DNA of 64,000 nucleotides from an uncultured Chloroflexia bacterium (GTDB taxonomy: Bacteria > Chloroflexota > Dehalococcoidia > GIF9 > AB-539-J10): NCBI GenBank assembly GCA_963769975.1, contig CAVYNS010000008.1, positions 31,686 through 95,685 of the forward strand, written 5' to 3'. The translations under genes and the position numbers were made by a program. The notes under the pieces are model-generated. The model made no database searches, was not told the DNA's origin, and was given only the letters and a program-made list of their open reading frames with translations. Numbering within the stretch: the stretch's first letter is position 1; the number at the start of each line of letters is the position of its first letter. Of the stretch, positions 1-64,000 are shown piece after piece.

Positions 1-2
1 AG

Positions 3-2258
3 GTCATTGATGTACTCAGAAAATGGGGGTTCTGGGAAGATGTCAACAGTTGGAAGCCATATGGCAACGTCCAAAATAATAGAGGTATAGTTGGTAATCA
101 ACAGAGTTCCCCCGTTGCTGCACTGGTCGAAAAAATAGTTAATTCAATTGATGCTGTGCTTACCGGGGAGTGTTTCAGGGTAGGTATTGACCCGACGGGT
201 GCGATGGCTCCTAAAACCATGCAAAACGCCATTGGGCAGTTTTTTCAGGTCAAGGATGGTCGTGTTGAGAACTTGGGCCCTTCTCAACGAACAAAGCTAG
301 CTGAAACGATTGTTTTAGTCGCCACAGGAACAAAGGAAAATCCAAACTACGTATTAATCGACCAGGGTGAAGGCCAATGTCCTGATAGATTTGAATCAAC
401 ATTTCTTTCTTTACTTAGAGACAACAAGACACGTATACCTTTTGTACAAGGTAAGTACAATATGGGTGGCACAGGAGTTCTACAATTCTCTGGAAAGCAT
501 AGCTTTCAGCTCATTATATCTAAGCGACAGCCATGGATTAGCCAGACTAGCGCAACGTTGGCTGATAAGTGGGGATTTACATTAACTAGGCGATTGGAGC
601 CAAATGCAGACCAGCCTCAATCCAGCTATGTCTTTCTCGCTCCGAATGGCATGATTCCCTTTTTCGGTGGCGATACTTTGGAATTGCTTCCTGGCAAATA
701 TCCTTATGCTCATCAACAGGCGATGCAAGCTGGGACCTGCATAAAGCTTTGGAATTACAAATTTCCTGGAAGAATTAAGTCTATCGCAACATTGGATCTT
801 AGATGGGCTCTTGAGCGGCATCTTCAAAATCCTGCCATTCCAATTCGCATTTCGGAGCGGAGACAGGGGTACAGAGCTCACTACTATGATACTACAATGT
901 CAGGGATGTTGACAGTTATCGCAGATAATCCAGAGGATATTGAGAACGGATTTGATACTGGGAGTCCGCTTGATGTGCCTGGAGTAGGTCATCTTGAACT
1001 AAGACTAATCGTTTTGAAAGATACCGTCAGTGATGATAAATATACTACGGGAATATTTTTTAATGTCAATGGTCAGATGCATAGCGACCTGGGAAAGGAT
1101 TTCATTTCGAGGAGATCGAACCTGGATTATGTTGCTGACAGCATGATAGTGGTCGTAGATTGTTCAGCCTTACCCACGACCGTGCGCGAAGACTTATTTA
1201 TGGGGTCTAGAGATCGAATGCGCCAATGTGAAGAACGACAGGCTATAGAGTCTGCGATCGGGGAATATCTAAAAGACCACCCTGGATTACGCCAGCTTAA
1301 TGCCTTGCGCAGACAAAATCTTACGGCGGCGGCAATAAGTGATGAACACACATCGGAGATATTTCAAGAACTTGTAAAGGGCGACCCAACCCTTGGCGCA
1401 TTATTTGGGGCTGGGAAAAAACTGAAATTACCTGCCGGAGTAGTTCCGGAGCAGATACCCTATGAGGGATTAAAATTCCCCACATTCTTCAAACTAGTAC
1501 ATGAACCAAAAGAGGGATTAACAAAGCTATGTCCAAGAAATCATACCTGCCGTGTCGAATTTGAAACTGATGCCTCCAACGACTATTTCTCTCGGATTTC
1601 AGAACGCGGTCATTTCACGGTGAAGGGAGTGGTGGCACCTCTCTCGAGCGTTCATTTGTGGAATGGTAAAGCTAATGTTAGGTTCGCACCACCGGTTGGA
1701 GCGAATCCGGGTGATCATTATTCTATCCAGATTGAAGTTTCAGACCCGTCACGTGTAATCCCGTTTCAAGCGCAATTCGTGATGGTGATTGAGGCTGATG
1801 CACCGTCTTATCCACCTGGTGGTACCCCAAAACCAAAGGGATCACAACTGATGGGTATCCCCAATGTGAAAGAGGTACGACGAGATCAATGGGCTAAACA
1901 TGGGTTCGACGAGACTTCTGCCTTAGCAGTCAAGAGAGGAGAAGAAGAACAGTTGGACTTTTTTGTCAATATGGATAACATATACTTAAAGAATGAGATA
2001 GCACGTCGCAAAAGCACCGAAAAAACTCTCATTGAGTACTATTTCAAGTATGGGCTAAGTTTGTTGGCGTTAGGGATACTACACATAAAACGTGAATCCG
2101 CAGAAAAAACGGAGGAAGAAGTAACCGACAAAGAGAGCACTGAGTGGCCGCCTCAAACAGTAAAAGATGCGATAGCTGCGGCCTGCAGAGGGTCAGCTGT
2201 AACAATCATTCCCATTATAATTCAACTCGGCAAAATCTCCGCTAAAGCGGGGATCTAA
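3..2258 (+). CDS. GHKL (MORC/HSP90/MutL-like) ATPase domain protein, 5' end outside the window
   Basis: The frame is open from base 3, upstream of the tracked start at 156. It adds the N-box EKIVNSIDA, followed by G1 DQGEG and G2 GKYNMGGTG. Confidence 0.8.
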   Translation, partial: VIDVLRKWGFWEDVNSWKPYGNVQNNRGIVGNQQSSPVAALVEKIVNSIDAVLTGECFRVGIDPTGAMAPKTMQNAIGQFFQVKDGRVENLGPSQRTKLAETIVLVATGTKENPNYVLIDQGEGQCPDRFESTFLSLLRDNKTRIPFVQGKYNMGGTGVLQFSGKHSFQLIISKRQPWISQTSATLADKWGFTLTRRLEPNADQPQSSYVFLAPNGMIPFFGGDTLELLPGKYPYAHQQAMQAGTCIKLWNYKFPGRIKSIATLDLRWALERHLQNPAIPIRISERRQGYRAHYYDTTMSGMLTVIADNPEDIENGFDTGSPLDVPGVGHLELRLIVLKDTVSDDKYTTGIFFNVNGQMHSDLGKDFISRRSNLDYVADSMIVVVDCSALPTTVREDLFMGSRDRMRQCEERQAIESAIGEYLKDHPGLRQLNALRRQNLTAAAISDEHTSEIFQELVKGDPTLGALFGAGKKLKLPAGVVPEQIPYEGLKFPTFFKLVHEPKEGLTKLCPRNHTCRVEFETDASNDYFSRISERGHFTVKGVVAPLSSVHLWNGKANVRFAPPVGANPGDHYSIQIEVSDPSRVIPFQAQFVMVIEADAPSYPPGGTPKPKGSQLMGIPNVKEVRRDQWAKHGFDETSALAVKRGEEEQLDFFVNMDNIYLKNEIARRKSTEKTLIEYYFKYGLSLLALGILHIKRESAEKTEEEVTDKESTEWPPQTVKDAIAAACRGSAVTIIPIIIQLGKISAKAGI

Positions 2259-2274
2259 AGCTTTTCTCAGTTGA

Positions 2275-3495
2275 TCAGACTATTGGGCGGTGGATCATGA
2301 GAACCTCGTGGCTTGAGAATTGTCTATCATGTAAATAGGCATACCATCTCCGATTTGGCACTATCCTGGTGGCAATATTAGAAGTTTCTGACTCGGTAAT
2401 ATCGATTGGCTCAAATCCTGCCTTGGACATTGTCAGAAGGTATCTTCTTCTAATGGATTCTTCATCTGGAAAAGCCACGAGCTGAACTAAGATAGTCTTA
2501 GGGGTAACCAACTTCCTTAAGTTTAAGAAGGCCTGAAATAAGTTTTGAAAATACTTTTCTTGCCCTATTCTCGAACGAGGTCCCATCGTATAGAACGATG
2601 GTGAATACCCATCTTTCAATGTAGCAAGCCAATAGTGAGCTGAAGTCTCACGCCGTCCAAGTATCTGCCATTTGTTATATAGGACATGGATTTGCGGATA
2701 TGGTGGAGAGGTCAACACCAGAGTTGGCTTTGGGAAGACAGATGATAGGATTTTGTCAACAGCTGAGCCTGCTGCGGATCCGAGATAAAGTTGGCGCATT
2801 GAGGTCACCTTGTTCTTAGGAATATTACTCGATTTTGCCGTTTTCACAAATTCATCAAGCCCATCTATCATCGACGTTACTAATCGACTAAAAGTCGTTT
2901 TTACTTCATCAAGGCCTGGTATCATGTATTTACAATCCAAGGCTAACTGTCCAGTTCTAATGACTACGCATCGAGCAAATCTCTGTTGACGAGGGAACCG
3001 TAAACCTGAAGCTAAATTGCTTGCCCTGGTAAGAAATTCTGCAATATCAGACGGCATGTTTAATAACGGACTTTGCTTTGTAATTATGTTCATTAATGAA
3101 GTTATTCTTTGTGGCTTCAATACATCGTCAACCCATCGTAGAATAGAATCAATGTCATTCGAACTCAAAGGTGTAGTTTTAACTTGAGATGTGAAGTAAG
3201 CTAAGGAATTTAAATCTATTCCGATAGCACGACGCCCCAGTGCTACTGCTTCAACGATTGTAGTTCCTCCGCCGACAAATGGGTCAAGAACACAATCGTA
3301 CGGCTCCGTGAAATTCAGTATAACTTGACGAACGAATTCTGGATTGAATCTAGCTGGATAGCGATAGAAATTGTGAGTTAAACCATGAACCGGCCTGCTC
3401 GAGGCAATAGCCTCTCTCAAGCTATCAGGCATTAGTACCGAACTGATTGTGTGATCACCAGAGTGATTAGCGTATGGCTTTAGTAAATCTTCCAT
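2275..3495 (-). CDS. Site-specific DNA amino-methyltransferase (m4C/m6A, motif I before motif IV)
   Basis: DPFVGGGTT SAM-binding motif I, then TSPPY catalytic motif IV; N-terminal HNFYRYPARF segment. Confidence 0.88.
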   Translation of the reverse strand: MEDLLKPYANHSGDHTISSVLMPDSLREAIASSRPVHGLTHNFYRYPARFNPEFVRQVILNFTEPYDCVLDPFVGGGTTIVEAVALGRRAIGIDLNSLAYFTSQVKTTPLSSNDIDSILRWVDDVLKPQRITSLMNIITKQSPLLNMPSDIAEFLTRASNLASGLRFPRQQRFARCVVIRTGQLALDCKYMIPGLDEVKTTFSRLVTSMIDGLDEFVKTAKSSNIPKNKVTSMRQLYLGSAAGSAVDKILSSVFPKPTLVLTSPPYPQIHVLYNKWQILGRRETSAHYWLATLKDGYSPSFYTMGPRSRIGQEKYFQNLFQAFLNLRKLVTPKTILVQLVAFPDEESIRRRYLLTMSKAGFEPIDITESETSNIATRIVPNRRWYAYLHDRQFSSHEVLMIHRPIV

Positions 3496-3581
3496 ATATC
3501 AACTCTGGCCATATTAATGATGTGACTCGTTATAAGCAGTGCTTCGATACGACTACTTTATCTTTCTCTGGGCGAGGTTCC

Positions 3582-3785
3582 TCAATATTTTCGTTTAGCA
3601 TCCTCAACCGGACGTGGCGTTTTCAGAGTATCTAATTCACTCTTTTTAACCAGGCGTTTACGGTCATCAAGCGGATCGAGGGAGACTTTTAGTAGGCCCT
3701 TGTTGATAAGACGCCGCATTTTTATGTCGCTAATCCCCAGGTATCTGGCAGCTTCTCTTAAATTCAGATATACGTCGGAAGCCAT
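3582..3785 (-). CDS. Small excisionase-like (HTH_17/MerR-type) DNA-binding protein
   Basis: YLNLREAARYLGIS...RRLINKGLL pattern; GGGAG RBS before ATG 3785. Confidence 0.8.
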   Translation of the reverse strand: MASDVYLNLREAARYLGISDIKMRRLINKGLLKVSLDPLDDRKRLVKKSELDTLKTPRPVEDAKRKY

Positions 3786-3808
3786 AAATTGTACTCCCAC
3801 CATGAATA

Positions 3809-3844
3809 ATTTTAGAGATGTTATGATATATTGTCAATAACATC
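3809..3844 (-). promoter_or_regulatory. sigma70 promoter with overlapping operator-like inverted repeat for the HTH-MTase operon
   Basis: TTGACA (3837-3832), 17 bp, TAAAAT (3814-3809). Perfect 8-bp inverted repeat GATGTTAT (3817-3824) / ATAACATC (3837-3844) spans the -35. Confidence 0.7.
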
Positions 3845-4046
3845 ATTATATATTGTAAAGTATTGATAGATAATGTAATATAGTATTCCAGTGGGACCTC
3901 GGTCCTCTTGGGTCGTACGCTGGGCGGCTGCACTTTTCTGATCTTTACGCAATCGGACAGACAGGTACGATTTGGTCCTTTAGCGTAGTGTTCAGCGGGA
4001 GAGAGCGAGTGCAGAGCGGCATCGTCATCGTCCGTCCAGTCGTCAA

Positions 4047-4116
4047 GCCGAATTCCAGGGATACCATGCCAATTAGGCCTACTACAGATTAGGTATTATG
4101 TCTATGTCCTCGGAAT
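4047..4116 (+). repeat. ~60-bp imperfect hairpin repeat, copy R1
   Basis: gccgAATTCCAGGGATACCATGCCAATTaggcctactacagATTAGGTATTATGtctatgTCCTCGGAAT; aligns with R2-R5. Confidence 0.8.
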
Positions 4117-4153
4117 ACTAGAACGTGACATTGTGGGTTGTAATGCGCTAGAT

Positions 4154-4218
4154 AAAAAAACCCCCCCTGTCATAAAGGCAACTCGCCTCTATCCCAGAGG
4201 AGGTTTGCTAATAACTAT
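4154..4218 (-). ncRNA. Candidate small RNA (promoter, hairpin, U-tract; no ORF)
   Basis: Lies just downstream of a strong promoter. AAACCTCCTCT can pair with AGGGGGGGTTT, whose G-run is followed by a T7 run. Confidence 0.35.
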
Positions 4219-4222
4219 ATAT

Positions 4223-4251
4223 ATATTATAACAACCAGTTTGATAAGTCAA
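4223..4251 (-). promoter_or_regulatory. sigma70-type promoter
   Basis: TTGACT (4251-4246) and extended -10 TGTTATAAT (TATAAT 4230-4225, or TAATAT at 17-bp spacing). Confidence 0.55.
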
Positions 4252-4275
4252 GCGCCAAAGTATTTGCAGGGATCG

Positions 4276-5025
4276 CTATGATTTTTCACCGATGGCTTGA
4301 ATGATTTCTTTGACGATAGGGTGCTCAGAGTTCAATCCGCAGGCTAGGGTTGGAAACTGTGGATTTTTCGGATTATCGACATAGTATGTCGACAGCATTT
4401 TCCTGTCGATGGCGATTTGAAGAGCCTCTTGTGAGTCAGGTTCATTCCCAAATACTTTCTCCCGCACCATCTTTACAGAGAGAAATCGGTGGCCTGCCTG
4501 AAGGTCTCGAATGCGCCGAATAAAGGGGATCCAGTCATAGGAGATTGATCCCGGTATTGGCTTTGATTCAATTGGAATGGTTTCCACTGATTTTGCCGTA
4601 TTCAGGTTTCTTATTGGTGAAAACTCCACGCTTATTTGGTCCTTCAAGGTTCCGAGAAAAGAATCAATCTCTGCATAGACTGCCTCCCGAGCTTTACTTT
4701 TTTCTGGTTCAGACAATCCTTTCAGGGCTTCATCGAGGCCTGCCGCTGACCGTTGGATGATTGTCGGGCGCAGACTCTCGATGTGACCTCTCGCACCACT
4801 CTGAAACACTTCTTGGACAGTTTGAATAATAGGGCGAATCATATCCTTCGAGGCTACTTCGGTAACCTTTGCGGAGGCTTCGATCCTTGAAATGATGTTG
4901 TTCAATGAGTTGTATAGGTCATTAGTTCTTCGGTAGAAATACAACGAAAGCCATATAGCGACAACACCAAGAACCACTGCAGCGACTGCCAAAATAAAAC
5001 CAACTACTTGGATGGTTGTTTCCAT
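4276..5025 (-). CDS. Hypothetical protein: N-terminal TM helix, coiled coil, C-terminal globular domain
   Basis: AAGGAG RBS before ATG 5025 (METTIQ); hydrophobic VVGFILAVAAVVLGVVAIWLSLYF. The longer tracked start would run through repeat R2. Confidence 0.7.
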   Translation of the reverse strand: METTIQVVGFILAVAAVVLGVVAIWLSLYFYRRTNDLYNSLNNIISRIEASAKVTEVASKDMIRPIIQTVQEVFQSGARGHIESLRPTIIQRSAAGLDEALKGLSEPEKSKAREAVYAEIDSFLGTLKDQISVEFSPIRNLNTAKSVETIPIESKPIPGSISYDWIPFIRRIRDLQAGHRFLSVKMVREKVFGNEPDSQEALQIAIDRKMLSTYYVDNPKNPQFPTLACGLNSEHPIVKEIIQAIGEKS

Positions 5026-5048
5026 AACATCTCCTTCCGGGTCTCCGG

Positions 5049-5107
5049 GAATTCTAGGGACACCATACCAATTAAGCCTATCACGAATTAGGTATTGTAT
5101 GCCCAGA
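5049..5107 (+). repeat. ~60-bp imperfect hairpin repeat, copy R2
   Basis: GAATTCTAGGGACACCATACCAATTaagcctatcacgAATTAGGTATTGTATGCCCAGA. Confidence 0.85.
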
Positions 5108-5188
5108 TTACCAAAGGGTAACAATCACCTGAGAGCTTCTCATATTGTAACATTATGTGAGAACAGCGGTCAACGAAATCGGGCACAT

Positions 5189-5252
5189 GCCGAATTCCAG
5201 GGACACCATACCAACCAGGCCTGCCACAAATCAGGTATTATTGCCCCGAATA
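5189..5252 (+). repeat. ~60-bp imperfect hairpin repeat, copy R3
   Basis: gccGAATTCCAGGGACACCATACCAACcaggcctgccacaAATCAGGTATTATTGCCCCGAATA. Confidence 0.85.
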
Positions 5253-5556
5253 TTATTCTCTAAGTAATGCTTCGTTCACCCGCTCATTTTGGGGTGACTC
5301 TTCAGATTTGCGATTATTGGCTACATCGAGATACGCTAGAGACATTGAAGGGCGGGGGGAGCTACGAGCTCTTCTCCTGACTCCTGACTACTGTTTTCGA
5401 GCTCACACCTCAGCATTCCTCAACTAGCCTGAGGACATCGCACCAGCCTGAGTCAGGAAGTCGTTCATGGGACAGGAAGAAGGCAACCGCTTTTGTGATA
5501 TAATCGCAGCAAGGGCAGACCAAGTAAATGTGGTCAGACTGCCACAGGTTATTTGC

Positions 5557-6078
5557 ATGGTCAATAATAAATCACTTATTCCTGTCGATAGGATTGAGAA
5601 GGCAATTCTGTTAATCCGTGGGCAAAAAGTTATACTCGATGCCGACCTGGCAGCGCTTTATGGAGTTGAGACCAAGATGCTTGTTCGAGCAGTCAAACGG
5701 AATATTAACCGCTTTCCGACTGATTTCATGTTTCAGCTCAGCAAGGAAGAGTTCGATAACTTGAGGTTCCATTTTGGCACCTCAAGTGTCTGGGGTGGGC
5801 GACGCTATCCTCCATATGCCTTCACCGAGCAGGGCGTTGCCATGCTATCCAGCGTACTGCACAGCCAGCGCGCTGTCCAGGTAAATATTGAGATAATGCG
5901 GGCCTTTATCCGCTTGCGGCAGATGCTAGCAAGTCATGTCGAGCTTGCCCGCAAGCTAGACGCTCTTGAGAAGAAGTATGATGCTCAATTTAAACAGGTG
6001 TTTGAAGCTATTCGGCAGCTTATGGCGCCACCGGAACCGAAACGGCGCCCCATAGGATTTCGAAAAGGCGACGAATAA
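5557..6078 (+). CDS. ORF6N-domain DNA-binding protein
   Basis: [21 protein letters not shown]...[17 protein letters not shown]...[16 protein letters not shown] signature. Confidence 0.9.
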
Positions 6079-6203
6079 AAAAGGGAGGCATTACCGCGGG
6101 ATAAAGCCCACGAATTAGCCTCTCATCGTGATTCCAATATTGGAATAGTAGATATTTTCCTTGTTGTCAATCGTGAGCCCTTCCTTCCCGACCACAGTAA
6201 ATT

Positions 6204-6296
6204 CCAATCACTAATCACCAATTACCAATCACCAATCACCAATCACCAATCACTAATTACTGTTCACTGATTACTCACTCCTGTCTACTGTCCACT
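6204..6296. repeat. Heptamer tandem repeat, (CCAATCA)n decaying to CTGTYYA, about 13 units
   Basis: ccaatca ctaatca ccaatta ccaatca x4 ctaatta ctgttca ctgatta ... read directly from the sequence. Confidence 0.9.
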
Positions 6297-6402
6297 AAGC
6301 GACATTTTCCCCTTGTTCTAATAAAGAATTCATGCTAATTTCTGTTTGGAATTCGTGTGCTACCCTGACAAATCAAGTCCCGCGGGTGAGGTTTCTCAAA
6401 AC

Positions 6403-6771
6403 GTGACTGTAAACCAAACACAGATTAAAAGCAAGCGCGGTGGCCAGAAAGGCAACCGGAATGCCCGCAAACATGGCTTCTATTCCGGTACCCTTAGCCC
6501 TGCCGAAACATCCCAATTGTGGAACATTACCAATCTGGAAGGCGTTGACCCTGAAATAGCGTTCATTCGCGTCAAGTTACAGTCTTCTCTTCAGTACGAT
6601 CCTGGTAACCGCCGCGTAATCAGAGAAGCCTCCAGGTTAATCGTAAAATGGTATTCTGGAATTTACCGGTTGGACCCAGCCGACCGCAGCTACCTGAAAA
6701 CTGTTGTCGAGAATCTTTTAGAAATTGCCTCCATGCGTCACTCTGCCAGCCTGCACAGCCCACAAATATAA
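6403..6771 (+). CDS. Hypothetical protein with a GGQxGNxNARKHGFYS motif (as in phage terminase small subunit N-termini)
   Basis: KRGGQKGNRNARKHGFYS; GAGG RBS before GTG 6403. Confidence 0.6.
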   Translation: MTVNQTQIKSKRGGQKGNRNARKHGFYSGTLSPAETSQLWNITNLEGVDPEIAFIRVKLQSSLQYDPGNRRVIREASRLIVKWYSGIYRLDPADRSYLKTVVENLLEIASMRHSASLHSPQI

Positions 6772-7027
6772 GGGGCAAATGCTGACGAAACGAATCGTGT
6801 GTACTTTAACAACTGAATCTTCCGGAGGCAGTCGCCTTACGTACGAAAAAGAACTGTTGAACCCCAGAAAAAATAGCCATTTTTACAAAACGAATCACCC
6901 CGGAAAGGGAAACAACGATGGTCTTGGCGGTCTCACGATTGAAAGCACTTTCCTGGCTATTTCTGTCCCAGCAACGTCCTTTGCTATAATTGATAACACC
7001 GGCGCCCGGCGCAGCTATAAAGTAAAG

Positions 7028-7654
7028 ATGGATAATCGGAACGGCGAGTTGTTAAGGCTAACCCTGAAAGAACGTGATGCCGGGGCTGTGGTGCTGGGGC
7101 GAGCCTTCGCAGAATACGAGTTGCTCCGGTACTATTTCCACGATGAGACGGAGCGGCGGGCAGCAGCCGATACGTTCGCTTTCATTTCACTTGCGCTCTG
7201 TCTGAAATACGGCGAGGTCTATGCGTCTTCAGAGAAGCTGGAGGGCGTGGCAGCCTGGCTGCCGCCGGGGAAGTCACCTTTTGGAGGCTGGCAAATTATA
7301 CGCTCGGTCCCGCTCTCGATTCTTTTCAGATTTGCACGCCAGGGGGCAAGCCGAATGCAGGCTTACGGTAGATTCGTAGATAATCTCCACCGCAGGCTGG
7401 TCCCGTACCCTCACTGGTACCTGCAAATCATCGGAGTAGACCCGGCATACCAGGGACAGGGATTTTCCAGCCGGCTGCTGAGGCCGGTGCTGGAACGTAT
7501 CGACCGCGAGCGGATGCCGTGCTACCTGGAGACGAATGCCGTGAAGAACGTGGCTATCTACCGGCGGTTCGGATTCGAGGTTGTTTCCGAGGATAAGATG
7601 CCAGGAACGGAAGTGATGGTGTTTGCCATGTTGAGAAAAGCCCAAACCCCGTGA
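7028..7654 (+). CDS. GNAT family N-acetyltransferase
   Basis: HWYLQIIGVDPAYQGQGFSSRLL (motif A), CYLET, YRRFGF. Likely start MDNRNG at 7028. Confidence 0.88.
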   Translation: MDNRNGELLRLTLKERDAGAVVLGRAFAEYELLRYYFHDETERRAAADTFAFISLALCLKYGEVYASSEKLEGVAAWLPPGKSPFGGWQIIRSVPLSILFRFARQGASRMQAYGRFVDNLHRRLVPYPHWYLQIIGVDPAYQGQGFSSRLLRPVLERIDRERMPCYLETNAVKNVAIYRRFGFEVVSEDKMPGTEVMVFAMLRKAQTP

Positions 7655-7661
7655 ACCTTCA

Positions 7662-7723
7662 CAATCCCAGCGCCACCACCCCAATCAAACCAGCCACAAA
7701 TCAGGCATTATATCCCCTGAATA
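7662..7723 (+). repeat. ~60-bp imperfect hairpin repeat, copy R4 (degenerate left arm)
   Basis: CAATCCCAGCGCCACCACCCCAATcaaaccagccacaAATCAGGCATTATATCCCCTGAATA; starts 8 bp after the GNAT stop. Confidence 0.8.
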
Positions 7724-7738
7724 CCTATGTAGTCTGCC

Positions 7739-7777
7739 GCCACAAAAACTTGACAGAATTGTGGCATATGTTATGAT
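7739..7777 (+). promoter_or_regulatory. TA operon promoter with operator inverted repeat
   Basis: TTGACA 7750-7755 and extended -10 TGTTATGAT. A GCCACAA/TTGTGGC inverted repeat flanks the -35. Confidence 0.6.
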
Positions 7778-7855
7778 AATAGTGAGAATAGTGGGAAATG
7801 GTGCAAAATGGGTTCAACCCACATTTCAGCTAATTAATGTGTAACGGGAAATAAG

Positions 7856-8155
7856 ATGGCAACTATAATAAAAGACCAGAATCTAGTAAGAGTGGGCAAG
7901 CCTGTCACGCCGGATTCCAGGAAGCGAGTGGTTTTGCCCAAAACAGTAGTGCAAGAAGGTATTACCTATTTCATATATCATAATAGCCTTGGGCAGATAA
8001 TACTGGACCCGCAGGCAAGCATACCTGCTTCTGAGTTATGGGTATTTGAAAATAAAGATATTTTAGCTTCGATCGATAGGGGCATACGTGAGTCACTAGA
8101 TGGGAAAACAATAAATCGTGGCTCATTTGCAAAGCAAGTAAATGACGCACCGTGA
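7856..8155 (+). CDS. Putative antitoxin, AbrB/MazE-like
   Basis: PDSRKRVVL swapped-hairpin-like motif; overlaps the downstream toxin-like gene. Confidence 0.6.
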   Translation: MATIIKDQNLVRVGKPVTPDSRKRVVLPKTVVQEGITYFIYHNSLGQIILDPQASIPASELWVFENKDILASIDRGIRESLDGKTINRGSFAKQVNDAP

Positions 8156-8468
8156 GCTACGTTTTACGCTTGAAGCTGATAAGCAACTAACAATCATTGA
8201 GAATGACTCATCCCTTAAGAGTGTACAGAAGCAAGTAAGGAAAACTCTAGGATATTTAGAAACAAATCTCCGTGCAAAATCCTTACAGACCCACGAGTAT
8301 CAATCACTAACCAGGCGTTATGGCATTAAAGTCTTTGAGGCCTATGTTCAACAGAATGCGCCGGGGGCTTATAGGGTGCTCTGGCATTACGGGCCGGATG
8401 AAACAAGCAAAGACGGAAGGCGAATACCCATTATCACTATCATTGCTATAACACCTCACCCTGATTGA
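8142..8468 (+). CDS. Putative RelE/ParE-superfamily toxin
   Basis: 108 aa; LRFTLEADKQL...AYRVLWHY...IIAITPH is a RelE-like pattern; paired with the upstream small gene. Confidence 0.65.
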   Translation: MTHRELRFTLEADKQLTIIENDSSLKSVQKQVRKTLGYLETNLRAKSLQTHEYQSLTRRYGIKVFEAYVQQNAPGAYRVLWHYGPDETSKDGRRIPIITIIAITPHPD

Positions 8469-8709
8469 CTAATCCCCCCTTGCCCTACCAGCTTTCTTAG
8501 ATACTTCGCTCCGTTGTTTTGCTGTTAGCTTGCTAGCCCTGCCCTTACCGTCTTTTAGACCACCACGGCCACTTGCCAAACCCCAGCTATTTCAGTATCA
8601 TATAATTAACAGCGCTAGGGTGAGTAGCCTTGGCCCGACAGTCTCCCTGGAAAAGAGAGGCTGTTTCTTTTTGAACAAATCCCGCCTCGTAATTATATCT
8701 CTTGGCCAC

Positions 8710-8769
8710 AAATTTCAGGGACACCATACCAATCAAACCTGCCACAAATCAGGCATTATATCCCCGGGG
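8710..8769 (+). repeat. ~60-bp imperfect hairpin repeat, copy R5
   Basis: AAATTTCAGGGACACCATACCAATcaaacctgccacaAATCAGGCATTATATCCCCGGGG. Confidence 0.85.
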
Positions 8770-8791
8770 TGCCTGTCGTTCATTGTCAGTG

Positions 8792-9064
8792 CTACTGGCG
8801 ATAGGTTGTCTCACTCCCGCGTGCAACCTGCAAAATCAATACCAGGTTGTCGCTGTCAGAAGCATCATAAACCACACGGTAATTGCCCACCCTGATGCGA
8901 TAAGCCTTCTCTGTGCCTTTTATCTTCCTGACTTCCCGGGGACGAGGTTCCCCGGCTAAGCTCCTGACAGCATTCCGTAATCGCTCAAAGTCCTGCATCC
9001 GAATTCGGCTCTTGAGCTTCTCCGGGTCGCGGTCGGCAGCCGGTGAAATCTCAAGTCTATACAC
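8792..9064 (-). CDS. relE: RelE/ParE family toxin
   Basis: LAGEPRPREVRKIKG...YRIRVGNYRVVY signature. Confidence 0.85.
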   Translation of the reverse strand: MYRLEISPAADRDPEKLKSRIRMQDFERLRNAVRSLAGEPRPREVRKIKGTEKAYRIRVGNYRVVYDASDSDNLVLILQVARGSETTYRQ

Positions 9065-9332
9065 GCTTTGCCCCGGCGCGCCCTTTCCGACGGCTAATCG
9101 ATTCTTCTAATTCATGCTCTGCTTCGGACCACGGGCGCCCACCCTTCTCTTTCCATTCGGTACGGGCTGAGTCAATTACGGGCAACAATTCGGCATCTTC
9201 ACGGCTCTCCAGCCATTCCCGCACGGCATCTGCTACGATGTTGCTTGCGGTTGTACGCCTTCTGATCGCCTCTATTTTCAGCTGCATGTAGAGGTCTTCA
9301 TCGTGAAATACTAAGGTTACCTTTCTTTTCAT
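9057..9332 (-). CDS. Antitoxin with ribbon-helix-helix-like N-terminus
   Basis: AGGAG RBS before ATG 9332; overlaps relE by 8 bp; KVTL...LYMQLKIEA...IVADAVREWL. Confidence 0.75.
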   Translation of the reverse strand: MKRKVTLVFHDEDLYMQLKIEAIRRRTTASNIVADAVREWLESREDAELLPVIDSARTEWKEKGGRPWSEAEHELEESISRRKGRAGAKRV

Positions 9333-9335
9333 GTT

Positions 9336-9409
9336 ACATACTCCTGCCAATTGTACATACTTCCATCCATACGTACAGACATACTAACAATAACTGCTGG
9401 TAATGTCAA
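9336..9409 (-). promoter_or_regulatory. relBE promoter with CATAC direct repeats
   Basis: TTGACA (9409-9404), 17 bp, TAGTAT (9386-9381). Four CATAC repeats lie between 9336 and 9385. Confidence 0.6.
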
Positions 9410-9425
9410 GATAAAAGTCGGCGTT

Positions 9426-10274
9426 CTAAGGGAGGGTGCGGTAGGTCTGCTGGAGGAGGAGAGCATCCTGCTCCAGATAGGGGGCGCTCTCGCAGATGAT
9501 CACTCCTTTTGCCTTCCGTTCCTTCAGGGCTTTGAGCAGCTCGGCGTATCGAAGGTCCGAGTCCGGGAGCATCAAGTGCTTGATTTCGCCCTTGTGGCCG
9601 TAGGCAATCCCGGAGAGATGGATATGCATGTTATCCAGGCCCCGCCTGCCCAGTTTCTTCCCAACCTGGTTCAAGACAGCGATAAACTCTTGATAGGAGT
9701 TGGCCTTTCCCGTCCGGGCATGCCAGTGAGAAAAATCAATGCAGGGCAGAACTCCTTCTATCTCGCTGCTAAGCTGAAGTAGTTCCTCCAGCGTGCCGAA
9801 TTGAGAAGGCTTTCCGGTGACCTCAGGGGAAATCGTCACCTTGTTTCCCTCTTTCCGCAGAGTATTCACCACCTCTTGCAGATGCCTTTTGACCACGGCG
9901 TAGGTCTCTGCGGGGGTGCTTTTGAGATAGAAGGCGGCATGGAAGGTGATACTTTTGGCGCCGAAAAGAGCGGCGATGCGGGCAGTTTGCAATATCCTTT
10001 CTTTGCTCATGTGTACTTTTTGCGGCTCGACGGAATTCAGGTTTACGAAGTAAGGTCCGTGAGCGGTGAGCACTACCTTCTTTCTGGCTGCGAGTTCTCC
10101 AACTGAGGCAGCAACCTGAGGGCTCATCTTTACCCCCTGGACGAATTCCACCTCCATGCAGCCGAGGCCAAGCTCGGCAATACGCTCAATGCCGGCCTCG
10201 GTGGAACGGGATTGAGCGCTGAGAGGAACACCACCTGTTCCGAAAAGGAGCCCGCCTGCTTTGTTTGGATTCAT
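9426..10274 (-). CDS. nfo: Endonuclease IV-like AP endonuclease (TIM barrel)
   Basis: HGPYFVNLNS, FHAAFY, PEVTGKPSQFG, CIDFSHWHAR, HIHLSG, ICES metal-ligand motifs. Confidence 0.85.
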   Translation of the reverse strand: MNPNKAGGLLFGTGGVPLSAQSRSTEAGIERIAELGLGCMEVEFVQGVKMSPQVAASVGELAARKKVVLTAHGPYFVNLNSVEPQKVHMSKERILQTARIAALFGAKSITFHAAFYLKSTPAETYAVVKRHLQEVVNTLRKEGNKVTISPEVTGKPSQFGTLEELLQLSSEIEGVLPCIDFSHWHARTGKANSYQEFIAVLNQVGKKLGRRGLDNMHIHLSGIAYGHKGEIKHLMLPDSDLRYAELLKALKERKAKGVIICESAPYLEQDALLLQQTYRTLP

Positions 10275-10378
10275 AGCTTCCTTTACAGCTTATTATAACT
10301 GACCTGACTGCAAACTTCCGAGGGCTTCGCAAAGTTTGGAGAATATGCGTAAAATGAACTGTGTGGGAGGCAACGAAT

Positions 10379-10573
10379 ATGTTGGGTAATTATACTGCCG
10401 AGTATACGAAAATTGACTCCGGTTATATGGGACAGCTTGTGGAATGGCCGGAGGTGATAACCGAGGGCAGAACTTTAGAAGAGTGCAGGGAAATGCTCAA
10501 GGACGCTTTACACGAAATGATACTAGCCTATCACCAGCAAAATAAAGAGATACCTGTTGCAGAGCTCTTTTAG
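10379..10573 (+). pseudogene. hicB: Orphan HicB-family antitoxin, probably frameshifted near the C-terminus
   Basis: YMGQLVEWPEVITEGRTLEECREMLKDAL motif. A plausible C-terminus (RALLGQIAI) continues in another frame, and no hicA is adjacent. Confidence 0.6.
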
Positions 10574-10600
10574 GACAAATAGCCATCGGCTCGAAGTAGC

Positions 10601-11464
10601 TTAGCGCAGCGTCTCGTCTACGAGTTTTCTATAAGCAAACAACAAATCTCCGGTTAGCTTGCCGGGTTTGCCTGAACCGATGAGCCTGCCCTCAACGGAG
10701 ACCAGGGGCATAAGCTCCAGTATGGAATTGGTAACGAAGGCTTCTTGAGCCTCGATTAGCTCGTTTAACTGCACCCATCTTTCCGTGGCCTTGATATTTG
10801 AAGTCCGGGCTATTTCCAGGACTGCGTCCCTGGTGATGCCGGGCAGGACACCGCTTTCAAAACATGGTGTGATGAGCTCTCCACGACTCACCAGGAAGAT
10901 GTTGGTCGTGCTGCCTTCAGCCAGGTAGCCTTGTTCATTGAGGAAGATAGCTTCATCGTATCCAGCAGCTCTGGCTGCCATGCGGGCGAGGATATTTTCC
11001 ATGTAGCAGGTAGACTTTAGTCGAGATAGGGGAGACTGGCTATTACGACGCAGGAAAGATATGGCTGCTTTGAAACCAGTTTCATATTTTTCGGGTGGTA
11101 AAGGAACAAGGTTCTGGGCAGTGATTAGGACAGTGGGGCTGGAGCAGGTGCTGGGGTCGGGCGTCATGTCTCCTTCACCGGCCGAAATAGTGAGCCTCAG
11201 GCGGGCGTCCTTGAGCTTATTGGCTTCTAAAGTTTTCGTGCAAGCGGCTTCTAAGTCAAAAGCGGCCAGCCTGTTTGCCAAACCAAGACCCTCGGCAGAA
11301 CGGCGAAGGCGGTCGAGGTGGCGGTCGAGGCGAAAGATGTGCCCGTTGTAAGCCCGCATGGTCTCGAATAACCCGTATCCGTAAAGGACGCCATGGTCGA
11401 AGGGAGATAGCTTGGCCTCAGAGCGGGGGATAAGTTGACCGTTAAGGTAAATCATTTCTGCCAC
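10601..11464 (-). CDS. Class IV aminotransferase (aminodeoxychorismate lyase / BCAT-like)
   Basis: YGYGLFET, LKST (PLP lysine), EGSTTNIF, LPGITR; downstream of a pabA-like gene. Confidence 0.85.
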   Translation of the reverse strand: MAEMIYLNGQLIPRSEAKLSPFDHGVLYGYGLFETMRAYNGHIFRLDRHLDRLRRSAEGLGLANRLAAFDLEAACTKTLEANKLKDARLRLTISAGEGDMTPDPSTCSSPTVLITAQNLVPLPPEKYETGFKAAISFLRRNSQSPLSRLKSTCYMENILARMAARAAGYDEAIFLNEQGYLAEGSTTNIFLVSRGELITPCFESGVLPGITRDAVLEIARTSNIKATERWVQLNELIEAQEAFVTNSILELMPLVSVEGRLIGSGKPGKLTGDLLFAYRKLVDETLR

Positions 11465-11493
11465 GTAATAAAAATCCTAAAGTCTAGGCAATA

Positions 11494-11625
11494 TTAAAAA
11501 TCAAAGATAAAAAATCAAAATTACAATTCAAAGAGCAAAAATACTTCGGTTTTTGAATTTTTCTTTGTCAGTTTGCATTTTGATTTTTGCCTTTTACTCT
11601 TTTTGGATCTGGTATTTGACTTTTG
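11494..11625. repeat. Inverted array of A-rich/T-rich heptamer-like units (long imperfect hairpin)
   Basis: aaaaatcaaagataaaaaatcaaaattacaattcaaa ... tttgaatttttctttgtcagtttgcattttgatttttg. Confidence 0.7.
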
Positions 11626-12200
11626 CTCCAAACTGGACTAGTAAAACGAAGGAAGTTCGTCAAAATATCGTGTCCTACCTCGGTGAGGATGGATTCGGGG
11701 TGGAACTGAACCCCTTCCACTACATAATCCCGGTGTCTCACTCCCATTATTATCCCTTCGGGAGTTTTGGCAGTCACTTCGAGGCAGGATGGAAGGCCTT
11801 CGGTTTCGATGATTAAGGAATGGTAGCGTGTTGCTGGAAAGGGATTGGGTAAGCCCTGATAGACGGTTTTGCCATCGTGGTGGATAAGGGAAGTCTTGCC
11901 GTGGACTGGCAGTGTCCGACCAATTTTGCCCCCGTAGACGTAGCCAATGCATTGATGTCCTAAACACACCCCCAGTATGGGGATTTTTCCACCGAAATGC
12001 CGCACTGTCTCGTTAGAGATGCCGGCTTCCAAGGGTGTACAGGGCCCTGGCGAGATGATAATGTGGCTGGGGGCTAGCTCTTCGATTTGAGCTAAAGTAA
12101 TCTGGTCATTGCGGTGAACCACTGGTTGCCAGCCCAGTTCCCCCAGGTATTGGGCGAGGTTGTAAACAAAGGAATCATAGTTGTCTATTATCAGCACCAT
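11568..12200 (-). CDS. pabA: Aminodeoxychorismate/anthranilate synthase glutamine amidotransferase subunit (PabA/TrpG)
   Basis: IDNYDSF, SPGP, GVCLGHQ, RYHSL, QFHPES. Confidence 0.88.
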   Translation of the reverse strand: MVLIIDNYDSFVYNLAQYLGELGWQPVVHRNDQITLAQIEELAPSHIIISPGPCTPLEAGISNETVRHFGGKIPILGVCLGHQCIGYVYGGKIGRTLPVHGKTSLIHHDGKTVYQGLPNPFPATRYHSLIIETEGLPSCLEVTAKTPEGIIMGVRHRDYVVEGVQFHPESILTEVGHDILTNFLRFTSPVWSKSQIPDPKRVKGKNQNAN

Positions 12201-12248
12201 TTTTAAGCTTACCTCCCAGCACTAAATTATGCCTTGATTTCACCGTCG

Positions 12249-12277
12249 TTGACAAATTTGCCTTTGGCGTTTATTCT
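12249..12277 (+). promoter_or_regulatory. sigma70 promoter for leuA
   Basis: TTGACA, 17 bp, TATTCT. Confidence 0.55.
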
Positions 12278-12381
12278 ATTCATTGTTGTTCACCTGGAAA
12301 CAATTCTTGGCCAAGAGCTAGGCTTTTTCACGCAAATATTGAAATTGGATAATTAGCCAGAGTTTCAAAAGGGAAAAAATC

Positions 12382-13920
12382 ATGGAAAGGGTCATCATTT
12401 TCGATACTACTTTACGAGATGGTGAGCAAGCTGCGGGAACGAGCTTAAACCTTCAAGAGAAGCTGGAAATAGCCAGGCAGTTGGATAAACTGGGCGTTGA
12501 TGTCATTGAAGTGGGTTTTCCTGCCAGCTCGGTTGGTGATTTTGAAGCTGTCAGCCTTGTTGCCCGGGAGCTTAAGCGTCCCACAATTTGCGCTTTGAGC
12601 CTGGCCAATATTGAAGCCGTAGACAGGGCCTGGGAAGCGGTTAAAGAAGCCGAGCATCCCCGGATTCATATTTTCCTTTCAGCTTCAGACATTCACCTTG
12701 CTCACCAGCTCAAGAAAAGTCGGAGTGAGGTCCTAAAGATGTCCAGGGAAACGGTGGCTCGAGCCAAGAGTTATTTAGACGATGTTGAATTCTCTCCGAT
12801 GGATGCCAGTCGTGCTGACCCTGCTTATATCTACCAGATTCTAGAGGCAGTGATCAGGGCTGGAGCAACCACGGTTAATATCCCCGATACTGTGGGCTAT
12901 GCTACTCCTCAGGAATTTGGCAGCTTAATCCGGGGCATACTGGACAAAGTGTCTAATATCAACAAGACTGTGGTCAGCGTGCATTGTCATGATGACCTGG
13001 GGTTAGCTGTGGCTAATAGTCTCGAGGCAATAAAGGTAGGTGCGCGGCAGGTCGAATGTACTATTAACGGCATTGGTGAGAGAGCCGGCAATGCTTCTCT
13101 AGAAGAAATTGTCATGGCTCTAAAAACTCGCCAGGATTTCTTCAACCTCACCACCAATATTGATACGACTCAAATTTATCGGACAAGTCGTCTGGTTAGC
13201 GAGCTGACCGGTTTTCCCGTCCAGCCTAACAAAGCTATCATTGGGGCAAATGCCTTCCGCCATCAGTCAGGTATCCATCAAGATGGCGTACTCAAAAAGT
13301 CTATCACTTATGAGATTATGGACCCTAAATCGGTGGGCATCCCCTCAAGTACCCTGGTGCTGAGTAAGGTGAGTGGTCGACATGCCTTCAAAGAGAGACT
13401 ATCCGAGCTTGGCTATGCTTTAAGTGAAGAGGATTTAAACCGCGCCTTTCAGGGCTTCAAGGGGTTAGCGGATAAGAAAAAGGATATCACAGACAGGGAT
13501 ATTGAATCTCTGATAGCCGAGGAACTGCGCACTGTTACCGAAGTGTATCATCTTGACCATGTTGAAGTTTCCTGCGGTGACCATAATATCCCGACGGCGA
13601 CGGTTAGGCTCATCGGTCCGGACGGGCAGAGTTTGGCTGATGCTGCTTTGGGCACGGGTCCTGTAGACGCTGTATATAAAGCTATCAACCGTATAGTTGG
13701 TATACCTAATAGACTCACGGAGTTCACTGTCAAATCGGTTACCGAGGGGATTGATGCCATCGGAGAGGTTTTAATACGAATAGAGAGCGAGGGTGTAACC
13801 TATACCGGGCGTGGCGCTGCCACTGATATCATTGTGGCCAGTGCCAAGGCGTACATGAATGCCCTAAATCGTTTATTGTCGGCAAAAAGGGGTAGTAGGG
13901 TCGGAGGCAAAGGCGCTTGA
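12382..13920 (+). CDS. leuA: 2-isopropylmalate synthase
   Basis: [23 protein letters not shown]-terminal regulatory domain with GPVDA. Confidence 0.95.
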
Positions 13921-13968
13921 ATTTAGAAATTAAGTTCACTGAGATATTCTGAATGCGGAGGTGATGAA

Positions 13969-14361
13969 TTGAATCCTGAACCGGAAATAATATTGAGGTT
14001 TTTATTGGCTGCTGCCTTGGGGGCAGGCATTGGTTTTCAGCGAGAGCGAGCAGGCAAGGCAGCGGGAATGCGCACGCATATATTAGTTTGCTCAGGAGCA
14101 GCCCTTTTCACCTTGGCATCTATATATGGATTTAATGGTGCTGCGGTGGCTGCCGGAGTGGTAGCTGGAATTGGCTTCATCGGCGCCGGAGTTATCTTTC
14201 GAGGCATGAGTGGACAGGGGGTGGCCGGGCTAACCACAGCCGCTAGCATGTGGGCGGCTGCTGCTGTCGGTCTAGCCGCAGGGACAGGAATGTATTTGCT
14301 TTCCGTTATAGCAGCTGCGGTTACCGTGGGTGTTTTGTTTCTCCCTAAGGTTCGTGGCTAA
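13969..14361 (+). CDS. MgtC/SapB family membrane protein
   Basis: AGMRTHILV, GIGFIGAG, GLTTAASMW. Confidence 0.9.
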   Translation: MNPEPEIILRFLLAAALGAGIGFQRERAGKAAGMRTHILVCSGAALFTLASIYGFNGAAVAAGVVAGIGFIGAGVIFRGMSGQGVAGLTTAASMWAAAAVGLAAGTGMYLLSVIAAAVTVGVLFLPKVRG

Positions 14362-14444
14362 GAAGGTTATTGTGGGCCAAGCAATCTCAATGAGAGCCTT
14401 AGTTTAAGAATTTTAACGACGCTCCTGGCGAAGGGGCATTTGTC

Positions 14445-15572
14445 ATGCTCAAAATTTTGCACACTGCTGATATTCACCTCGGGGCGAAGTTCTCGGGTCT
14501 GGGAAACAAAGGCGCCTCTCAACGAGAGCAACTGAGAGCTACATTCAAGAATGTTATTGCTACTGCTATAAGTGAAAGGGTAAACATTGTTTTAATTGCC
14601 GGAGACCTATTCGATGCTAACCAGCAACCACAACGAAATATAGATTTGGTAATAGAGCAATTTAATTTGCTTGGGTCAAATAATATTCCAGTCTGCCTTA
14701 TCCCGGGCACGCATGATTCTTTTGATTCCTCGTCAATTTACCGAAGGGTTGACTTTGAAGGAAAATGCCCAAATCTAAAAATTTTCACTGATGAAAATAT
14801 ATCCTGCAAGGAATATGGCGGTCTCGATCTAACGGTGTATGGGAAGCCAAATCTAAGCAACAGGTCATCTATAAGCCCGCTGAAAGGGCTCAAGCGCTCG
14901 ACATCAAGTAAGTTTCATATCGCTATAGCCCATGGGTCGTTATATATCCCGGAAAAGATCGCTGAGGATGATCACGTCTTCAGGCTCGAGGAAGTTCAAG
15001 CGAGTGGGATGAACTATCTGGCGCTGGGACACTGGCACCGCGTCTATAGATGTCCGGCAGAGCTGCTGGCCTGGTATTCCGGCCCACCGGAGTGGATACC
15101 TGGCCAAACAGAGAAAGGTGGAGTGCTTTTAGTTAGCTTTTTGGATTCGGGTGAGGTTAAGGTTGAACCCAAGAAGATTGGACTTCGTGAATATGATGAA
15201 GTAGAGATAGATGTTAGTGGAGTTCAGGACCTGGCGATGCTGAAAGCGAGAATCTCTGAGGGAGCAAAGCAGAATTTGGTAAGAAAAGTCACTCTTAAGG
15301 GGCTTCGCGATGCCGAACTCATAGTGAATACTGAAGAATTGGAAACTGAACTGGGGGAGAAATTTTTCCATCTTAGTGTTACGGATAAATCTCATCCAAA
15401 GTCAGAAGAAGTCACAGAGAATGAAGAGCGGCTGATCAGGAGTAGATTTATTAAGCTGATGAGGGGGCAAATCGAGAGTTCTGAAGGGGAAGAGAAAGAC
15501 ATTGCTGAAAATGCCATTCAGTATGGGATAGCTCTTCTGGATGGGAAGCTGGATGCGAAGGAAGACCTGTGA
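14445..15572 (+). CDS. Mre11/SbcD-like DNA repair exonuclease
   Basis: HTADIHLG, AGDLFD, PGTHD, AHG, LGHWH metallophosphoesterase motifs. Confidence 0.9.
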   Translation: MLKILHTADIHLGAKFSGLGNKGASQREQLRATFKNVIATAISERVNIVLIAGDLFDANQQPQRNIDLVIEQFNLLGSNNIPVCLIPGTHDSFDSSSIYRRVDFEGKCPNLKIFTDENISCKEYGGLDLTVYGKPNLSNRSSISPLKGLKRSTSSKFHIAIAHGSLYIPEKIAEDDHVFRLEEVQASGMNYLALGHWHRVYRCPAELLAWYSGPPEWIPGQTEKGGVLLVSFLDSGEVKVEPKKIGLREYDEVEIDVSGVQDLAMLKARISEGAKQNLVRKVTLKGLRDAELIVNTEELETELGEKFFHLSVTDKSHPKSEEVTENEERLIRSRFIKLMRGQIESSEGEEKDIAENAIQYGIALLDGKLDAKEDL

Positions 15573-17710
15573 TGAGGCTAAAGAGGATCGAGCTCAAAAA
15601 CTTTAAGAGACTTGTTGATTTTCCGGCCCAGTTCAGCCCGGGAATAAATGTGGTCAAAGGTCCCCTGAACGAAGTAGGGAAGTCCACTTTGCTCGAAGGT
15701 ATCATTGTCGCCCTTTTCCATAATCCGAAAAGCACCGCCAAGGAGCTCAAAGATTATGCTTCCTGGGGCTCAACCAAGCAGTTTCGAACCAGTCTGGAGT
15801 TTGAGGAGAGAGGGAATAAATATCTGCTGGAGAAGGACTTCGACAAAGGAACCATCAGGCTGACCTGTGATAATACGCGCGAAGAGCTTGATACTTTCAA
15901 AGAAATCTCCCAGAGAATAGCCGAGTTATTGGGAACCAAATCTGATGACTTGTTCTTGTGTTCTTCCTGTATTCGGCAATCCCAAGTAAGTGAAATCTCA
16001 TCGGGTAAGAAGCAAATCACCGAGAGTCTGGAGGAAGTCGTGATGGGGGGCAAGGAGAGTACGTTCGCCTGGCAGGTGGTACAGAAACTGGATGGCAAAG
16101 TGGCCGAGATGAAGAGAGGACTGGATAAACTGGCAAGCAACCCCGGTATCCTGGCAAGCCTCAGGAGCAAAATACAAGCCACTTCACAGAGATGCAGCGA
16201 CGTTAAAGAGGAAGTCTCCAAAGTTGAGACAAAAAAAATCGAGCTGGTGGAAGTGAGCAAGCAACTGGCTGATGTCAAAGAGCAGTACGAGAATTCCAGG
16301 GCGTTGTTAGACAAAAATAGACAGCGTAAAGAGATTGAGGCGTCTATTCAGAGGCAGACCAAAGATTATGACGGCGTAGAAAAACTGCTTAGTAGCGTAA
16401 AGAAATTGAGAGAGGGCTCCGAGAAGGCGGGCAAAGCGCTGACGGCCGCAGAAGGATTTAGAGATAAGCAAGAGCTCTCGGGACTCAGAAGGGAGCTGGA
16501 TGCAGTTCAGAATCGGCGTGAGATTATCGGAAAAGACTTAGCCCAGAGGGAAGGGGAACTAGCTGAAGCGGAAGAGAAATTGGGCAAAAGGAAGTCTGTT
16601 GTGTTCTTTGGTTCAGCAAAGGGAATAGCCGCTGCTGCGGCAATACTGGCAGTCGGGGTAGTCGGAGTCATGGTTGGCCCGTCTTATTTCTTGAGCTTAA
16701 TAATCCTGGGTGCAGCTCTTCTGACGGTAAGTGCGTGGGCGAGAATTGCCGTTACTCGAGACAAGACTAGCATTTCGGTTATTGAAAGGCGCATTCAAGA
16801 TATGAGGAAAGGTCTCGATGACCTCAGTAAGAGCGAGCAAGAGGTGCTCGCTGAAGCGAAATGCAACACGATTGCTGAGTTCAATGAGAAAGAAAGAGAT
16901 TTTCACGATTGGCTCGATAAGAAAAACTCAGCGGAGCTCCAGTTAAAGGGAATGCTCGATGGTAAAACGGTCGAGGAGATTGAGGAACAAAAGCTGGGAT
17001 TAGCCAGGAAGCTGGCGACGGAAGAAGCAAAGCTTACCGATGACTTGAAGCAGACGTATTTGGGCCCCGAAGAGTACGTGGCGTTAGGAAGGAAAGTCGA
17101 GAATTCGGAAAAAAGACGAGCTGAGCTTGAGAGACAAAAGAGCCGCTGTGAGATAATCATTGAGCAGGCAAGATTTAACATAGAGGACCAAATTAGACTG
17201 GAAGAGGAATTGGAAGAGCTTCAGGAGACTTTGAAGCACGAAGACAAAAAGGTGAGAGTCTATGGGTTAGCCAGTGAGTTTCTCTCCCGGGCAAGAACGG
17301 ACGTTCTTTCGTCAGTTGAGGAAGCTCTGGAGCATGAAATTCAGGAGCACCTGACTGTATTTACCAATGGCAAGTACAGCCGGGTAAAGGTCAACAAAGA
17401 GGGCCTGGAGTTTTGGGTATATTCGGATGAAAAAGGTGACTGGGTTAGGCCCGAAGAGTTAAGTGGCGGCGCGATTGATGAATTCTACCTGGCGTTTCGG
17501 CTTGCCCTGGTGAAATTGATATTTGGCGATAAGAAGCCGCCCTTGATATTGGACGATCCCTTTGTCAATTTTGACTCCGTCCGTCTGGCTAACACGCTAA
17601 ACCTTTTCAAAACACTAGCTAGTGATTATCAAATCATCATATTCACGCTGGGCGATTTATACGACAAAGTAGCTGATAAAATTATTTTGTTAGGTGAAAA
17701 ACTGCCTTGA
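15569..17710 (+). CDS. Rad50/SbcC-like (YhaN-type) ABC ATPase with a central two-TM hairpin
   Basis: Walker A GPLNEVGKST, signature LSGG, Walker B LILDDPFVNFD, long coiled coils, central hydrophobic segment. Confidence 0.88.
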   Translation: MMRLKRIELKNFKRLVDFPAQFSPGINVVKGPLNEVGKSTLLEGIIVALFHNPKSTAKELKDYASWGSTKQFRTSLEFEERGNKYLLEKDFDKGTIRLTCDNTREELDTFKEISQRIAELLGTKSDDLFLCSSCIRQSQVSEISSGKKQITESLEEVVMGGKESTFAWQVVQKLDGKVAEMKRGLDKLASNPGILASLRSKIQATSQRCSDVKEEVSKVETKKIELVEVSKQLADVKEQYENSRALLDKNRQRKEIEASIQRQTKDYDGVEKLLSSVKKLREGSEKAGKALTAAEGFRDKQELSGLRRELDAVQNRREIIGKDLAQREGELAEAEEKLGKRKSVVFFGSAKGIAAAAAILAVGVVGVMVGPSYFLSLIILGAALLTVSAWARIAVTRDKTSISVIERRIQDMRKGLDDLSKSEQEVLAEAKCNTIAEFNEKERDFHDWLDKKNSAELQLKGMLDGKTVEEIEEQKLGLARKLATEEAKLTDDLKQTYLGPEEYVALGRKVENSEKRRAELERQKSRCEIIIEQARFNIEDQIRLEEELEELQETLKHEDKKVRVYGLASEFLSRARTDVLSSVEEALEHEIQEHLTVFTNGKYSRVKVNKEGLEFWVYSDEKGDWVRPEELSGGAIDEFYLAFRLALVKLIFGDKKPPLILDDPFVNFDSVRLANTLNLFKTLASDYQIIIFTLGDLYDKVADKIILLGEKLP

Positions 17711-17714
17711 ATAG

Positions 17715-18290
17715 GTGAATATTGTGAGCCTACGGGAAAGATTGATTGGAATCTTCTATAAGGCGGCGACAGGCAGCCGTAAGATGCGAAATCTTCTTAC
17801 CCCTGCTGGGGCAGTCTTCTTTTTTGGCCTTATAACACTATTCATTTTTGCTGCTCTTCAAGTGGACAGATGCTTGGGCTTCCCTGAACTCCTTCCTACA
17901 TCTTTGAATATTATTGTATCTGTGCCTCTCATTGTTATCGGGCTGTTCCTGATGATATGGTCAGTTCTGAACTTTGTTAGAGTAAAGGGAACGCCTGTGC
18001 CTTTCAACCCGCCGCCTAAATTACTTACCAGCGGCCCTTATGCTCATGTCAGAAACCCCATGGTCACAGGTGTGTTCGTCCTGTTGTTCGGACTCGGTGT
18101 TCTACTTAGATCAATCTCCCTTGTTTCTATATTCACCCCGTTATTTATTCTGTTTAACGTGTGGGAATTAAAAGCAGTTGAGGAACGGGAATTGGAAAGA
18201 CGCCTTGGTAGAGATTATGTTGAATACAAGAAAAGGGTACCCATGTTTATCCCACTGTTGAAGGGGAGAGCTAAGAAGTCGATAAAATGA
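17715..18290 (+). CDS. Isoprenylcysteine carboxyl / phospholipid methyltransferase family membrane protein
   Basis: GTPVPFNPP, GPYAHVRNPM, EERELERRLGRDYVEYKKRVP. Confidence 0.85.
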   Translation: MNIVSLRERLIGIFYKAATGSRKMRNLLTPAGAVFFFGLITLFIFAALQVDRCLGFPELLPTSLNIIVSVPLIVIGLFLMIWSVLNFVRVKGTPVPFNPPPKLLTSGPYAHVRNPMVTGVFVLLFGLGVLLRSISLVSIFTPLFILFNVWELKAVEERELERRLGRDYVEYKKRVPMFIPLLKGRAKKSIK

Positions 18291-18340
18291 AAAGAGAGGC
18301 AACCCGTCGCCCGACAGCAGATAAAAGGAGGTGATTAAAA

Positions 18341-18961
18341 ATGGGCTATATTTCTCCGACGTTAGCTGTAAGGAATATGGAGCAAACTATTCAATTCTAC
18401 AGAGATTCCCTGGGATTTAAGATGGGAATGGCTTTCCCCGATGCTGACAATCCAGAGTATGCCGACCTATCTAGGGATGGGATGGTTCTCATGTTCATAC
18501 CGGCTAAAAATGTGGGTGTTGGCGCCAAAGAAAAACTGGGCATTGGTGTGAATTTGTATATGCAAATCGATGGGGATATTGATGAATATTACAGAGAATT
18601 GAAAAACAAGGGTATCAGGGTTGTAGTTGACATAAAAGACGAGCCGTTTGGCATCAGGGACTTTACTGTCGAGGATATTAACGGATATAGGCTGACGTTT
18701 AACCAGGTCTCCAAGGCTGTTAAAAGCTGTATGAGCTGTGGCATGCCCATGACTAAGCCTGAAGATTTTGGTGGAGGAAACCCTGAGAATCTATACTGCC
18801 TATACTGTTCGAAGCCGGATGGCAGCCTCAAAAGCTATAAAGAGGTGTTTGAGGGCATGGTCAACTTCATGATGATGTCTCAGAAGATGGACAGAAAAAC
18901 TGCCGAGAGCGCAGCAAAAGAACGTATGGCAAAGATGCCTGCTTGGAGCGGTAAGACTTAG
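18341..18961 (+). CDS. VOC/glyoxalase domain fused to a C-terminal zinc ribbon
   Basis: FYRDSLGF...PFGIRDFTVEDING, then CMSCGMPM...YCLYC. Confidence 0.8.
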   Translation: MGYISPTLAVRNMEQTIQFYRDSLGFKMGMAFPDADNPEYADLSRDGMVLMFIPAKNVGVGAKEKLGIGVNLYMQIDGDIDEYYRELKNKGIRVVVDIKDEPFGIRDFTVEDINGYRLTFNQVSKAVKSCMSCGMPMTKPEDFGGGNPENLYCLYCSKPDGSLKSYKEVFEGMVNFMMMSQKMDRKTAESAAKERMAKMPAWSGKT

Positions 18962-19076
18962 TTTAGAGTATTGGCCAGTGTATTTTTATTCGGAGCTAGG
19001 AAACACAATTTCCAAGCGCACCCCCCTTTTCTCTCTCCAACGGAAAAGCCAATAGGCTTGCTCAAGGGAAGTAAAG

Positions 19077-19105
19077 TTGACATAATCACCCAAGAAGCAT
19101 ATAAA
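19077..19105 (+). promoter_or_regulatory. sigma70 promoter for leuB-cimA
   Basis: TTGACA, 17 bp, TATAAA. Confidence 0.6.
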
Positions 19106-19197
19106 TGCTCTGTCCTAGTCAAAGAAGGCAAAGCGAATATATAATTAAGAAATTTCAGTGAAGGAATATACTAAGACTAAATTGCAAAGGAAATAGG

Positions 19198-20286
19198 ATG
19201 GAATTTGAAGTAGCGGTTTTGCCCGGCGATGGCATCGGCCCTGAGGTGATAGCTCAGGCTCTAAAGGTTTTACAGACCGTGGGTGAGAAATTCGGGCATA
19301 GCTTTCACCTCCGTGATGGTCTCATAGGTGGCGTTGCTATAGATACTCTAGGCACGGCTCTCAGCGATGAGACCTTGAAGATGTGTAAACAATGTGATGG
19401 GGTGCTGCTCGGTGCAGTTGGCGGCTCTAAATGGGATGACCCTCAAGCCAAAATCCACCCTGAGGATGGGCTTCTGGCTTTGCGCAAAGGACTGAGGCTG
19501 TTTGCTAATTTGCGCCCCGTGAAAGTTTTCCCGATGCTGGTGGATTCTACCAACCTCAAGCCGGAGGTAGTTAAGGGGGTGGACTTAGTGGTGGTTAGAG
19601 AACTCACCGGCGGACTTTACTTTGGTCAGCCCAAGAAACAGTGGCGAACTCCGAAGGGCAGGCAGGCCGTTGATACCCTGGCTTATTCTGAGGTAGAAAT
19701 TGAGCGCATATTAAGGGTAGGCTTTGAATTGGCTCGCAGCCGCCGGAAGAAGCTAACTTCGGTAGACAAAGCCAATGTTCTCCAGTCATCCCGGCTGTGG
19801 CGACAGATTGCCATAGAAGTTTCTACCGATTATCCTGATATTGAACTTCAGCATATGCTGGTTGATGCCTGTGCTATGAGATTTATTCAACGCCCTAGTG
19901 AATTTGATGTTCTGGTTACGGAAAATATGTTTGGCGACATCCTTACTGATGAGGCTTCCATGCTGGCTGGCTCCATGGGCATGCTTCCTTCGGCTAGCTT
20001 GGCAGGAATTCCCATGGGGAGAACCTTCGGCATGTATGAGCCAATTCATGGCAGTGCCCCCAGTCGAGCAGGCCAAAACCTGGCTAACCCTATTGCCACT
20101 ATCTTAAGCGTAGCTATGATGCTGCGCTATTCCTTTGCGCTGGAAACTGAAGCACAGACTGTAGAGAATGCTGTTCTCGCTACTCTGGAGCAAGGTTATA
20201 GAACTTACGATATAATGTCGGAAGGTAAATCCAAGGTAGGCACGAAAGAAATGGGGGACTTGATTGCTCAAAAAGTAAAACGTTAA
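19198..20286 (+). CDS. leuB: 3-isopropylmalate dehydrogenase
   Basis: [39 protein letters not shown]. Confidence 0.95.
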
Positions 20287-20297
20287 GGGAATTTTCC

Positions 20298-21893
20298 ATG
20301 ATAGAAGTGCAGCTTTATGATACGACCTTAAGGGATGGTGCCCAGCAAGATGGCATTTCCTTTTCTGTTGAGGACAAGCTCAAGATTTGCCAGAAGCTAG
20401 ATGAGTTGGGCGTTGACTTCATCGAGGGTGGCTGGCCAGGCTCTAACCCTAAGGATTCCGAGTTCTTTGCCCAGGCACGGAATTTGCGCTTGAAACATTC
20501 TACTCTGGTGGCCTTTGGCAGCACCAGGCGCTCAGATTGCCGAGCGGAAAAAGACCTTAATCTCCGGGCCCTGCTTCAAGCCAAAATCAACGTGGTCACT
20601 ATTGTAGGAAAAGCCTGGGATAAGCAGGTAACCCGAGTTCTGGAAACAACGCCGGAAGAAAACCTCAGCATGATTACAGATTCCATAAGTTATCTCAGGG
20701 CAAAAGGGCTCAAGGTTTTCTTCGATGCCGAGCATTTCTTCGATGGATATAAAGATAATCCTGAATATGTCTTGCAAGTGGTGGTGGCTGCAGCTAAGGC
20801 TGGTGCCGAATGCGTGATTCTTTGCGATACCAATGGCGGCAGCCTGCCACAACAGATAGCGGAGGCTATTAAAGCTGTTAAGAAGGCAAGCCCTGTTCCT
20901 TTGGGCATTCACACCCATAATGATGCCGAGCTTGCCGTGGCTAATTCCCTGACTGCCGTGGAAGCGGGTGTTATTCAGGTTCAAGGAACCATTAATGGCT
21001 ATGGTGAGCGCTGTGGCAATGCCAATCTCTGTTCCATTATACCAACTTTGAAGCTTAAGTTGGGCATTGATTGCATTACTGACAAGCAGCTCAGCAAGCT
21101 CAGCGACGTCTCTCGCTATGTATCAGAACTGGCTAATATGCCTCATTATGATCGACTTCCTTATGTAGGCGATGATGCCTTCACTCATAAGGGTGGGATT
21201 CACGTATCAGGCTTAGTAAAATGGGAAGATAGCTACCAGCATATAAAGCCGAGTCTAGTAGGCAACCGCCCGCACGTTGTTGTTTCCGAGCTAGCCGGGA
21301 AGGGAAGTATTATCTTTAAAGCTAAAGAGCGTGGACTGCCTGTCCCTAAGGACAAGGAAGTTGGGAAGGTGCTGGAGCAAATTAAGTTATTGGAGAAGCA
21401 GGGTTTTCAATATGATGCTGCTGAGGCATCCTTTGACCTTCTGCTCCGCCGTGTTCAGCCTGACTATCGGCCACCTTTTGAGCTGGTTGACTTCATGGTC
21501 GTGGTGGAGAAGCGGCGCCGTCCACCCACCAGAGGAAACCAGGAAGAGCCATTGTCAGAGGCTACTATCAAGGTCAAGGTAGATAACAGAGTAGTGCACA
21601 CGGCTGCTGAGGGCGATGGCCCAGTCGACGCCCTCGACCAGGCTCTGCGTAAAGGTTTACTCCAGTTCTATCCTGATTTGACTGTTGTAAAACTTATTGA
21701 TTATAAGGTGCGCATCCTCGAAGAAACCGCCGGCACTGCATCGCAGGTCCGGGTGCTCATTGAATCCAGCGACGGCAAAGAGAACTGGCGGACGGTAGGT
21801 AGCTCCACTAACATCATCGAAGCTAGCTGGCTGGCCTTGGCCGACAGCATTGAATACTGGTTGACAAAGCAGGCTGGCAAAACAAAGAGCTGA
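20298..21893 (+). CDS. cimA: Citramalate synthase
   Basis: DTTLRDGAQ, EGGWPGSNPKD, DAEHFFDG, GYGERCGN. Confidence 0.9.
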   Translation: MIEVQLYDTTLRDGAQQDGISFSVEDKLKICQKLDELGVDFIEGGWPGSNPKDSEFFAQARNLRLKHSTLVAFGSTRRSDCRAEKDLNLRALLQAKINVVTIVGKAWDKQVTRVLETTPEENLSMITDSISYLRAKGLKVFFDAEHFFDGYKDNPEYVLQVVVAAAKAGAECVILCDTNGGSLPQQIAEAIKAVKKASPVPLGIHTHNDAELAVANSLTAVEAGVIQVQGTINGYGERCGNANLCSIIPTLKLKLGIDCITDKQLSKLSDVSRYVSELANMPHYDRLPYVGDDAFTHKGGIHVSGLVKWEDSYQHIKPSLVGNRPHVVVSELAGKGSIIFKAKERGLPVPKDKEVGKVLEQIKLLEKQGFQYDAAEASFDLLLRRVQPDYRPPFELVDFMVVVEKRRRPPTRGNQEEPLSEATIKVKVDNRVVHTAAEGDGPVDALDQALRKGLLQFYPDLTVVKLIDYKVRILEETAGTASQVRVLIESSDGKENWRTVGSSTNIIEASWLALADSIEYWLTKQAGKTKS

Positions 21894-21941
21894 CCTCGGT
21901 TACAACATAGGCGAAATAAGAAGCCCCTTGAATTTGAGAGT

Positions 21942-22712
21942 TCAGCACCTTGCCGTTAGCCAGTCCAGAACAAAATCCATAGCTGCCTTTTCCAGGCGTA
22001 TTTTGTGTCTGGCGCCAGGTATGATTTTTAGCTCTCTGGGCTCTTTAGCTTTCTGGTAGAGCTCATGGGCATGCTCCAAGGGTATTAATTCGTCGGCATC
22101 TCCATGTACCAGGAGCAGGGGGCGGGGGGAAATTTCATCAACCCAGTTGATGGGAGTGATGATCTCAAATCCTCTTTGCCATTCCTCTATTGAAGGTGGA
22201 AAATCCTTATCCCTGATAGCCCCGATTTGGCGAAACCGTCGGATGGTGTCGAGAGGCGTTTCTCTCTGCTGAAGAGAACGGAAATCTGCAGGGCAGGCAC
22301 AGGTTACCACCAAGGATACTCTAGGGTCATGGGCAGTGGTATAAACGGAAACCGCTGCCCCTCCGCTAAATCCCAGCAAGCAAAAATGATTCTTATCTAC
22401 CTCCTTCAGGTTATACAGGAAATCAAGAGCGGCCTGTAAATCTCGAGTCCAGCCTAGGATGTCTAAGTTACCTTGGCTCTTGCCCGTTCCCCGGAAGTTA
22501 AAGATCAAGGTGGTGAAGCCAGCATGACAGAAACGCTGCGCCAGCAGTGTATAGCCCTTGTCGGTGGAGTTGGGTGGAGCAGTGGGAATACCATGGCAGA
22601 TGCACAAGGCCGGGTGAACTTTATCTCCTGACGGAATATGGAGCTCGCCGGCAAGCTGAAGTCCATCAGCCCTCAAGCGAATTTCTTTTACATCCATCTT
22701 TTCAAGGGTCAA
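21942..22712 (-). CDS. Alpha/beta hydrolase
   Basis: GFSGG nucleophile elbow, HGDAD, PGARH. Confidence 0.85.
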   Translation of the reverse strand: MTLEKMDVKEIRLRADGLQLAGELHIPSGDKVHPALCICHGIPTAPPNSTDKGYTLLAQRFCHAGFTTLIFNFRGTGKSQGNLDILGWTRDLQAALDFLYNLKEVDKNHFCLLGFSGGAAVSVYTTAHDPRVSLVVTCACPADFRSLQQRETPLDTIRRFRQIGAIRDKDFPPSIEEWQRGFEIITPINWVDEISPRPLLLVHGDADELIPLEHAHELYQKAKEPRELKIIPGARHKIRLEKAAMDFVLDWLTARC

Positions 22713-23341
22713 AAATGGTAGACTTGCCTTCTGTTCTTAAGAATGAGACCTGCTATGAGCCCCAGCAACAAACCCCCAAGGTGAGCTTGCCAGGCTATCC
22801 CGGCGAAGAGGAAGGAAAGGAAGAAGAGGATTATGATTGCTATCCACAGCGGCGTGGCAATAGGGATGAAAAATATGTAGACCGGCACCCTGGGGACTAT
22901 CACTGCCAGTGCCCCACCAATGGCAAAAATAGCCCCTGAGGCTCCTATCCCTATTGAAAATGGAGCGAGAAGGACGAAGAGGAGATTTCCCGCCAGTCCT
23001 CCCAGGAAAAACACTGCCAGAAAGCTTCTCTCGCTGGCTACCCGGAGCAAGAGGCTGCCCAGAAAATACAGGCTTATCATATTGAATATAATGTGGCCAA
23101 AACCGCCGTGGACAAATATGCTGCTAATGATTGTCCAGGGTTGTTGAGAGAGTTGCGCGGTGTTCAGTCCGAGAAGAAGGACAACTGGGTTAGTTACTGC
23201 GATGGGATACCCGCCAACCACTAACTCGATTACGAAGATTGAGACACATAGAGCGATCAAAAACCACAGGGCATTTAAGTTGGCAGTGCGATAAGCCCGC
23301 ATTGTGCAATTATAGGTTAAATCTGGCTTCTGGTTCAACAA
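22709..23341 (-). CDS. Rhomboid intramembrane serine protease
   Basis: HIIFNM, GASGA, AHLGG. Confidence 0.9.
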   Translation of the reverse strand: MLNQKPDLTYNCTMRAYRTANLNALWFLIALCVSIFVIELVVGGYPIAVTNPVVLLLGLNTAQLSQQPWTIISSIFVHGGFGHIIFNMISLYFLGSLLLRVASERSFLAVFFLGGLAGNLLFVLLAPFSIGIGASGAIFAIGGALAVIVPRVPVYIFFIPIATPLWIAIIILFFLSFLFAGIAWQAHLGGLLLGLIAGLILKNRRQVYHF

Positions 23342-23450
23342 GCAGCCTCAAGGGACTGGTGGGTTATCATGTGTTGTAATATTCGACAAGATTGGGCTAT
23401 AATAGGGAGATATTTAAGCCAGCAGGATATTTCCTTTGCAGGGATTTTAG

Positions 23451-25940
23451 GTGAGCGAGCAAAGTCCAGAGCGAAAACGAAGGTTCCCCTCGATAGCTAT
23501 ATGGGGCATAATTCTGGCCGCTATCTGTGGCATCTCATTGTACATACGGATGGTCTTGCCTCATGACCAGATTTTTATCAATGGATCGGTCTGGTTTCGG
23601 GAGACCGATTCCTATTGGTACATACGCAACATAGAAGTTCTGCTCAAACACTTTCCTCACTACAATACTTTTGACCCATACATGCTCTTCCCTGGTGGTA
23701 GTGCAGCACTTTCTCGCCCATTCTTCGCCTGGCTAGTCGCCGGTATTACTCTGCTTGTTAAGGGGGGGGCATCAACGTTACATACTATAGAAACAGTGGC
23801 CGCTTATATACCCCCTATCCTGGGCACGCTGACGCTCATCCCCGTGTATTTCATTGGCAAGGAGCTGTTTAACCGCTGGGTAGGCATAATTGCAGCCGCG
23901 TTGGTTGCCGTCTTGCCCGGCGAATTTCTCAATCGTTCCTTGCTTGGCTTTGTCGACCACCATGTAGCTGAGACTCTGTTCAGCGCCGTGTGCATACTCT
24001 TTCTGATAATGGCCATTAAGCGGGCTCGAGAAAGAGAGATTTCATTCGGCCATATTCTCAGTAGAGACTGGTCAATTATCACCAAGCCTCTCGTCTATGC
24101 CCTACTCGCCGGCATCTTCCTGGGTATTTACCTACTTACCTGGGCAGGTGGGCTGCTGTTCGTATTCATTATATTTGTTTACCTGGTAATTCAGTTCATC
24201 GTGGACCACTTGACTCATAAACCGAGCGACTATCTATGTATTGTGGGCACACCTCTCTTCCTTATTGCCTTCCTCATGCTTCTTCCCATATTGGGCAAGG
24301 GCGGGTTGGATACCATTTCTCTGGTGTCTCTGCCGTTTGCCATAGTGGTACCCTTGGTCTTAAGTATTATCTCACGACTCATGGCAGGCAGGGCTTGGAA
24401 GCCTGCTTACTATCCTTTGACCTTGCTGGGACTGGCGGGAATTGGGCTTGCTGCTTTGCATGCCATCAATCCCAACTTGTTCCAGTCTATGCTCAACCTA
24501 TTTAGCATCTTCAAGCAATCCGGCGCTATGCTCACTGTCATGGAGGCGACACCTCTTCTTTTTCCTTCTGGTGATGGCGTTTTCACCTTCGCTATGGCCT
24601 GGGCCAACTTTAACACCACCTTCTTCATCTCATTTATTTCCATTGCTATGCTTATCTATGTCGTTATTAAAGAAAAAAGTGCCGACAAAACTTTATTCTT
24701 GATATGGAGCATAGTAATGTTAATAGCAGTCCTCGGGCAACGCCGCTTCAGCTATTACTATGCTGTGAACGCTGCCTTGCTCACAGGGTATTTCTCCTGG
24801 AAAATGCTTGACATTGCTGGCTTGCGCAAACTGCTGGCTAAGTCTAAGGAAGTAGTGGGAGCAGTTAAAAAATTCAAGAAGAAGGGAAAGAAAACCAAGG
24901 AGAGACCAAAACAAAAAACTTTTATGCAGCCCAGAGGTGCCTGGGTAAATGTCATCGTTGTCGGAATAATCATCTTTTTCCTGGTATTTTTCCCCAGTAT
25001 TGGACTGTGGAAAGGTGAGCCTACATCAATTGGCGGTGGAATTTACATTGGCTACACACGGTATTACGCCTCTCAAGCAGTTTATACTATGAATGATGGC
25101 TGGTATAACTCGCTTCTATGGTTAGGGAATAACAGTAACAGCCCCGACCCCTTTGCTGATCTTAATGACCCCGATTTCTATTATAAGCTATACAAAACTC
25201 CGTTCCAATACCCTGAATCCGCTTACGGTGTGATGTCCTGGTGGGACTATGGCTACTTCATAATGCAAATTGCCCATCGCATACCTAATGCCAATCCCGG
25301 TCAGGCTAACGCTGACAAAGCTGGCCAGTTCTTCACTGCCCAGAATGAAAGCTCCGCCCAGGAAATTGTGGAGCGGTACAACTTGGGTACGGAATATGTG
25401 ATGATTGACTATGATATGTTAATTGGAAAGTATCATGCTATGGTGGAATGGGCTGGTGAGAACGTTAATGACTTTTACGAATTTTATTATGTGCCGGTAT
25501 CAAGTAATGTCCTGCAACTAATACCTTTATACCACCCTGTCTACTACCAATCCATGGCAGCCAGGCTCTACAACTTTGACGCCAAAGCCGTAGTTCCATC
25601 TACAAACTCCACACTAGCTATTTCTTGGCAAGGCAAAACGGGCAGGGAGCTGTTAACACTCGGTTACAACACGATTGTCAGTGGAAGGACAGCAATGCCC
25701 GTAGATGCAGGGGCAGGCTATAATGTAGTTGTTAACTATCAGTTCCTCTCAAGTTACAAAGAGGCTGAAACCTATGTCTCAGCTCAGCAATCGGGGACTT
25801 GGGACGTAGGGGGGCTCAACCCCTTTGCTACCATCCTGCCTCTCGAGCAGTTGAACAGTTATGAGCTTGTCCATCAATCCGGGGCTACTACAGAAACAAC
25901 TGTGAAAGTTTTCAAGTATCTTGGTTTAAATCAATCCTGA
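23451..25940 (+). CDS. STT3/AglB-type oligosaccharyltransferase (archaeal-like)
   Basis: Multi-TM N-half with ETD, DHH and TVME (TIXE-like) motifs; WWDYG; NANP; DYDMLIGKYHAM DK-type motif. Confidence 0.92.
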   Translation: MSEQSPERKRRFPSIAIWGIILAAICGISLYIRMVLPHDQIFINGSVWFRETDSYWYIRNIEVLLKHFPHYNTFDPYMLFPGGSAALSRPFFAWLVAGITLLVKGGASTLHTIETVAAYIPPILGTLTLIPVYFIGKELFNRWVGIIAAALVAVLPGEFLNRSLLGFVDHHVAETLFSAVCILFLIMAIKRAREREISFGHILSRDWSIITKPLVYALLAGIFLGIYLLTWAGGLLFVFIIFVYLVIQFIVDHLTHKPSDYLCIVGTPLFLIAFLMLLPILGKGGLDTISLVSLPFAIVVPLVLSIISRLMAGRAWKPAYYPLTLLGLAGIGLAALHAINPNLFQSMLNLFSIFKQSGAMLTVMEATPLLFPSGDGVFTFAMAWANFNTTFFISFISIAMLIYVVIKEKSADKTLFLIWSIVMLIAVLGQRRFSYYYAVNAALLTGYFSWKMLDIAGLRKLLAKSKEVVGAVKKFKKKGKKTKERPKQKTFMQPRGAWVNVIVVGIIIFFLVFFPSIGLWKGEPTSIGGGIYIGYTRYYASQAVYTMNDGWYNSLLWLGNNSNSPDPFADLNDPDFYYKLYKTPFQYPESAYGVMSWWDYGYFIMQIAHRIPNANPGQANADKAGQFFTAQNESSAQEIVERYNLGTEYVMIDYDMLIGKYHAMVEWAGENVNDFYEFYYVPVSSNVLQLIPLYHPVYYQSMAARLYNFDAKAVVPSTNSTLAISWQGKTGRELLTLGYNTIVSGRTAMPVDAGAGYNVVVNYQFLSSYKEAETYVSAQQSGTWDVGGLNPFATILPLEQLNSYELVHQSGATTETTVKVFKYLGLNQS

Positions 25941-26068
25941 ATAAAAACACAGCCATAATTACCGGTGGGGCGGGATTTACAGATCTCATCTAGCTGAGGA
26001 ACTACTAAAGCATCGGTACAAGGGTAGCAATAGTTGATGACCTCTCCATGGGAAGCTATGAAACATAA
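25937..26068 (+). pseudogene. Relic of an NAD-dependent sugar epimerase N-terminus
   Basis: Across frameshifts it reads TAIITGGAGF / SHLAEELLK / AIVDDLSMG. Confidence 0.75.
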
Positions 26069-26104
26069 GACTACTTAAGTCAGCTTATCATTCTGCCCCT
26101 CTCC

Positions 26105-26202
26105 TCTTTTGTCATTGCGAGCGAAGCGCAGCAATCTCATATTCTTTCCGCCAGATTGCTTCGTCGCCCCGATTCAGCGGGGCTCCTCACAATGACAGAA
26201 GA
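26105..26202. repeat. REP/RPE-like palindromic element
   Basis: TGTCATTGCGAG..GCAATCT...AGATTGCTTCG..CCCCGATTCAGCGGGG..CTCACAATGACA nested inverted repeats. Confidence 0.8.
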
Positions 26203-26310
26203 GGTGCGTCCGTCGCGATAACGGCTTGAGTGCTGAACGTTCTTCTGATAAACTGCTTAAGATGTAAGAACGGAGCATGTTGGCAGTCATGAATAATGGA
26301 GTGAAGCAAA

Positions 26311-27615
26311 ATGAATAAAACACGATTGAGCCAGTCAAAAATCACCAATAAAACTGTTGTGTGTATTATCGGCTTGGGCTACGTAGGCTTGCCCCTGGCT
26401 TTGGCCTTCGCCAAAGCTGGTTTAAAGGTACTAGGGGTCGACATCCAGCAAAGGCGGGTGGACTGGGTTAACAATGGGCAGTCCTACATAGCTGATGTAG
26501 ATAGCAAAGTCCTTAAAGAAGCGGTCAGAGAAGGGTTGTTAGAGGCCACTACTGACCAGAGCCGGCTCAAGGAGGTTGACGCCATCTGCATTTGTGTGCC
26601 CACTCCGCTTACCAAAACCAAAGACCCCGAACTCTCTTATGTCATCAGTGAGTCCGAAGTGGTCTCCAGGTACCTTCAGAAAGGGCAATTAGTGATTCTC
26701 GAGAGTACAACCTATCCAGGCACCACTCGAGAGGTGATGCTACCAATTTTGGAACGCTCCGGCCTCAAAGCGGGACGCGATTTCTATCTTGCCTTCTCTC
26801 CGGAAAGGGTCGACCCCGGCAGTAAGAATTACAATGTCCGGAACACGCCGAAGGTGATTGGCGGCATAGATGTCAAATCTACAAAGCTCGCAACGCTCTT
26901 GTACAGTCGAATCGTGGATAAGGTTGTCCCGGTCTCAAATCCTGAAGTTGCCGAGATGACCAAGGTATTCGAGAACGTGTTTCGTAATGTGAACATAGCC
27001 CTAGTTAATGAACTTACCTTGCTTTGTGAGAAGATGGGTTTAAGTGTTTGGGAAGTAATAGATGCAGCTGCAACCAAGCCTTTCGGCTATATGCCGTTCT
27101 ACCCTGGTCCAGGGATTGGGGGGCATTGTATACCGCTCGATCCTTATTACCTGGCGAATAAAGCCCGGGAGTTTGATTTCCACACCAGATTCATCGAGCT
27201 GGCGGCAGACATCAATGAGCATATGCCCTATTACGTCGTATCACGTATCATGGAAGCCTTGAACTCGAGGGACAAAAGCTTGAACAGCGCCAAGGTTTTG
27301 GTATTGGGTGTAGCCTATAAGAGGGATGTGGAGGACGTGAGAGAGTCACCTTCTTTGAAGCTAATTGAGCTCTTGTGTGAAAAGGGGGCAAACGTATCCT
27401 ACAACGACCCATATGTGGCGAGTGTTAGAATCTCCGAAAAAAACTTGAGGTCGGTAGAACTTACAGACGAACAACTCGCTTCGGCAGACTGCGTGGTGAT
27501 TGCAACCGACCACACTTGCTATGACTATAAAGATATAGCCCAAAAGTCTAGCTTTGTATTCGATACCCGAGGAGTTACCAGGAAGCTTAGGAATAAGGAC
27601 ATCGTAAGGTTGTGA
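26311..27615 (+). CDS. wbpA: UDP-GlcNAc 6-dehydrogenase (WbpA/WecC family)
   Basis: GLGYVG, CVPTP, ESTTYPGTT, SPERVDPG, GGHCIP. Confidence 0.85.
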   Translation: MNKTRLSQSKITNKTVVCIIGLGYVGLPLALAFAKAGLKVLGVDIQQRRVDWVNNGQSYIADVDSKVLKEAVREGLLEATTDQSRLKEVDAICICVPTPLTKTKDPELSYVISESEVVSRYLQKGQLVILESTTYPGTTREVMLPILERSGLKAGRDFYLAFSPERVDPGSKNYNVRNTPKVIGGIDVKSTKLATLLYSRIVDKVVPVSNPEVAEMTKVFENVFRNVNIALVNELTLLCEKMGLSVWEVIDAAATKPFGYMPFYPGPGIGGHCIPLDPYYLANKAREFDFHTRFIELAADINEHMPYYVVSRIMEALNSRDKSLNSAKVLVLGVAYKRDVEDVRESPSLKLIELLCEKGANVSYNDPYVASVRISEKNLRSVELTDEQLASADCVVIATDHTCYDYKDIAQKSSFVFDTRGVTRKLRNKDIVRL

Positions 27616-27621
27616 TGGTAG

Positions 27622-29193
27622 ATGGATAGAAATATAGCCGTTGTCGGCTGTGGCTACTGGGGCAAGAATTTGGTGCGCAACTTCGCTGAGCTAGGTGCCC
27701 TCCATACAATTTGCGATGCCGACCCCAAAGTGCTACGGAGCTTCAGGTCATCTTATGCCGATGTAAATACCGAGACCGAGTTTCACCGTGCCCTTGAGAA
27801 TAACGAAATAAAAGGAGTAGTTATCGCAACTCCCGCTGTCTTTCATTACTCAATGGCAAAAGAGGCCATACTTGCCGGTAAAGACGTTTTCGTAGAAAAG
27901 CCGCTGGCTCTAGAGATAGAGCAAGGAGAGGAACTGGTTGCGCTGGCTGAAAAAAGCAAAAAGATACTGTTGGTCGGCCACCTCTTGGAATATCATCCCG
28001 CTGTTGGCAAGCTCAAAGAGCTTGTTGATAACGGCGAGCTGGGCAGAATCCAGTATATCTATTCCAACCGGCTCAACCTGGGCAAGTTTCGCACTGAGGA
28101 AAACATACTGTGGAGCTTCGCCCCGCACGACATCTCGATTATCCTGCTTCTCATCGGTGAAATGCCCCAGGAAATCTCAGCCCAAGGAGGTTACTATCTC
28201 AATCAGGACATCGCCGACGTTACCCTGACCACCCTTGGTTTCAATAACGGCATAAGAGCTCACATCTTTGTCAGTTGGCTTCACCCTTACAAGGAGCAAA
28301 AATTGGTGGTAGTCGGCGATAAAAAGATGGCTCTGTTCGATGATACCAATCCCAAAGATAAGCTCCTCCTCTATAGCCACGAGATAGAATGGATTGACAA
28401 AAAACCTGTGCCTCATCAAAAACAGCCGGAGCCTGTTAAGATACCCTCAGATGAACCCTTGCGGATAGAATGCCAGGATTTCATCGACTGTATCCAGTCA
28501 CGAAAACGACCAAGGGTAGACGGGCACAAGGGTCTCCAGGTGTTGCGGGTGCTGTCTTATTGCCAGAGGTCACTTGAGAGCAAGGGCAAAGTGATCTCAT
28601 TGAACAATGCCCACAGAGATTTTTCCGTCCATGAAACCAGTATCGTGGAGGAGCCGCGCCAGATTGGGAAAGGAACCAAGATCTGGCACTTCTCCCATAT
28701 TATGCCTGGTACGAGCATCGGCGATAATTGTGTTATCGGGCAGAATGTCTTTATCGGCAAAGGCGTCAACATAGGAAACAACGTGAAAATCGAGAATAAT
28801 GTCTCCGTTTTCGAGGGTGTAACACTAGAAGACGACGTCTTTTGTGCTCCCTCCTGCGTCTTTACCAATGTGATAAACCCCCGGAGCTCCATCTCTCGAA
28901 AACATGAGTTCAAGCCGACATTAGTTAAGAAGGGCGCCACCATCGGTGCCAATGCCACAATCATTTGTGGCAATGCCATCGGCCGATATGCCTTCATCGG
29001 CGCGGGCTCGGTGGTTACAAAAGACGTTCCCGATTATGCTATGGTATATGGCAATCCAGCACGCATTCAAGGATGGGTTTGCGAGTGCGGCGCAAAGCTT
29101 GATTTCAGTGGAACCAATCAGGCTCAATGTCCAAGATGTGGTAAAATTTACCAAAAACAAGGTAACAGACTTGAAATCAAAGGAGGTGGTTAG
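27622..29193 (+). CDS. Fusion of Gfo/Idh/MocA oxidoreductase (WbpB-like) and hexapeptide N-acetyltransferase (WbpD-like)
   Basis: GCGYWG, EKP, APHD; then [27 protein letters not shown]; terminal CECG/CPRC. Confidence 0.88.
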
Positions 29194-29194
29194 A

Positions 29195-29395
29195 ATGGCG
29201 ACTAGAGAGCGCCTTATTGAGAAGATAAAATCTTTGCCAGAGGATAAGCTTGGGGACGTTGCCAATTTCGTCGAGTTTTTGGAGACCAAAGGGAAAGGAC
29301 AATCTGAGTTGGCAGAATATGGCATGGGAGATTATCTGGCCCAGCTTTTGGCCTATGAAGAGATGCTGGCTGGGGGAAAGGTAAAGTGGAGGTAA
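29195..29395 (+). CDS. Putative antitoxin (DUF2281-like)
   Basis: AAGGAGG RBS; MATRERLIEKIKSLPEDKLGDVANFVEFL; overlaps the MazF gene. Confidence 0.7.
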   Translation: MATRERLIEKIKSLPEDKLGDVANFVEFLETKGKGQSELAEYGMGDYLAQLLAYEEMLAGGKVKWR

Positions 29396-29730
29396 GAAGG
29401 GGAGACATTTTCTTAGTCGATTTGAATCCGGTTGTAGGGACAGAACAAGCAGGCATAAGACCTGCTCTAGTAATACAGATAGACAAGGCAAATGCAGCTG
29501 GCCCACACACGATCATCATTCCATTCACCACAAGGATAAGAGAGGTTAAGCTGCCTTCCCATGTCAGGATACCCGCTGGTGTTGGCGGAGTGGCCGAACA
29601 GTCAGTACTCCTGTGCGAGCAGATAAGGGTTATCGATAAGAGTAGATTGGTTCGAAAGACAGGAAATATCGAGGAAGAAGATTTGAGGAAGGTAGGCGTA
29701 GCTCTCAAGCTGCTTTTGGGCTTAGAATGA
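29386..29730 (+). CDS. mazF: PemK/MazF family toxin
   Basis: RRGDIFLVDLNPVVGTEQAGIRPALVIQ...EQIRVIDKSRL. Confidence 0.92.
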   Translation: MEVRRGDIFLVDLNPVVGTEQAGIRPALVIQIDKANAAGPHTIIIPFTTRIREVKLPSHVRIPAGVGGVAEQSVLLCEQIRVIDKSRLVRKTGNIEEEDLRKVGVALKLLLGLE

Positions 29731-29770
29731 GCTCCGCGTGAAAGAACCCAAGCTTTGAGGAAGGCATAAG

Positions 29771-30898
29771 ATGAATGTTCCCTTAGTCGATTTAAAGGCT
29801 CAATATGACTCGATTAGAGACGAGATTGACGATGCCATTCACAGGGTGGTGCAGAGCGGGCAGTTTATCCTGGGCCCCGAGGTCAAAGCCTTCGAGGATG
29901 AGATGGCGGCCTACTGCGGAACAAAATATGCTGTAGGTGTGGCCTCCGGCACCGATGCCCTGCATCTTGCCCTGCTCGCCTGCAACATAAAGGCCGGTGA
30001 CGAGGTCATCACCACTCCCTTCACCTTCATTGCCACTGCCGAATCCATAGCCAAGTGTGGTGCTCGACCGGTGTTCGCGGACATTGACCTGAAAACCTAC
30101 AATATAGACTCATTACAAATCGAGTCGAAAATAACCGGCAAAACCAAGGCAATCCTCCCTGTGCACCTCTACGGTCAGCCTGCTGCTATGGAGCGTATCC
30201 TCGATATAGCCAGAAAGCATAACCTGAAAGTAATTGAGGACTGCGCCCAAGCTCTGGGCGCAGAATACAAAGACAAGAAAGTTGGGTCGCTAGGAGATGT
30301 CGGCTGTCTGAGCTTCTTCCCGTCTAAGAATCTGGGAGCATATGGCGATGGTGGCATGGTGGTCACCAATGACGCCCAGATTGCCGAGACGGTGAGAATC
30401 CTCAGGGTGCATGGGTCCAAGGCGACCTACCAGCATGTCATGCATGGCTTCAACAGTCGCCTCGACGCATTGCAGGCTGCTATTCTTAGAGTAAAGCTGA
30501 GACATTTAGATAGATGGAATGAGCTACGTCTCAGGAAAACAGCTTTATATACCGAATTGCTGAGCCAAGTTGATGGCATCGGGCCTCCTCATTTCGAAAA
30601 GAACTGCACGTCTTCCTGCAACTACTATACTATTCGTCTCAAGGATTCTCGCCTGAACCGCAATGAGTTGCGTAAACACATGGAATCTAAGGGCATCCAG
30701 ACGGCAGTTTACTACCCCTTATCTCTTCACCTCCAGGAGGTTTATAAATACCTGGGCCATAAGCCGGGCGACTTTCCTGAAAGCGAGCGTGCACAGGAGC
30801 AGGTGCTTTCCCTACCTATGTACCCCGAACTCAGCGAGGAACAGGTCGAGGAAGTGGCAGGCGAGATTAAGAAGAGTTTCTGCGTGGCTATGACTTAA
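29771..30898 (+). CDS. DegT/DnrJ sugar aminotransferase (WbpE-like)
   Basis: [32 protein letters not shown]. Confidence 0.88.
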
Positions 30899-30965
30899 TC
30901 ACCAGGATATAACCGTGAAGGCAGCTCTTGCGGACCGGGTCAGGACAATTTAGTAGGAGTTAACA

Positions 30966-32078
30966 GTGAAGATTTGCTATTTGGCAAACGCCGCAAGCAT
31001 TCATACTATGAGATGGGCAAAATATTTTGCATCCAAGGGCCACAATGTCCATCTAATCTCTCCAGAAACATCTGGGGAAAATGCCATCGAAAACGTGAAT
31101 CTGCATTTGGTTACGATGTCACGCCATCTCATATTGCACTGCGATCCAATTAGGATTCGAAGACTGATAAAGCAAATTAAACCAGATATTCTTCATGCTC
31201 ACTACATCTTGGGGTATGGCCTGTTGGGAGCACTAAGTGGTTTTCACCCTTTCATCTTGAGTGTCTGGGGTTCTGATGTTCTGGCTGCGCCTAAAAATTC
31301 GAGACTAGCCAAACTTGAGGTGAAATTTGCCTTAAGAAAGGCAGATATGGTAACAGCTCAAGCCGAGTTCATGGGTAATTTCCTGAAGAATGAGTTCAAA
31401 CTTCCCCAAAGCAAGTTTATGAGGATTCCTTGGGGCACAGATTTGAGTGTCTTTCACCGTGGTTATGAAGGAGATGTAATAAAGCTTAGGGGGGATTTGG
31501 AAATTAGTGAGAACTCGTCAGTTATACTTAGTAATAGGAATATGGCTCCGGAGTATGAGATTGGAGGTATTATTGATACAGTTCCCCATGTTGTCCATAA
31601 GTGCCCCAATGCCATATTTGTATTCCTGCGAGGAAATGGAACTGAGAAGTTTGAAGATGAAATGAAGTCAAGAGCTGAAAAATTGGGGGTTATGGGCAAC
31701 GTCCGCTTCATACCAAAACTCATAGCATCAAAGGAAATGGCTGTTTATCTAAATATGGCAGATGCATTTATGTCGATACCAAGGTACGGACAATTTGGGA
31801 TCTCAATATTGGAGGGGATGGCATGTGGAGCTATTCCAATTCTAAGTAACATCGCTGTTCATAAAGAATTGGTGGTAAATAATGAGAGTGCCCTTCTTGT
31901 TGATCCTGAGAATCCAGAAGAAATAGCCGGGAAGATTAGCTATTGTATTGAGCATCCGGAATTAAGGGACAGATTTTACAGGATAAATAAGGGAATTGTT
32001 GAAGAAAAAGAAGATTGGGATAAGAATGCAAAGGAAATGGAAAAGCTATATGAAAGGCTGGTAAGTAAGAACAACTAG
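30966..32078 (+). CDS. Glycosyltransferase family 4
   Basis: SIHTMRW, VWGSD, FGISILEGMACG. Confidence 0.88.
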   Translation: MKICYLANAASIHTMRWAKYFASKGHNVHLISPETSGENAIENVNLHLVTMSRHLILHCDPIRIRRLIKQIKPDILHAHYILGYGLLGALSGFHPFILSVWGSDVLAAPKNSRLAKLEVKFALRKADMVTAQAEFMGNFLKNEFKLPQSKFMRIPWGTDLSVFHRGYEGDVIKLRGDLEISENSSVILSNRNMAPEYEIGGIIDTVPHVVHKCPNAIFVFLRGNGTEKFEDEMKSRAEKLGVMGNVRFIPKLIASKEMAVYLNMADAFMSIPRYGQFGISILEGMACGAIPILSNIAVHKELVVNNESALLVDPENPEEIAGKISYCIEHPELRDRFYRINKGIVEEKEDWDKNAKEMEKLYERLVSKNN

Positions 32079-32097
32079 AAGGGGGAATGGATGAACG

Positions 32098-33084
32098 ATG
32101 AAAGATAGTGAGCTACGGGTACGGCGGAATTACAGGGAGGGAGACGAATATGAAATACTGGATTTGTTTAGCAAAGTATTTAATAAAGAGATGAGTTTGG
32201 AGGTTTGGAGGTGGAAGTATATGAATAATCCGTTTGGCAAGGGTACCATAAAATTAGCGTTCGACGGTAAGAAGTTGACCGGACATTATGCAGTCATGCC
32301 CATGGTGGTGCAAATTGAGGGTAAGCCAATAAGAGCTTGTCTGTCGGTGGATACTATGGTTCATCCTGATTATAGAAGCAAGGGAATATTTGCCGATTTA
32401 GGCAACAAAACATATGAAACCGCTTCGAGAGAAGGAGCTAAATTTGTCTATGGTTTCCCAAATAGTAATTCCTATCGCGGATTTACAGAAAGGTTAAGCT
32501 GGAGCGGCTTCAGCAATATGACTGTATGGCAAAGGGATATACTTGAAGAGGATATTGGCGACCTACCTGTAACAGGCGCTATCAGGCAAATAGAGCGATT
32601 TCAGGACAATATAATTCGTTTATGGGAGAAAGTTAAACAAGATTACCCAATTATCGTGCCAAGAACTAAAGATTTTCTGAATTGGAGGTTTGTTCTCAAT
32701 CCTGCAGTGAATTATATGAAGTTTGTATTCCTGGGCAACGAAAACGAATTGCTGGGCTACACTGTACTAAAAATATATCAGACGCCTGCTGAGACAAAAG
32801 GTCACATTGTAGATATGTTAACCGTCAATGACGAAGAGGTTATAACAGAGTTTTTAAATTGTTCATATAAGTACTTCATAAACCAAGGTATAAATAGCCT
32901 TTCTTGCTGGTGTCAAGATGGTTGCCTTTTTAGCAAAGTGTTAAGAAAGGAAGGATTTATTCAAAGTGAGATGGAGAGAACATACTTTGGAGTTAGGATT
33001 TTTGATAGACTTGACGAGTCTTTAAAGATTGTTGAGCATTTTCCCGGGTGGTATCTAACTATGGGGGATTCAGATGTTTTTTGA
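32098..33084 (+). CDS. GNAT family acyltransferase (glycan modification)
   Basis: WRWKYMNNP, DTMVHPDYRSKGIF, YGFPN, terminal GDSD. Confidence 0.8.
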   Translation: MKDSELRVRRNYREGDEYEILDLFSKVFNKEMSLEVWRWKYMNNPFGKGTIKLAFDGKKLTGHYAVMPMVVQIEGKPIRACLSVDTMVHPDYRSKGIFADLGNKTYETASREGAKFVYGFPNSNSYRGFTERLSWSGFSNMTVWQRDILEEDIGDLPVTGAIRQIERFQDNIIRLWEKVKQDYPIIVPRTKDFLNWRFVLNPAVNYMKFVFLGNENELLGYTVLKIYQTPAETKGHIVDMLTVNDEEVITEFLNCSYKYFINQGINSLSCWCQDGCLFSKVLRKEGFIQSEMERTYFGVRIFDRLDESLKIVEHFPGWYLTMGDSDVF

Positions 33085-33137
33085 AGCTGGGTACAGCGCG
33101 AGGCTAATATTCATACAAATAAAATGGTGGATGTTGA

Positions 33138-33311
33138 ATGGAACCTGAAAGGAAATCAATTTCGGTAATATTAATGAGAAAATGGGATATTGAAGGACAA
33201 TATTTAAGGTATTTGAGGCATTTGCCAGCGTATGTAATACCAGTTGAAACATTAACGGGTAACAAGAAGGTCCGAGGTATCGGTTGTGGTGGTGGGGAAG
33301 GTGCTGAATGA
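33138..33311 (+). pseudogene. Truncated SAM methyltransferase N-terminus (57 codons)
   Basis: ...KWDIEGQYLRYLRHLPAY...KKVRGIGCGGGEG* resembles YLRH..AY...VLDIGCGxG. Confidence 0.6.
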
Positions 33312-33341
33312 GGTAGATCGAAAAGTAGTGGCGAAGAGAAA

Positions 33342-34184
33342 ATGAAGAGATACCAGCCCGAAGGATATTGGGAGGAACGGCTTAGCAAGGACTTCTCTTT
33401 GGGCGGGGTTGGCTACTCAGGGTTAGGGCTGGAATACAACAAGTGGCTCTATAAAGGAAGGCTAAGGGCATTAAAACGAGCTTTGGAAATTGGCAAAATA
33501 GATCCCCACGGTAAGCATGTACTAGACATTGGCGTCGGAACAGGATTTTATATAGATTATTGGAAAAGAAGAGACGTTAAGTCCGCCACCGGGATAGATA
33601 TTACGGAGAAAAGTACGTCAAGCTTAAAAGCTAAGTATCCTGAATGTGAGTTTATAAAAGCAGATATTTCGTCCAAGCAACTGCCGTTGCTAAGCAGAAA
33701 ATATGACATCATAACAGCATTTGATGTACTTTTTCATATCGTAGACGAGGATAAATTTGAACAAGCGCTTAGCAATATAGCAAACCTGTCTCATCAGGAT
33801 ACACAAATTCTCATCATGGATAGCTTCCTGAAAGAAAACCGCCCCCCTGGCTTTCATGAATATCATAGAACAATGGACAGATATAAAGAGGCACTAAGTA
33901 AGGTGGGAATGGAGCCAGTGATAATCGTGCCGATTTTCTATGTTATGAATAATCCAATTGATATGGCCAGTATCAGGAATAAATTTATGAAAAAGGTGCT
34001 TCCCATTACTTGGTTTGCTATTACCCGGATATGCTACTTGGGCAATAGCCTTGGGTTCTTCGGACGAAGTGTAAATTATCTATTAGGTTTTATCTTGTAT
34101 CTTGCCGATGGGGCTATCCTGAAATATGCTAAAGATGGCCCCAGTTCCAAACTATTATGTAGTACGATGGGGGACAATGGCTAA
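33342..34184 (+). CDS. Class I SAM-dependent methyltransferase
   Basis: VLDIGVGTG, GIDI, ADIS, FDVLFHI. Confidence 0.88.
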   Translation: MKRYQPEGYWEERLSKDFSLGGVGYSGLGLEYNKWLYKGRLRALKRALEIGKIDPHGKHVLDIGVGTGFYIDYWKRRDVKSATGIDITEKSTSSLKAKYPECEFIKADISSKQLPLLSRKYDIITAFDVLFHIVDEDKFEQALSNIANLSHQDTQILIMDSFLKENRPPGFHEYHRTMDRYKEALSKVGMEPVIIVPIFYVMNNPIDMASIRNKFMKKVLPITWFAITRICYLGNSLGFFGRSVNYLLGFILYLADGAILKYAKDGPSSKLLCSTMGDNG

Positions 34185-34248
34185 AGTGCCGGTAATATCC
34201 AAAGAGAAATGGGATTCCGTTGAGCAATATTTAGAATACCTCTTTTAG
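34177..34248 (+). pseudogene. Second short relic paralogous to the 33138 fragment
   Basis: MAKVPVISKEKWDSVEQYLEYLF* shares VI..KWD...QYL.YL with 33138-33311 and overlaps the upstream stop like an operon gene. Confidence 0.5.
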
Positions 34249-34317
34249 GCTCCCAAGTAGTGTCCTGTGAGCGTTTCTTATTACTTAAATCAGAGAAAGG
34301 GGTAACGAGACAAGTAG

Positions 34318-35832
34318 GTGTTTAGTCAGCTATTTCGCCTCTCATCGCAATCCTTTATCTACGGTTTGGGCGTAGCAGCCAGCCAGATTGTGGGGTTCTT
34401 CCTCATTCCCCTTTACACCCGATACCTGACCCCCAGCGACTATGGCGTTTGGCAGATTATCTCGGTGACTTCTTCAGTACTAAGTATTATTTTCGCTATG
34501 GGTATCAGCTCAGCACTATTCAGGTCATACTTCCTCTATGATCAGGCAGAAAAGAAGAAAATGGTAGTAAGCACAGCCTTCATTTACCTTACGGGGACTT
34601 CAGCGATACTTTCTGTACTGCTCATAGGATTCGCAGGCAAATTTTCCTTGCTCTTGTTTCATTCCGACCAGTACATCTTCTACTTTCGCCTCGTCTTTCT
34701 GGCACTTTTCTGCGACACAGGCACCCAGATAGGCATGTCAGTTTTCAGAGCCAGAGAAGAGCCTTTCAGGTATATCGTGGTTTCCGTAGCACGCGTTTTG
34801 ATAAGCCTGGGACTGAATATAGTGTTCGTAGTGGTCCTGCACAAGGGTGTGTTGGGCATACTCGAATCAAGTGCTATAACAGCGGCTGTCATATATCTGT
34901 GGCTGGTATTGTCTGTCATCAGGAAAGCAGGTTTTGGCTTTTCCCCCGATGAATTGAAGCGGATGCTCGCCTTTGGACTGCCTATGGTCCCCGCAGGGCT
35001 TGCAGCCTCGGCGATATTCTTTGCCGACAGGTATTTCCTTCAGTTTCTCTCTACCTCTGCAGAACTGGGCCTGTACTCGCTCGGTTATAGCTTTGGGCTC
35101 GTAGTTGAGGCTCTGCTGGTTGAACCTTTTTTGGTGGCTTGGGGGCCTTTTGCGTTCTCTATATACAGGCAACCAGATGCCAGGCAGACGTTCTCGCGCA
35201 TCTTTACCTACTTTGTCCTGGTAACCGTGTTCGTCTCCCTGGCGCTGTCTGTTCTGTCCAAAGAGATCCTGGCTATAATGGCTACACCGGCATTCCACGC
35301 TGCCTACAAAGTCATCCCTTTGATCGCTGTTTCCTACGTTCTGAATGGATGCTATAACATTCTGGGCGTAGGAATCAGTCTGGAGGCAAAGACAAAATAC
35401 TGGTTTCCTATCATGGGTGCCGCTGCAATAGTCAACATCGGCTTAAACTATCTTCTGATACCCGACTTTGGCATGATGGGGGCAGCTGTGGCTGCACTCG
35501 CTTCATTTCTGGTGATGGCTATCCTTGGTTTTATCATCTCGCAGAGACTCTACCCGGTTAAGCACGAGTGGGGTAGGGTTGCCAAGATAGTCATTGCTGC
35601 TGGAGTTATATTCGCAGGAAGCCTTTTCATCCATTACGACGAGTCCACGATAATCACCGGTGTGTTCAAACTGCTGACCTTGCTTGCCTTCCCTGTTTTG
35701 CTATACTTGTTACGATTCTACCATCCTGAAGAGATACAGAAGATAAAAGAGGTCATCAAGGCCAGTCCGGGTTATCTGAAGCAGCGGCTGTTAAGGCGGC
35801 CTGCAGTCTCCAAGGGGAGCAATAATAACTAA
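34318..35832 (+). CDS. Oligosaccharide flippase (Wzx/MOP superfamily)
   Basis: IPLYTRYLTPSDYG, DRYFL, many TM helices. Confidence 0.9.
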   Translation: MFSQLFRLSSQSFIYGLGVAASQIVGFFLIPLYTRYLTPSDYGVWQIISVTSSVLSIIFAMGISSALFRSYFLYDQAEKKKMVVSTAFIYLTGTSAILSVLLIGFAGKFSLLLFHSDQYIFYFRLVFLALFCDTGTQIGMSVFRAREEPFRYIVVSVARVLISLGLNIVFVVVLHKGVLGILESSAITAAVIYLWLVLSVIRKAGFGFSPDELKRMLAFGLPMVPAGLAASAIFFADRYFLQFLSTSAELGLYSLGYSFGLVVEALLVEPFLVAWGPFAFSIYRQPDARQTFSRIFTYFVLVTVFVSLALSVLSKEILAIMATPAFHAAYKVIPLIAVSYVLNGCYNILGVGISLEAKTKYWFPIMGAAAIVNIGLNYLLIPDFGMMGAAVAALASFLVMAILGFIISQRLYPVKHEWGRVAKIVIAAGVIFAGSLFIHYDESTIITGVFKLLTLLAFPVLLYLLRFYHPEEIQKIKEVIKASPGYLKQRLLRRPAVSKGSNNN

Positions 35833-35860
35833 GGCACAAGCGTTAAGGGAACCGACTGTA

Positions 35861-36964
35861 ATGAGAATATGCTATATCGCAGAGGCAGGTAGTATTCACA
35901 CGCAGAAATGGCTGAAATACTTCGCGGACCGGGGCCACGAGCTTCATTTGATCTCCCGCAAGCCAGTTGAGGCAATTGATATCAAAGGCTTGAATTCGTA
36001 TTGGCTTACTAACTTGCGTTACCCCGTACTGTTGCGCTACTTATATGACACGCTTAGGGTTAGGAGGCTGATAAAGACAATCAAGCCGGATGTCCTGCAT
36101 GCACATTATGCCGTGGGATATGGCCTCTTGGGGGCATTAAGCGGGTTTCGCCCCTTCATTTTAAGTGTGTGGGGCTCCGACATTCTGGTAGCACCAAAAC
36201 AATCAAAAATATACAGGGGGACGGTTAAACTTGCAATTAAAAGAGCCGACGTAATACACTGTGATGCAGACCATATAATAGCGCCCTTAATAAAATTAGG
36301 CGCCGAGCTTGAGAAGATCAAGCTCATCTACTTTGGAGTTGATACTCAGAAGTTTAAGCCGGCACAGAGAAATAAAAAGATTCAGGAGGAACTGGGAATA
36401 GTGGGCTCGCCTACAGTAATTAGCTTAAGGAGTTTAGAACCGATATATGATATTGAGACTTTGGTTAATTCTATACCCCTGGTTTTGAAAGAGATTCCGG
36501 AAGCAAAGTTCTTGGTTGTCGGAGGAGGTTCTCAGGAGACAAGACTGAAAGAGCAGGCAAAATCTTTGGGCATTTTCCAAAGTGTGAAGTTTACGGGTTG
36601 GATTCCTAATGATGAACTTCCCGAGTATTTGGACTCTGTTGATATTTATGTCTCCACCTCGCTGTCTGATGCCGGCCTTGCTTCGAGCACAGCGGAGGCG
36701 ATGGCCTGTGGCTTGCCAGTGATAATCACAGATTTTGGAGATAATAGGAAATGGGTAGAAGACGGGGCAAATGGATTTCTAATCCCTCTAAAAAATCCTC
36801 AGGTCCTGGCTTCAAAAATTATTCAGCTAATCCGCAATAAGGAGATTAGGGATAAATTCGGGCAAATCAACAGGCAGATAATCGAAGAAAGGAATGATTG
36901 GCAGAAGGAAATGGGGAAAATAGAAGAGCTTTATGAATCATTAATGATAAGGAGCAGGAAATGA
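35861..36964 (+). CDS. Glycosyltransferase family 4 (paralogue of 30966)
   Basis: SIHTQKW, YGLLGALSGF, VWGSD, EAMACGLPV. Confidence 0.88.
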   Translation: MRICYIAEAGSIHTQKWLKYFADRGHELHLISRKPVEAIDIKGLNSYWLTNLRYPVLLRYLYDTLRVRRLIKTIKPDVLHAHYAVGYGLLGALSGFRPFILSVWGSDILVAPKQSKIYRGTVKLAIKRADVIHCDADHIIAPLIKLGAELEKIKLIYFGVDTQKFKPAQRNKKIQEELGIVGSPTVISLRSLEPIYDIETLVNSIPLVLKEIPEAKFLVVGGGSQETRLKEQAKSLGIFQSVKFTGWIPNDELPEYLDSVDIYVSTSLSDAGLASSTAEAMACGLPVIITDFGDNRKWVEDGANGFLIPLKNPQVLASKIIQLIRNKEIRDKFGQINRQIIEERNDWQKEMGKIEELYESLMIRSRK

Positions 36965-37020
36965 AAATACTGAGAACCGGGGGTGCTGGGTTCATCGAAT
37001 TTAGCAAACGAGGACAGTGA
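36961..37020 (+). pseudogene. Relic of an NAD-dependent epimerase start
   Basis: ATGA overlap with the upstream stop; MKILRTGGAGFI then loses similarity and stops. Confidence 0.65.
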
Positions 37021-37059
37021 TTTCACAGACAAATTTACCTTAGGAGGGCATGGAAGTAG

Positions 37060-38064
37060 ATGGTCAAAAATAAGAGAATTCTCATAACTGGAGGAGGTGG
37101 ATTCATAGGGACATCGCTGGCTGAGAGATTGGCTAAGGACAATGATGTTGCCCTTCTAGACATTGACTTTGATCACAACGCCTTCGCATTCTCAGACTTG
37201 AAGAACAAAGGAAATGTCACTTTAATCAAGGCAGACATTCTAGATTCCCAGGCCTTTGCAAGAGTCGCCCAGGATGCTCAAATAGTGGTACATACAGCTG
37301 CCCTGTTGGGTGTTCAGGAAGTTATTCACAATGCATTGTACACCTTGGATGTAAATTATATCGGCACATCCAATCTACTGAAGATAGTTTCGCATAGTTC
37401 ATGTTGCGAGCGGTTAGTCTTTTTCTCCACTAGTGAAGTTTTCGGTTCAAATGCGTTTAGAATTGCCGAGGATGGTAACTCAATTCTCTCTTCAGTCCAG
37501 GATATTAGATGGTGCTATTGTATTAGTAAACTTGCTGCAGAACATCTTGTCCTGAGCTACTTCCGGCAGAAAGGACTACCTGCTGTCGTGGTACGGCCCT
37601 TCAATATATTTGGCCCGAAGCGGCAAGGGGACCATGTGGTACTTCGGTTTATGTTAAAAGCCCTAAAGAATGAGGACCTGGAAGTCTATGGCGATGGTAC
37701 ACAAATCAGAGCCTGGTGCTATATTGATGACTTCTGCAATGCCTTGCTAGAGTGCATAGTGAACGAGAAGGCAGTTGGGCAAGCTTTCAACATTGGTAAT
37801 CCGCGCAATACGCTCACTGTCTATGAGCTTGCTAAGAAGATAGTCTCTCTTTGCAGCTCGAAATCAAATATCCTCTTCAAAGCGATTGATTTCGCTGATG
37901 TCGATATACGAGTTCCTAACACATCGAAGGCAAGAGATATTCTGAGCTTCGTTCCCAAAATCGAAATGGAGGAAGGTTTATCCTTAACCATCGAGTGGGT
38001 TAAACTACATCTCGACGAGCTTAACTTAATCCTAAGCACAAAGAAAAGACAGTACCTAGTGTGA
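37060..38064 (+). CDS. NAD-dependent sugar epimerase/dehydratase (extended SDR)
   Basis: TGGGGFIG, STSEVFG, YCISK (YxxxK), RPFNIFGP. Confidence 0.9.
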   Translation: MVKNKRILITGGGGFIGTSLAERLAKDNDVALLDIDFDHNAFAFSDLKNKGNVTLIKADILDSQAFARVAQDAQIVVHTAALLGVQEVIHNALYTLDVNYIGTSNLLKIVSHSSCCERLVFFSTSEVFGSNAFRIAEDGNSILSSVQDIRWCYCISKLAAEHLVLSYFRQKGLPAVVVRPFNIFGPKRQGDHVVLRFMLKALKNEDLEVYGDGTQIRAWCYIDDFCNALLECIVNEKAVGQAFNIGNPRNTLTVYELAKKIVSLCSSKSNILFKAIDFADVDIRVPNTSKARDILSFVPKIEMEEGLSLTIEWVKLHLDELNLILSTKKRQYLV

Positions 38065-39053
38065 AAGGGAGTTCCATGCCAACAAATATTTCCCCTACGA
38101 CCTTGCGGGCGCTTTATATGACAATGCTGAGGATCCGTAAGTTTGAGGAAAAGGTCGCTGAACTCATCTTGCAGAAGGAAATTAAGTGCCCTACCCACCT
38201 TTACATCGGTCAAGAAGCAGTGGCCACGGGTGTTTGTGCTAACTTGCGAAGAGCTGACTACGTTCTTAGCAATCATCGTAATCATGGGCATTATATTGCC
38301 AAAGGCGGCGACATGAAAGCATTGATGGCTGAAATGTATGGAAAGGCAACTGGTTGCTCGCGGGGTAGAGGTGGCTCTATGCACCTTGCTTCGCCAGAGC
38401 AGGGGTTACCAGGTAGTGCGGCCATTGTCGCCGGAACGATACCTTTAGCTGTGGGCGCGGCCTTGGCTTTCTCCATGCAGAAGAAAAATAACGTGTCAGT
38501 AGCTTTCTTCGGCGATGGTGCGGTCGGCGAGGGCGTATTCTACGAATCGCTTAACTTCGCATCGCTCAAGAAGCTGCCGGTTGTCTTCATCTGCGAAAAT
38601 AACCTTTATTCCACTCACCTGCCCATATCCGCTTGTCTGGCACATATTCAGATTTGGGAAAAAGCTGAAGCGTTCAACATGCCCGGAATCCGGGTTGACG
38701 GAAATAACGTGGTCGAGGTATTCCAGGCAGCCAAAGGGGCGATAGATGATGCACGTCTCGGCAAGGGGCCTGCCTTGATAGAGTGCATGACATATAGATG
38801 GCGGGGACATGTCGGCCCAAGCGATGACCTGGATAAAGGGCTCAGAAGCAAAGAAGAGCTGGATTATTGGATGCAGAGATGCCCAATCAAAGCACTGGAA
38901 GAGTCTCTGTTAACCCATGGCATTATAGCCGAGTCGGAGAAAATCAAAATTGTAGAAAGCATTGACAAAGAAGTCGAGGATAGCGTCACTTTTGCCAAGA
39001 AAAGTCCCTATCCTGATGAACGCAGCTATCTTAGCTATATATTCAAGACGTAA
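38061..39053 (+). CDS. TPP-dependent dehydrogenase E1 alpha-like subunit
   Basis: HLYIGQEA, GRGGSMH, GDGA...ENN, YRWRGH. Confidence 0.9.
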   Translation: MKGSSMPTNISPTTLRALYMTMLRIRKFEEKVAELILQKEIKCPTHLYIGQEAVATGVCANLRRADYVLSNHRNHGHYIAKGGDMKALMAEMYGKATGCSRGRGGSMHLASPEQGLPGSAAIVAGTIPLAVGAALAFSMQKKNNVSVAFFGDGAVGEGVFYESLNFASLKKLPVVFICENNLYSTHLPISACLAHIQIWEKAEAFNMPGIRVDGNNVVEVFQAAKGAIDDARLGKGPALIECMTYRWRGHVGPSDDLDKGLRSKEELDYWMQRCPIKALEESLLTHGIIAESEKIKIVESIDKEVEDSVTFAKKSPYPDERSYLSYIFKT

Positions 39054-40046
39054 GTGAATAATCAAATGCGGTCACTATCCTACGCACAAGCGATTAATGA
39101 AACCTTACACCAGATGATGGAAAAGGATCCACGCGTATTTCTAATCGGACAAGGAGTTACAAGTCCCTGGTATGTGGGAACGACGACCGTCGGCCTCATT
39201 GATAGGTTTGGGCCCGAGAGAGTAATTGACACCCCTGTATCGGAAAACGGTGTTACCGGTGTGGCTGTAGGGGCAGCTTTAGCTGGGATGCGTCCAATCT
39301 TAATGCACCCCAGAATGGACTTCATGTATTATGCCATGGACCAAATAGCTAACCACGCAGCTAACTGGCACTATATGTTTGGGGGGCAACTAAGCGTTCC
39401 CCTAACCATCTGGGGGATCATAAATAGGGGAGGAGAGCAAGCTGCTCAACACTCCCAGGCCCTTCAGGCTATGTTCGCACATATACCCGGGCTCAAAGTT
39501 GTTATGCCCAGCAATCCGTATGATGCCAAGGGCCTTCTTGTTGCCAGCATCGAGGATGGTAACCCGGTTGTCTATATAGATGAGCGCTGGTTATATGATC
39601 ATGTCGGGGACGTACCTGAAGAACTATATTCGGTTCCAATTGGGAAAGGGGTAATAAGAAAAGAAGGGAAAGATGTGACAGTGGTAGCGACGTCTTATAT
39701 GGTCTATGAGGTTAGCAAAGCTGCTGAGGCTCTCGAGAAGGAAGGCATAAATGTGGAGGTCATAGACATACGCTCGTTGAAGCCTCTGGATGAGGATCTG
39801 CTGTTTGAGTCGGTTAGAAAGACATGCCGATTGGTTATCGCAGACGGAGGCTGGAAGACCTGTGGTGTGGGGGCTGAAATTGCTGCCAGGGTCGCGGAAA
39901 GCGATATTTTCAAGAAGTTGAAAGCCCCTATCGTGCGAGTGTCATTGCCCGATGCACCTGCTCCTGCTAGTTCTGCGCTGGAGCAAGTCTATTACCCGAA
40001 AGCAGAAGACTTGGTTAGAGCTATTAGAAAAACCTTGGGAGGTTAA
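39054..40046 (+). CDS. E1 beta / transketolase C-terminal subunit
   Basis: DTPVSENG, DQIANHAA, QHSQ, DIRSLKPLD. Confidence 0.9.
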   Translation: MNNQMRSLSYAQAINETLHQMMEKDPRVFLIGQGVTSPWYVGTTTVGLIDRFGPERVIDTPVSENGVTGVAVGAALAGMRPILMHPRMDFMYYAMDQIANHAANWHYMFGGQLSVPLTIWGIINRGGEQAAQHSQALQAMFAHIPGLKVVMPSNPYDAKGLLVASIEDGNPVVYIDERWLYDHVGDVPEELYSVPIGKGVIRKEGKDVTVVATSYMVYEVSKAAEALEKEGINVEVIDIRSLKPLDEDLLFESVRKTCRLVIADGGWKTCGVGAEIAARVAESDIFKKLKAPIVRVSLPDAPAPASSALEQVYYPKAEDLVRAIRKTLGG

Positions 40047-40047
40047 C

Positions 40048-41172
40048 GTGCCATACAAAGTTCCATTTGTTAATTATCCTGAGCATTACCGGAGGATTTG
40101 GGATGAAGTTCTTGGGGCTATTACAGAGGTATTATCCAGGGGTGACCTGATACTCCGTGACCAATTGAGGCACTTCGAAGAAAATGTTGCTTCGTTCGTC
40201 GGAGTGAAATATGCGGTGGGGCTCAATAGTGGTACAGATGCCCTATACCTGTCTCTCAAGGGTGCTGGGGTAAGTCCCGGCGACGAGGTTATTACCGTTG
40301 CCCATACTTTTGTAGCTACGGTAGCTGTCATTCACCACTGTGGTGCAACGCCGATTCTGGTAGATGTGGATGAGGACTACAATATGAATGTTGGCCAGGT
40401 TGAAAAAGCCATTTCTCCTCGAACTAAAGCAATTATGCCTGTTCACCTCAACGGTCGGCTTTGTAATATGGAAAAATTGATGAATATTGCTACGAAACAC
40501 AATTTAGTTGTGATAGAGGATGCAGCTCAGGCTCTGGGAGCAGGCTTTGATGGTAAGAAAGCTGGCTCTTTTGGCTTGACTGGCTGTTTCAGCTTCTACC
40601 CGGCGAAAGTCCTGGGCACTGCCGGAGACGGGGGGATGCTGGTGACTAATAGTGAAGATGTAGCGGAAAAAGTTCGTCTCCTCAGAGACCACGGGCAGGA
40701 TAGAGCAACAGGGGATATCCTCTTCTACGGCTTCAACAGTCGATTGGATAATCTGCACGCAGCTATCCTTGATGTCAAGCTCAAACATCTGCCCCAGTGG
40801 ATTGAAAGGCGTCGGGAATTAGCTAACATCTATCACCGAGGATTATCAAACCTCACTCATATTAAATTACCTCCGCCTCCAAGTTCTCAGGACCGTTATT
40901 TTGATATCTTCACTAATTATGTAATACGTGCCCGTGAGAGAGATAGACTTGTTGCCTATTTGAAAGAACAGGGCATAGAGGTGTTGATTTCCTGGCCCAA
41001 ACCGATGCATCACCATGATGCATTGAATTTAAGACACTTTAAGCTGCCGATGACGGAGCAGATTTCCAGAGAGGTTGTTTCATTGCCTCTCTTCCCCGAA
41101 TTAAGCAACGAGCAAATAGAATTTGTGATAGATGCTATACGCAAATTCTATAGAAGCACAGGAAGCTCATGA
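40048..41172 (+). CDS. DegT/DnrJ sugar aminotransferase
   Basis: GGAGG RBS + GTG 40048; SGTDAL, EDAAQ, SFYPAKVLG. Confidence 0.88.
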   Translation: MPYKVPFVNYPEHYRRIWDEVLGAITEVLSRGDLILRDQLRHFEENVASFVGVKYAVGLNSGTDALYLSLKGAGVSPGDEVITVAHTFVATVAVIHHCGATPILVDVDEDYNMNVGQVEKAISPRTKAIMPVHLNGRLCNMEKLMNIATKHNLVVIEDAAQALGAGFDGKKAGSFGLTGCFSFYPAKVLGTAGDGGMLVTNSEDVAEKVRLLRDHGQDRATGDILFYGFNSRLDNLHAAILDVKLKHLPQWIERRRELANIYHRGLSNLTHIKLPPPPSSQDRYFDIFTNYVIRARERDRLVAYLKEQGIEVLISWPKPMHHHDALNLRHFKLPMTEQISREVVSLPLFPELSNEQIEFVIDAIRKFYRSTGSS

Positions 41173-41984
41173 GAGAGTGGCTGAAGCGTCTTTTGAAGAA
41201 GCTCCCTCGGCTTTACTCTTTCGTTGAGAAAATATATTCGTTTGGCGCATTGAAGTTCCGCTATCTAGAAGAACGTCTCTTGGGCACTCGACTAGCGGAA
41301 AAAGAGTGGGCTACACGGCATCTCCGCAAAGGTAACGACTGGAACAATGCGCAACACCTCGGTGATAATGACGAGTGGATTAAGGGTTATTGGGATTCGC
41401 GAGACCATAGTCATAGACAATTTCTGCTGGAGCACATAACTAAATTTTCCCCGGTTTCCAGTATCTTGGAAATAGGATGCAATTGCGGGCCTAATTTATA
41501 TCTACTTGCCAGGAGGTTCCCTGATGTAAAAATGGTGGGTATTGATATAAACCCGGCGGCAGTTCAGAAGGGTAACGAGTGGTTTGCCCAGGAGGGGATT
41601 AGGAACGTCAAACTACTGTTGGGTAAAGCAGATGAGCTTGGACAGTTTAAGGATAAGAGTTTTGACATTGTCTTTACAGATGCGGTTCTGATATACATCG
41701 GACCGGACAAAATCAGGAAAGTCATGGAGGGCATGCTCCGTATAGCACGAAAAGCATTGGTTTTTCTTGAGTGGCATTCCTTCGACAGTGTAGCTAACCC
41801 TCGCGGTGTCTATGTAGGGCACTGGATGAGGGACTACACTGCACTTTTGAAGGAATTCGTTCCACAAGAGAATATACACGTTACCAAAATGCCTGAGGAG
41901 TTATGGTCAGACAAATATTGGCAAAAGTATGGTGGTGTAGTCGAGGTTAATTTGGAGAACCGAAGTCGCAGCCTGAGGAGGTAA
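41169..41984 (+). CDS. Class I SAM-dependent methyltransferase
   Basis: ILEIGCNCGPNL, GIDIN, FTDAVLIYI. Confidence 0.85.
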   Translation: MREWLKRLLKKLPRLYSFVEKIYSFGALKFRYLEERLLGTRLAEKEWATRHLRKGNDWNNAQHLGDNDEWIKGYWDSRDHSHRQFLLEHITKFSPVSSILEIGCNCGPNLYLLARRFPDVKMVGIDINPAAVQKGNEWFAQEGIRNVKLLLGKADELGQFKDKSFDIVFTDAVLIYIGPDKIRKVMEGMLRIARKALVFLEWHSFDSVANPRGVYVGHWMRDYTALLKEFVPQENIHVTKMPEELWSDKYWQKYGGVVEVNLENRSRSLRR

Positions 41985-41987
41985 CAC

Positions 41988-43274
41988 ATAAGTAAAAAGG
42001 TTCTGATCATAGCAAATTTGTTCTATGCCTCTCCGCGAATACCGGGTCTGGTTAAATACCTCCCTGAATTTGGGTGGGAGGCTATTGTTGTCACAGTGCC
42101 CATTGGAGAAGACCCCGAGGCTCGCTTTGGACCACCTAACGGTTTTAAGGACAAGTATAGAGTCATAGAAACTGAGGGATACCAACCAGAAAGGGACATA
42201 GGAGAGCAAGCGCTGAAGCGATTCAATTTGGGTTCTAAGAAATCATATCAGTATCTCAGGCCCCTTTTGAGAATCCCCTATAGATTGTATTCAGAAATTT
42301 TTCATTATCCTGACAAAGAGAAAAGGTGGAAGCATCCTGCTATCGAGGCGGGTGAAAGACTTCTAGAGAACGAAAGGGTGGATGCCATAATCAGCAGCTC
42401 ATCTCCCGTAACCTGTCATATCATCGCCAAAGAGCTGAAAAATAAACATAAAATTCCCTGGGTGGCCGATTTGCGAGACCTGTGGACACAAAATCATAAC
42501 TATCCATACAGTTTCTTAAGGAGGATGATCGAAAGACGATTGGAATTGGCAACTTCAAAATATGCTGATGCTTTGGTAGTTGTTTCTTCGCCCGCAGCAG
42601 AACAGCTAAAAAAGTTGCACAAAAGGGAAGACGTATGTGTAATTACCAATGGATTCGACCCAGAAAGACTGAATGAGAAGGAAATGGCATTAACGTCGAA
42701 ATTCACCATCACTTATACAGGGCAGATTTATGCGGGGAAACAGGACCCTTCCAAGCTGCTTATCGCTTTGAGGAATCTAATTGATGACGGAACTGTAGAG
42801 CCAGAAAACGTTGAAGTCGGATTTTACGGCCCTTTAGATGGATTATTGGCAAGGGAAATTGAAGAATATGGGCTATCTCTTGTTGTGAAGCAGTATGGGG
42901 TAGTGCCCAGGCAAGTCGCCTATGAAAAGCAAAGAGAGTCTCAGCTTCTTCTCTTATTGAATTGGGATGATCCTAAGGAGAAGGGCGTCTATACACTGAA
43001 AATCTTCGAATACCTGGCTTCAAAAAGGCCCATACTGGCTATGGGAGGCTTCGGCAGTGACGTGATAGAGGCACTGCTTAAGGAAACTAAAGCAGGGGTT
43101 TATTGTAGTATGGTGGAAGATATCAAAAGTGCTCTAAGGGTTTTCTATTTAGAGTACAAGAATAGCGGAACAGTCACCTACACAGGGGATACGGAGAAGA
43201 TTAACAAATATAGCTATCGGGAGATGGCAAAACAGTTCGTCGCAGTTCTTGATAAATCGCTTTCTGCCAAATGA
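41988..43274 (+). CDS. Glycosyltransferase (GT-B/GT4-like); apparent ATA start
   Basis: GAGGAGG RBS 6 nt before an in-frame ATA, giving (M)SKKVLIIA; DLRDLW, NGFD, KIFEYL. Confidence 0.82.
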   Translation: MSKKVLIIANLFYASPRIPGLVKYLPEFGWEAIVVTVPIGEDPEARFGPPNGFKDKYRVIETEGYQPERDIGEQALKRFNLGSKKSYQYLRPLLRIPYRLYSEIFHYPDKEKRWKHPAIEAGERLLENERVDAIISSSSPVTCHIIAKELKNKHKIPWVADLRDLWTQNHNYPYSFLRRMIERRLELATSKYADALVVVSSPAAEQLKKLHKREDVCVITNGFDPERLNEKEMALTSKFTITYTGQIYAGKQDPSKLLIALRNLIDDGTVEPENVEVGFYGPLDGLLAREIEEYGLSLVVKQYGVVPRQVAYEKQRESQLLLLLNWDDPKEKGVYTLKIFEYLASKRPILAMGGFGSDVIEALLKETKAGVYCSMVEDIKSALRVFYLEYKNSGTVTYTGDTEKINKYSYREMAKQFVAVLDKSLSAK

Positions 43275-43304
43275 CAGCTCTAGTGGCAAGGAGCTATCAG
43301 AACA

Positions 43305-44417
43305 TTAACCCCCTATTTCATGGTACAAACTCAGCAGGCGTTGCTCCATAACCTGCCAACTGTATTCCCGTTCGTACACCTTCCTCCCATTAGCTCCTAG
43401 TAGATTGCACAATGCGGGATTCTGTTTGAGCTTCGCTATGGCTTGTTTTATCTCCTCAGTACTCTGGCAGTCAACCGCCAGACCGCAGTTCTCTCTATCC
43501 ACCAGCTCAGCCATGGCAGTGCTTTTGCTTACGAGGATGGGTTTACCGCACATCATAGCTTCAAATAATTTCGTAGGATAAGCCCACCTGTGTACGTAGA
43601 CACTCGGATCGTATAACGCAACCAGAAGGTTAGCTTCGGCAGTTCTAGCCAAGACTTGACTGTAGCTGATTTTGCCCAAAAACTGCACTTTATCCTTTGC
43701 TTCACCGGCCCAGGCGGTGATTTGGTCGGCTTCGTCGCCATACCCGGCTACGACCAGCCTGACTTTATCTATGCTTTGGATAGCTTGAAAAACTTTGTCT
43801 AAATTTGACTTACGGCTCCTGAAAAGCGCGCCGGCATAGAATATGGTAAATATGTCCTTGTCCTTCGCAGCAACTTGCGGTTCGCCACAAAGGTCAGGAG
43901 GGGAGTTGAGAATTACAACTACATTCTTGTTTGGGATTCCGTGTAGCTCCTTCACTGCCCCTTCGCTGACTAGCACCATTCCATCAGCGCAACGGATAAA
44001 GAGCTTATCAACAAAGATACATATTGAAGCAAACCACCCGGGAAGTTTCACCAATTTGTAATAAATATCAGCTATTTCGTAAATAACCTTCTTCCTCTTT
44101 ATTTTGGCAGCAACCACTGCGGGCATAATGGTATCGAAATCCATAGCCTGGACCACGTCCCACTTATGCCGTATCAGCCACAGGAATTCGAGCATCCACC
44201 AGATAGGCAAAAAGGCGAGAACTTTAGGGCCAAAAGGTGCTCTAAATCTAATCCGACGCGCTTCGTAGTGTTCTTCGCGCGATACTCCGGGGTACTTGCA
44301 CTCTCTGTCCCAACCTAACAGAATGACATTGTGACCATGGGAAGACAAGACCTGCGCGGTCTTGGGGCCTCTGGGGCTGACTGTTTCCAAGGCAGCTCTT
44401 ACTATCACTACCCTCAT
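43305..44417 (-). CDS. Glycosyltransferase family 4
   Basis: PTKLFEAMMCGKPI; GT-B pattern. Confidence 0.88.
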   Translation of the reverse strand: MRVVIVRAALETVSPRGPKTAQVLSSHGHNVILLGWDRECKYPGVSREEHYEARRIRFRAPFGPKVLAFLPIWWMLEFLWLIRHKWDVVQAMDFDTIMPAVVAAKIKRKKVIYEIADIYYKLVKLPGWFASICIFVDKLFIRCADGMVLVSEGAVKELHGIPNKNVVVILNSPPDLCGEPQVAAKDKDIFTIFYAGALFRSRKSNLDKVFQAIQSIDKVRLVVAGYGDEADQITAWAGEAKDKVQFLGKISYSQVLARTAEANLLVALYDPSVYVHRWAYPTKLFEAMMCGKPILVSKSTAMAELVDRENCGLAVDCQSTEEIKQAIAKLKQNPALCNLLGANGRKVYEREYSWQVMEQRLLSLYHEIGG

Positions 44418-45589
44418 ATATGTTGATGCCCTTCCAATCCTTGTAAGAGGTTGATGAGCTGTTTAGCCCTGTGTTGGGCAGTATGTTCCTTAAGGACTTT
44501 GCTTCGAGCTGCCTCCCCGATTGTTCGCCGTAATTCGTCTGATGATAAGAGCATTTTGTATGTTTCTATAGCTTCCTCGGCATTATGCACCATAAACATC
44601 TCTTTCCCGACTTCAAACCACTCTTCGAGGCCATTATACGGGTCAGAAACCACACAGCAGCCTAATGAGGCCAGTTCGAAAGGACGCGCACTGGATGTGC
44701 CATACATCTGAGCGTCGATTTCCTTGGTTATATTGAGGTTTATTTTGCTCCGGCAGCAATAACCTCTCCAGGCGCTGATAGTGAGTGTGCCGCAGGTCTT
44801 GGCTCGGCCCAGTCCTACTTCATGCTCCCTGCCACCTACCAGAAAATATACGTCAGGAAGGGCTTCAGATGGCTGGGTAATCATAAAGTCCATGCGTCTC
44901 TCTTTTGTTTTCCCCCGATGACCATAATAGAAAATGTCTATATCCTGCTCAACTTGAATCGGAGAGTATAGCTCTGGGTCTACGCCATAATAAAGAACGT
45001 CAACATTTCTGGCTCCCATCTCCTTTAGTATAGGAATAGCGCCCTTGGAGCTGCTGAGGAAGATATCGTATTCAGCAAGGTCAGCGCCGGGATATTGGCT
45101 AAACTTGAAGCTCTCGGTGTCTGCGTAGTCAGGCAAACTTGTGGGCAGGTCGCCATCATAGTAGATAATGGGCAGTTCGGCGTTTGTTTTAATCTTTGTA
45201 GGTATGCCTGCCATATGATTTAAAGGTGCATTTAAAAATAGGACAGCATCCACATCTCCTTCCTGGTCCAGCACTTTAAGTAGATGCCTTTCCCATTTCG
45301 GCCGAATATATTTCTTAACCAGAGCTAGACTCAGATTAGAAAAATGCCCCTGGCTACCAACCGCTCTCACCCTTGTCCGGTCAAGGAAAGAATTGAATAG
45401 GATGCTCTCTCGAGCGCAGGGATTGGGATAAGTGCGCCACCACAGCGAGTTTACAGAATAGCCAAGATAGGGAATAACAATTAGCTCATTGCCTATTTCG
45501 TGCAGAGCCTTGAATAGCTGCCACCAAAATGGGGTGGCTCCCATACCGTATTTGAGGTCAATAGTGCTGCAGACTATAAGTAGTTTCAA
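44414..45589 (-). CDS. Glycosyltransferase (CgeB-like GT-B)
   Basis: SKINLNI, RPFELASLG, EHTAQHRA. Confidence 0.8.
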   Translation of the reverse strand: MKLLIVCSTIDLKYGMGATPFWWQLFKALHEIGNELIVIPYLGYSVNSLWWRTYPNPCARESILFNSFLDRTRVRAVGSQGHFSNLSLALVKKYIRPKWERHLLKVLDQEGDVDAVLFLNAPLNHMAGIPTKIKTNAELPIIYYDGDLPTSLPDYADTESFKFSQYPGADLAEYDIFLSSSKGAIPILKEMGARNVDVLYYGVDPELYSPIQVEQDIDIFYYGHRGKTKERRMDFMITQPSEALPDVYFLVGGREHEVGLGRAKTCGTLTISAWRGYCCRSKINLNITKEIDAQMYGTSSARPFELASLGCCVVSDPYNGLEEWFEVGKEMFMVHNAEEAIETYKMLLSSDELRRTIGEAARSKVLKEHTAQHRAKQLINLLQGLEGHQHI

Positions 45590-45640
45590 GTTTGTTTCAA
45601 CCCTTATGAGAAAGTTACTGTAGTTCTCACACTAACAAAT

Positions 45641-46744
45641 TCAACCTTGCGCGCTCAAGAAAAAAGTCTTTATCTCACTACATACTCTTTCGACATCATC
45701 ATTTGTGAGGAAGGACGAAGACGGCAGCCATAAACCTCTTTGAGATATTGACGCCGAGACCTTGAAATCACCTCTAACATGAGAATATGGAGGCTGTGTA
45801 TGGATTGCCGGATAGAAAGGCCGTGTACCTATTCCTTTGTTCTCTAGGAATTTGGCCAGGTTGTCTCTAACTCCATCTCCATTAACAAGGATGTCAATGA
45901 ACCAGGGTGCGCAATCCTGCAAATCCGTAGCTATAAATTCCACCTCTCTTACATCCTGCAGCGAGTCATGGTAAAGCTTGTATATTTCCTTTTTTCTTTT
46001 CACTCTCCAGTCGAGCTTTTTCATTTGCTCAACCCCGATGACTGCCTGAAGATCGGTAAATTTGGAGTTGAGCCCCATAATCTCATGGTAATCCACCCCG
46101 GCTTTGGGTCGTCCGAAATCCTTTATCATGGCCATTCGGCGGTAAAGTTCCTCATCGTCGGTAACCAAGGCGCCGCCTTGGCCAGTAGTTATGATTTTAG
46201 GGAAACTGAAGGAGAAACTGCCAACCATGCCAAAGGTTCCCAGATGTTTTCCTTGGAACCTGGAGCCCAGGGACTGGGCGGCATCTTCGATCAGAAACAA
46301 ATTGTGTTTGCGCGCAAGCGCTGTGACCTTATGCATATCAGGGCAGCGCCCATTGATGCTCACAAACATCATTGCCTTGGTTTTGTTATTAATTGCCTCC
46401 TCAGCCAAGTCCAGGTCTAGGCACAGATTTGAGGGATCAATATCTACAAAGACAGGCTTGGCACCAGCCAAGACAATAGCGTTAGCCGAAGCTATCATCG
46501 TGTAGTCAGGAACAATAACCTCGCCTTTGTTCTTGATCCCGAGGGCCATAAGTGCAATGAGTAAAGTGATCGTGCCATTATTCACCACTGATGCATATTT
46601 ACTGCCGACATAGTCGGCTATCATTTGCTCAAATTCTCTTGTTTTCTTGAATTCGGTCAGCCATCCGCCGGCATCCAAATATTCCGCTACTGCCCTTTTT
46701 TCTTCCTCACCTATCCAGGGCTCAATCTGGTTAATCCTTTTCAT
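45641..46744 (-). CDS. DegT-family aminotransferase (perosamine synthase-like)
   Basis: EDAAQ, SFSFPKIITTGQGG (catalytic Lys retained); in an operon with gmd. Confidence 0.85.
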   Translation of the reverse strand: MKRINQIEPWIGEEEKRAVAEYLDAGGWLTEFKKTREFEQMIADYVGSKYASVVNNGTITLLIALMALGIKNKGEVIVPDYTMIASANAIVLAGAKPVFVDIDPSNLCLDLDLAEEAINNKTKAMMFVSINGRCPDMHKVTALARKHNLFLIEDAAQSLGSRFQGKHLGTFGMVGSFSFSFPKIITTGQGGALVTDDEELYRRMAMIKDFGRPKAGVDYHEIMGLNSKFTDLQAVIGVEQMKKLDWRVKRKKEIYKLYHDSLQDVREVEFIATDLQDCAPWFIDILVNGDGVRDNLAKFLENKGIGTRPFYPAIHTQPPYSHVRGDFKVSASISQRGLWLPSSSFLTNDDVERVCSEIKTFFLSAQG

Positions 46745-46890
46745 GGGTTCTCCGCCTTTGCATTAAAGCTTATCAGTAACACCTTTTCATTGTCCATATG
46801 AGGAATATATGCCTGAGAGAAATCCTCGTGGTCCTTGCGGATAAATCCAAGGGATATACCTTTTCCCACAGCCCAGATGTAGTTTATCCC
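46741..46890 (-). pseudogene. Internally deleted SAM methyltransferase
   Basis: An alternate frame gives LHLGCGKRYIP (motif I), joined directly to a C-terminal-like DFSQAYIPHMD...LLIS segment. Confidence 0.65.
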
Positions 46891-46900
46891 GCCCTTAGAC

Positions 46901-47305
46901 CTAGATTCTTTCCCTGTCTTTTTCCGCTCCGACATAGGGGCCGTTCTTGACCTCTAAGACCCTCGTATTATCCTCTAATATTTGATAGCCGTGTCCACCA
47001 TGAAGAAGAATCATAGTGTCGCCCCTGCCAAGTTCGATTGTTCTCAGGAGCTTCTTTTCCTGGGAGTAGACATCGGCTCTGACACGGCCTTCCTTAACAA
47101 AAATCACCTCTTGAGTATGCAGAACCTCTCGAGGTGCCACCAAGTGGATATGGGGCGGCAATTTCTGACCCTTGTTGTATCCCCAAATCCCAACCTGTTG
47201 ATAGTCTTCATTCGAGGATACAAAGTTCAGCCCTTCTTCCCAGTCAGCGCCTCTGATTACAATTGCCAGGGTCGTATTGCCATCAACTATTTTTTCAGTT
47301 TTCAC
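46901..47305 (-). CDS. Cupin-fold protein (sugar isomerase-like)
   Basis: PHIH...QEV...GDTMILLHGGHG...EVKNGPY. Confidence 0.75.
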   Translation of the reverse strand: MKTEKIVDGNTTLAIVIRGADWEEGLNFVSSNEDYQQVGIWGYNKGQKLPPHIHLVAPREVLHTQEVIFVKEGRVRADVYSQEKKLLRTIELGRGDTMILLHGGHGYQILEDNTRVLEVKNGPYVGAEKDRERI

Positions 47306-47314
47306 TATTATGCC

Positions 47315-48253
47315 CTACTTGATATTATTCATATACCATTCCACAGTTTGCTCAATCCCGTTTCTTAAGCTCGTGGGGGGCACCCAATTGAATAGTGCTT
47401 TTAACTTGCTGTTGTCCATCGTCTTATGTGGGGCTCCGTCAGGTTTTGATCCGTCCAGGACTATTTTCCCCGTGTATCCCACTATATCTCTTATTAGTTC
47501 TGCAAGCTCAAGAATAGAAATACCTTTGCCCACTCCCACATTAATTGGGTCTAAAATCGGTCTCGTTTCCAGAGCCTTTACTAAAATTTCAGCCCCATCA
47601 TCCACAAATAGCCACTCCCTCACCGGTTTACCACTACCCCAAACAGTAACATTGGGAAGATTTTTTCTTTTCGCCTCCACGAACTTCATTATTAGTGCGC
47701 CAAGAGCATGAGAGCGCTTCTCCTCGAAATGGTCACCAGGGCCATACATGTTTGGCAGGATAAGATTGACAGTCTCAAAACCATATTGTTTATGATACGC
47801 CCAACTCTGCACCCAACTGGCTTTCCTCACAAATCCGTAGACCAGTACGGATTCATCAAGTTGTCCATCCCACCATTCCTCTTCTTTGAAATCCTTTATC
47901 AGGTGACCGGGATAGGAGCAGTTGGAAATCGGATTGATGAATCTTTTTACACCAGTTAATCTCGCGCTCTCCATCAAATTTGTTGACATCAAGGTATTGT
48001 TGTAGAAGATCTCGCCAGGTTTCTCGTAGCCGAATTGGATTCCTCCTACGAAGGCTGCGCAGTTGATGAGGGCATCGAATCTTTCTTGCTCAAACAATTC
48101 CCGCGTTTGTTTAACATCGCGAAAGTCATAGCCGTTTCTCAGAGAAAGGGAAACACAACCTATGCCTTTTTCTTCCAGCTTGTTGACAACCCTTTTGCCC
48201 AGGAATCCATTACCGCCAGGAACAAATACTTTGCTGAACGGCATATCAATCAC
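47315..48253 (-). CDS. fcl: GDP-L-fucose synthase-like epimerase/reductase
   Basis: [36 protein letters not shown]. Confidence 0.8.
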
Positions 48254-49295
48254 GCCCCCACCATTTATCGGGGAATTTCTGCTTTAGGATTTTGTCTCCT
48301 TCACCGATAGGTTGTAAGCCCACAGCGCGCATATCTGCATCCACCATAATCTTGACAAGTTCCTTGAACCTAATTTTCGGGTCCCATCCCAGGACTTTTC
48401 TAGCTTTAGTAGAGTCAGCAATTAGCTCATCAACCTCCGTCAGCCTAAAGTATTTGGGGTCTATCTTGACATATTTTTGCCAATCAAGTCCCACATAGGA
48501 AAAAGCTTCCTCAATAAGTTCTTTCACAGTGTGGGATTCCCCCGTGCCCATGACAAGGTCCTCGGGCTGTGGAGTCTGAAGCATCTTCCATATGAATTCG
48601 ACGTATTCTGGAGCGTAACCCCAGTCTCTTATTGCTTCCAAATTGCCCATATATAGATAATCCTGCTTTTTGGCGAGGATGTGAGCGATGCCTCTACTGA
48701 CCTTCCTAGTTACGAAACTCTCGCCTCGCCTTGGAGATTCATGATTGAATAGTATCCCGTTGCAAGCAAACAGGTTGTATGCTTCTCTGTAATTCTTGAC
48801 TATCCAATGTGCATACAGCTTCGCGACAGCATAGGGACTTCTTGGGTAGAATAATGTAGTCTCATTTTGAGGAGCCTTAGCTTGGCCAAACAGTTCTGAC
48901 GTTGATGCTTGGTAAAACTTCGTTCTTAACCCGATTTCCTTAATTCCATCCAGTATTCTCAAAACACCGACAGCATCCACTTCAGCGGTATATTCCGGGA
49001 CCTCAAAAGAAACTTGAACGTGGCTCTGGGCAGCTAAGTTGTAGATCTCATCAGGCTGTATTTGCTCTAGCAACCTATTCAGATTTGATGAGTCTATCAT
49101 GTCTCCATAACGTAGAAAGATCCCGATATCCTTCTCACGTTGACCATCGAAGAGTAAATGGTCAAGACGAACGGTATTGAAAGTGCTGGCCCTTCTAAGG
49201 ATTCCGTAGACTTCGTATCCTTTAGCTAATAAGAATTCGGCTAAGTATGAGCCATCTTGGCCCGTTATTCCACTAATCAAGGCTTTACGTTTCAC
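48246..49295 (-). CDS. gmd: GDP-mannose 4,6-dehydratase
   Basis: [35 protein letters not shown]. Confidence 0.95.
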
Positions 49296-49629
49296 TTTGT
49301 ACTCCTCAGATACCTATTTACGCAACATTAACCCGGCCATGGCGCTACTCTCCTTGATGATTTAATCAAAAGCAGTTTTTCCTTCTAATTCGCAAGTCCC
49401 GCTTTGAGGCATTGATTGACATAGTTGTAGACGAGCTAACTGAACCTTATTCGTATATTCATATTGCGCCATTACGTCCAACATCAATCTTAACATTGCC
49501 TCTTTTGGTTATGCAATATAGCGCAGGGCAGTCAGTTTGACAAACCATCGTTCTTGTTCGTTACTGTCAGCTGCTAGTCCATGGAAATCCCAGATAACCA
49601 TCAGGCTAGCATACCACTACAAAACTAAG

Positions 49630-49745
49630 TTGCTTCGGCGAGTTACCTTGCTTGTGCCGAGACGCCTTGCAATGACGGAAGAGAGAGGTGCCTCACAATG
49701 ATGGAAAGGGAAGCAGATCACAACGGCAGAGAAGAACACAACGCC
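49630..49745. repeat. Degenerate partial/tandem copies of the 26105 palindromic element
   Basis: TTGCTTCG...CCTTGCAATGACGGAAGAG, CCTCACAATGATGGAAAG, TCACAACGGCAGAG. Confidence 0.55.
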
Positions 49746-49831
49746 ACGTTTATTTTCGCTGACTTTGACACTTAGAGCTAATAGTGTCCTAAATGGTGTT
49801 ATTGGTTCTGGTATGCTGATTTATGCCTTGG

Positions 49832-50728
49832 TTATTTTCGACTGCCTAAGGCGTTCAGAATTATGCCAGTGAAGATGCTCAACATACCAGCGATAATGAA
49901 CAAAGTGGTCAGTACAGTGCTGCCCATGGCTACCTCGCCTGTTGCGGTAGCTATATGAAGCACCCTGAAGCCGATGATGAGACCAACCGCCAGCAAGATG
50001 CCACCTGCCAGTCCGAAGAAGAACAGTGGTCTCCTCTGTGAAATCATGACTATTATCCGGCTGAGAACGTCTATGCCATGTCTTATCGGGTTGAGGGTTG
50101 AGCCATCCATGGTGTATATGTTTGATATGGGCACCTCGGTTATCTTGAGGTTTTTAGCGGCAGCGCAGGTTACCGTTTCTGCTGATATGGCCATCCCAGT
50201 TTCCTTTAGCTCCAGTTCTGATATAGCCTTCCTGGAAAAGGCCCTGAAGCCGCATTCGGAATCAGAAATATTGGTTTTTGAAGCGAGACGTGTTGAGCGG
50301 AAAATTACTTCTTTTCCGATGCGACGGTAACGGGGCGTCTTATCTTTCTGAGCCTCCCTGGAGCCGATGACAAGGTCAAAACCCTCCAAAACGGGTTTGA
50401 TGAGAATGGGAATCTCGTTGGGATTGTGTTGGGCATCAGCATCGAGGAGGACGAGGACATCAGGGTTTCTCTTTCTGGCCTCTGCCAGTATACTCTGAAT
50501 GGCTGCTCCATAACCTTTGTTTTCGCTGTGTCGGATTACAGTGGCGCCGGCAAGCTCGGCAACCTTGGCGGTGTTATCGCTACTGCCATCGTCAACGACA
50601 ATGACCTCGTTCACATATTGCCTTGCCTGGAGGACTATGCTTCCGACATATCTTGCTTCATTGTAGGCTGGTATACCGGCTAAGACTCTCACTTTAGTTT
50701 GTTGAGTTTCTTGAGTCATATTACACAA
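49832..50728 (-). CDS. GT2 polyprenol-phosphate glycosyltransferase (DPM1/AglJ-like) with two C-terminal TMs
   Basis: IPAYNE, VDDGSSD, LDADAQH, GSR, DSECGFRA. Confidence 0.88.
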   Translation of the reverse strand: MCNMTQETQQTKVRVLAGIPAYNEARYVGSIVLQARQYVNEVIVVDDGSSDNTAKVAELAGATVIRHSENKGYGAAIQSILAEARKRNPDVLVLLDADAQHNPNEIPILIKPVLEGFDLVIGSREAQKDKTPRYRRIGKEVIFRSTRLASKTNISDSECGFRAFSRKAISELELKETGMAISAETVTCAAAKNLKITEVPISNIYTMDGSTLNPIRHGIDVLSRIIVMISQRRPLFFFGLAGGILLAVGLIIGFRVLHIATATGEVAMGSTVLTTLFIIAGMLSIFTGIILNALGSRK

Positions 50729-50770
50729 ACCAACTTCGCAAGCTCTGCGAACTCCATAAACTCTCTGAGT

Positions 50771-52546
50771 CTACTTCACAGTCACCGATTTTGCCAGATT
50801 GCGGGGTTTGTCGGGGTTGCATCCTCGATTGACAGCTAGATAATAAGCCAGGAGCTGAAGAGGAACAACGGCGACCATAGGATAGAGTAACTCATCAACT
50901 TTGGGAAGCTTGACCCAGGAATCATAAATGTCGCTTTCCTTGTCGGAGACACCGATAATATAGGCGCCGCGTGATTTAGCCTCCATGGCATTGCTGAGGG
51001 TTTCGGCGAAGGTATAGTCAGCGGGGCAAATAACAACTACTGGTGTACCCGGCTCGATGAGGGCCAAGGTGCCGTGCTTGAGTTCCCCGGCGGGCATACC
51101 TTCAGCATGGATATAGGAAATCTCCTTAAGCTTCAAGGCACCTTCAGAGGCGATGGCGAAGTTAATTCCTCTGGCTACGTAGTAGAAATTGTTTTTGTCT
51201 TTCAGCTTCTGGCTGAGCTTGATAAGCTCGCTTTTGTTGCGGTCCAGAACTTTGGCTATCTCGCCATTCAAGCTGGTAAGTTTAGCTGTCGCTTCATCAA
51301 AAGCGTTAACCATGGAGAAGGACAACAGGTAAAATATAGCTAGCTGGGACAAGAAGGTTTTGGTAGCAGCTACGGCTATCTCAGCACCACAATTGAGGTA
51401 AATGACCTGGTGGCTCAGGTCAGCCAGTATGGAGTTTGGCCGGTTGATTATCGAGATAACTTGAGCTCCAGCATCCCTGGCAGCCTTCACTCCCTCGAGT
51501 ATATCAGCGGTTTCGCCGCTTTGGGAAACGGCGATGACAACGGTGTTTTTGTCTATAGAGTCGGCAAAATAACCGAACTCAGAGGCCATGACGACATCAC
51601 AGAACTTCTTGCCTACCTTGGAAAAGAGGTATCTGCCGACTAGAGCAGCGTAACGAGAGGTGCCACAGGCAGTTATAATCACCTGATTTGCCCTCAGAAT
51701 GTCCAGAGCAATCTTGGTGAATCTCTTCTCGTCCTGACAAGCCGTTTGGCCAAGCACCTGAGCTTGCTCCATTATCTCCTTGAGCATGAAATACTGGTAG
51801 CCCCCTTTATGGCTCTCAGCCCAACTGTGGTCGAGTTTTCTGGTTTGCTTAACCAGCTTGCGTCCTCGGGCATCGAAGAATTCGATTTCTCCTTGTGTTA
51901 GCATCACCACTTCGTTATCTTCCAAACCCATCACCTGATTGGTATATTGCGAGAAAGCTAGGGCGTCGCTACTAACATAGTAGTCAGGAGCGTCAATGCC
52001 CACAATCAAAGGATTACCCCTCCTTGTGCCTACAACCTTGCCGGGGTCGTCAAGGGATATGACCAGGAAGGCATAAGAGCCTTCTAGCTTTGGAGCTATA
52101 TTTAGCACAGCCTGTTCCAGGGAACATCCGTTTTTGAGCTCATCTTCGAGGAGGTGAGGGATGACTTCGGTATCGGTTTCTGAAGTAAACTTGTGTCCTA
52201 TTTTGGTAAGTTTTTGGCGGAGCTCCTGATTATTCTCAACGATGCCATTGTGAACTACAGCCACTCTGCCACCACAATCGGAATGAGGGTGAGCATTGAG
52301 TTGGGTGACACCACCATGGGTTGCCCAGCGAGTATGCCCGATGGCAATAATGCCGGGAAGGCTTGCCAGGTTGTGTTTCTGTATGACTTCGTCAACCTTG
52401 CCGACGTCCTTCTTTATTAGCAACTGGCCATTGGATAAAGAAGCTATGCCTGCTGAATCATAGCCCCGATATTCCAGACGCCTTAAGGCTTCGATGACGA
52501 TGGGAACCGCTGGCTTCTGGCCACAATAGCCAATGATACCGCACAT
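50771..52546 (-). CDS. glmS: Glutamine-fructose-6-phosphate transaminase
   Basis: MCGIIG, GHTRWATHG, SQSGET, PRNLAKSVTV. Confidence 0.96.
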   Translation of the reverse strand: MCGIIGYCGQKPAVPIVIEALRRLEYRGYDSAGIASLSNGQLLIKKDVGKVDEVIQKHNLASLPGIIAIGHTRWATHGGVTQLNAHPHSDCGGRVAVVHNGIVENNQELRQKLTKIGHKFTSETDTEVIPHLLEDELKNGCSLEQAVLNIAPKLEGSYAFLVISLDDPGKVVGTRRGNPLIVGIDAPDYYVSSDALAFSQYTNQVMGLEDNEVVMLTQGEIEFFDARGRKLVKQTRKLDHSWAESHKGGYQYFMLKEIMEQAQVLGQTACQDEKRFTKIALDILRANQVIITACGTSRYAALVGRYLFSKVGKKFCDVVMASEFGYFADSIDKNTVVIAVSQSGETADILEGVKAARDAGAQVISIINRPNSILADLSHQVIYLNCGAEIAVAATKTFLSQLAIFYLLSFSMVNAFDEATAKLTSLNGEIAKVLDRNKSELIKLSQKLKDKNNFYYVARGINFAIASEGALKLKEISYIHAEGMPAGELKHGTLALIEPGTPVVVICPADYTFAETLSNAMEAKSRGAYIIGVSDKESDIYDSWVKLPKVDELLYPMVAVVPLQLLAYYLAVNRGCNPDKPRNLAKSVTVK

Positions 52547-52598
52547 TTTTAATTATCCCTACAATTAATTATATCGCGATTTGGGTTATATTCAACTT

Positions 52599-53924
52599 TC
52601 ATGTCTGGCTCTCTAACTTTCTTAGCAGCTCTATTCTTTTACCTTCGTCGAGTCTTGTTTCGTTGTTCGTTACCTGGTATCGGGACTCAAGCAGAACCAT
52701 CTTATTCGCATCCAAGTCTTGGCGCAAGCATACTTGGGGTCCCAAAAAAGAATCAGGGCCCACTCGAACCCCGGGCATGAGGCTGGCATTTACTCCGATG
52801 CGACAACCTCGACCCACAACTGCCCCCAGTTTATCATAGCCGGTATCTACCAGAATATCACCGACTTCTATCTGGATATTACCTTCGTCGAGTCGGAAGT
52901 TAGCCAGCACAGTGCCAGCGCCTAAAGAGCAATCGTCGTCCACTATGGAATCACCGACATAATTGGAGTGGAACCAGCAGTTATCCCCGATGTAGGAATG
53001 TTTTACCTCAGTGGAATAGCCGACAACGGAGTTGGCACCAATGTGGCTGTAGTCTCGCACCAAGGCGTTATTGCCAATGATGGAGTTTGTCCCAATATAC
53101 ACAGGACCTCGAATCACGGCATTTTCCAATACCTTAACATTATCACTCAGGATAACTTTTCCTTCGATGTTCGCTTTCTCAGAGATGCGGGCGGAAGGGG
53201 CAATATAAGGTTGAGCGTTGTCCAGAAAATACTCCATTACTTTGAAGATATGCCAGGGATATTTTATTGGTGTCCAGAAATCGGTGTAGGGAATTACTTT
53301 GATCTTGTGTCCTGTCTTCACCATATTGTCCAGAGCGCATTCATAGACATCATCCCTGGTAGTTTGTACGGTCTCAATATAGCGCAAAAGCTCTTTCGGG
53401 TTATTATGGCAGTGAATTAGGATATTTACTAGGTTGCTGGGTTCCTCACCGGGATTGGGCTTTTCCACGATATGTAGTAACTCATTTTGAGAATTTACCT
53501 GGAGATAGCCTCCCGGAAAGTATTTCTGGATTTCATAACCCAAGATATAGGAAGAAGCAGAGGTTCTTTTAGCTGCGGCGATGATTTTGGTGTACGCTGA
53601 ACTTGAGAAGACATCATTGGGATTTATGACCAAAAGCTGACCGTGCAAGAAAGGCTCAGCGCTTTTCAGAGCGTCAGCGATGCCTAGCGACTTTTTTTGC
53701 AGACCAAAATCGACTTTTATCCCGGGAATTTTTTTGGTTATTTGCTTTATCTTCGCTATGTTTTCGGGGTTTCCAATGATTACAAAATGACTCAAACCTG
53801 CCTCGCAGGCTACTTCTATTTGATGTTCAAGCAACGGCTTTCCGAGAAAATCAAGGAGAAATTTATCTTCGGTAATGGGGAACATCCTCTTGCCGCGGCC
53901 ACCGCAGAGAAATACGGCTTTCAC
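52599..53924 (-). CDS. Bifunctional sugar-1-P nucleotidylyltransferase/acetyltransferase (archaeal GlmU type)
   Basis: GGRGKRM, EKP, YPW, hexapeptide repeats, YVGDS, KLGAVVG. Confidence 0.85.
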   Translation of the reverse strand: MKAVFLCGGRGKRMFPITEDKFLLDFLGKPLLEHQIEVACEAGLSHFVIIGNPENIAKIKQITKKIPGIKVDFGLQKKSLGIADALKSAEPFLHGQLLVINPNDVFSSSAYTKIIAAAKRTSASSYILGYEIQKYFPGGYLQVNSQNELLHIVEKPNPGEEPSNLVNILIHCHNNPKELLRYIETVQTTRDDVYECALDNMVKTGHKIKVIPYTDFWTPIKYPWHIFKVMEYFLDNAQPYIAPSARISEKANIEGKVILSDNVKVLENAVIRGPVYIGTNSIIGNNALVRDYSHIGANSVVGYSTEVKHSYIGDNCWFHSNYVGDSIVDDDCSLGAGTVLANFRLDEGNIQIEVGDILVDTGYDKLGAVVGRGCRIGVNASLMPGVRVGPDSFLGPQVCLRQDLDANKMVLLESRYQVTNNETRLDEGKRIELLRKLESQT

Positions 53925-55282
53925 CTGCTAGCCTCCACCAGTCTTTGAACTAGTTCTTTGCCTTTGCTTATAAGTTCATCGGTCTGTGTCCGCGACGTTG
54001 ACTCGGAGATTATTCGGATGACAGGCTCGGTGCCACTAGCTCTGAGGAGCATCCAGGAGTCAAGGAAATCCAGCCTCAGGCCGTCAAGAGTATTTATCTC
54101 ATTGGGAGCAAGGAGGTGAGTTTTTTCCTTTACCTGAGCCATGACTAACTCTTTGAGTTCATCAGGACACAAAACCCTTGCTTTTTCGAAGAATAGTCTG
54201 GGAATACCTCGGAAATATTGCCTGATTTCGCTGGCATCGCTTAGCTGACTTAATAAGAAAAGTGAGGCGAAAATGCTATCGGGATAATAACCCGCCTCGG
54301 GGATGATGTAGACGCCTACCTGCTCCACTCCTAAGGCAGCATCGAGCTCCTGGGCTAAATGAGCGACGGCGACATCACCGACCCTGCCTCTGAACACTTC
54401 CACCCCAAGGTCCTTCACTGCCAGGTCAAGAAGAGTTCCAGTTTCTACTGTGGTAGCAATCTTTTTCCTTCCTGTTTTCTTGACAGCCAGTCTTGAGATG
54501 AAGGCGATGGGCTCGTTGAAACCGAGGAAACCTTCTTTATCGCAGAAAACAACGCGGTCGGCATCGCCATCAAAGCAAATAGCTAAGTCAGCGTTATGTT
54601 GCCTCAGGAAATTAACTGTGCCTTGAAGAGTATCCTCCTTGGGCTCAGGACTTCTCCCCGGGAAAAGGCCATCTGGCTCATCGTTTACAGGTATTACGTC
54701 AAGGCCCATCTGGACAAAGATGTCGCTGGCAAACTTGGAAGCAGCGCCATTGCCAGGGTCAACAACTACTTTTAGGTGATGGTTAAATCCTGACCGAGAG
54801 AGCTTGCCTTTAATAAAGGAAATGTATCTTGATTTCATATCTTGCGCTTGCTCCAAAGTTCCTTTCTTCCCTTGGCGGAATTTCTGTTTGAAATAAACTT
54901 TCTCTATCTCTGCTTCTTGAGCCTGGCTATATCCCAGCGAATTCTCGGTGAAGAGCTTGATTCCATTGAACTCGGGTGGATTGTGGGATGCCGTGACCAT
55001 AATTCCAGCGGCGAAGCCCGCTTCCCGGGTGAGTAATGCCAGCGCTGGGGTAGGCAAAATGCCCAAGTCAACTACGTTTATGCCACAGGAAAGCAAGCCC
55101 GCAGTAACCGCTTCCTTAATCATATCCCTGCTTATTCTGGTGTCGGTAGCGATACAAACTGTGGAAGCGGGATGTAGGGTAGTGCCTATGGCTAGGGCAA
55201 CTCGGTGGCACAAATCAGGCGATAAATCCTGGTTGACTACGCCCCGGATGCCACTGGTCCCGAATAGTTTCCTTGTGTGCAT
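53921..55282 (-). CDS. glmM: Phosphoglucosamine mutase / phosphohexomutase
   Basis: FGTSGIRG, TASHNP, DGDADR, RASGTEP; in an operon with glmU and glmS. Confidence 0.8.
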   Translation of the reverse strand: MHTRKLFGTSGIRGVVNQDLSPDLCHRVALAIGTTLHPASTVCIATDTRISRDMIKEAVTAGLLSCGINVVDLGILPTPALALLTREAGFAAGIMVTASHNPPEFNGIKLFTENSLGYSQAQEAEIEKVYFKQKFRQGKKGTLEQAQDMKSRYISFIKGKLSRSGFNHHLKVVVDPGNGAASKFASDIFVQMGLDVIPVNDEPDGLFPGRSPEPKEDTLQGTVNFLRQHNADLAICFDGDADRVVFCDKEGFLGFNEPIAFISRLAVKKTGRKKIATTVETGTLLDLAVKDLGVEVFRGRVGDVAVAHLAQELDAALGVEQVGVYIIPEAGYYPDSIFASLFLLSQLSDASEIRQYFRGIPRLFFEKARVLCPDELKELVMAQVKEKTHLLAPNEINTLDGLRLDFLDSWMLLRASGTEPVIRIISESTSRTQTDELISKGKELVQRLVEASR

Positions 55283-55296
55283 TTCCTATCTGCCCG

Positions 55297-55361
55297 TGTC
55301 ATCCTGAGCGAAGCGAAGGATCTCCGAGATTCTTCGGTCGCTACACTCTCTCAGAATGACA
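55297..55361. repeat. REP-like palindromic element
   Basis: TGTCATCCTGAGCGAAGCGAAGGATCT..AGATTCTTCG..CTCAGAATGACA. Confidence 0.8.
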
Positions 55362-55499
55362 TGAGGAGTGAGTAGTTACATTAAATAGAGGATAGCACGG
55401 AATTAAGTTGTTGGCAATGAGCACACGATGTAATAACATATGTTAAACTATGCTTCCCGGTCGTAAGCTGCGCTGTTTTGGAAACATATAACGACAAGG

Positions 55500-55930
55500 G
55501 AAATAGCTTGGGTTCTGTTAGCCACTGTTTCGCCCGCTAATGAATTAAAGGGGTGGCATTCCATTCGGCATATCTTTGAGGCTAAATCCTTGATTCACTT
55601 TCTTTATGGCGGCCATTGCTAACGCCCTGATATTTTTCACATCTGCTTTGCTTTGCGCCTTTTTACGATAAGTTCCTGTCCCGAATCCCGTCGTTCGATA
55701 AATATCTGAATAGTCTAAAGAAAAGAGGTAAACCGGAAATAGATAAATATCGCTTCTGGAGATTAGTCTTGTTTGTGGCTATGCCCTTGCCTCTCACTGG
55801 AGTGTATACGAGGACTATTTTAGCTTGGCTACTGGATATTGATTGTAAAAAAGTCTCCCTTGTGCTGTTGGGCTGGATGTAATTGTAACTGGGGTCGCAG
55901 TGTTCTTGATAACTCTGGGGGTAACCTGCA
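55500..55930 (+). pseudogene. Disrupted small multidrug export protein (COG2426-like)
   Basis: Fragments in different frames: SPANEL/GGIPFGISLRLNP*, then DKYRFWRLVLFVAMPLPLTGVYT, then VIVTGVAVFLITLG. Confidence 0.7.
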
Positions 55931-56042
55931 TTCAATGAAAACGGAATTTTCAGGGGGTGATTAGATTAAATTCCAACAGGCAATTCAGAAACGATTTTTA
56001 CTCTGGGCGAGCATAACCACAAACCTAAATATGATCGGTAGC

Positions 56043-56080
56043 AAAAGGCTGGGTATCTTTGTGCACAGATACCCAGCCTT
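56043..56080 (-). terminator. Intrinsic terminator after the small Zn-finger gene
   Basis: 14-bp perfect stem AAGGCTGGGTATCT/AGATACCCAGCCTT ending in a short T run on the minus strand. Confidence 0.75.
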
Positions 56081-56121
56081 CCAGTGGTTCTGCCACTCGC
56101 AATATTAGCTTTAACCCTTCC

Positions 56122-56259
56122 CTACTTCCCTATCCTGAACATCTTGGTCCCGCATACGGGACATACGCCTTGAGTAGCCGGCCTGCGGTTCTTCATGATT
56201 ATGTTTCTGGGGTTCTTCATCTCTCTTTTAGCGCGGCACTTCATGCAGTATGCTTGCAT
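56122..56259 (-). CDS. 45-aa basic Zn-ribbon protein (DUF5679-like); not in the ORF track
   Basis: GGAGGTGA RBS; MQAYCMKCRAKREMKNPRNIIMKNRRPATQGVCPVCGTKMFRIGK; own terminator. Confidence 0.85.
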   Translation of the reverse strand: MQAYCMKCRAKREMKNPRNIIMKNRRPATQGVCPVCGTKMFRIGK

Positions 56260-56514
56260 CTGTTCACCTCCCTTTTTGTAAAAGGATAAGCCATCATCAC
56301 TAGAATGTCAATAGTTTTTCCCTAAATTTTCTTTAAATATTGTAAAAAATCTCTTTACTTATGCATATTATTTTCCACTCCAATTCGGGAAAGGAGTTCA
56401 TCAGATGATGGATGCTTTGAAAATTTGATGACCAGAATTTATGAATATGAAAGTCCCATTGGACTAGTCAACTGGTGACAGGTTGGGTTACTTACTTAGA
56501 TAATTTGACCAGAA

Positions 56515-57111
56515 TTAGATGTGAAGTTGTTGGAGCACCTGACGTGCCTTCTGACTTGCTCGGGCGCGGTGGCTGATTTGGTTTTTCACCGCCAACGGAA
56601 GTTCGGCCATAGTTTTACCTATCTCAGGAAGAAAGAAAATAGGGTCATAGCCAAAACCATTTTCCCCCTTAGCCTCAAGGGCAATCATGCCACAACACTC
56701 GCCATAGCATATCTTAGATTGACCTTCTGGAGTAGCTATAACAATGACGCACTTAAAGCAGGCTGTTCGTTTCTTCCAGGGGACGCCGATAAGTTTAGCT
56801 AAGAGAAAGCTCACCCTCTCCGCATCGGTAGCAGCTTCACCAGCGAAGCGGGCTGACTTAAAACCTGGTTCCCCATTGAGGGCATCCACCTCCAGTCCCG
56901 AGTCATCGGCAAGAGCGGTGAGCTGGCTTAATTTGGCGTAGGCGGTGGCTTTTAACCGAGCATTTTGCGCGTAGTTATCCCCCGACTCAGTGACGACTTT
57001 TGCTATTCCTTCTTCGGCCAGCGTGGTTATTTTATAACCAAGACCATCTAGGAGAAAGCGGTATTCCCTGATTTTTCCGGGATTGGAGGTAGCTAGGAGA
57101 AGCTTCGGCAT
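56515..57111 (-). CDS. rdgB: Non-canonical purine NTP pyrophosphatase (RdgB/HAM1)
   Basis: ATSNPGK, DDSGL, GFGYDPIF, SHR. Confidence 0.93.
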   Translation of the reverse strand: MPKLLLATSNPGKIREYRFLLDGLGYKITTLAEEGIAKVVTESGDNYAQNARLKATAYAKLSQLTALADDSGLEVDALNGEPGFKSARFAGEAATDAERVSFLLAKLIGVPWKKRTACFKCVIVIATPEGQSKICYGECCGMIALEAKGENGFGYDPIFFLPEIGKTMAELPLAVKNQISHRARASQKARQVLQQLHI

Positions 57112-57118
57112 TTTGTCA

Positions 57119-58213
57119 TTAGATGTCTTGAAATCTTGATGCCAGCTTCTTTGCTACTTCGGGCATGGTGGTATATTCCATTTCCTCAAGCGGCAGGCGA
57201 TGTGGTTCAAACGGACCCATTCGGCGCAGGAAATCCGCCATAATGTTTGCTTGATGACGAGCCTCATCGAAAGCCGGGTCATCGAAGAGGTCACGAGGCC
57301 CGACAAGCTTACCATTAGCAAGTTGGAAACCAGCAGCTACCACTCGAGGGGGACCGTCGAAGCGGCAGGGGTTGCTTTCTCGAACGGCTACCGGCATTAA
57401 CGGGCCGTGATGGGAGCCTCTCATCCAGCCTTCTACTATGTGAGGAGATGCAAAAGGTTCCAGTATTTCACCCACAGCGGGGAATATTCCTTGGGCGCGA
57501 ATGATGCAGACGGGGTCATCCTTGCCTATGTATCTGCCTGCCATGAGAGATAATCTCTGAGTAGAGGAGACAGCAGCGATTTCACCGCTCTCCTTATGGT
57601 ACACTGCTTTAACGGCATAGCGGCCTGGTGCGCCGAGAAAAACTAGCATGTCGTAAATCTCCTCGGGAGCGTTAAAACTGATTTTTTTGTGCTTTTTGAC
57701 GTCGTGGACTTCAAAGGTGAAGCCAGAGTGCATATTGGAGGCAATAACTAGCCCAATAGTATTGAAAGGGTCAGCAAATATTTTATATAGCGGCAGATTC
57801 CAGGCGCCGGATGCTGTTTTATCTGCCATGAGTATGACTATGGTTTCAGCCTGGCGCTCGGAAAATTGCATCTCAGCCGTACCAGGTCCCATCCCCTTGA
57901 CAGTGCCGGAGAAAGCATCAGATAGAAGGTCCTGCCCGGCACCATGTAGCTTCAAGCGCTTAGCTACATCGGTGCATTCCACAAATGTATCCCAGGCTAA
58001 CTTGTGGATTTTCTCGTTATCTTCACCATGCTGATGGGTCATTATCAACTGAAGGTCGTCGCCACAAACTGTAACGTGATGATCTATGAGCAGCCCCTTA
58101 CCTTGGGCATGTTCCAGTTTTTCCTTAGCTTTTTGTATTACATCGGGATGGCTGGAGGAATGACCAACATAGCCGCCGATGTCTGCTTTGATAATGCTTA
58201 AAGTTAATTCCAT
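57119..58213 (-). CDS. fbp: Bifunctional fructose-1,6-bisphosphate aldolase/phosphatase (class V)
   Basis: IKADIG, GAGQDLL, DPFNT, YIGKDDP, GWMRGSH, RFDGPP. Confidence 0.93.
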   Translation of the reverse strand: MELTLSIIKADIGGYVGHSSSHPDVIQKAKEKLEHAQGKGLLIDHHVTVCGDDLQLIMTHQHGEDNEKIHKLAWDTFVECTDVAKRLKLHGAGQDLLSDAFSGTVKGMGPGTAEMQFSERQAETIVILMADKTASGAWNLPLYKIFADPFNTIGLVIASNMHSGFTFEVHDVKKHKKISFNAPEEIYDMLVFLGAPGRYAVKAVYHKESGEIAAVSSTQRLSLMAGRYIGKDDPVCIIRAQGIFPAVGEILEPFASPHIVEGWMRGSHHGPLMPVAVRESNPCRFDGPPRVVAAGFQLANGKLVGPRDLFDDPAFDEARHQANIMADFLRRMGPFEPHRLPLEEMEYTTMPEVAKKLASRFQDI

Positions 58214-58257
58214 TGCACCCCCCTTGCTTGTAGTTTAACAATGGAAAGGGGTGAACG

Positions 58258-58902
58258 TCAATCTGGGACAAAGATTAGTCCCTCTTCACCATTACCTAAA
58301 GCCTCCACCCTATTTTGATGATAGAGTAAAGCAGTGTAAGCTGCCACCGCAGCATCACACAAGTCATGGTCGAATATGTCTAAATATGGCTTAAGACCAG
58401 GTAGGATGTCTCCTAGCTTGTCTTTGAGGAAGCTCATCCCTTGTTTGGTAGTTTTCAGGGGCACGGTTTTACCAAAGAGGTGGACTTTGCTAGCAAAGGG
58501 ATAGACCTCAATGACTTGACCAACTTGCTTCACCTCGCGGCCAATGCCAGTTTTGAGTTCGATACCTCGGTAGATCAGGTCCTTGATAAAAGTCTTCTTG
58601 CTAGTAGGATAACAAGGAATTCCCTGTTGTCTCAATTCCTGGTCACATTGCCTGTTCTTCCTTGGAAATTTTGGCTGGCAAGGACAACTTTCCTCAAGAC
58701 AGCATAACCCCAGTGGCAAGCTCAAGGGGGCATCAATGGCTATTACTTGAGGTGAATAGAAATTTACCAGAGCGACGATATCTCTATTCTTTGTTAAGAA
58801 GCCAAGGTAAATAAGTTGTGATTGACTATCCAATCCTAAACAAGCGCTCGGTTTGGCTTCTGTCGACGTTAAATCAATGCCTAAAAAAATGGGATACTTC
58901 AC
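58258..58902 (-). CDS. DUF429 RNase H-like protein
   Basis: GIDL, IDAPLSLP, EVYP, DLCDA. Confidence 0.8.
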   Translation of the reverse strand: MKYPIFLGIDLTSTEAKPSACLGLDSQSQLIYLGFLTKNRDIVALVNFYSPQVIAIDAPLSLPLGLCCLEESCPCQPKFPRKNRQCDQELRQQGIPCYPTSKKTFIKDLIYRGIELKTGIGREVKQVGQVIEVYPFASKVHLFGKTVPLKTTKQGMSFLKDKLGDILPGLKPYLDIFDHDLCDAAVAAYTALLYHQNRVEALGNGEEGLIFVPD

Positions 58903-60305
58903 GTTGCTGGAGAAGACTTTTTCCCTGACCGTTTTAATATCTCTCTGGCTGCTATTATACCTGAGGCTGAAGCCTGGACTAAGCCCCGGCTGACACCGGC
59001 GCCATCGCCAGCAGCAAATATGTTACCGATCTCGGTCTCTAAACAAGGGGTTAACTTTAGCCGACTAGAGTAAAATTTAACCTCTATCCCGTAAAGTAAA
59101 GTATATGGAGAAGCAACGCCCGGAACTAGTTTGTCCATAGCCTGAAGCATTTCCACTATACTCTTGAGATAACGATAGGGGAGGGCAAAGCTCAAATCTC
59201 CGGGAGTTGCCGCTTTTAAGCTTGGTTCGATGGGATTATTTTGCAGGCGGGCTTGTGTGGAGCGGCGACCATCCATTAAATCCCCAAATCTCTGCACCAG
59301 CACACCGCCACTAAGGATGTTGGCTAGCCTGGCCAGATACTTACCATAGGCGATAGGTTCATGGAAAGGCTCAGTGAAGGTAGTGCTTACTAAAATGGCA
59401 AAGTTGGTATTTTTTGTCCGAGGTTGGGTATAACCAATGCCATTGACTGTAATCACGGGGTCGGAGCCACCTGTGGACTCCATAATCACCTCACCTCCAG
59501 GACACATGCAGAATGTTCTAACACGGTCATTGAAACTTCGGGAATAAAATTCGAGTTTGGATTCATACAATGTCGAAGTTAGCTTCTCCATGGTTGTCAT
59601 CGGTACTTCGATTCGACAGCCCACGTCTATAGGATTGGAATCAAGGCTTAGTTTAAGCCTTTCGGCTTCATTGCAAAGCCACTCTGCTCCTTCTCTCCCG
59701 GGGGCTAAGATTAAGTAGCGACAGCTTAAGTGTTCACCATGGCTGGTTTCAATAGCTTTGACTGCACCATCATCAACTATAATATTCTCAATTGTTGTTC
59801 CTAGCCTTATGTCTAATTTTGATGACAGATAATTCTGCATAGCTTTCAATGTTTTGCGGCAAAACTCTGTTCCCAGGTGACGCAATTTAACAGGCGTTAA
59901 TGTGAGCCCGGCTGAGGCAGCCTCTCGCTCCAGTTCAGCTGTGTTTTCCCCCATGCCATAGACCTTGAGAGGAGCGCCAAATTTGAGATAAATAGAATCA
60001 ACATAATCTATGAGTGCTTGGGCTTGGGCAGAACCGACCAATTCCTTTAGCCGACCACCTACTTGGGTGGACAAAGTCAGTTTGCCATCGCTAAAGGCAC
60101 CAGCACCTCCAAAGCCGCTGACTAAATGACATGGGGAGCAGAGGGCGCAGCACCCACTTTTGTTTTGAACTGGACAAACACGAGCGTCAATTTCTCTGCC
60201 CTTATCCAGAAGCAAAACATCAAGGCCAGCATTGCATAATTCCAGGCTGGCGAATATACCTGCGGGCCCAGCACCAACTATGGTGACATCATAATTTTTG
60301 GCCAT
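58899..60305 (-). CDS. FAD-dependent oxidoreductase (COG2509-like)
   Basis: GAGPAG, GGAGAFSDGKL, RTFCMCPGG, AGDGAG. Confidence 0.85.
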   Translation of the reverse strand: MAKNYDVTIVGAGPAGIFASLELCNAGLDVLLLDKGREIDARVCPVQNKSGCCALCSPCHLVSGFGGAGAFSDGKLTLSTQVGGRLKELVGSAQAQALIDYVDSIYLKFGAPLKVYGMGENTAELEREAASAGLTLTPVKLRHLGTEFCRKTLKAMQNYLSSKLDIRLGTTIENIIVDDGAVKAIETSHGEHLSCRYLILAPGREGAEWLCNEAERLKLSLDSNPIDVGCRIEVPMTTMEKLTSTLYESKLEFYSRSFNDRVRTFCMCPGGEVIMESTGGSDPVITVNGIGYTQPRTKNTNFAILVSTTFTEPFHEPIAYGKYLARLANILSGGVLVQRFGDLMDGRRSTQARLQNNPIEPSLKAATPGDLSFALPYRYLKSIVEMLQAMDKLVPGVASPYTLLYGIEVKFYSSRLKLTPCLETEIGNIFAAGDGAGVSRGLVQASASGIIAAREILKRSGKKSSPAT

Positions 60306-60323
60306 TGTAATTCCTTCTGAGGA

Positions 60324-61295
60324 TTATTGACGTAACCAATCGGTCAAAAGTTTTCCAGATTTAAGGATTTCATCGGCTGCTGAGTATGGATCGAGTTCTC
60401 CTTTTTTCACCCTCTCAATATAGCTACTCAGTTGCCCATCTTGCTCGATTAGCTTGAGCAACTTATGAGTGAGTTTTCGTTCCAGAGTTTTTAGAAAGTC
60501 CTGTTTTCGTTGGAGTTGGCGGCGTTGTGAAAGTCGGCCCTCTTTGCAGAGGGCTTGGTAATGTAATTGAATTTGTTTGTAGAGTTCCTCAATGCCAATG
60601 TCGTTAAGTGCTTCTGTGGCTATCACAGGTATATTCCACCAGCTTGGCTCATGAAGCTGCAGCATAGCTTGTATATCATGGACAAAGTTGTCGGCACCAG
60701 GATTGTCAGCTTTGTTAATTACAAATATGTCGGCAATCTCAAATAGTCCTGCTTTCATTGTCTGGATAGCATCCCCTGATTCAGGGCATAATATGACAAG
60801 CACAGTATCGGTGTTCTCCATAATATCTACCTCGCTTTGCCCTACTCCTACCGTCTCGACCAGGATAATATCTTTGCCAGCGGCGTCAAGTAACTTGATC
60901 ACAGAGCTGGCAGTTTGTGGCAGCCCGCCCATACTGCCACGAGTTGCCATACTGCGGATGAAAACCCCGTCATCAAGATAATGTTGTTGCATTCTTATTC
61001 GGTCGCCTAATACTGCCCCTCCCGTGAATGGGCTTGAAGGATCTACGGCAATTATCCCGACTTTTAAGCCTTGTTTTCGCATCAACGCTGTCAGCTTGTC
61101 TATCAGGGTGCTCTTTCCTACTCCTGGTGGGCCGGTTATCCCTATGCAATGTGCCTTCCCCAAGTGTGGAGCAATGAGCTTCATTATTTCGGGCACTTGG
61201 CTGCTTTCGTTTTCTACTAGGCTGATGATGCGTGATAGGGAGACGTTTTCTCCCTTGAGCATCTGTTCCACTAGCTTCATAATTTTAGGGGTCAT
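60324..61295 (-). CDS. meaB: MeaB/ArgK B12-mutase-associated GTPase
   Basis: GPPGVGKST, VDPSSP, LGDRIRM, ETVGVGQSE, NKAD. Confidence 0.9.
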   Translation of the reverse strand: MTPKIMKLVEQMLKGENVSLSRIISLVENESSQVPEIMKLIAPHLGKAHCIGITGPPGVGKSTLIDKLTALMRKQGLKVGIIAVDPSSPFTGGAVLGDRIRMQQHYLDDGVFIRSMATRGSMGGLPQTASSVIKLLDAAGKDIILVETVGVGQSEVDIMENTDTVLVILCPESGDAIQTMKAGLFEIADIFVINKADNPGADNFVHDIQAMLQLHEPSWWNIPVIATEALNDIGIEELYKQIQLHYQALCKEGRLSQRRQLQRKQDFLKTLERKLTHKLLKLIEQDGQLSSYIERVKKGELDPYSAADEILKSGKLLTDWLRQ

Positions 61296-61448
61296 CTATT
61301 ATGGGGGTAAGGTTATTTTATAGCTTTCCAGACTAGCGGTCAAATAGGTTTACGATATGGCAAGAAGAGCCGAAGCTTAATTGAATTGCAAGCTAAGAAC
61401 GTCTATAGATAGACACTAATAAAAAAGTTTGGCGATTTTTGTCTTTCT

Positions 61449-62099
61449 TTACACAGGTTTGCCCACAGGCATTATATATAGGGGCTTAATTTGTTCCTCT
61501 ACCCCGAGGACTTTCCTTACCTCCTCATCGTGAAAAGCGCCGACTTCCACCGTGGCTAATCCCAAAGCCACAGCTTGAAGGTGGATGTTTTCACCTACAT
61601 GCCCCACCTCCATGTGAACATATCTCTCTCCACGTCTGCCATATCTGTAGGAAGTCCTGTGATAAAGAGCACAGAGGACAATATCCACAGGGGCGTCGAT
61701 AATAAATTCTTGGTCCAAGGTTGCTCTAGCTAAATCTGGTCTTGAATCGGCTGATTTATGAAGGTTCAAGGAATGGGAATCTGCTTCATAGTGGTAAATA
61801 CCGGCTTGTAATTCTTCGGGAGCTTGTCCCGATGCAATCGGGACCTCGCTGATAATTACGCTCTGTTTGCCAATGACCACAAAAATCTCCAGAGGATAGG
61901 TAGCTCCAGCACTGGGCGCTGTTCTAAGCCCTCTAGTTCCGGTGATGCCCTGGGCTGACCACAGTATTTGACTCAGTTGAGGTAAATCTAATGGCTCCCT
62001 GCGGTATTTACGAACCGATCTGCGCCTTAGTATCGTTTCCTCTAATGAAACTTTGCCTTTCAACTGAGGAGGGGGAAGCTTAATTATAGTTTGCTTCAT
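61449..62099 (-). CDS. SagB/ThcOx-family nitroreductase
   Basis: RRSVR, APSAGATYPLE, EVGHVGEN, VGAF. Confidence 0.88.
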   Translation of the reverse strand: MKQTIIKLPPPQLKGKVSLEETILRRRSVRKYRREPLDLPQLSQILWSAQGITGTRGLRTAPSAGATYPLEIFVVIGKQSVIISEVPIASGQAPEELQAGIYHYEADSHSLNLHKSADSRPDLARATLDQEFIIDAPVDIVLCALYHRTSYRYGRRGERYVHMEVGHVGENIHLQAVALGLATVEVGAFHDEEVRKVLGVEEQIKPLYIMPVGKPV

Positions 62100-62136
62100 G
62101 CCAATCCTTTGCTACACGCAGAATAACAAATAACGT

Positions 62137-63594
62137 TTAGCCTTTGATAACGCCCATAGGTACAGCCATAGCCACTTTTTTAGAAATACCAGCTTTGTGA
62201 ACCACGTCTATGACTTGAGTAACATCTTTGTAAGCTTGGGATGCCTCCTCGGCTAATGCAGAAACGCTTTCTGTTTTAACAATGATACCTCTACTTTCTA
62301 ATTCTCGTATGACATCGGTTCCCTTGATACTTCGTTTGGCAGCACCCCGGCTTAGTACTCTGCCCGCGCCGTGACAGGTGGAGCCAAAGCTTTCCTTCAT
62401 AGCTTTCTCAGTGCCCACAGCAACAAAGGAACAACGTCCCATGTCTCCGGGCACGAGCACGGGTTGTCCTACCTCCTTGTAGCGTCCGGGAGTATCCTTA
62501 TGGCCTGCCGGAAAAGCTCTGGTAGCTCCTTTGCGGTGAACACAGACTTTAACCTGGCGACCGTCTATCATGTGTTCTTCTATTTTGGCTATATTATGAG
62601 CAACATCATAAACCTGCTTCGTGCCCAGTTTCTCAGGACTTTTACCGAAAATTTTAGAAAAACTTTCTCTAACCCAATGGGCAATGCATTGCCGGTTAAC
62701 CCAGGCGTAGTTAGCAGCACATGCCATGGCAGCTAGATAGTCCTTGCCTTCCTTTGATTCTATGGGAGCGCAGGCAAGTTGCCGGTCGGGGAGCTTTATC
62801 CCGTACTTTGATACCGCCTGTTCCATGACTCGCAGATGGTCAGTACATATTTGATGGCCAAAGCCGCGAGAGCCTGTATGGATTAAGACTAATATCTGAC
62901 CTATCTCAGCGATGCCCATAATGTTAGCTATGTGAGAATCGAATATCTCTTTCACCACTTGGATCTCAAGAAAATGATTCCCTGAGCCTAATGTGCCAGC
63001 TTGAGGCATACCTCTTTTTATCGCTTTGTCGCTTACCTTACTGGGATCGGCACCAGTGAGACATCCGCCTTCTTCAGTAACATCCAAATCTTCCTCGGAA
63101 CCCATGCCACGCTTCACTGCCCAATGAGCTCCCTCAACCATCAATCTGGTCATCTCTTGTTGACTTACCTTTATCTTCCCTTCGGAGCCGAGACCCGATG
63201 GTATACTATGGAAAAGTTCATTAATGAGCTCATTAATTCTGGGTCGCACTTCGGCTTCGCTGAGACTGGTACGCAATAACCTTACACCACAATTAATGTC
63301 ATAACCCACTCCCCCCGGGGAAACTACGCCATCCTTAACATCCATTGCTGCCACTCCGCCTATAGGGAAGCCATAGCCCCAGTGGATATCTGGCATGGCC
63401 AGAGAGTAACCTACTATACCGGGTAGAAAGGCAACATTGGCAACTTGTTCGAGTGCTTGTTCCTCGCGTATAGATTCCAGCAATTCCTTACTGGCATAGA
63501 TTAGGCCAGGAACCTTCATGCCAATTTTATAATTCTCGGGAATCTTCCAGCGATAATCGTCTATCTTAATAAGTTGTCCTTGCCATTGTGTCAT
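62137..63594 (-). CDS. rtcB: RNA ligase RtcB
   Basis: MPDIHWGYGFPIG, DINCG, GNHF, HTGSRG, HRKGAT, HGAGR. Confidence 0.95.
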   Translation of the reverse strand: MTQWQGQLIKIDDYRWKIPENYKIGMKVPGLIYASKELLESIREEQALEQVANVAFLPGIVGYSLAMPDIHWGYGFPIGGVAAMDVKDGVVSPGGVGYDINCGVRLLRTSLSEAEVRPRINELINELFHSIPSGLGSEGKIKVSQQEMTRLMVEGAHWAVKRGMGSEEDLDVTEEGGCLTGADPSKVSDKAIKRGMPQAGTLGSGNHFLEIQVVKEIFDSHIANIMGIAEIGQILVLIHTGSRGFGHQICTDHLRVMEQAVSKYGIKLPDRQLACAPIESKEGKDYLAAMACAANYAWVNRQCIAHWVRESFSKIFGKSPEKLGTKQVYDVAHNIAKIEEHMIDGRQVKVCVHRKGATRAFPAGHKDTPGRYKEVGQPVLVPGDMGRCSFVAVGTEKAMKESFGSTCHGAGRVLSRGAAKRSIKGTDVIRELESRGIIVKTESVSALAEEASQAYKDVTQVIDVVHKAGISKKVAMAVPMGVIKG

Positions 63595-63605
63595 GTCCTT
63601 AGCTC

Positions 63606-63998
63606 CTAAATGTCGAGAATTATCTGTGCCCTGTAGCCATCGCTATTTTTATCTAGCTTTAGCATATGATATGTGGCTGCTTTTACCCCTCTCTTTATTT
63701 TGTGTTTCATTGGGTCAAAATCTTCTCCATAACAGATAGCCTTAAGTTCATTGTGAGTCAAACGTTCAATATCGAAACGGTTGAACAGAATATGTTTGGC
63801 ATCGAAAAAATAAATGAGTTCATTAAGCCATTCAACGAGCAAGCTATCTCTATCTTCGCTGCTGACTTTCAAATTGAGGTGCGATTTCTCCTCAATACTT
63901 TCGGGCTCAGTTATCAAACTGAATAGAGCCAGAGCAGCGTTGGAAAAGAGCTCTTCGGCATCTGTCCCGTAGGCAATGATGCCTATGTCAGCAGTGTG
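63606..63998 (-). CDS. Archease, 5' end outside the window
   Basis: The frame is open to the window edge, giving HTADIGI; also WLNELIY and VKAATYH; adjacent to rtcB. Confidence 0.9.
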   Translation of the reverse strand, partial: HTADIGIIAYGTDAEELFSNAALALFSLITEPESIEEKSHLNLKVSSEDRDSLLVEWLNELIYFFDAKHILFNRFDIERLTHNELKAICYGEDFDPMKHKIKRGVKAATYHMLKLDKNSDGYRAQIILDI

Positions 63999-64000
63999 GT

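Follow-up and report, generated by a model that had tools for sequence, protein, structure and literature searches.

Results

Five co-oriented repeats among small genes

The window analysed here is a stretch of 64,000 nucleotides of a contig from an uncultured member of the Dehalococcoidia (CAVYNS010000008.1, positions 31,686 to 95,685). It contains the following features, numbered from its first letter.

4050-4118, plus strand: repeat copy 1 (search match 4044-4099), 69 nt, its right arm lengthened by a 6-nt insertion
4276-5025, minus strand: gene of unit 1, a 249-aa hypothetical protein with a hydrophobic N-terminus, antiparallel to the repeats
5049-5111, plus strand: repeat copy 2 (search match 5043-5098)
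5112-5191: ORF-less unit of 80 nt between copies 2 and 3
5192-5253, plus strand: repeat copy 3 (search match 5186-5241)
5467-6078, plus strand: ORF6N-domain gene
6297-6937, plus strand: separate homology block with a 141-aa ORF (6346-6771)
6938-7654, plus strand: GNAT acetyltransferase block
7662-7724, plus strand: repeat copy 4 (search match 7656-7711), whose left arm is the most diverged
7856-8468, plus strand: overlapping pair of 99-aa and 108-aa genes, toxin-antitoxin-like in layout only
8710-8772, plus strand: repeat copy 5 (search match 8704-8759), the last of the window array
8792-9350, minus strand: RelE-like pair (weak match to TIGR02385, E 0.0082)

All five repeats lie where the original prediction had placed them and in the same orientation, and an nhmmer search of the remainder of the window found no sixth copy, as it had also claimed. 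The 17-mer of the left arm, with up to 3 mismatches allowed, matches the window 4 times against 0.11 expected, and at least 4 matches occurred in 0 of 100 shuffles; copy 4 has diverged too far to match this motif. The close abutment on genes likewise holds when read from the sequence and the ORF list: the start of copy 2 lies 24 nt from the ATG (5025) of the minus-strand gene and that of copy 4 lies 8 nt beyond the GNAT stop (7654), and the minus-strand RelE-like ORF (8792-9064) ends about 20 nt past copy 5. The RelE-like pair sits between this copy and a conserved nfo-like gene (9426-10274).

Family searches gave no match for the 99-aa/108-aa pair and, for the 249-aa protein, only ABC_membrane_3 below the cut-off (E 0.0078). 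Two promoter-like sites, both consensus matches only, are a strong one at 7750-7777 ahead of the 99-aa/108-aa pair and a minus-strand one at 5173-5144 that aims at the gene at 4276-5025. The toxin-antitoxin-like, GNAT and ORF6N genes agree with the accessory cargo that had been proposed; however, the repeats also flank the end of argG, a 795-aa gene that we take to be MutS2-like and one that we take to be dtd-like, both named from their N-termini without a family scan.

The repeat is about 63 nt long and consists of two unlike arms of 19-21 nt, inverted around a centre of 20-25 nt. Its consensus, whether built from 38 or from 150 copies, starts with GAATTCC and ends with CAGAATAC (GAATTC...GAATAC). 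The R''/R' cores of attC sites read RYYYAAC ... GTTRRRY; neither consensus carries an AAC/GTT pair at its ends, as expected from the proposal that these sites lack attC termini. The 63-nt copies are mostly 65-90% identical to one another, and degenerate and half copies are also present in the family.

A genus-restricted family in polar arrays

The genome (1.56 Mb) holds about 39-43 copies, some 32-36 of them outside the window besides two that closely precede it on its contig, at C8:29105 and C8:31497; the repeat is thus not confined to this locus. The copies cluster rather than scatter: 34 of 39 fall into five clusters (neighbour within 6 kb), the others being singles, whereas in 1,000 random placements the number of copies with such a neighbour averaged 9.7 and never exceeded 21. 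The family is restricted to one uncultured Dehalococcoidia genus, where it was found in 24 of 24 congeners and in 48 of 52 genomes (species) overall; 0 of 16 genomes from other genera of the same order contained it.

The arrays are strictly polar. Neighbouring repeats are co-oriented in 28/28 pairs of this genome (34/34 at a looser threshold) and in 135/135 pairs of 80 public contigs, where their median spacing is 1,045 bp, and no neighbours in opposite orientation occur in either set. The main array adjoins argG in 24 of 27 species, and in these 24 species each of the 38 copies lying downstream of argG is oriented against it. In layout the repeats are always intergenic. Where the preceding gene runs in their direction, its stop codon lies a median of 38 nt ahead of the repeat start (quartiles 4 and 104; n=169). 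Genes on the 5' side run in the same direction in 169 cases and in the opposite one in 93; on the 3' side the counts are 142 and 111. Because about a third of the flanking genes face the opposite way, the polarity is a property of the DNA and not of the transcripts.

Restriction-modification genes, transporters, argG or argH occupy the array ends, and neither a recombinase gene nor an attI was found there. The flanks of 38 aligned copies show no target-site duplication, and at the single locus compared in filled and empty states a segment of about 275 nt is replaced rather than cleanly inserted.

Folding and covariation

The bulged hairpin of the original prediction is borne out in one respect: the consensus is an imperfect palindrome in which 81% of cells pair, against 26-43% with the partner slid. 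Base-pair covariation, in contrast, adds no support beyond sequence conservation, as the covariation score was matched by 59 of 500 shuffles in one test and by 271 of 500 in another, and RNAalifold returned 4 pairs only. As single-stranded DNA, three window copies folded no better on either strand than shuffled sequence (z = -1.43, -0.88, +0.38, +0.44, -0.79 and +0.48). The repeats contain no promoter-like or terminator-like match and have no match in Rfam.

Reshuffling of gene units between species

Gene modules are reshuffled between species and synteny breaks at repeats. Neither circular units nor variants within a population appeared in the comparison, which covered assembled contigs. In agreement with the idea that the repeats delimit modular units, these units recur in other species beside other neighbours. 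The argG arrays of three genomes (G000, G004 and G020) contain common units at 66-93% amino-acid identity in different order. A 215-aa gene present in 28 of 52 genomes has, at 26 loci checked, a repeat upstream in 19 and downstream in 19, and its neighbours belong to 8 named families upstream and 7 downstream, plus singletons. The toxin-antitoxin-like unit, which extends from the middle of copy 4 through copy 5, is found again from repeat to repeat, at 88-90%, in locus L048 and in the G004 argG array, each time with different neighbours, and 5 other loci carry the block at 6297-6937 at about 90%.

Some breaks fall at the repeats. At the single copies C3:473k and C3:715k, synteny with five congeners ends no more than a few bases away, and homology to the GNAT block in three loci (L082, L030 and L189) stops at 7723, next to the last base of copy 4 (7724). 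Other boundaries lie elsewhere, however: those of an indel at the ORF6N gene, those of a duplicated 613-nt cassette (C8:28623-29234 / C2:225535-224925) and the left border, at C8:26195, of the window's variable region. Mapping gave no crossover point: correlations of repeat-to-gene distance are as positive for repeats upstream of a gene as for those downstream and are therefore confounded by descent.

Search for an associated recombinase

None of the 52 genus genomes has an IntI that passes the TIGR02249 cut-off of 265 bits; the best match, at 94 bits, covers the C-terminal part of a protein that scores as XerD, XerC or XerA. An accessory 314-aa Xer-like gene occurs in 24 of 52 genomes and is absent from four (G000, G020, G003 and G024) that each carry 23-38 repeat copies. 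A coarse scan for dif motifs, which is a weak test, detected no dif-like core in the repeats.

The genome does encode a true RAYT (C2:264365-264832; NF047646, 111 bits against a cut-off of 80), the flanks of which carry a different REP (GTAG plus a GC-hairpin, about 10-16 dispersed copies). RAYT exceeds the cut-off in 8 of 52 genomes. With its own GTAG-type REP and this narrow distribution, a RAYT/Y1 enzyme is improbable as the enzyme of the repeat. The repeat, present in 48 of 52 genomes, does not co-occur with RAYT, and no recombinase could be linked to the repeats.

Discussion

We consider that these repeats may be polar sites at which an integron-like cassette system, with its own type of site and without IntI, recombines, a reading to which we assign a probability of about one half. 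The original proposal of cassette recombination sites is upheld in so far as the sites are polar and non-attC, the units modular and the synteny broken; on the other side, no recombinase is tied to them. Their status as recombination sites is suggested by comparative anatomy, and the exchange would presumably be site-specific and enzyme-driven. Two neighbouring direct sites would recombine so that the module between them leaves as a circle, which could re-enter by recombination of its own single site with a chromosomal one. Excision and reinsertion at direct sites would permit only co-oriented sites and would explain the gain, loss and reordering of units. The arrays occupy fixed places in the chromosome, with the largest lying up against the 3' end of argG, and the whole would amount to a sedentary integron-like cassette array.

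Integrons are defined by IntI and attC and, to our knowledge, are the sole system of which it is well understood how single genes lacking promoters are stored and reshuffled at short folded sites. The arrangement used to recognize them, at least 2 co-oriented sites spaced by cassettes, is found here in all pairs or copies counted (28/28, 135/135 and 38/38). Like integrons and CALINs, the present arrays are long and co-oriented, with imperfect palindromes of about 60 nt after single, mostly promoterless genes; they occupy a fixed chromosomal place, carry toxin-antitoxin-like and restriction-modification cargo as well as ORF-less units, are reordered between relatives and have a site sequence that is uniform within the taxon. 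In contrast to integrons and CALINs, they show no IntI in 52 genomes, no AAC/GTT core and no attI or integrase at the array end, conserved housekeeping-type genes are flanked too, and the host belongs to the Dehalococcoidia. More tentatively, the system could represent a second, independent invention of integron-type capture, in which a dedicated yet unrecognised recombinase, neither IntI nor RAYT, would excise and integrate single-gene circles at the 63-nt asymmetric sites and so maintain a sedentary platform beside argG, as well as satellite arrays, throughout the genus.

Here, a small-genome uncultured Dehalococcoidia genus has an integron-like architecture with another site and no IntI, sharing with integrons the fixed platforms, the polar arrays, one gene per site and the exchange of units between species. 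If the exchange is enzyme-driven, the recombination system would be new, genome engineering would gain a new class of sites, and integron searches would be overlooking a whole kind of cassette reservoir. If it proceeds by homologous recombination, a short repeat alone would be able to give an accessory genome a modular, shuffling organisation. In both cases the model of the repeat can be used directly to delimit variable genes in these metagenome-assembled genomes.

Homologous recombination is the main alternative explanation, which we regard as less probable. The repeat would then be a REP- or MITE-like intergenic element with another or no primary role, the copies of which serve as substrates for RecA-dependent recombination, and circles as well as incoming DNA from relatives would recombine at any copy, shuffling the genes between. 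The failure to find a dedicated enzyme in the genomes searched is consistent with this, as are the strong sequence conservation without covariation, the copies beside conserved genes and as singles, the module boundaries that lie off the repeat and the degenerate and half copies; a one-site circle would likewise yield direct repeats. However, 63-nt copies that are mostly 65-90% alike are a poor substrate, and co-orientation in 135/135 and 28/28 pairs, irrespective of gene direction, is not expected of a self-spreading element. The absence of target-site duplications in 38 aligned flanks, the replaced segment of about 275 nt at the filled locus and the sole RAYT, which serves another REP, also argue against a REP or MITE.

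Known elements of this kind are similarly only in part alike. REPs are dispersed palindromes of 20-40 nt with a conserved GTAG-type 5' tetranucleotide. As with REP/BIME elements and their RAYT, the present repeats are imperfect palindromes that lie between genes, often directly behind one, are specific to a genus or species and number in the tens, but they are 63 nt long, lack GTAG, are clustered and strictly co-oriented and do not flank the RAYT. With MITEs they share imperfect inverted arms, and they differ in having neither target-site duplications nor neighbours in opposite orientation. The Correia/NEMIS and minimal mobile elements of Neisseria are small inverted-repeat elements that, like ours, border variable blocks between conserved flanks, yet their occurrence in both orientations, target duplications and genome-wide spread are all missing here. 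The pdif modules of Acinetobacter plasmids are Xer-dependent and have 28-bp sites of alternating orientation; gene modules including toxin-antitoxin pairs, short-site borders, changing context and the lack of a dedicated recombinase gene nearby are common to both, whereas the present sites are 63 nt long, all direct and non-alternating.

We think it improbable that the repeat is simply the binding site of an architectural or regulatory protein, such as one that forms a polar barrier, or a nucleoid or silencing factor for variable regions, with breaks coinciding because the repeat marks variable DNA. Arms and centre conserved across more than 50 species without compensatory changes, the genus specificity and the always intergenic layout would suit such a site. 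It gives no account of units that retain a repeat on each side beside new neighbours or of synteny ending a few bases from single copies, and it leaves the one-per-gene spacing unexplained.

A role at the RNA level, as terminator, 3'-end stabiliser or small RNA, is very improbable: the short distance past same-direction stop codons (median 38 nt) would favour it, but the repeats never flip although 93 of the 262 genes on their 5' side run the opposite way, and the missing terminator-like and Rfam matches, the 4 RNAalifold pairs and the lack of covariation speak against it. According to Cury 2016 (PMC4889954), CALINs are common, and half of them occur where the genome has no IntI. That ordinary integron arrays lost their integrase and their attC sites diverged is scarcely credible, because the co-oriented arrays, imperfect palindromes after ORFs and toxin-antitoxin-type and restriction-modification-type cargo that would fit such CALINs are offset by the absence of IntI (0/52; 94 against 265 bits, from an Xer-like protein), by GAATTC...GAATAC ends without AAC/GTT triplets and by the limitation of the family to one genus.

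The ORF6N indel is not delimited by this repeat. In locus L118 the sequence from about 5394 to 6267 is missing, the joints 5390>6281 and 5394>6277 occur in contigs from runs X5 and X3, and the ORF6N block (5374-6133) recurs at 95.5% in locus L073.

An array-forming repeat family

The original prediction of five same-orientation repeats was borne out in position and strand, as were its distances from the repeats to adjacent genes and its claim that copies are absent from the rest of the window, where nhmmer found none besides the five. The left-arm 17-mer, with up to three mismatches, has four matches in the window against 0.11 expected, a number reached in 0 of 100 shuffles. The cores, read in the sequence from the GAATTC-like to the GAATAC-like end, are as follows:

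4050-4118, +, repeat copy 1
5049-5111, +, repeat copy 2
5192-5253, +, repeat copy 3
7662-7724, +, repeat copy 4
8710-8772, +, repeat copy 5

Window 3-3803, which lies between a further repeat at C8:31497 (C8 being the contig that carries the window) and copy 1, resembles a restriction-modification module:

within 3-3803, a 751-aa ORF of no family
2275-3495, -, N6_N4 DNA methylase
3582-3803, -, HTH_17 protein

A tandem run of CCAATCA-like heptamers (window 6204-6266) separates the ORF6N gene from the next block.

As the original prediction had proposed, the genome (G000; assembly of 1.56 Mb in 10 contigs, 90% complete, the window being C8:31686-95685) and its relatives were scanned with models built from the repeat, and the family was found mostly clustered in this genome and across the genus. 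Iterated nhmmer, with reverse-strand shadows removed, gave 39 copies at E≤1e-6 and 43 at E≤0.01 in G000, distributed over contigs C2 (20), C3 (13) and C8 (6); the remaining seven contigs carry no copy. A neighbour lies within 6 kb for 34 of the 39 copies (1,000 trials of random placement averaged 9.7 such copies and never exceeded 21), and all 28 neighbouring pairs are co-oriented:

C2:193.7-230.6 kb, -, cluster of 22 copies, all minus
C2:266-268 kb, +, cluster of 3 copies
C3:3.5-10.2 kb, -, cluster of 6 copies
C3:530-540 kb, +, cluster of 4 copies
C8:29.1-40.5 kb, +, cluster of 7 copies, five of them the window copies
C3:127k, 473k, 654k and 715k, lone copies

Replication-strand bias was considered as the cause of this orientation and set aside, as GC skew per 20 kb was too noisy and orientations alternate along C3. 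A tRNA gene (L005:10712-10795, an extract of C3) lies about 500 nt past the final copy in the C3:3.5-10.2 kb array, and another short intergenic repeat family, of the GTCATTGCGAG...GCAATCTC type, is scattered in G000 (C8:26290-26330, C8:29250-29340 and several sites on C1-C3).

The covariance model matches all 24 species genomes scanned from the genus, whereas a set of 16 genomes drawn from four further families in the order has no match. Genus-wide, the repeat reaches E≤1e-5 in 48 of 52 genomes, and copy numbers per genome run from 0 to 65. An exact 22-nt pattern scan over 185,579 species genomes returned at least 116 stretches. Among the 80 matches listed, 74 are titled as Dehalococcoidia, Dehalococcoidales or Chloroflexota MAGs; the other 6, for the most part short contigs, were assigned to bins of other phyla. 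The 213 copies in these 80 loci form 135 neighbouring pairs, every one of them co-oriented, at a median spacing of 1,045 bp (quartiles 739 and 1,660). The same pattern had no match in viral contigs, and arrays of this type in Dehalococcoidia are not described in the literature searched.

Units that change neighbours between repeats

The claim that the sites partition candidate gene-cassette units was supported: units recur between repeats with other neighbours, and synteny breaks at repeats. The arrays near argG in G000 and two congeners (G004 and G020) have about a dozen orthologous units in common (66-93% identical at the amino-acid level); the order of these differs between the arrays, with species-specific units in between. 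The toxin-antitoxin-like unit of the window lies between repeats with different neighbours both in locus L048 (window 7681-8765, 89.7%) and in the G004 argG array (window 7696-8730, 87.9%), and homology of the GNAT block stops at window 7723 in three other loci. A gene for a 215-aa protein (C2:212657-213304), present in 28 of 52 genomes, has a repeat within 300 nt upstream in 19 of 26 loci and within 150 nt downstream in 19 of 26; its immediate neighbours belong to eight named upstream and seven named downstream families, plus singletons, and its 5' leader (CTTGCAA...) starts 2-3 nt past GAATACC regardless of the upstream gene. In the repeat-poor congener G006, no repeat family was found near this gene; a relic-like stretch was seen there by eye. 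At C3:473k, synteny with five congeners breaks at query 3144-3226, the repeat occupies 3221-3304 and nothing is common beyond; at C3:715k, the two flanks of the repeat map to separate contigs in G004 and in another congener, G060. To the left of the nfo-like gene (window 9426-10274) species differ: some carry arrays there, some a single repeat, and in others the locus is empty.

This comparative anatomy supports a cassette reading, and we put at about 0.5 the probability that the repeats are polar recombination sites of an enzyme-driven, integron-like system with a putative enzyme. Crossover mapping by a Mantel-type analysis that correlated repeat segments with gene distance was discarded, since the correlations were positive upstream and downstream alike and are therefore confounded by descent. 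Compared by eye, three extracted loci (L143, L147 and L159) give a hint that the upstream gene may carry the left arm along.

The competing reading, in which a REP-like repeat is reshuffled through homologous recombination, appears appreciably less probable. Several results go against clean cassettes. A 613-nt unit duplicated in two different G000 arrays (C8:28623-29234 and C2:225535-224925, 91% identity), which contains an 81-aa coiled-coil-like ORF and a variant repeat, shows homology about 75 nt beyond its repeat and has a 5' edge without one. The ORF6N gene (window 5374-6267) is an indel, present in L073 at 95.5% and absent from L118, and its edges lack the 63-nt repeat; contigs from two sequencing runs (X3 and X5) skip it, with joints 5390>6281 and 5394>6277. 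No repeat marks the left boundary (C8:26195) of the window's variable region, and in the sole comparison of a filled with an empty site a segment of about 275 nt is replaced, reaching the last codons of the flanking gene. Conserved genes are also flanked by repeats, namely argG and two genes named from their N-termini as MutS2-like and dtd-like. In Logan contigs, which in runs X5 and X6 leave window 1-3736 uncovered, the joints 4096>5192, 4102>5190 and 5234>4107 rest on sides of only 21-36 nt within repeat sequence; cross-mapping of other copies is their most likely source, and they favour neither reading.

Polarity and the argG platform

We compared 281 copies with ORFs read from stop to stop and 80 aa or longer, of which some must be spurious. 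The 5' neighbour runs in the direction of the repeat in 169 cases and opposite in 93, and the 3' neighbour in 142 and 111; same-direction 5' genes stop a median of 38 nt before the repeat, and 19 repeat midpoints fall within an ORF of at least 120 aa. Genes thus flip and repeats never do, a pattern that speaks against a role in the transcript and for polarity as a property of the DNA. Rfam gave no match to the repeat, and no promoter-like or terminator-like match was found inside the copies. Binding-site, RNA and CALIN readings (the last meaning arrays without an integrase) together are unlikely, and share what the two readings already discussed leave over. The repeats were compared with the features of attC, REP, pdif and Correia elements. 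For CALINs, the description in PMC4889954 was used.

The largest G000 array sits between argG and argH, and those of G004 and G020 likewise end about 1.1 kb from argG. Counting genus loci whose flank is 300 nt or longer, and excluding two paralogues of 46-47% and one flankless locus, a repeat lies within 1.5 kb downstream of argG in 24 of 27 loci, within 200 nt in 20 of those 24. All 38 argG-downstream copies point against argG, and none lies upstream.

Site sequence and folding

The consensus of 38 copies is GAATTCCAGGGACACCATACCAATYAGGCCTACTACAAATYAGGTATTATGTCCCCAGAATAC. Its arms form an imperfect inverted repeat with fixed mismatches, which make the site asymmetric. In a hand-drawn structure of 18 pairs, 81% of cells pair in these copies versus 26-43% in slid controls. 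Neither pairing nor covariation exceeds shuffles, which equal the observed values in 33 of 500 and 59 of 500 cases; across 150 copies taken from other genomes the paired fraction of cells is 90.3%, and shuffles match pairing in 166 of 500 and covariation in 271 of 500. RNAalifold retains just four central pairs, and the window copies, folded as single-strand DNA, do no better than shuffled sequence. The proposal that each copy folds as a bulged single-stranded hairpin therefore found no backing, and the palindrome is a conserved feature of the sequence; a folded single strand is a possible form of the site, and both hairpin and enzyme are unproven.

In some G004 copies (L156; also L012-L013) the central 20 nt are swapped for a perfect small hairpin, CCTTCAC...GTGAAGG, with both arms kept, so the centre tolerates replacement, as does the variable part of attC. 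Downstream of the 215-aa gene in seven loci (L148, L149, L152, L159, L161, L163 and L171), a stretch of about 30 nt resembling the right half of the repeat directly precedes a full copy, head to tail and with no spacer.

Candidate enzymes

Recombinases were sought in G000 with the PF00589, TIGR02249 and PF01797 profiles. Membership tests placed the repeats neither with integrons nor with RAYT systems. For IntI, the best TIGR02249 score in G000 is 44 bits, and none of the 52 genus genomes passes the 265-bit cut-off. The suggestion of a Y1/RAYT-type enzyme fared no better: the one RAYT in G000 (C2:264365-264832, or L004:4366-4833; NF047646, 111 bits), 1.3 kb from the three-copy array, is flanked on both sides by different REPs (GTAG plus a GC-rich hairpin; about 10-16 dispersed copies), and RAYTs pass the cut-off in only 8 of 52 genomes and reach E≤1e-10 in 14 of 52.

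A protein of 314-320 aa, encoded in 24 of the 52 genomes, has the top TIGR02249 score and is Xer-like (XerD 260 bits, XerC 257, and XerA 233, above the XerA cut-off of 220). Its gene, missing from G000, adjoins a core 312-aa Xer-like gene that occurs in 18 of 18 good genomes, repeat-free ones included. Genomes with the 314-aa gene hold at least nine repeat copies, the congeners G009 and G051 excepted, and at four loci no repeats occur in its flanks. Because the repeat-poor genomes are also the most distant (core protein 84-91% identity), this gene is just a lead to a possible enzyme. A comparison of dif with the repeat gave no usable match.

The most frequent gene families among 834 ORFs near repeats, read by first residues, include no recombinase, and array-end genes are methylases, restriction-enzyme-like genes, MFS transporters and an RNase T-like exonuclease. 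On C3:153000-160000 (L187), a 553-aa ORF (C3:158245-159906), large-serine-recombinase-like by its N-terminus, stands beside a 235-aa tyrosine-recombinase-like ORF with a zinc-ribbon insert; this region is probably a separate integrated element, unrelated to the arrays.
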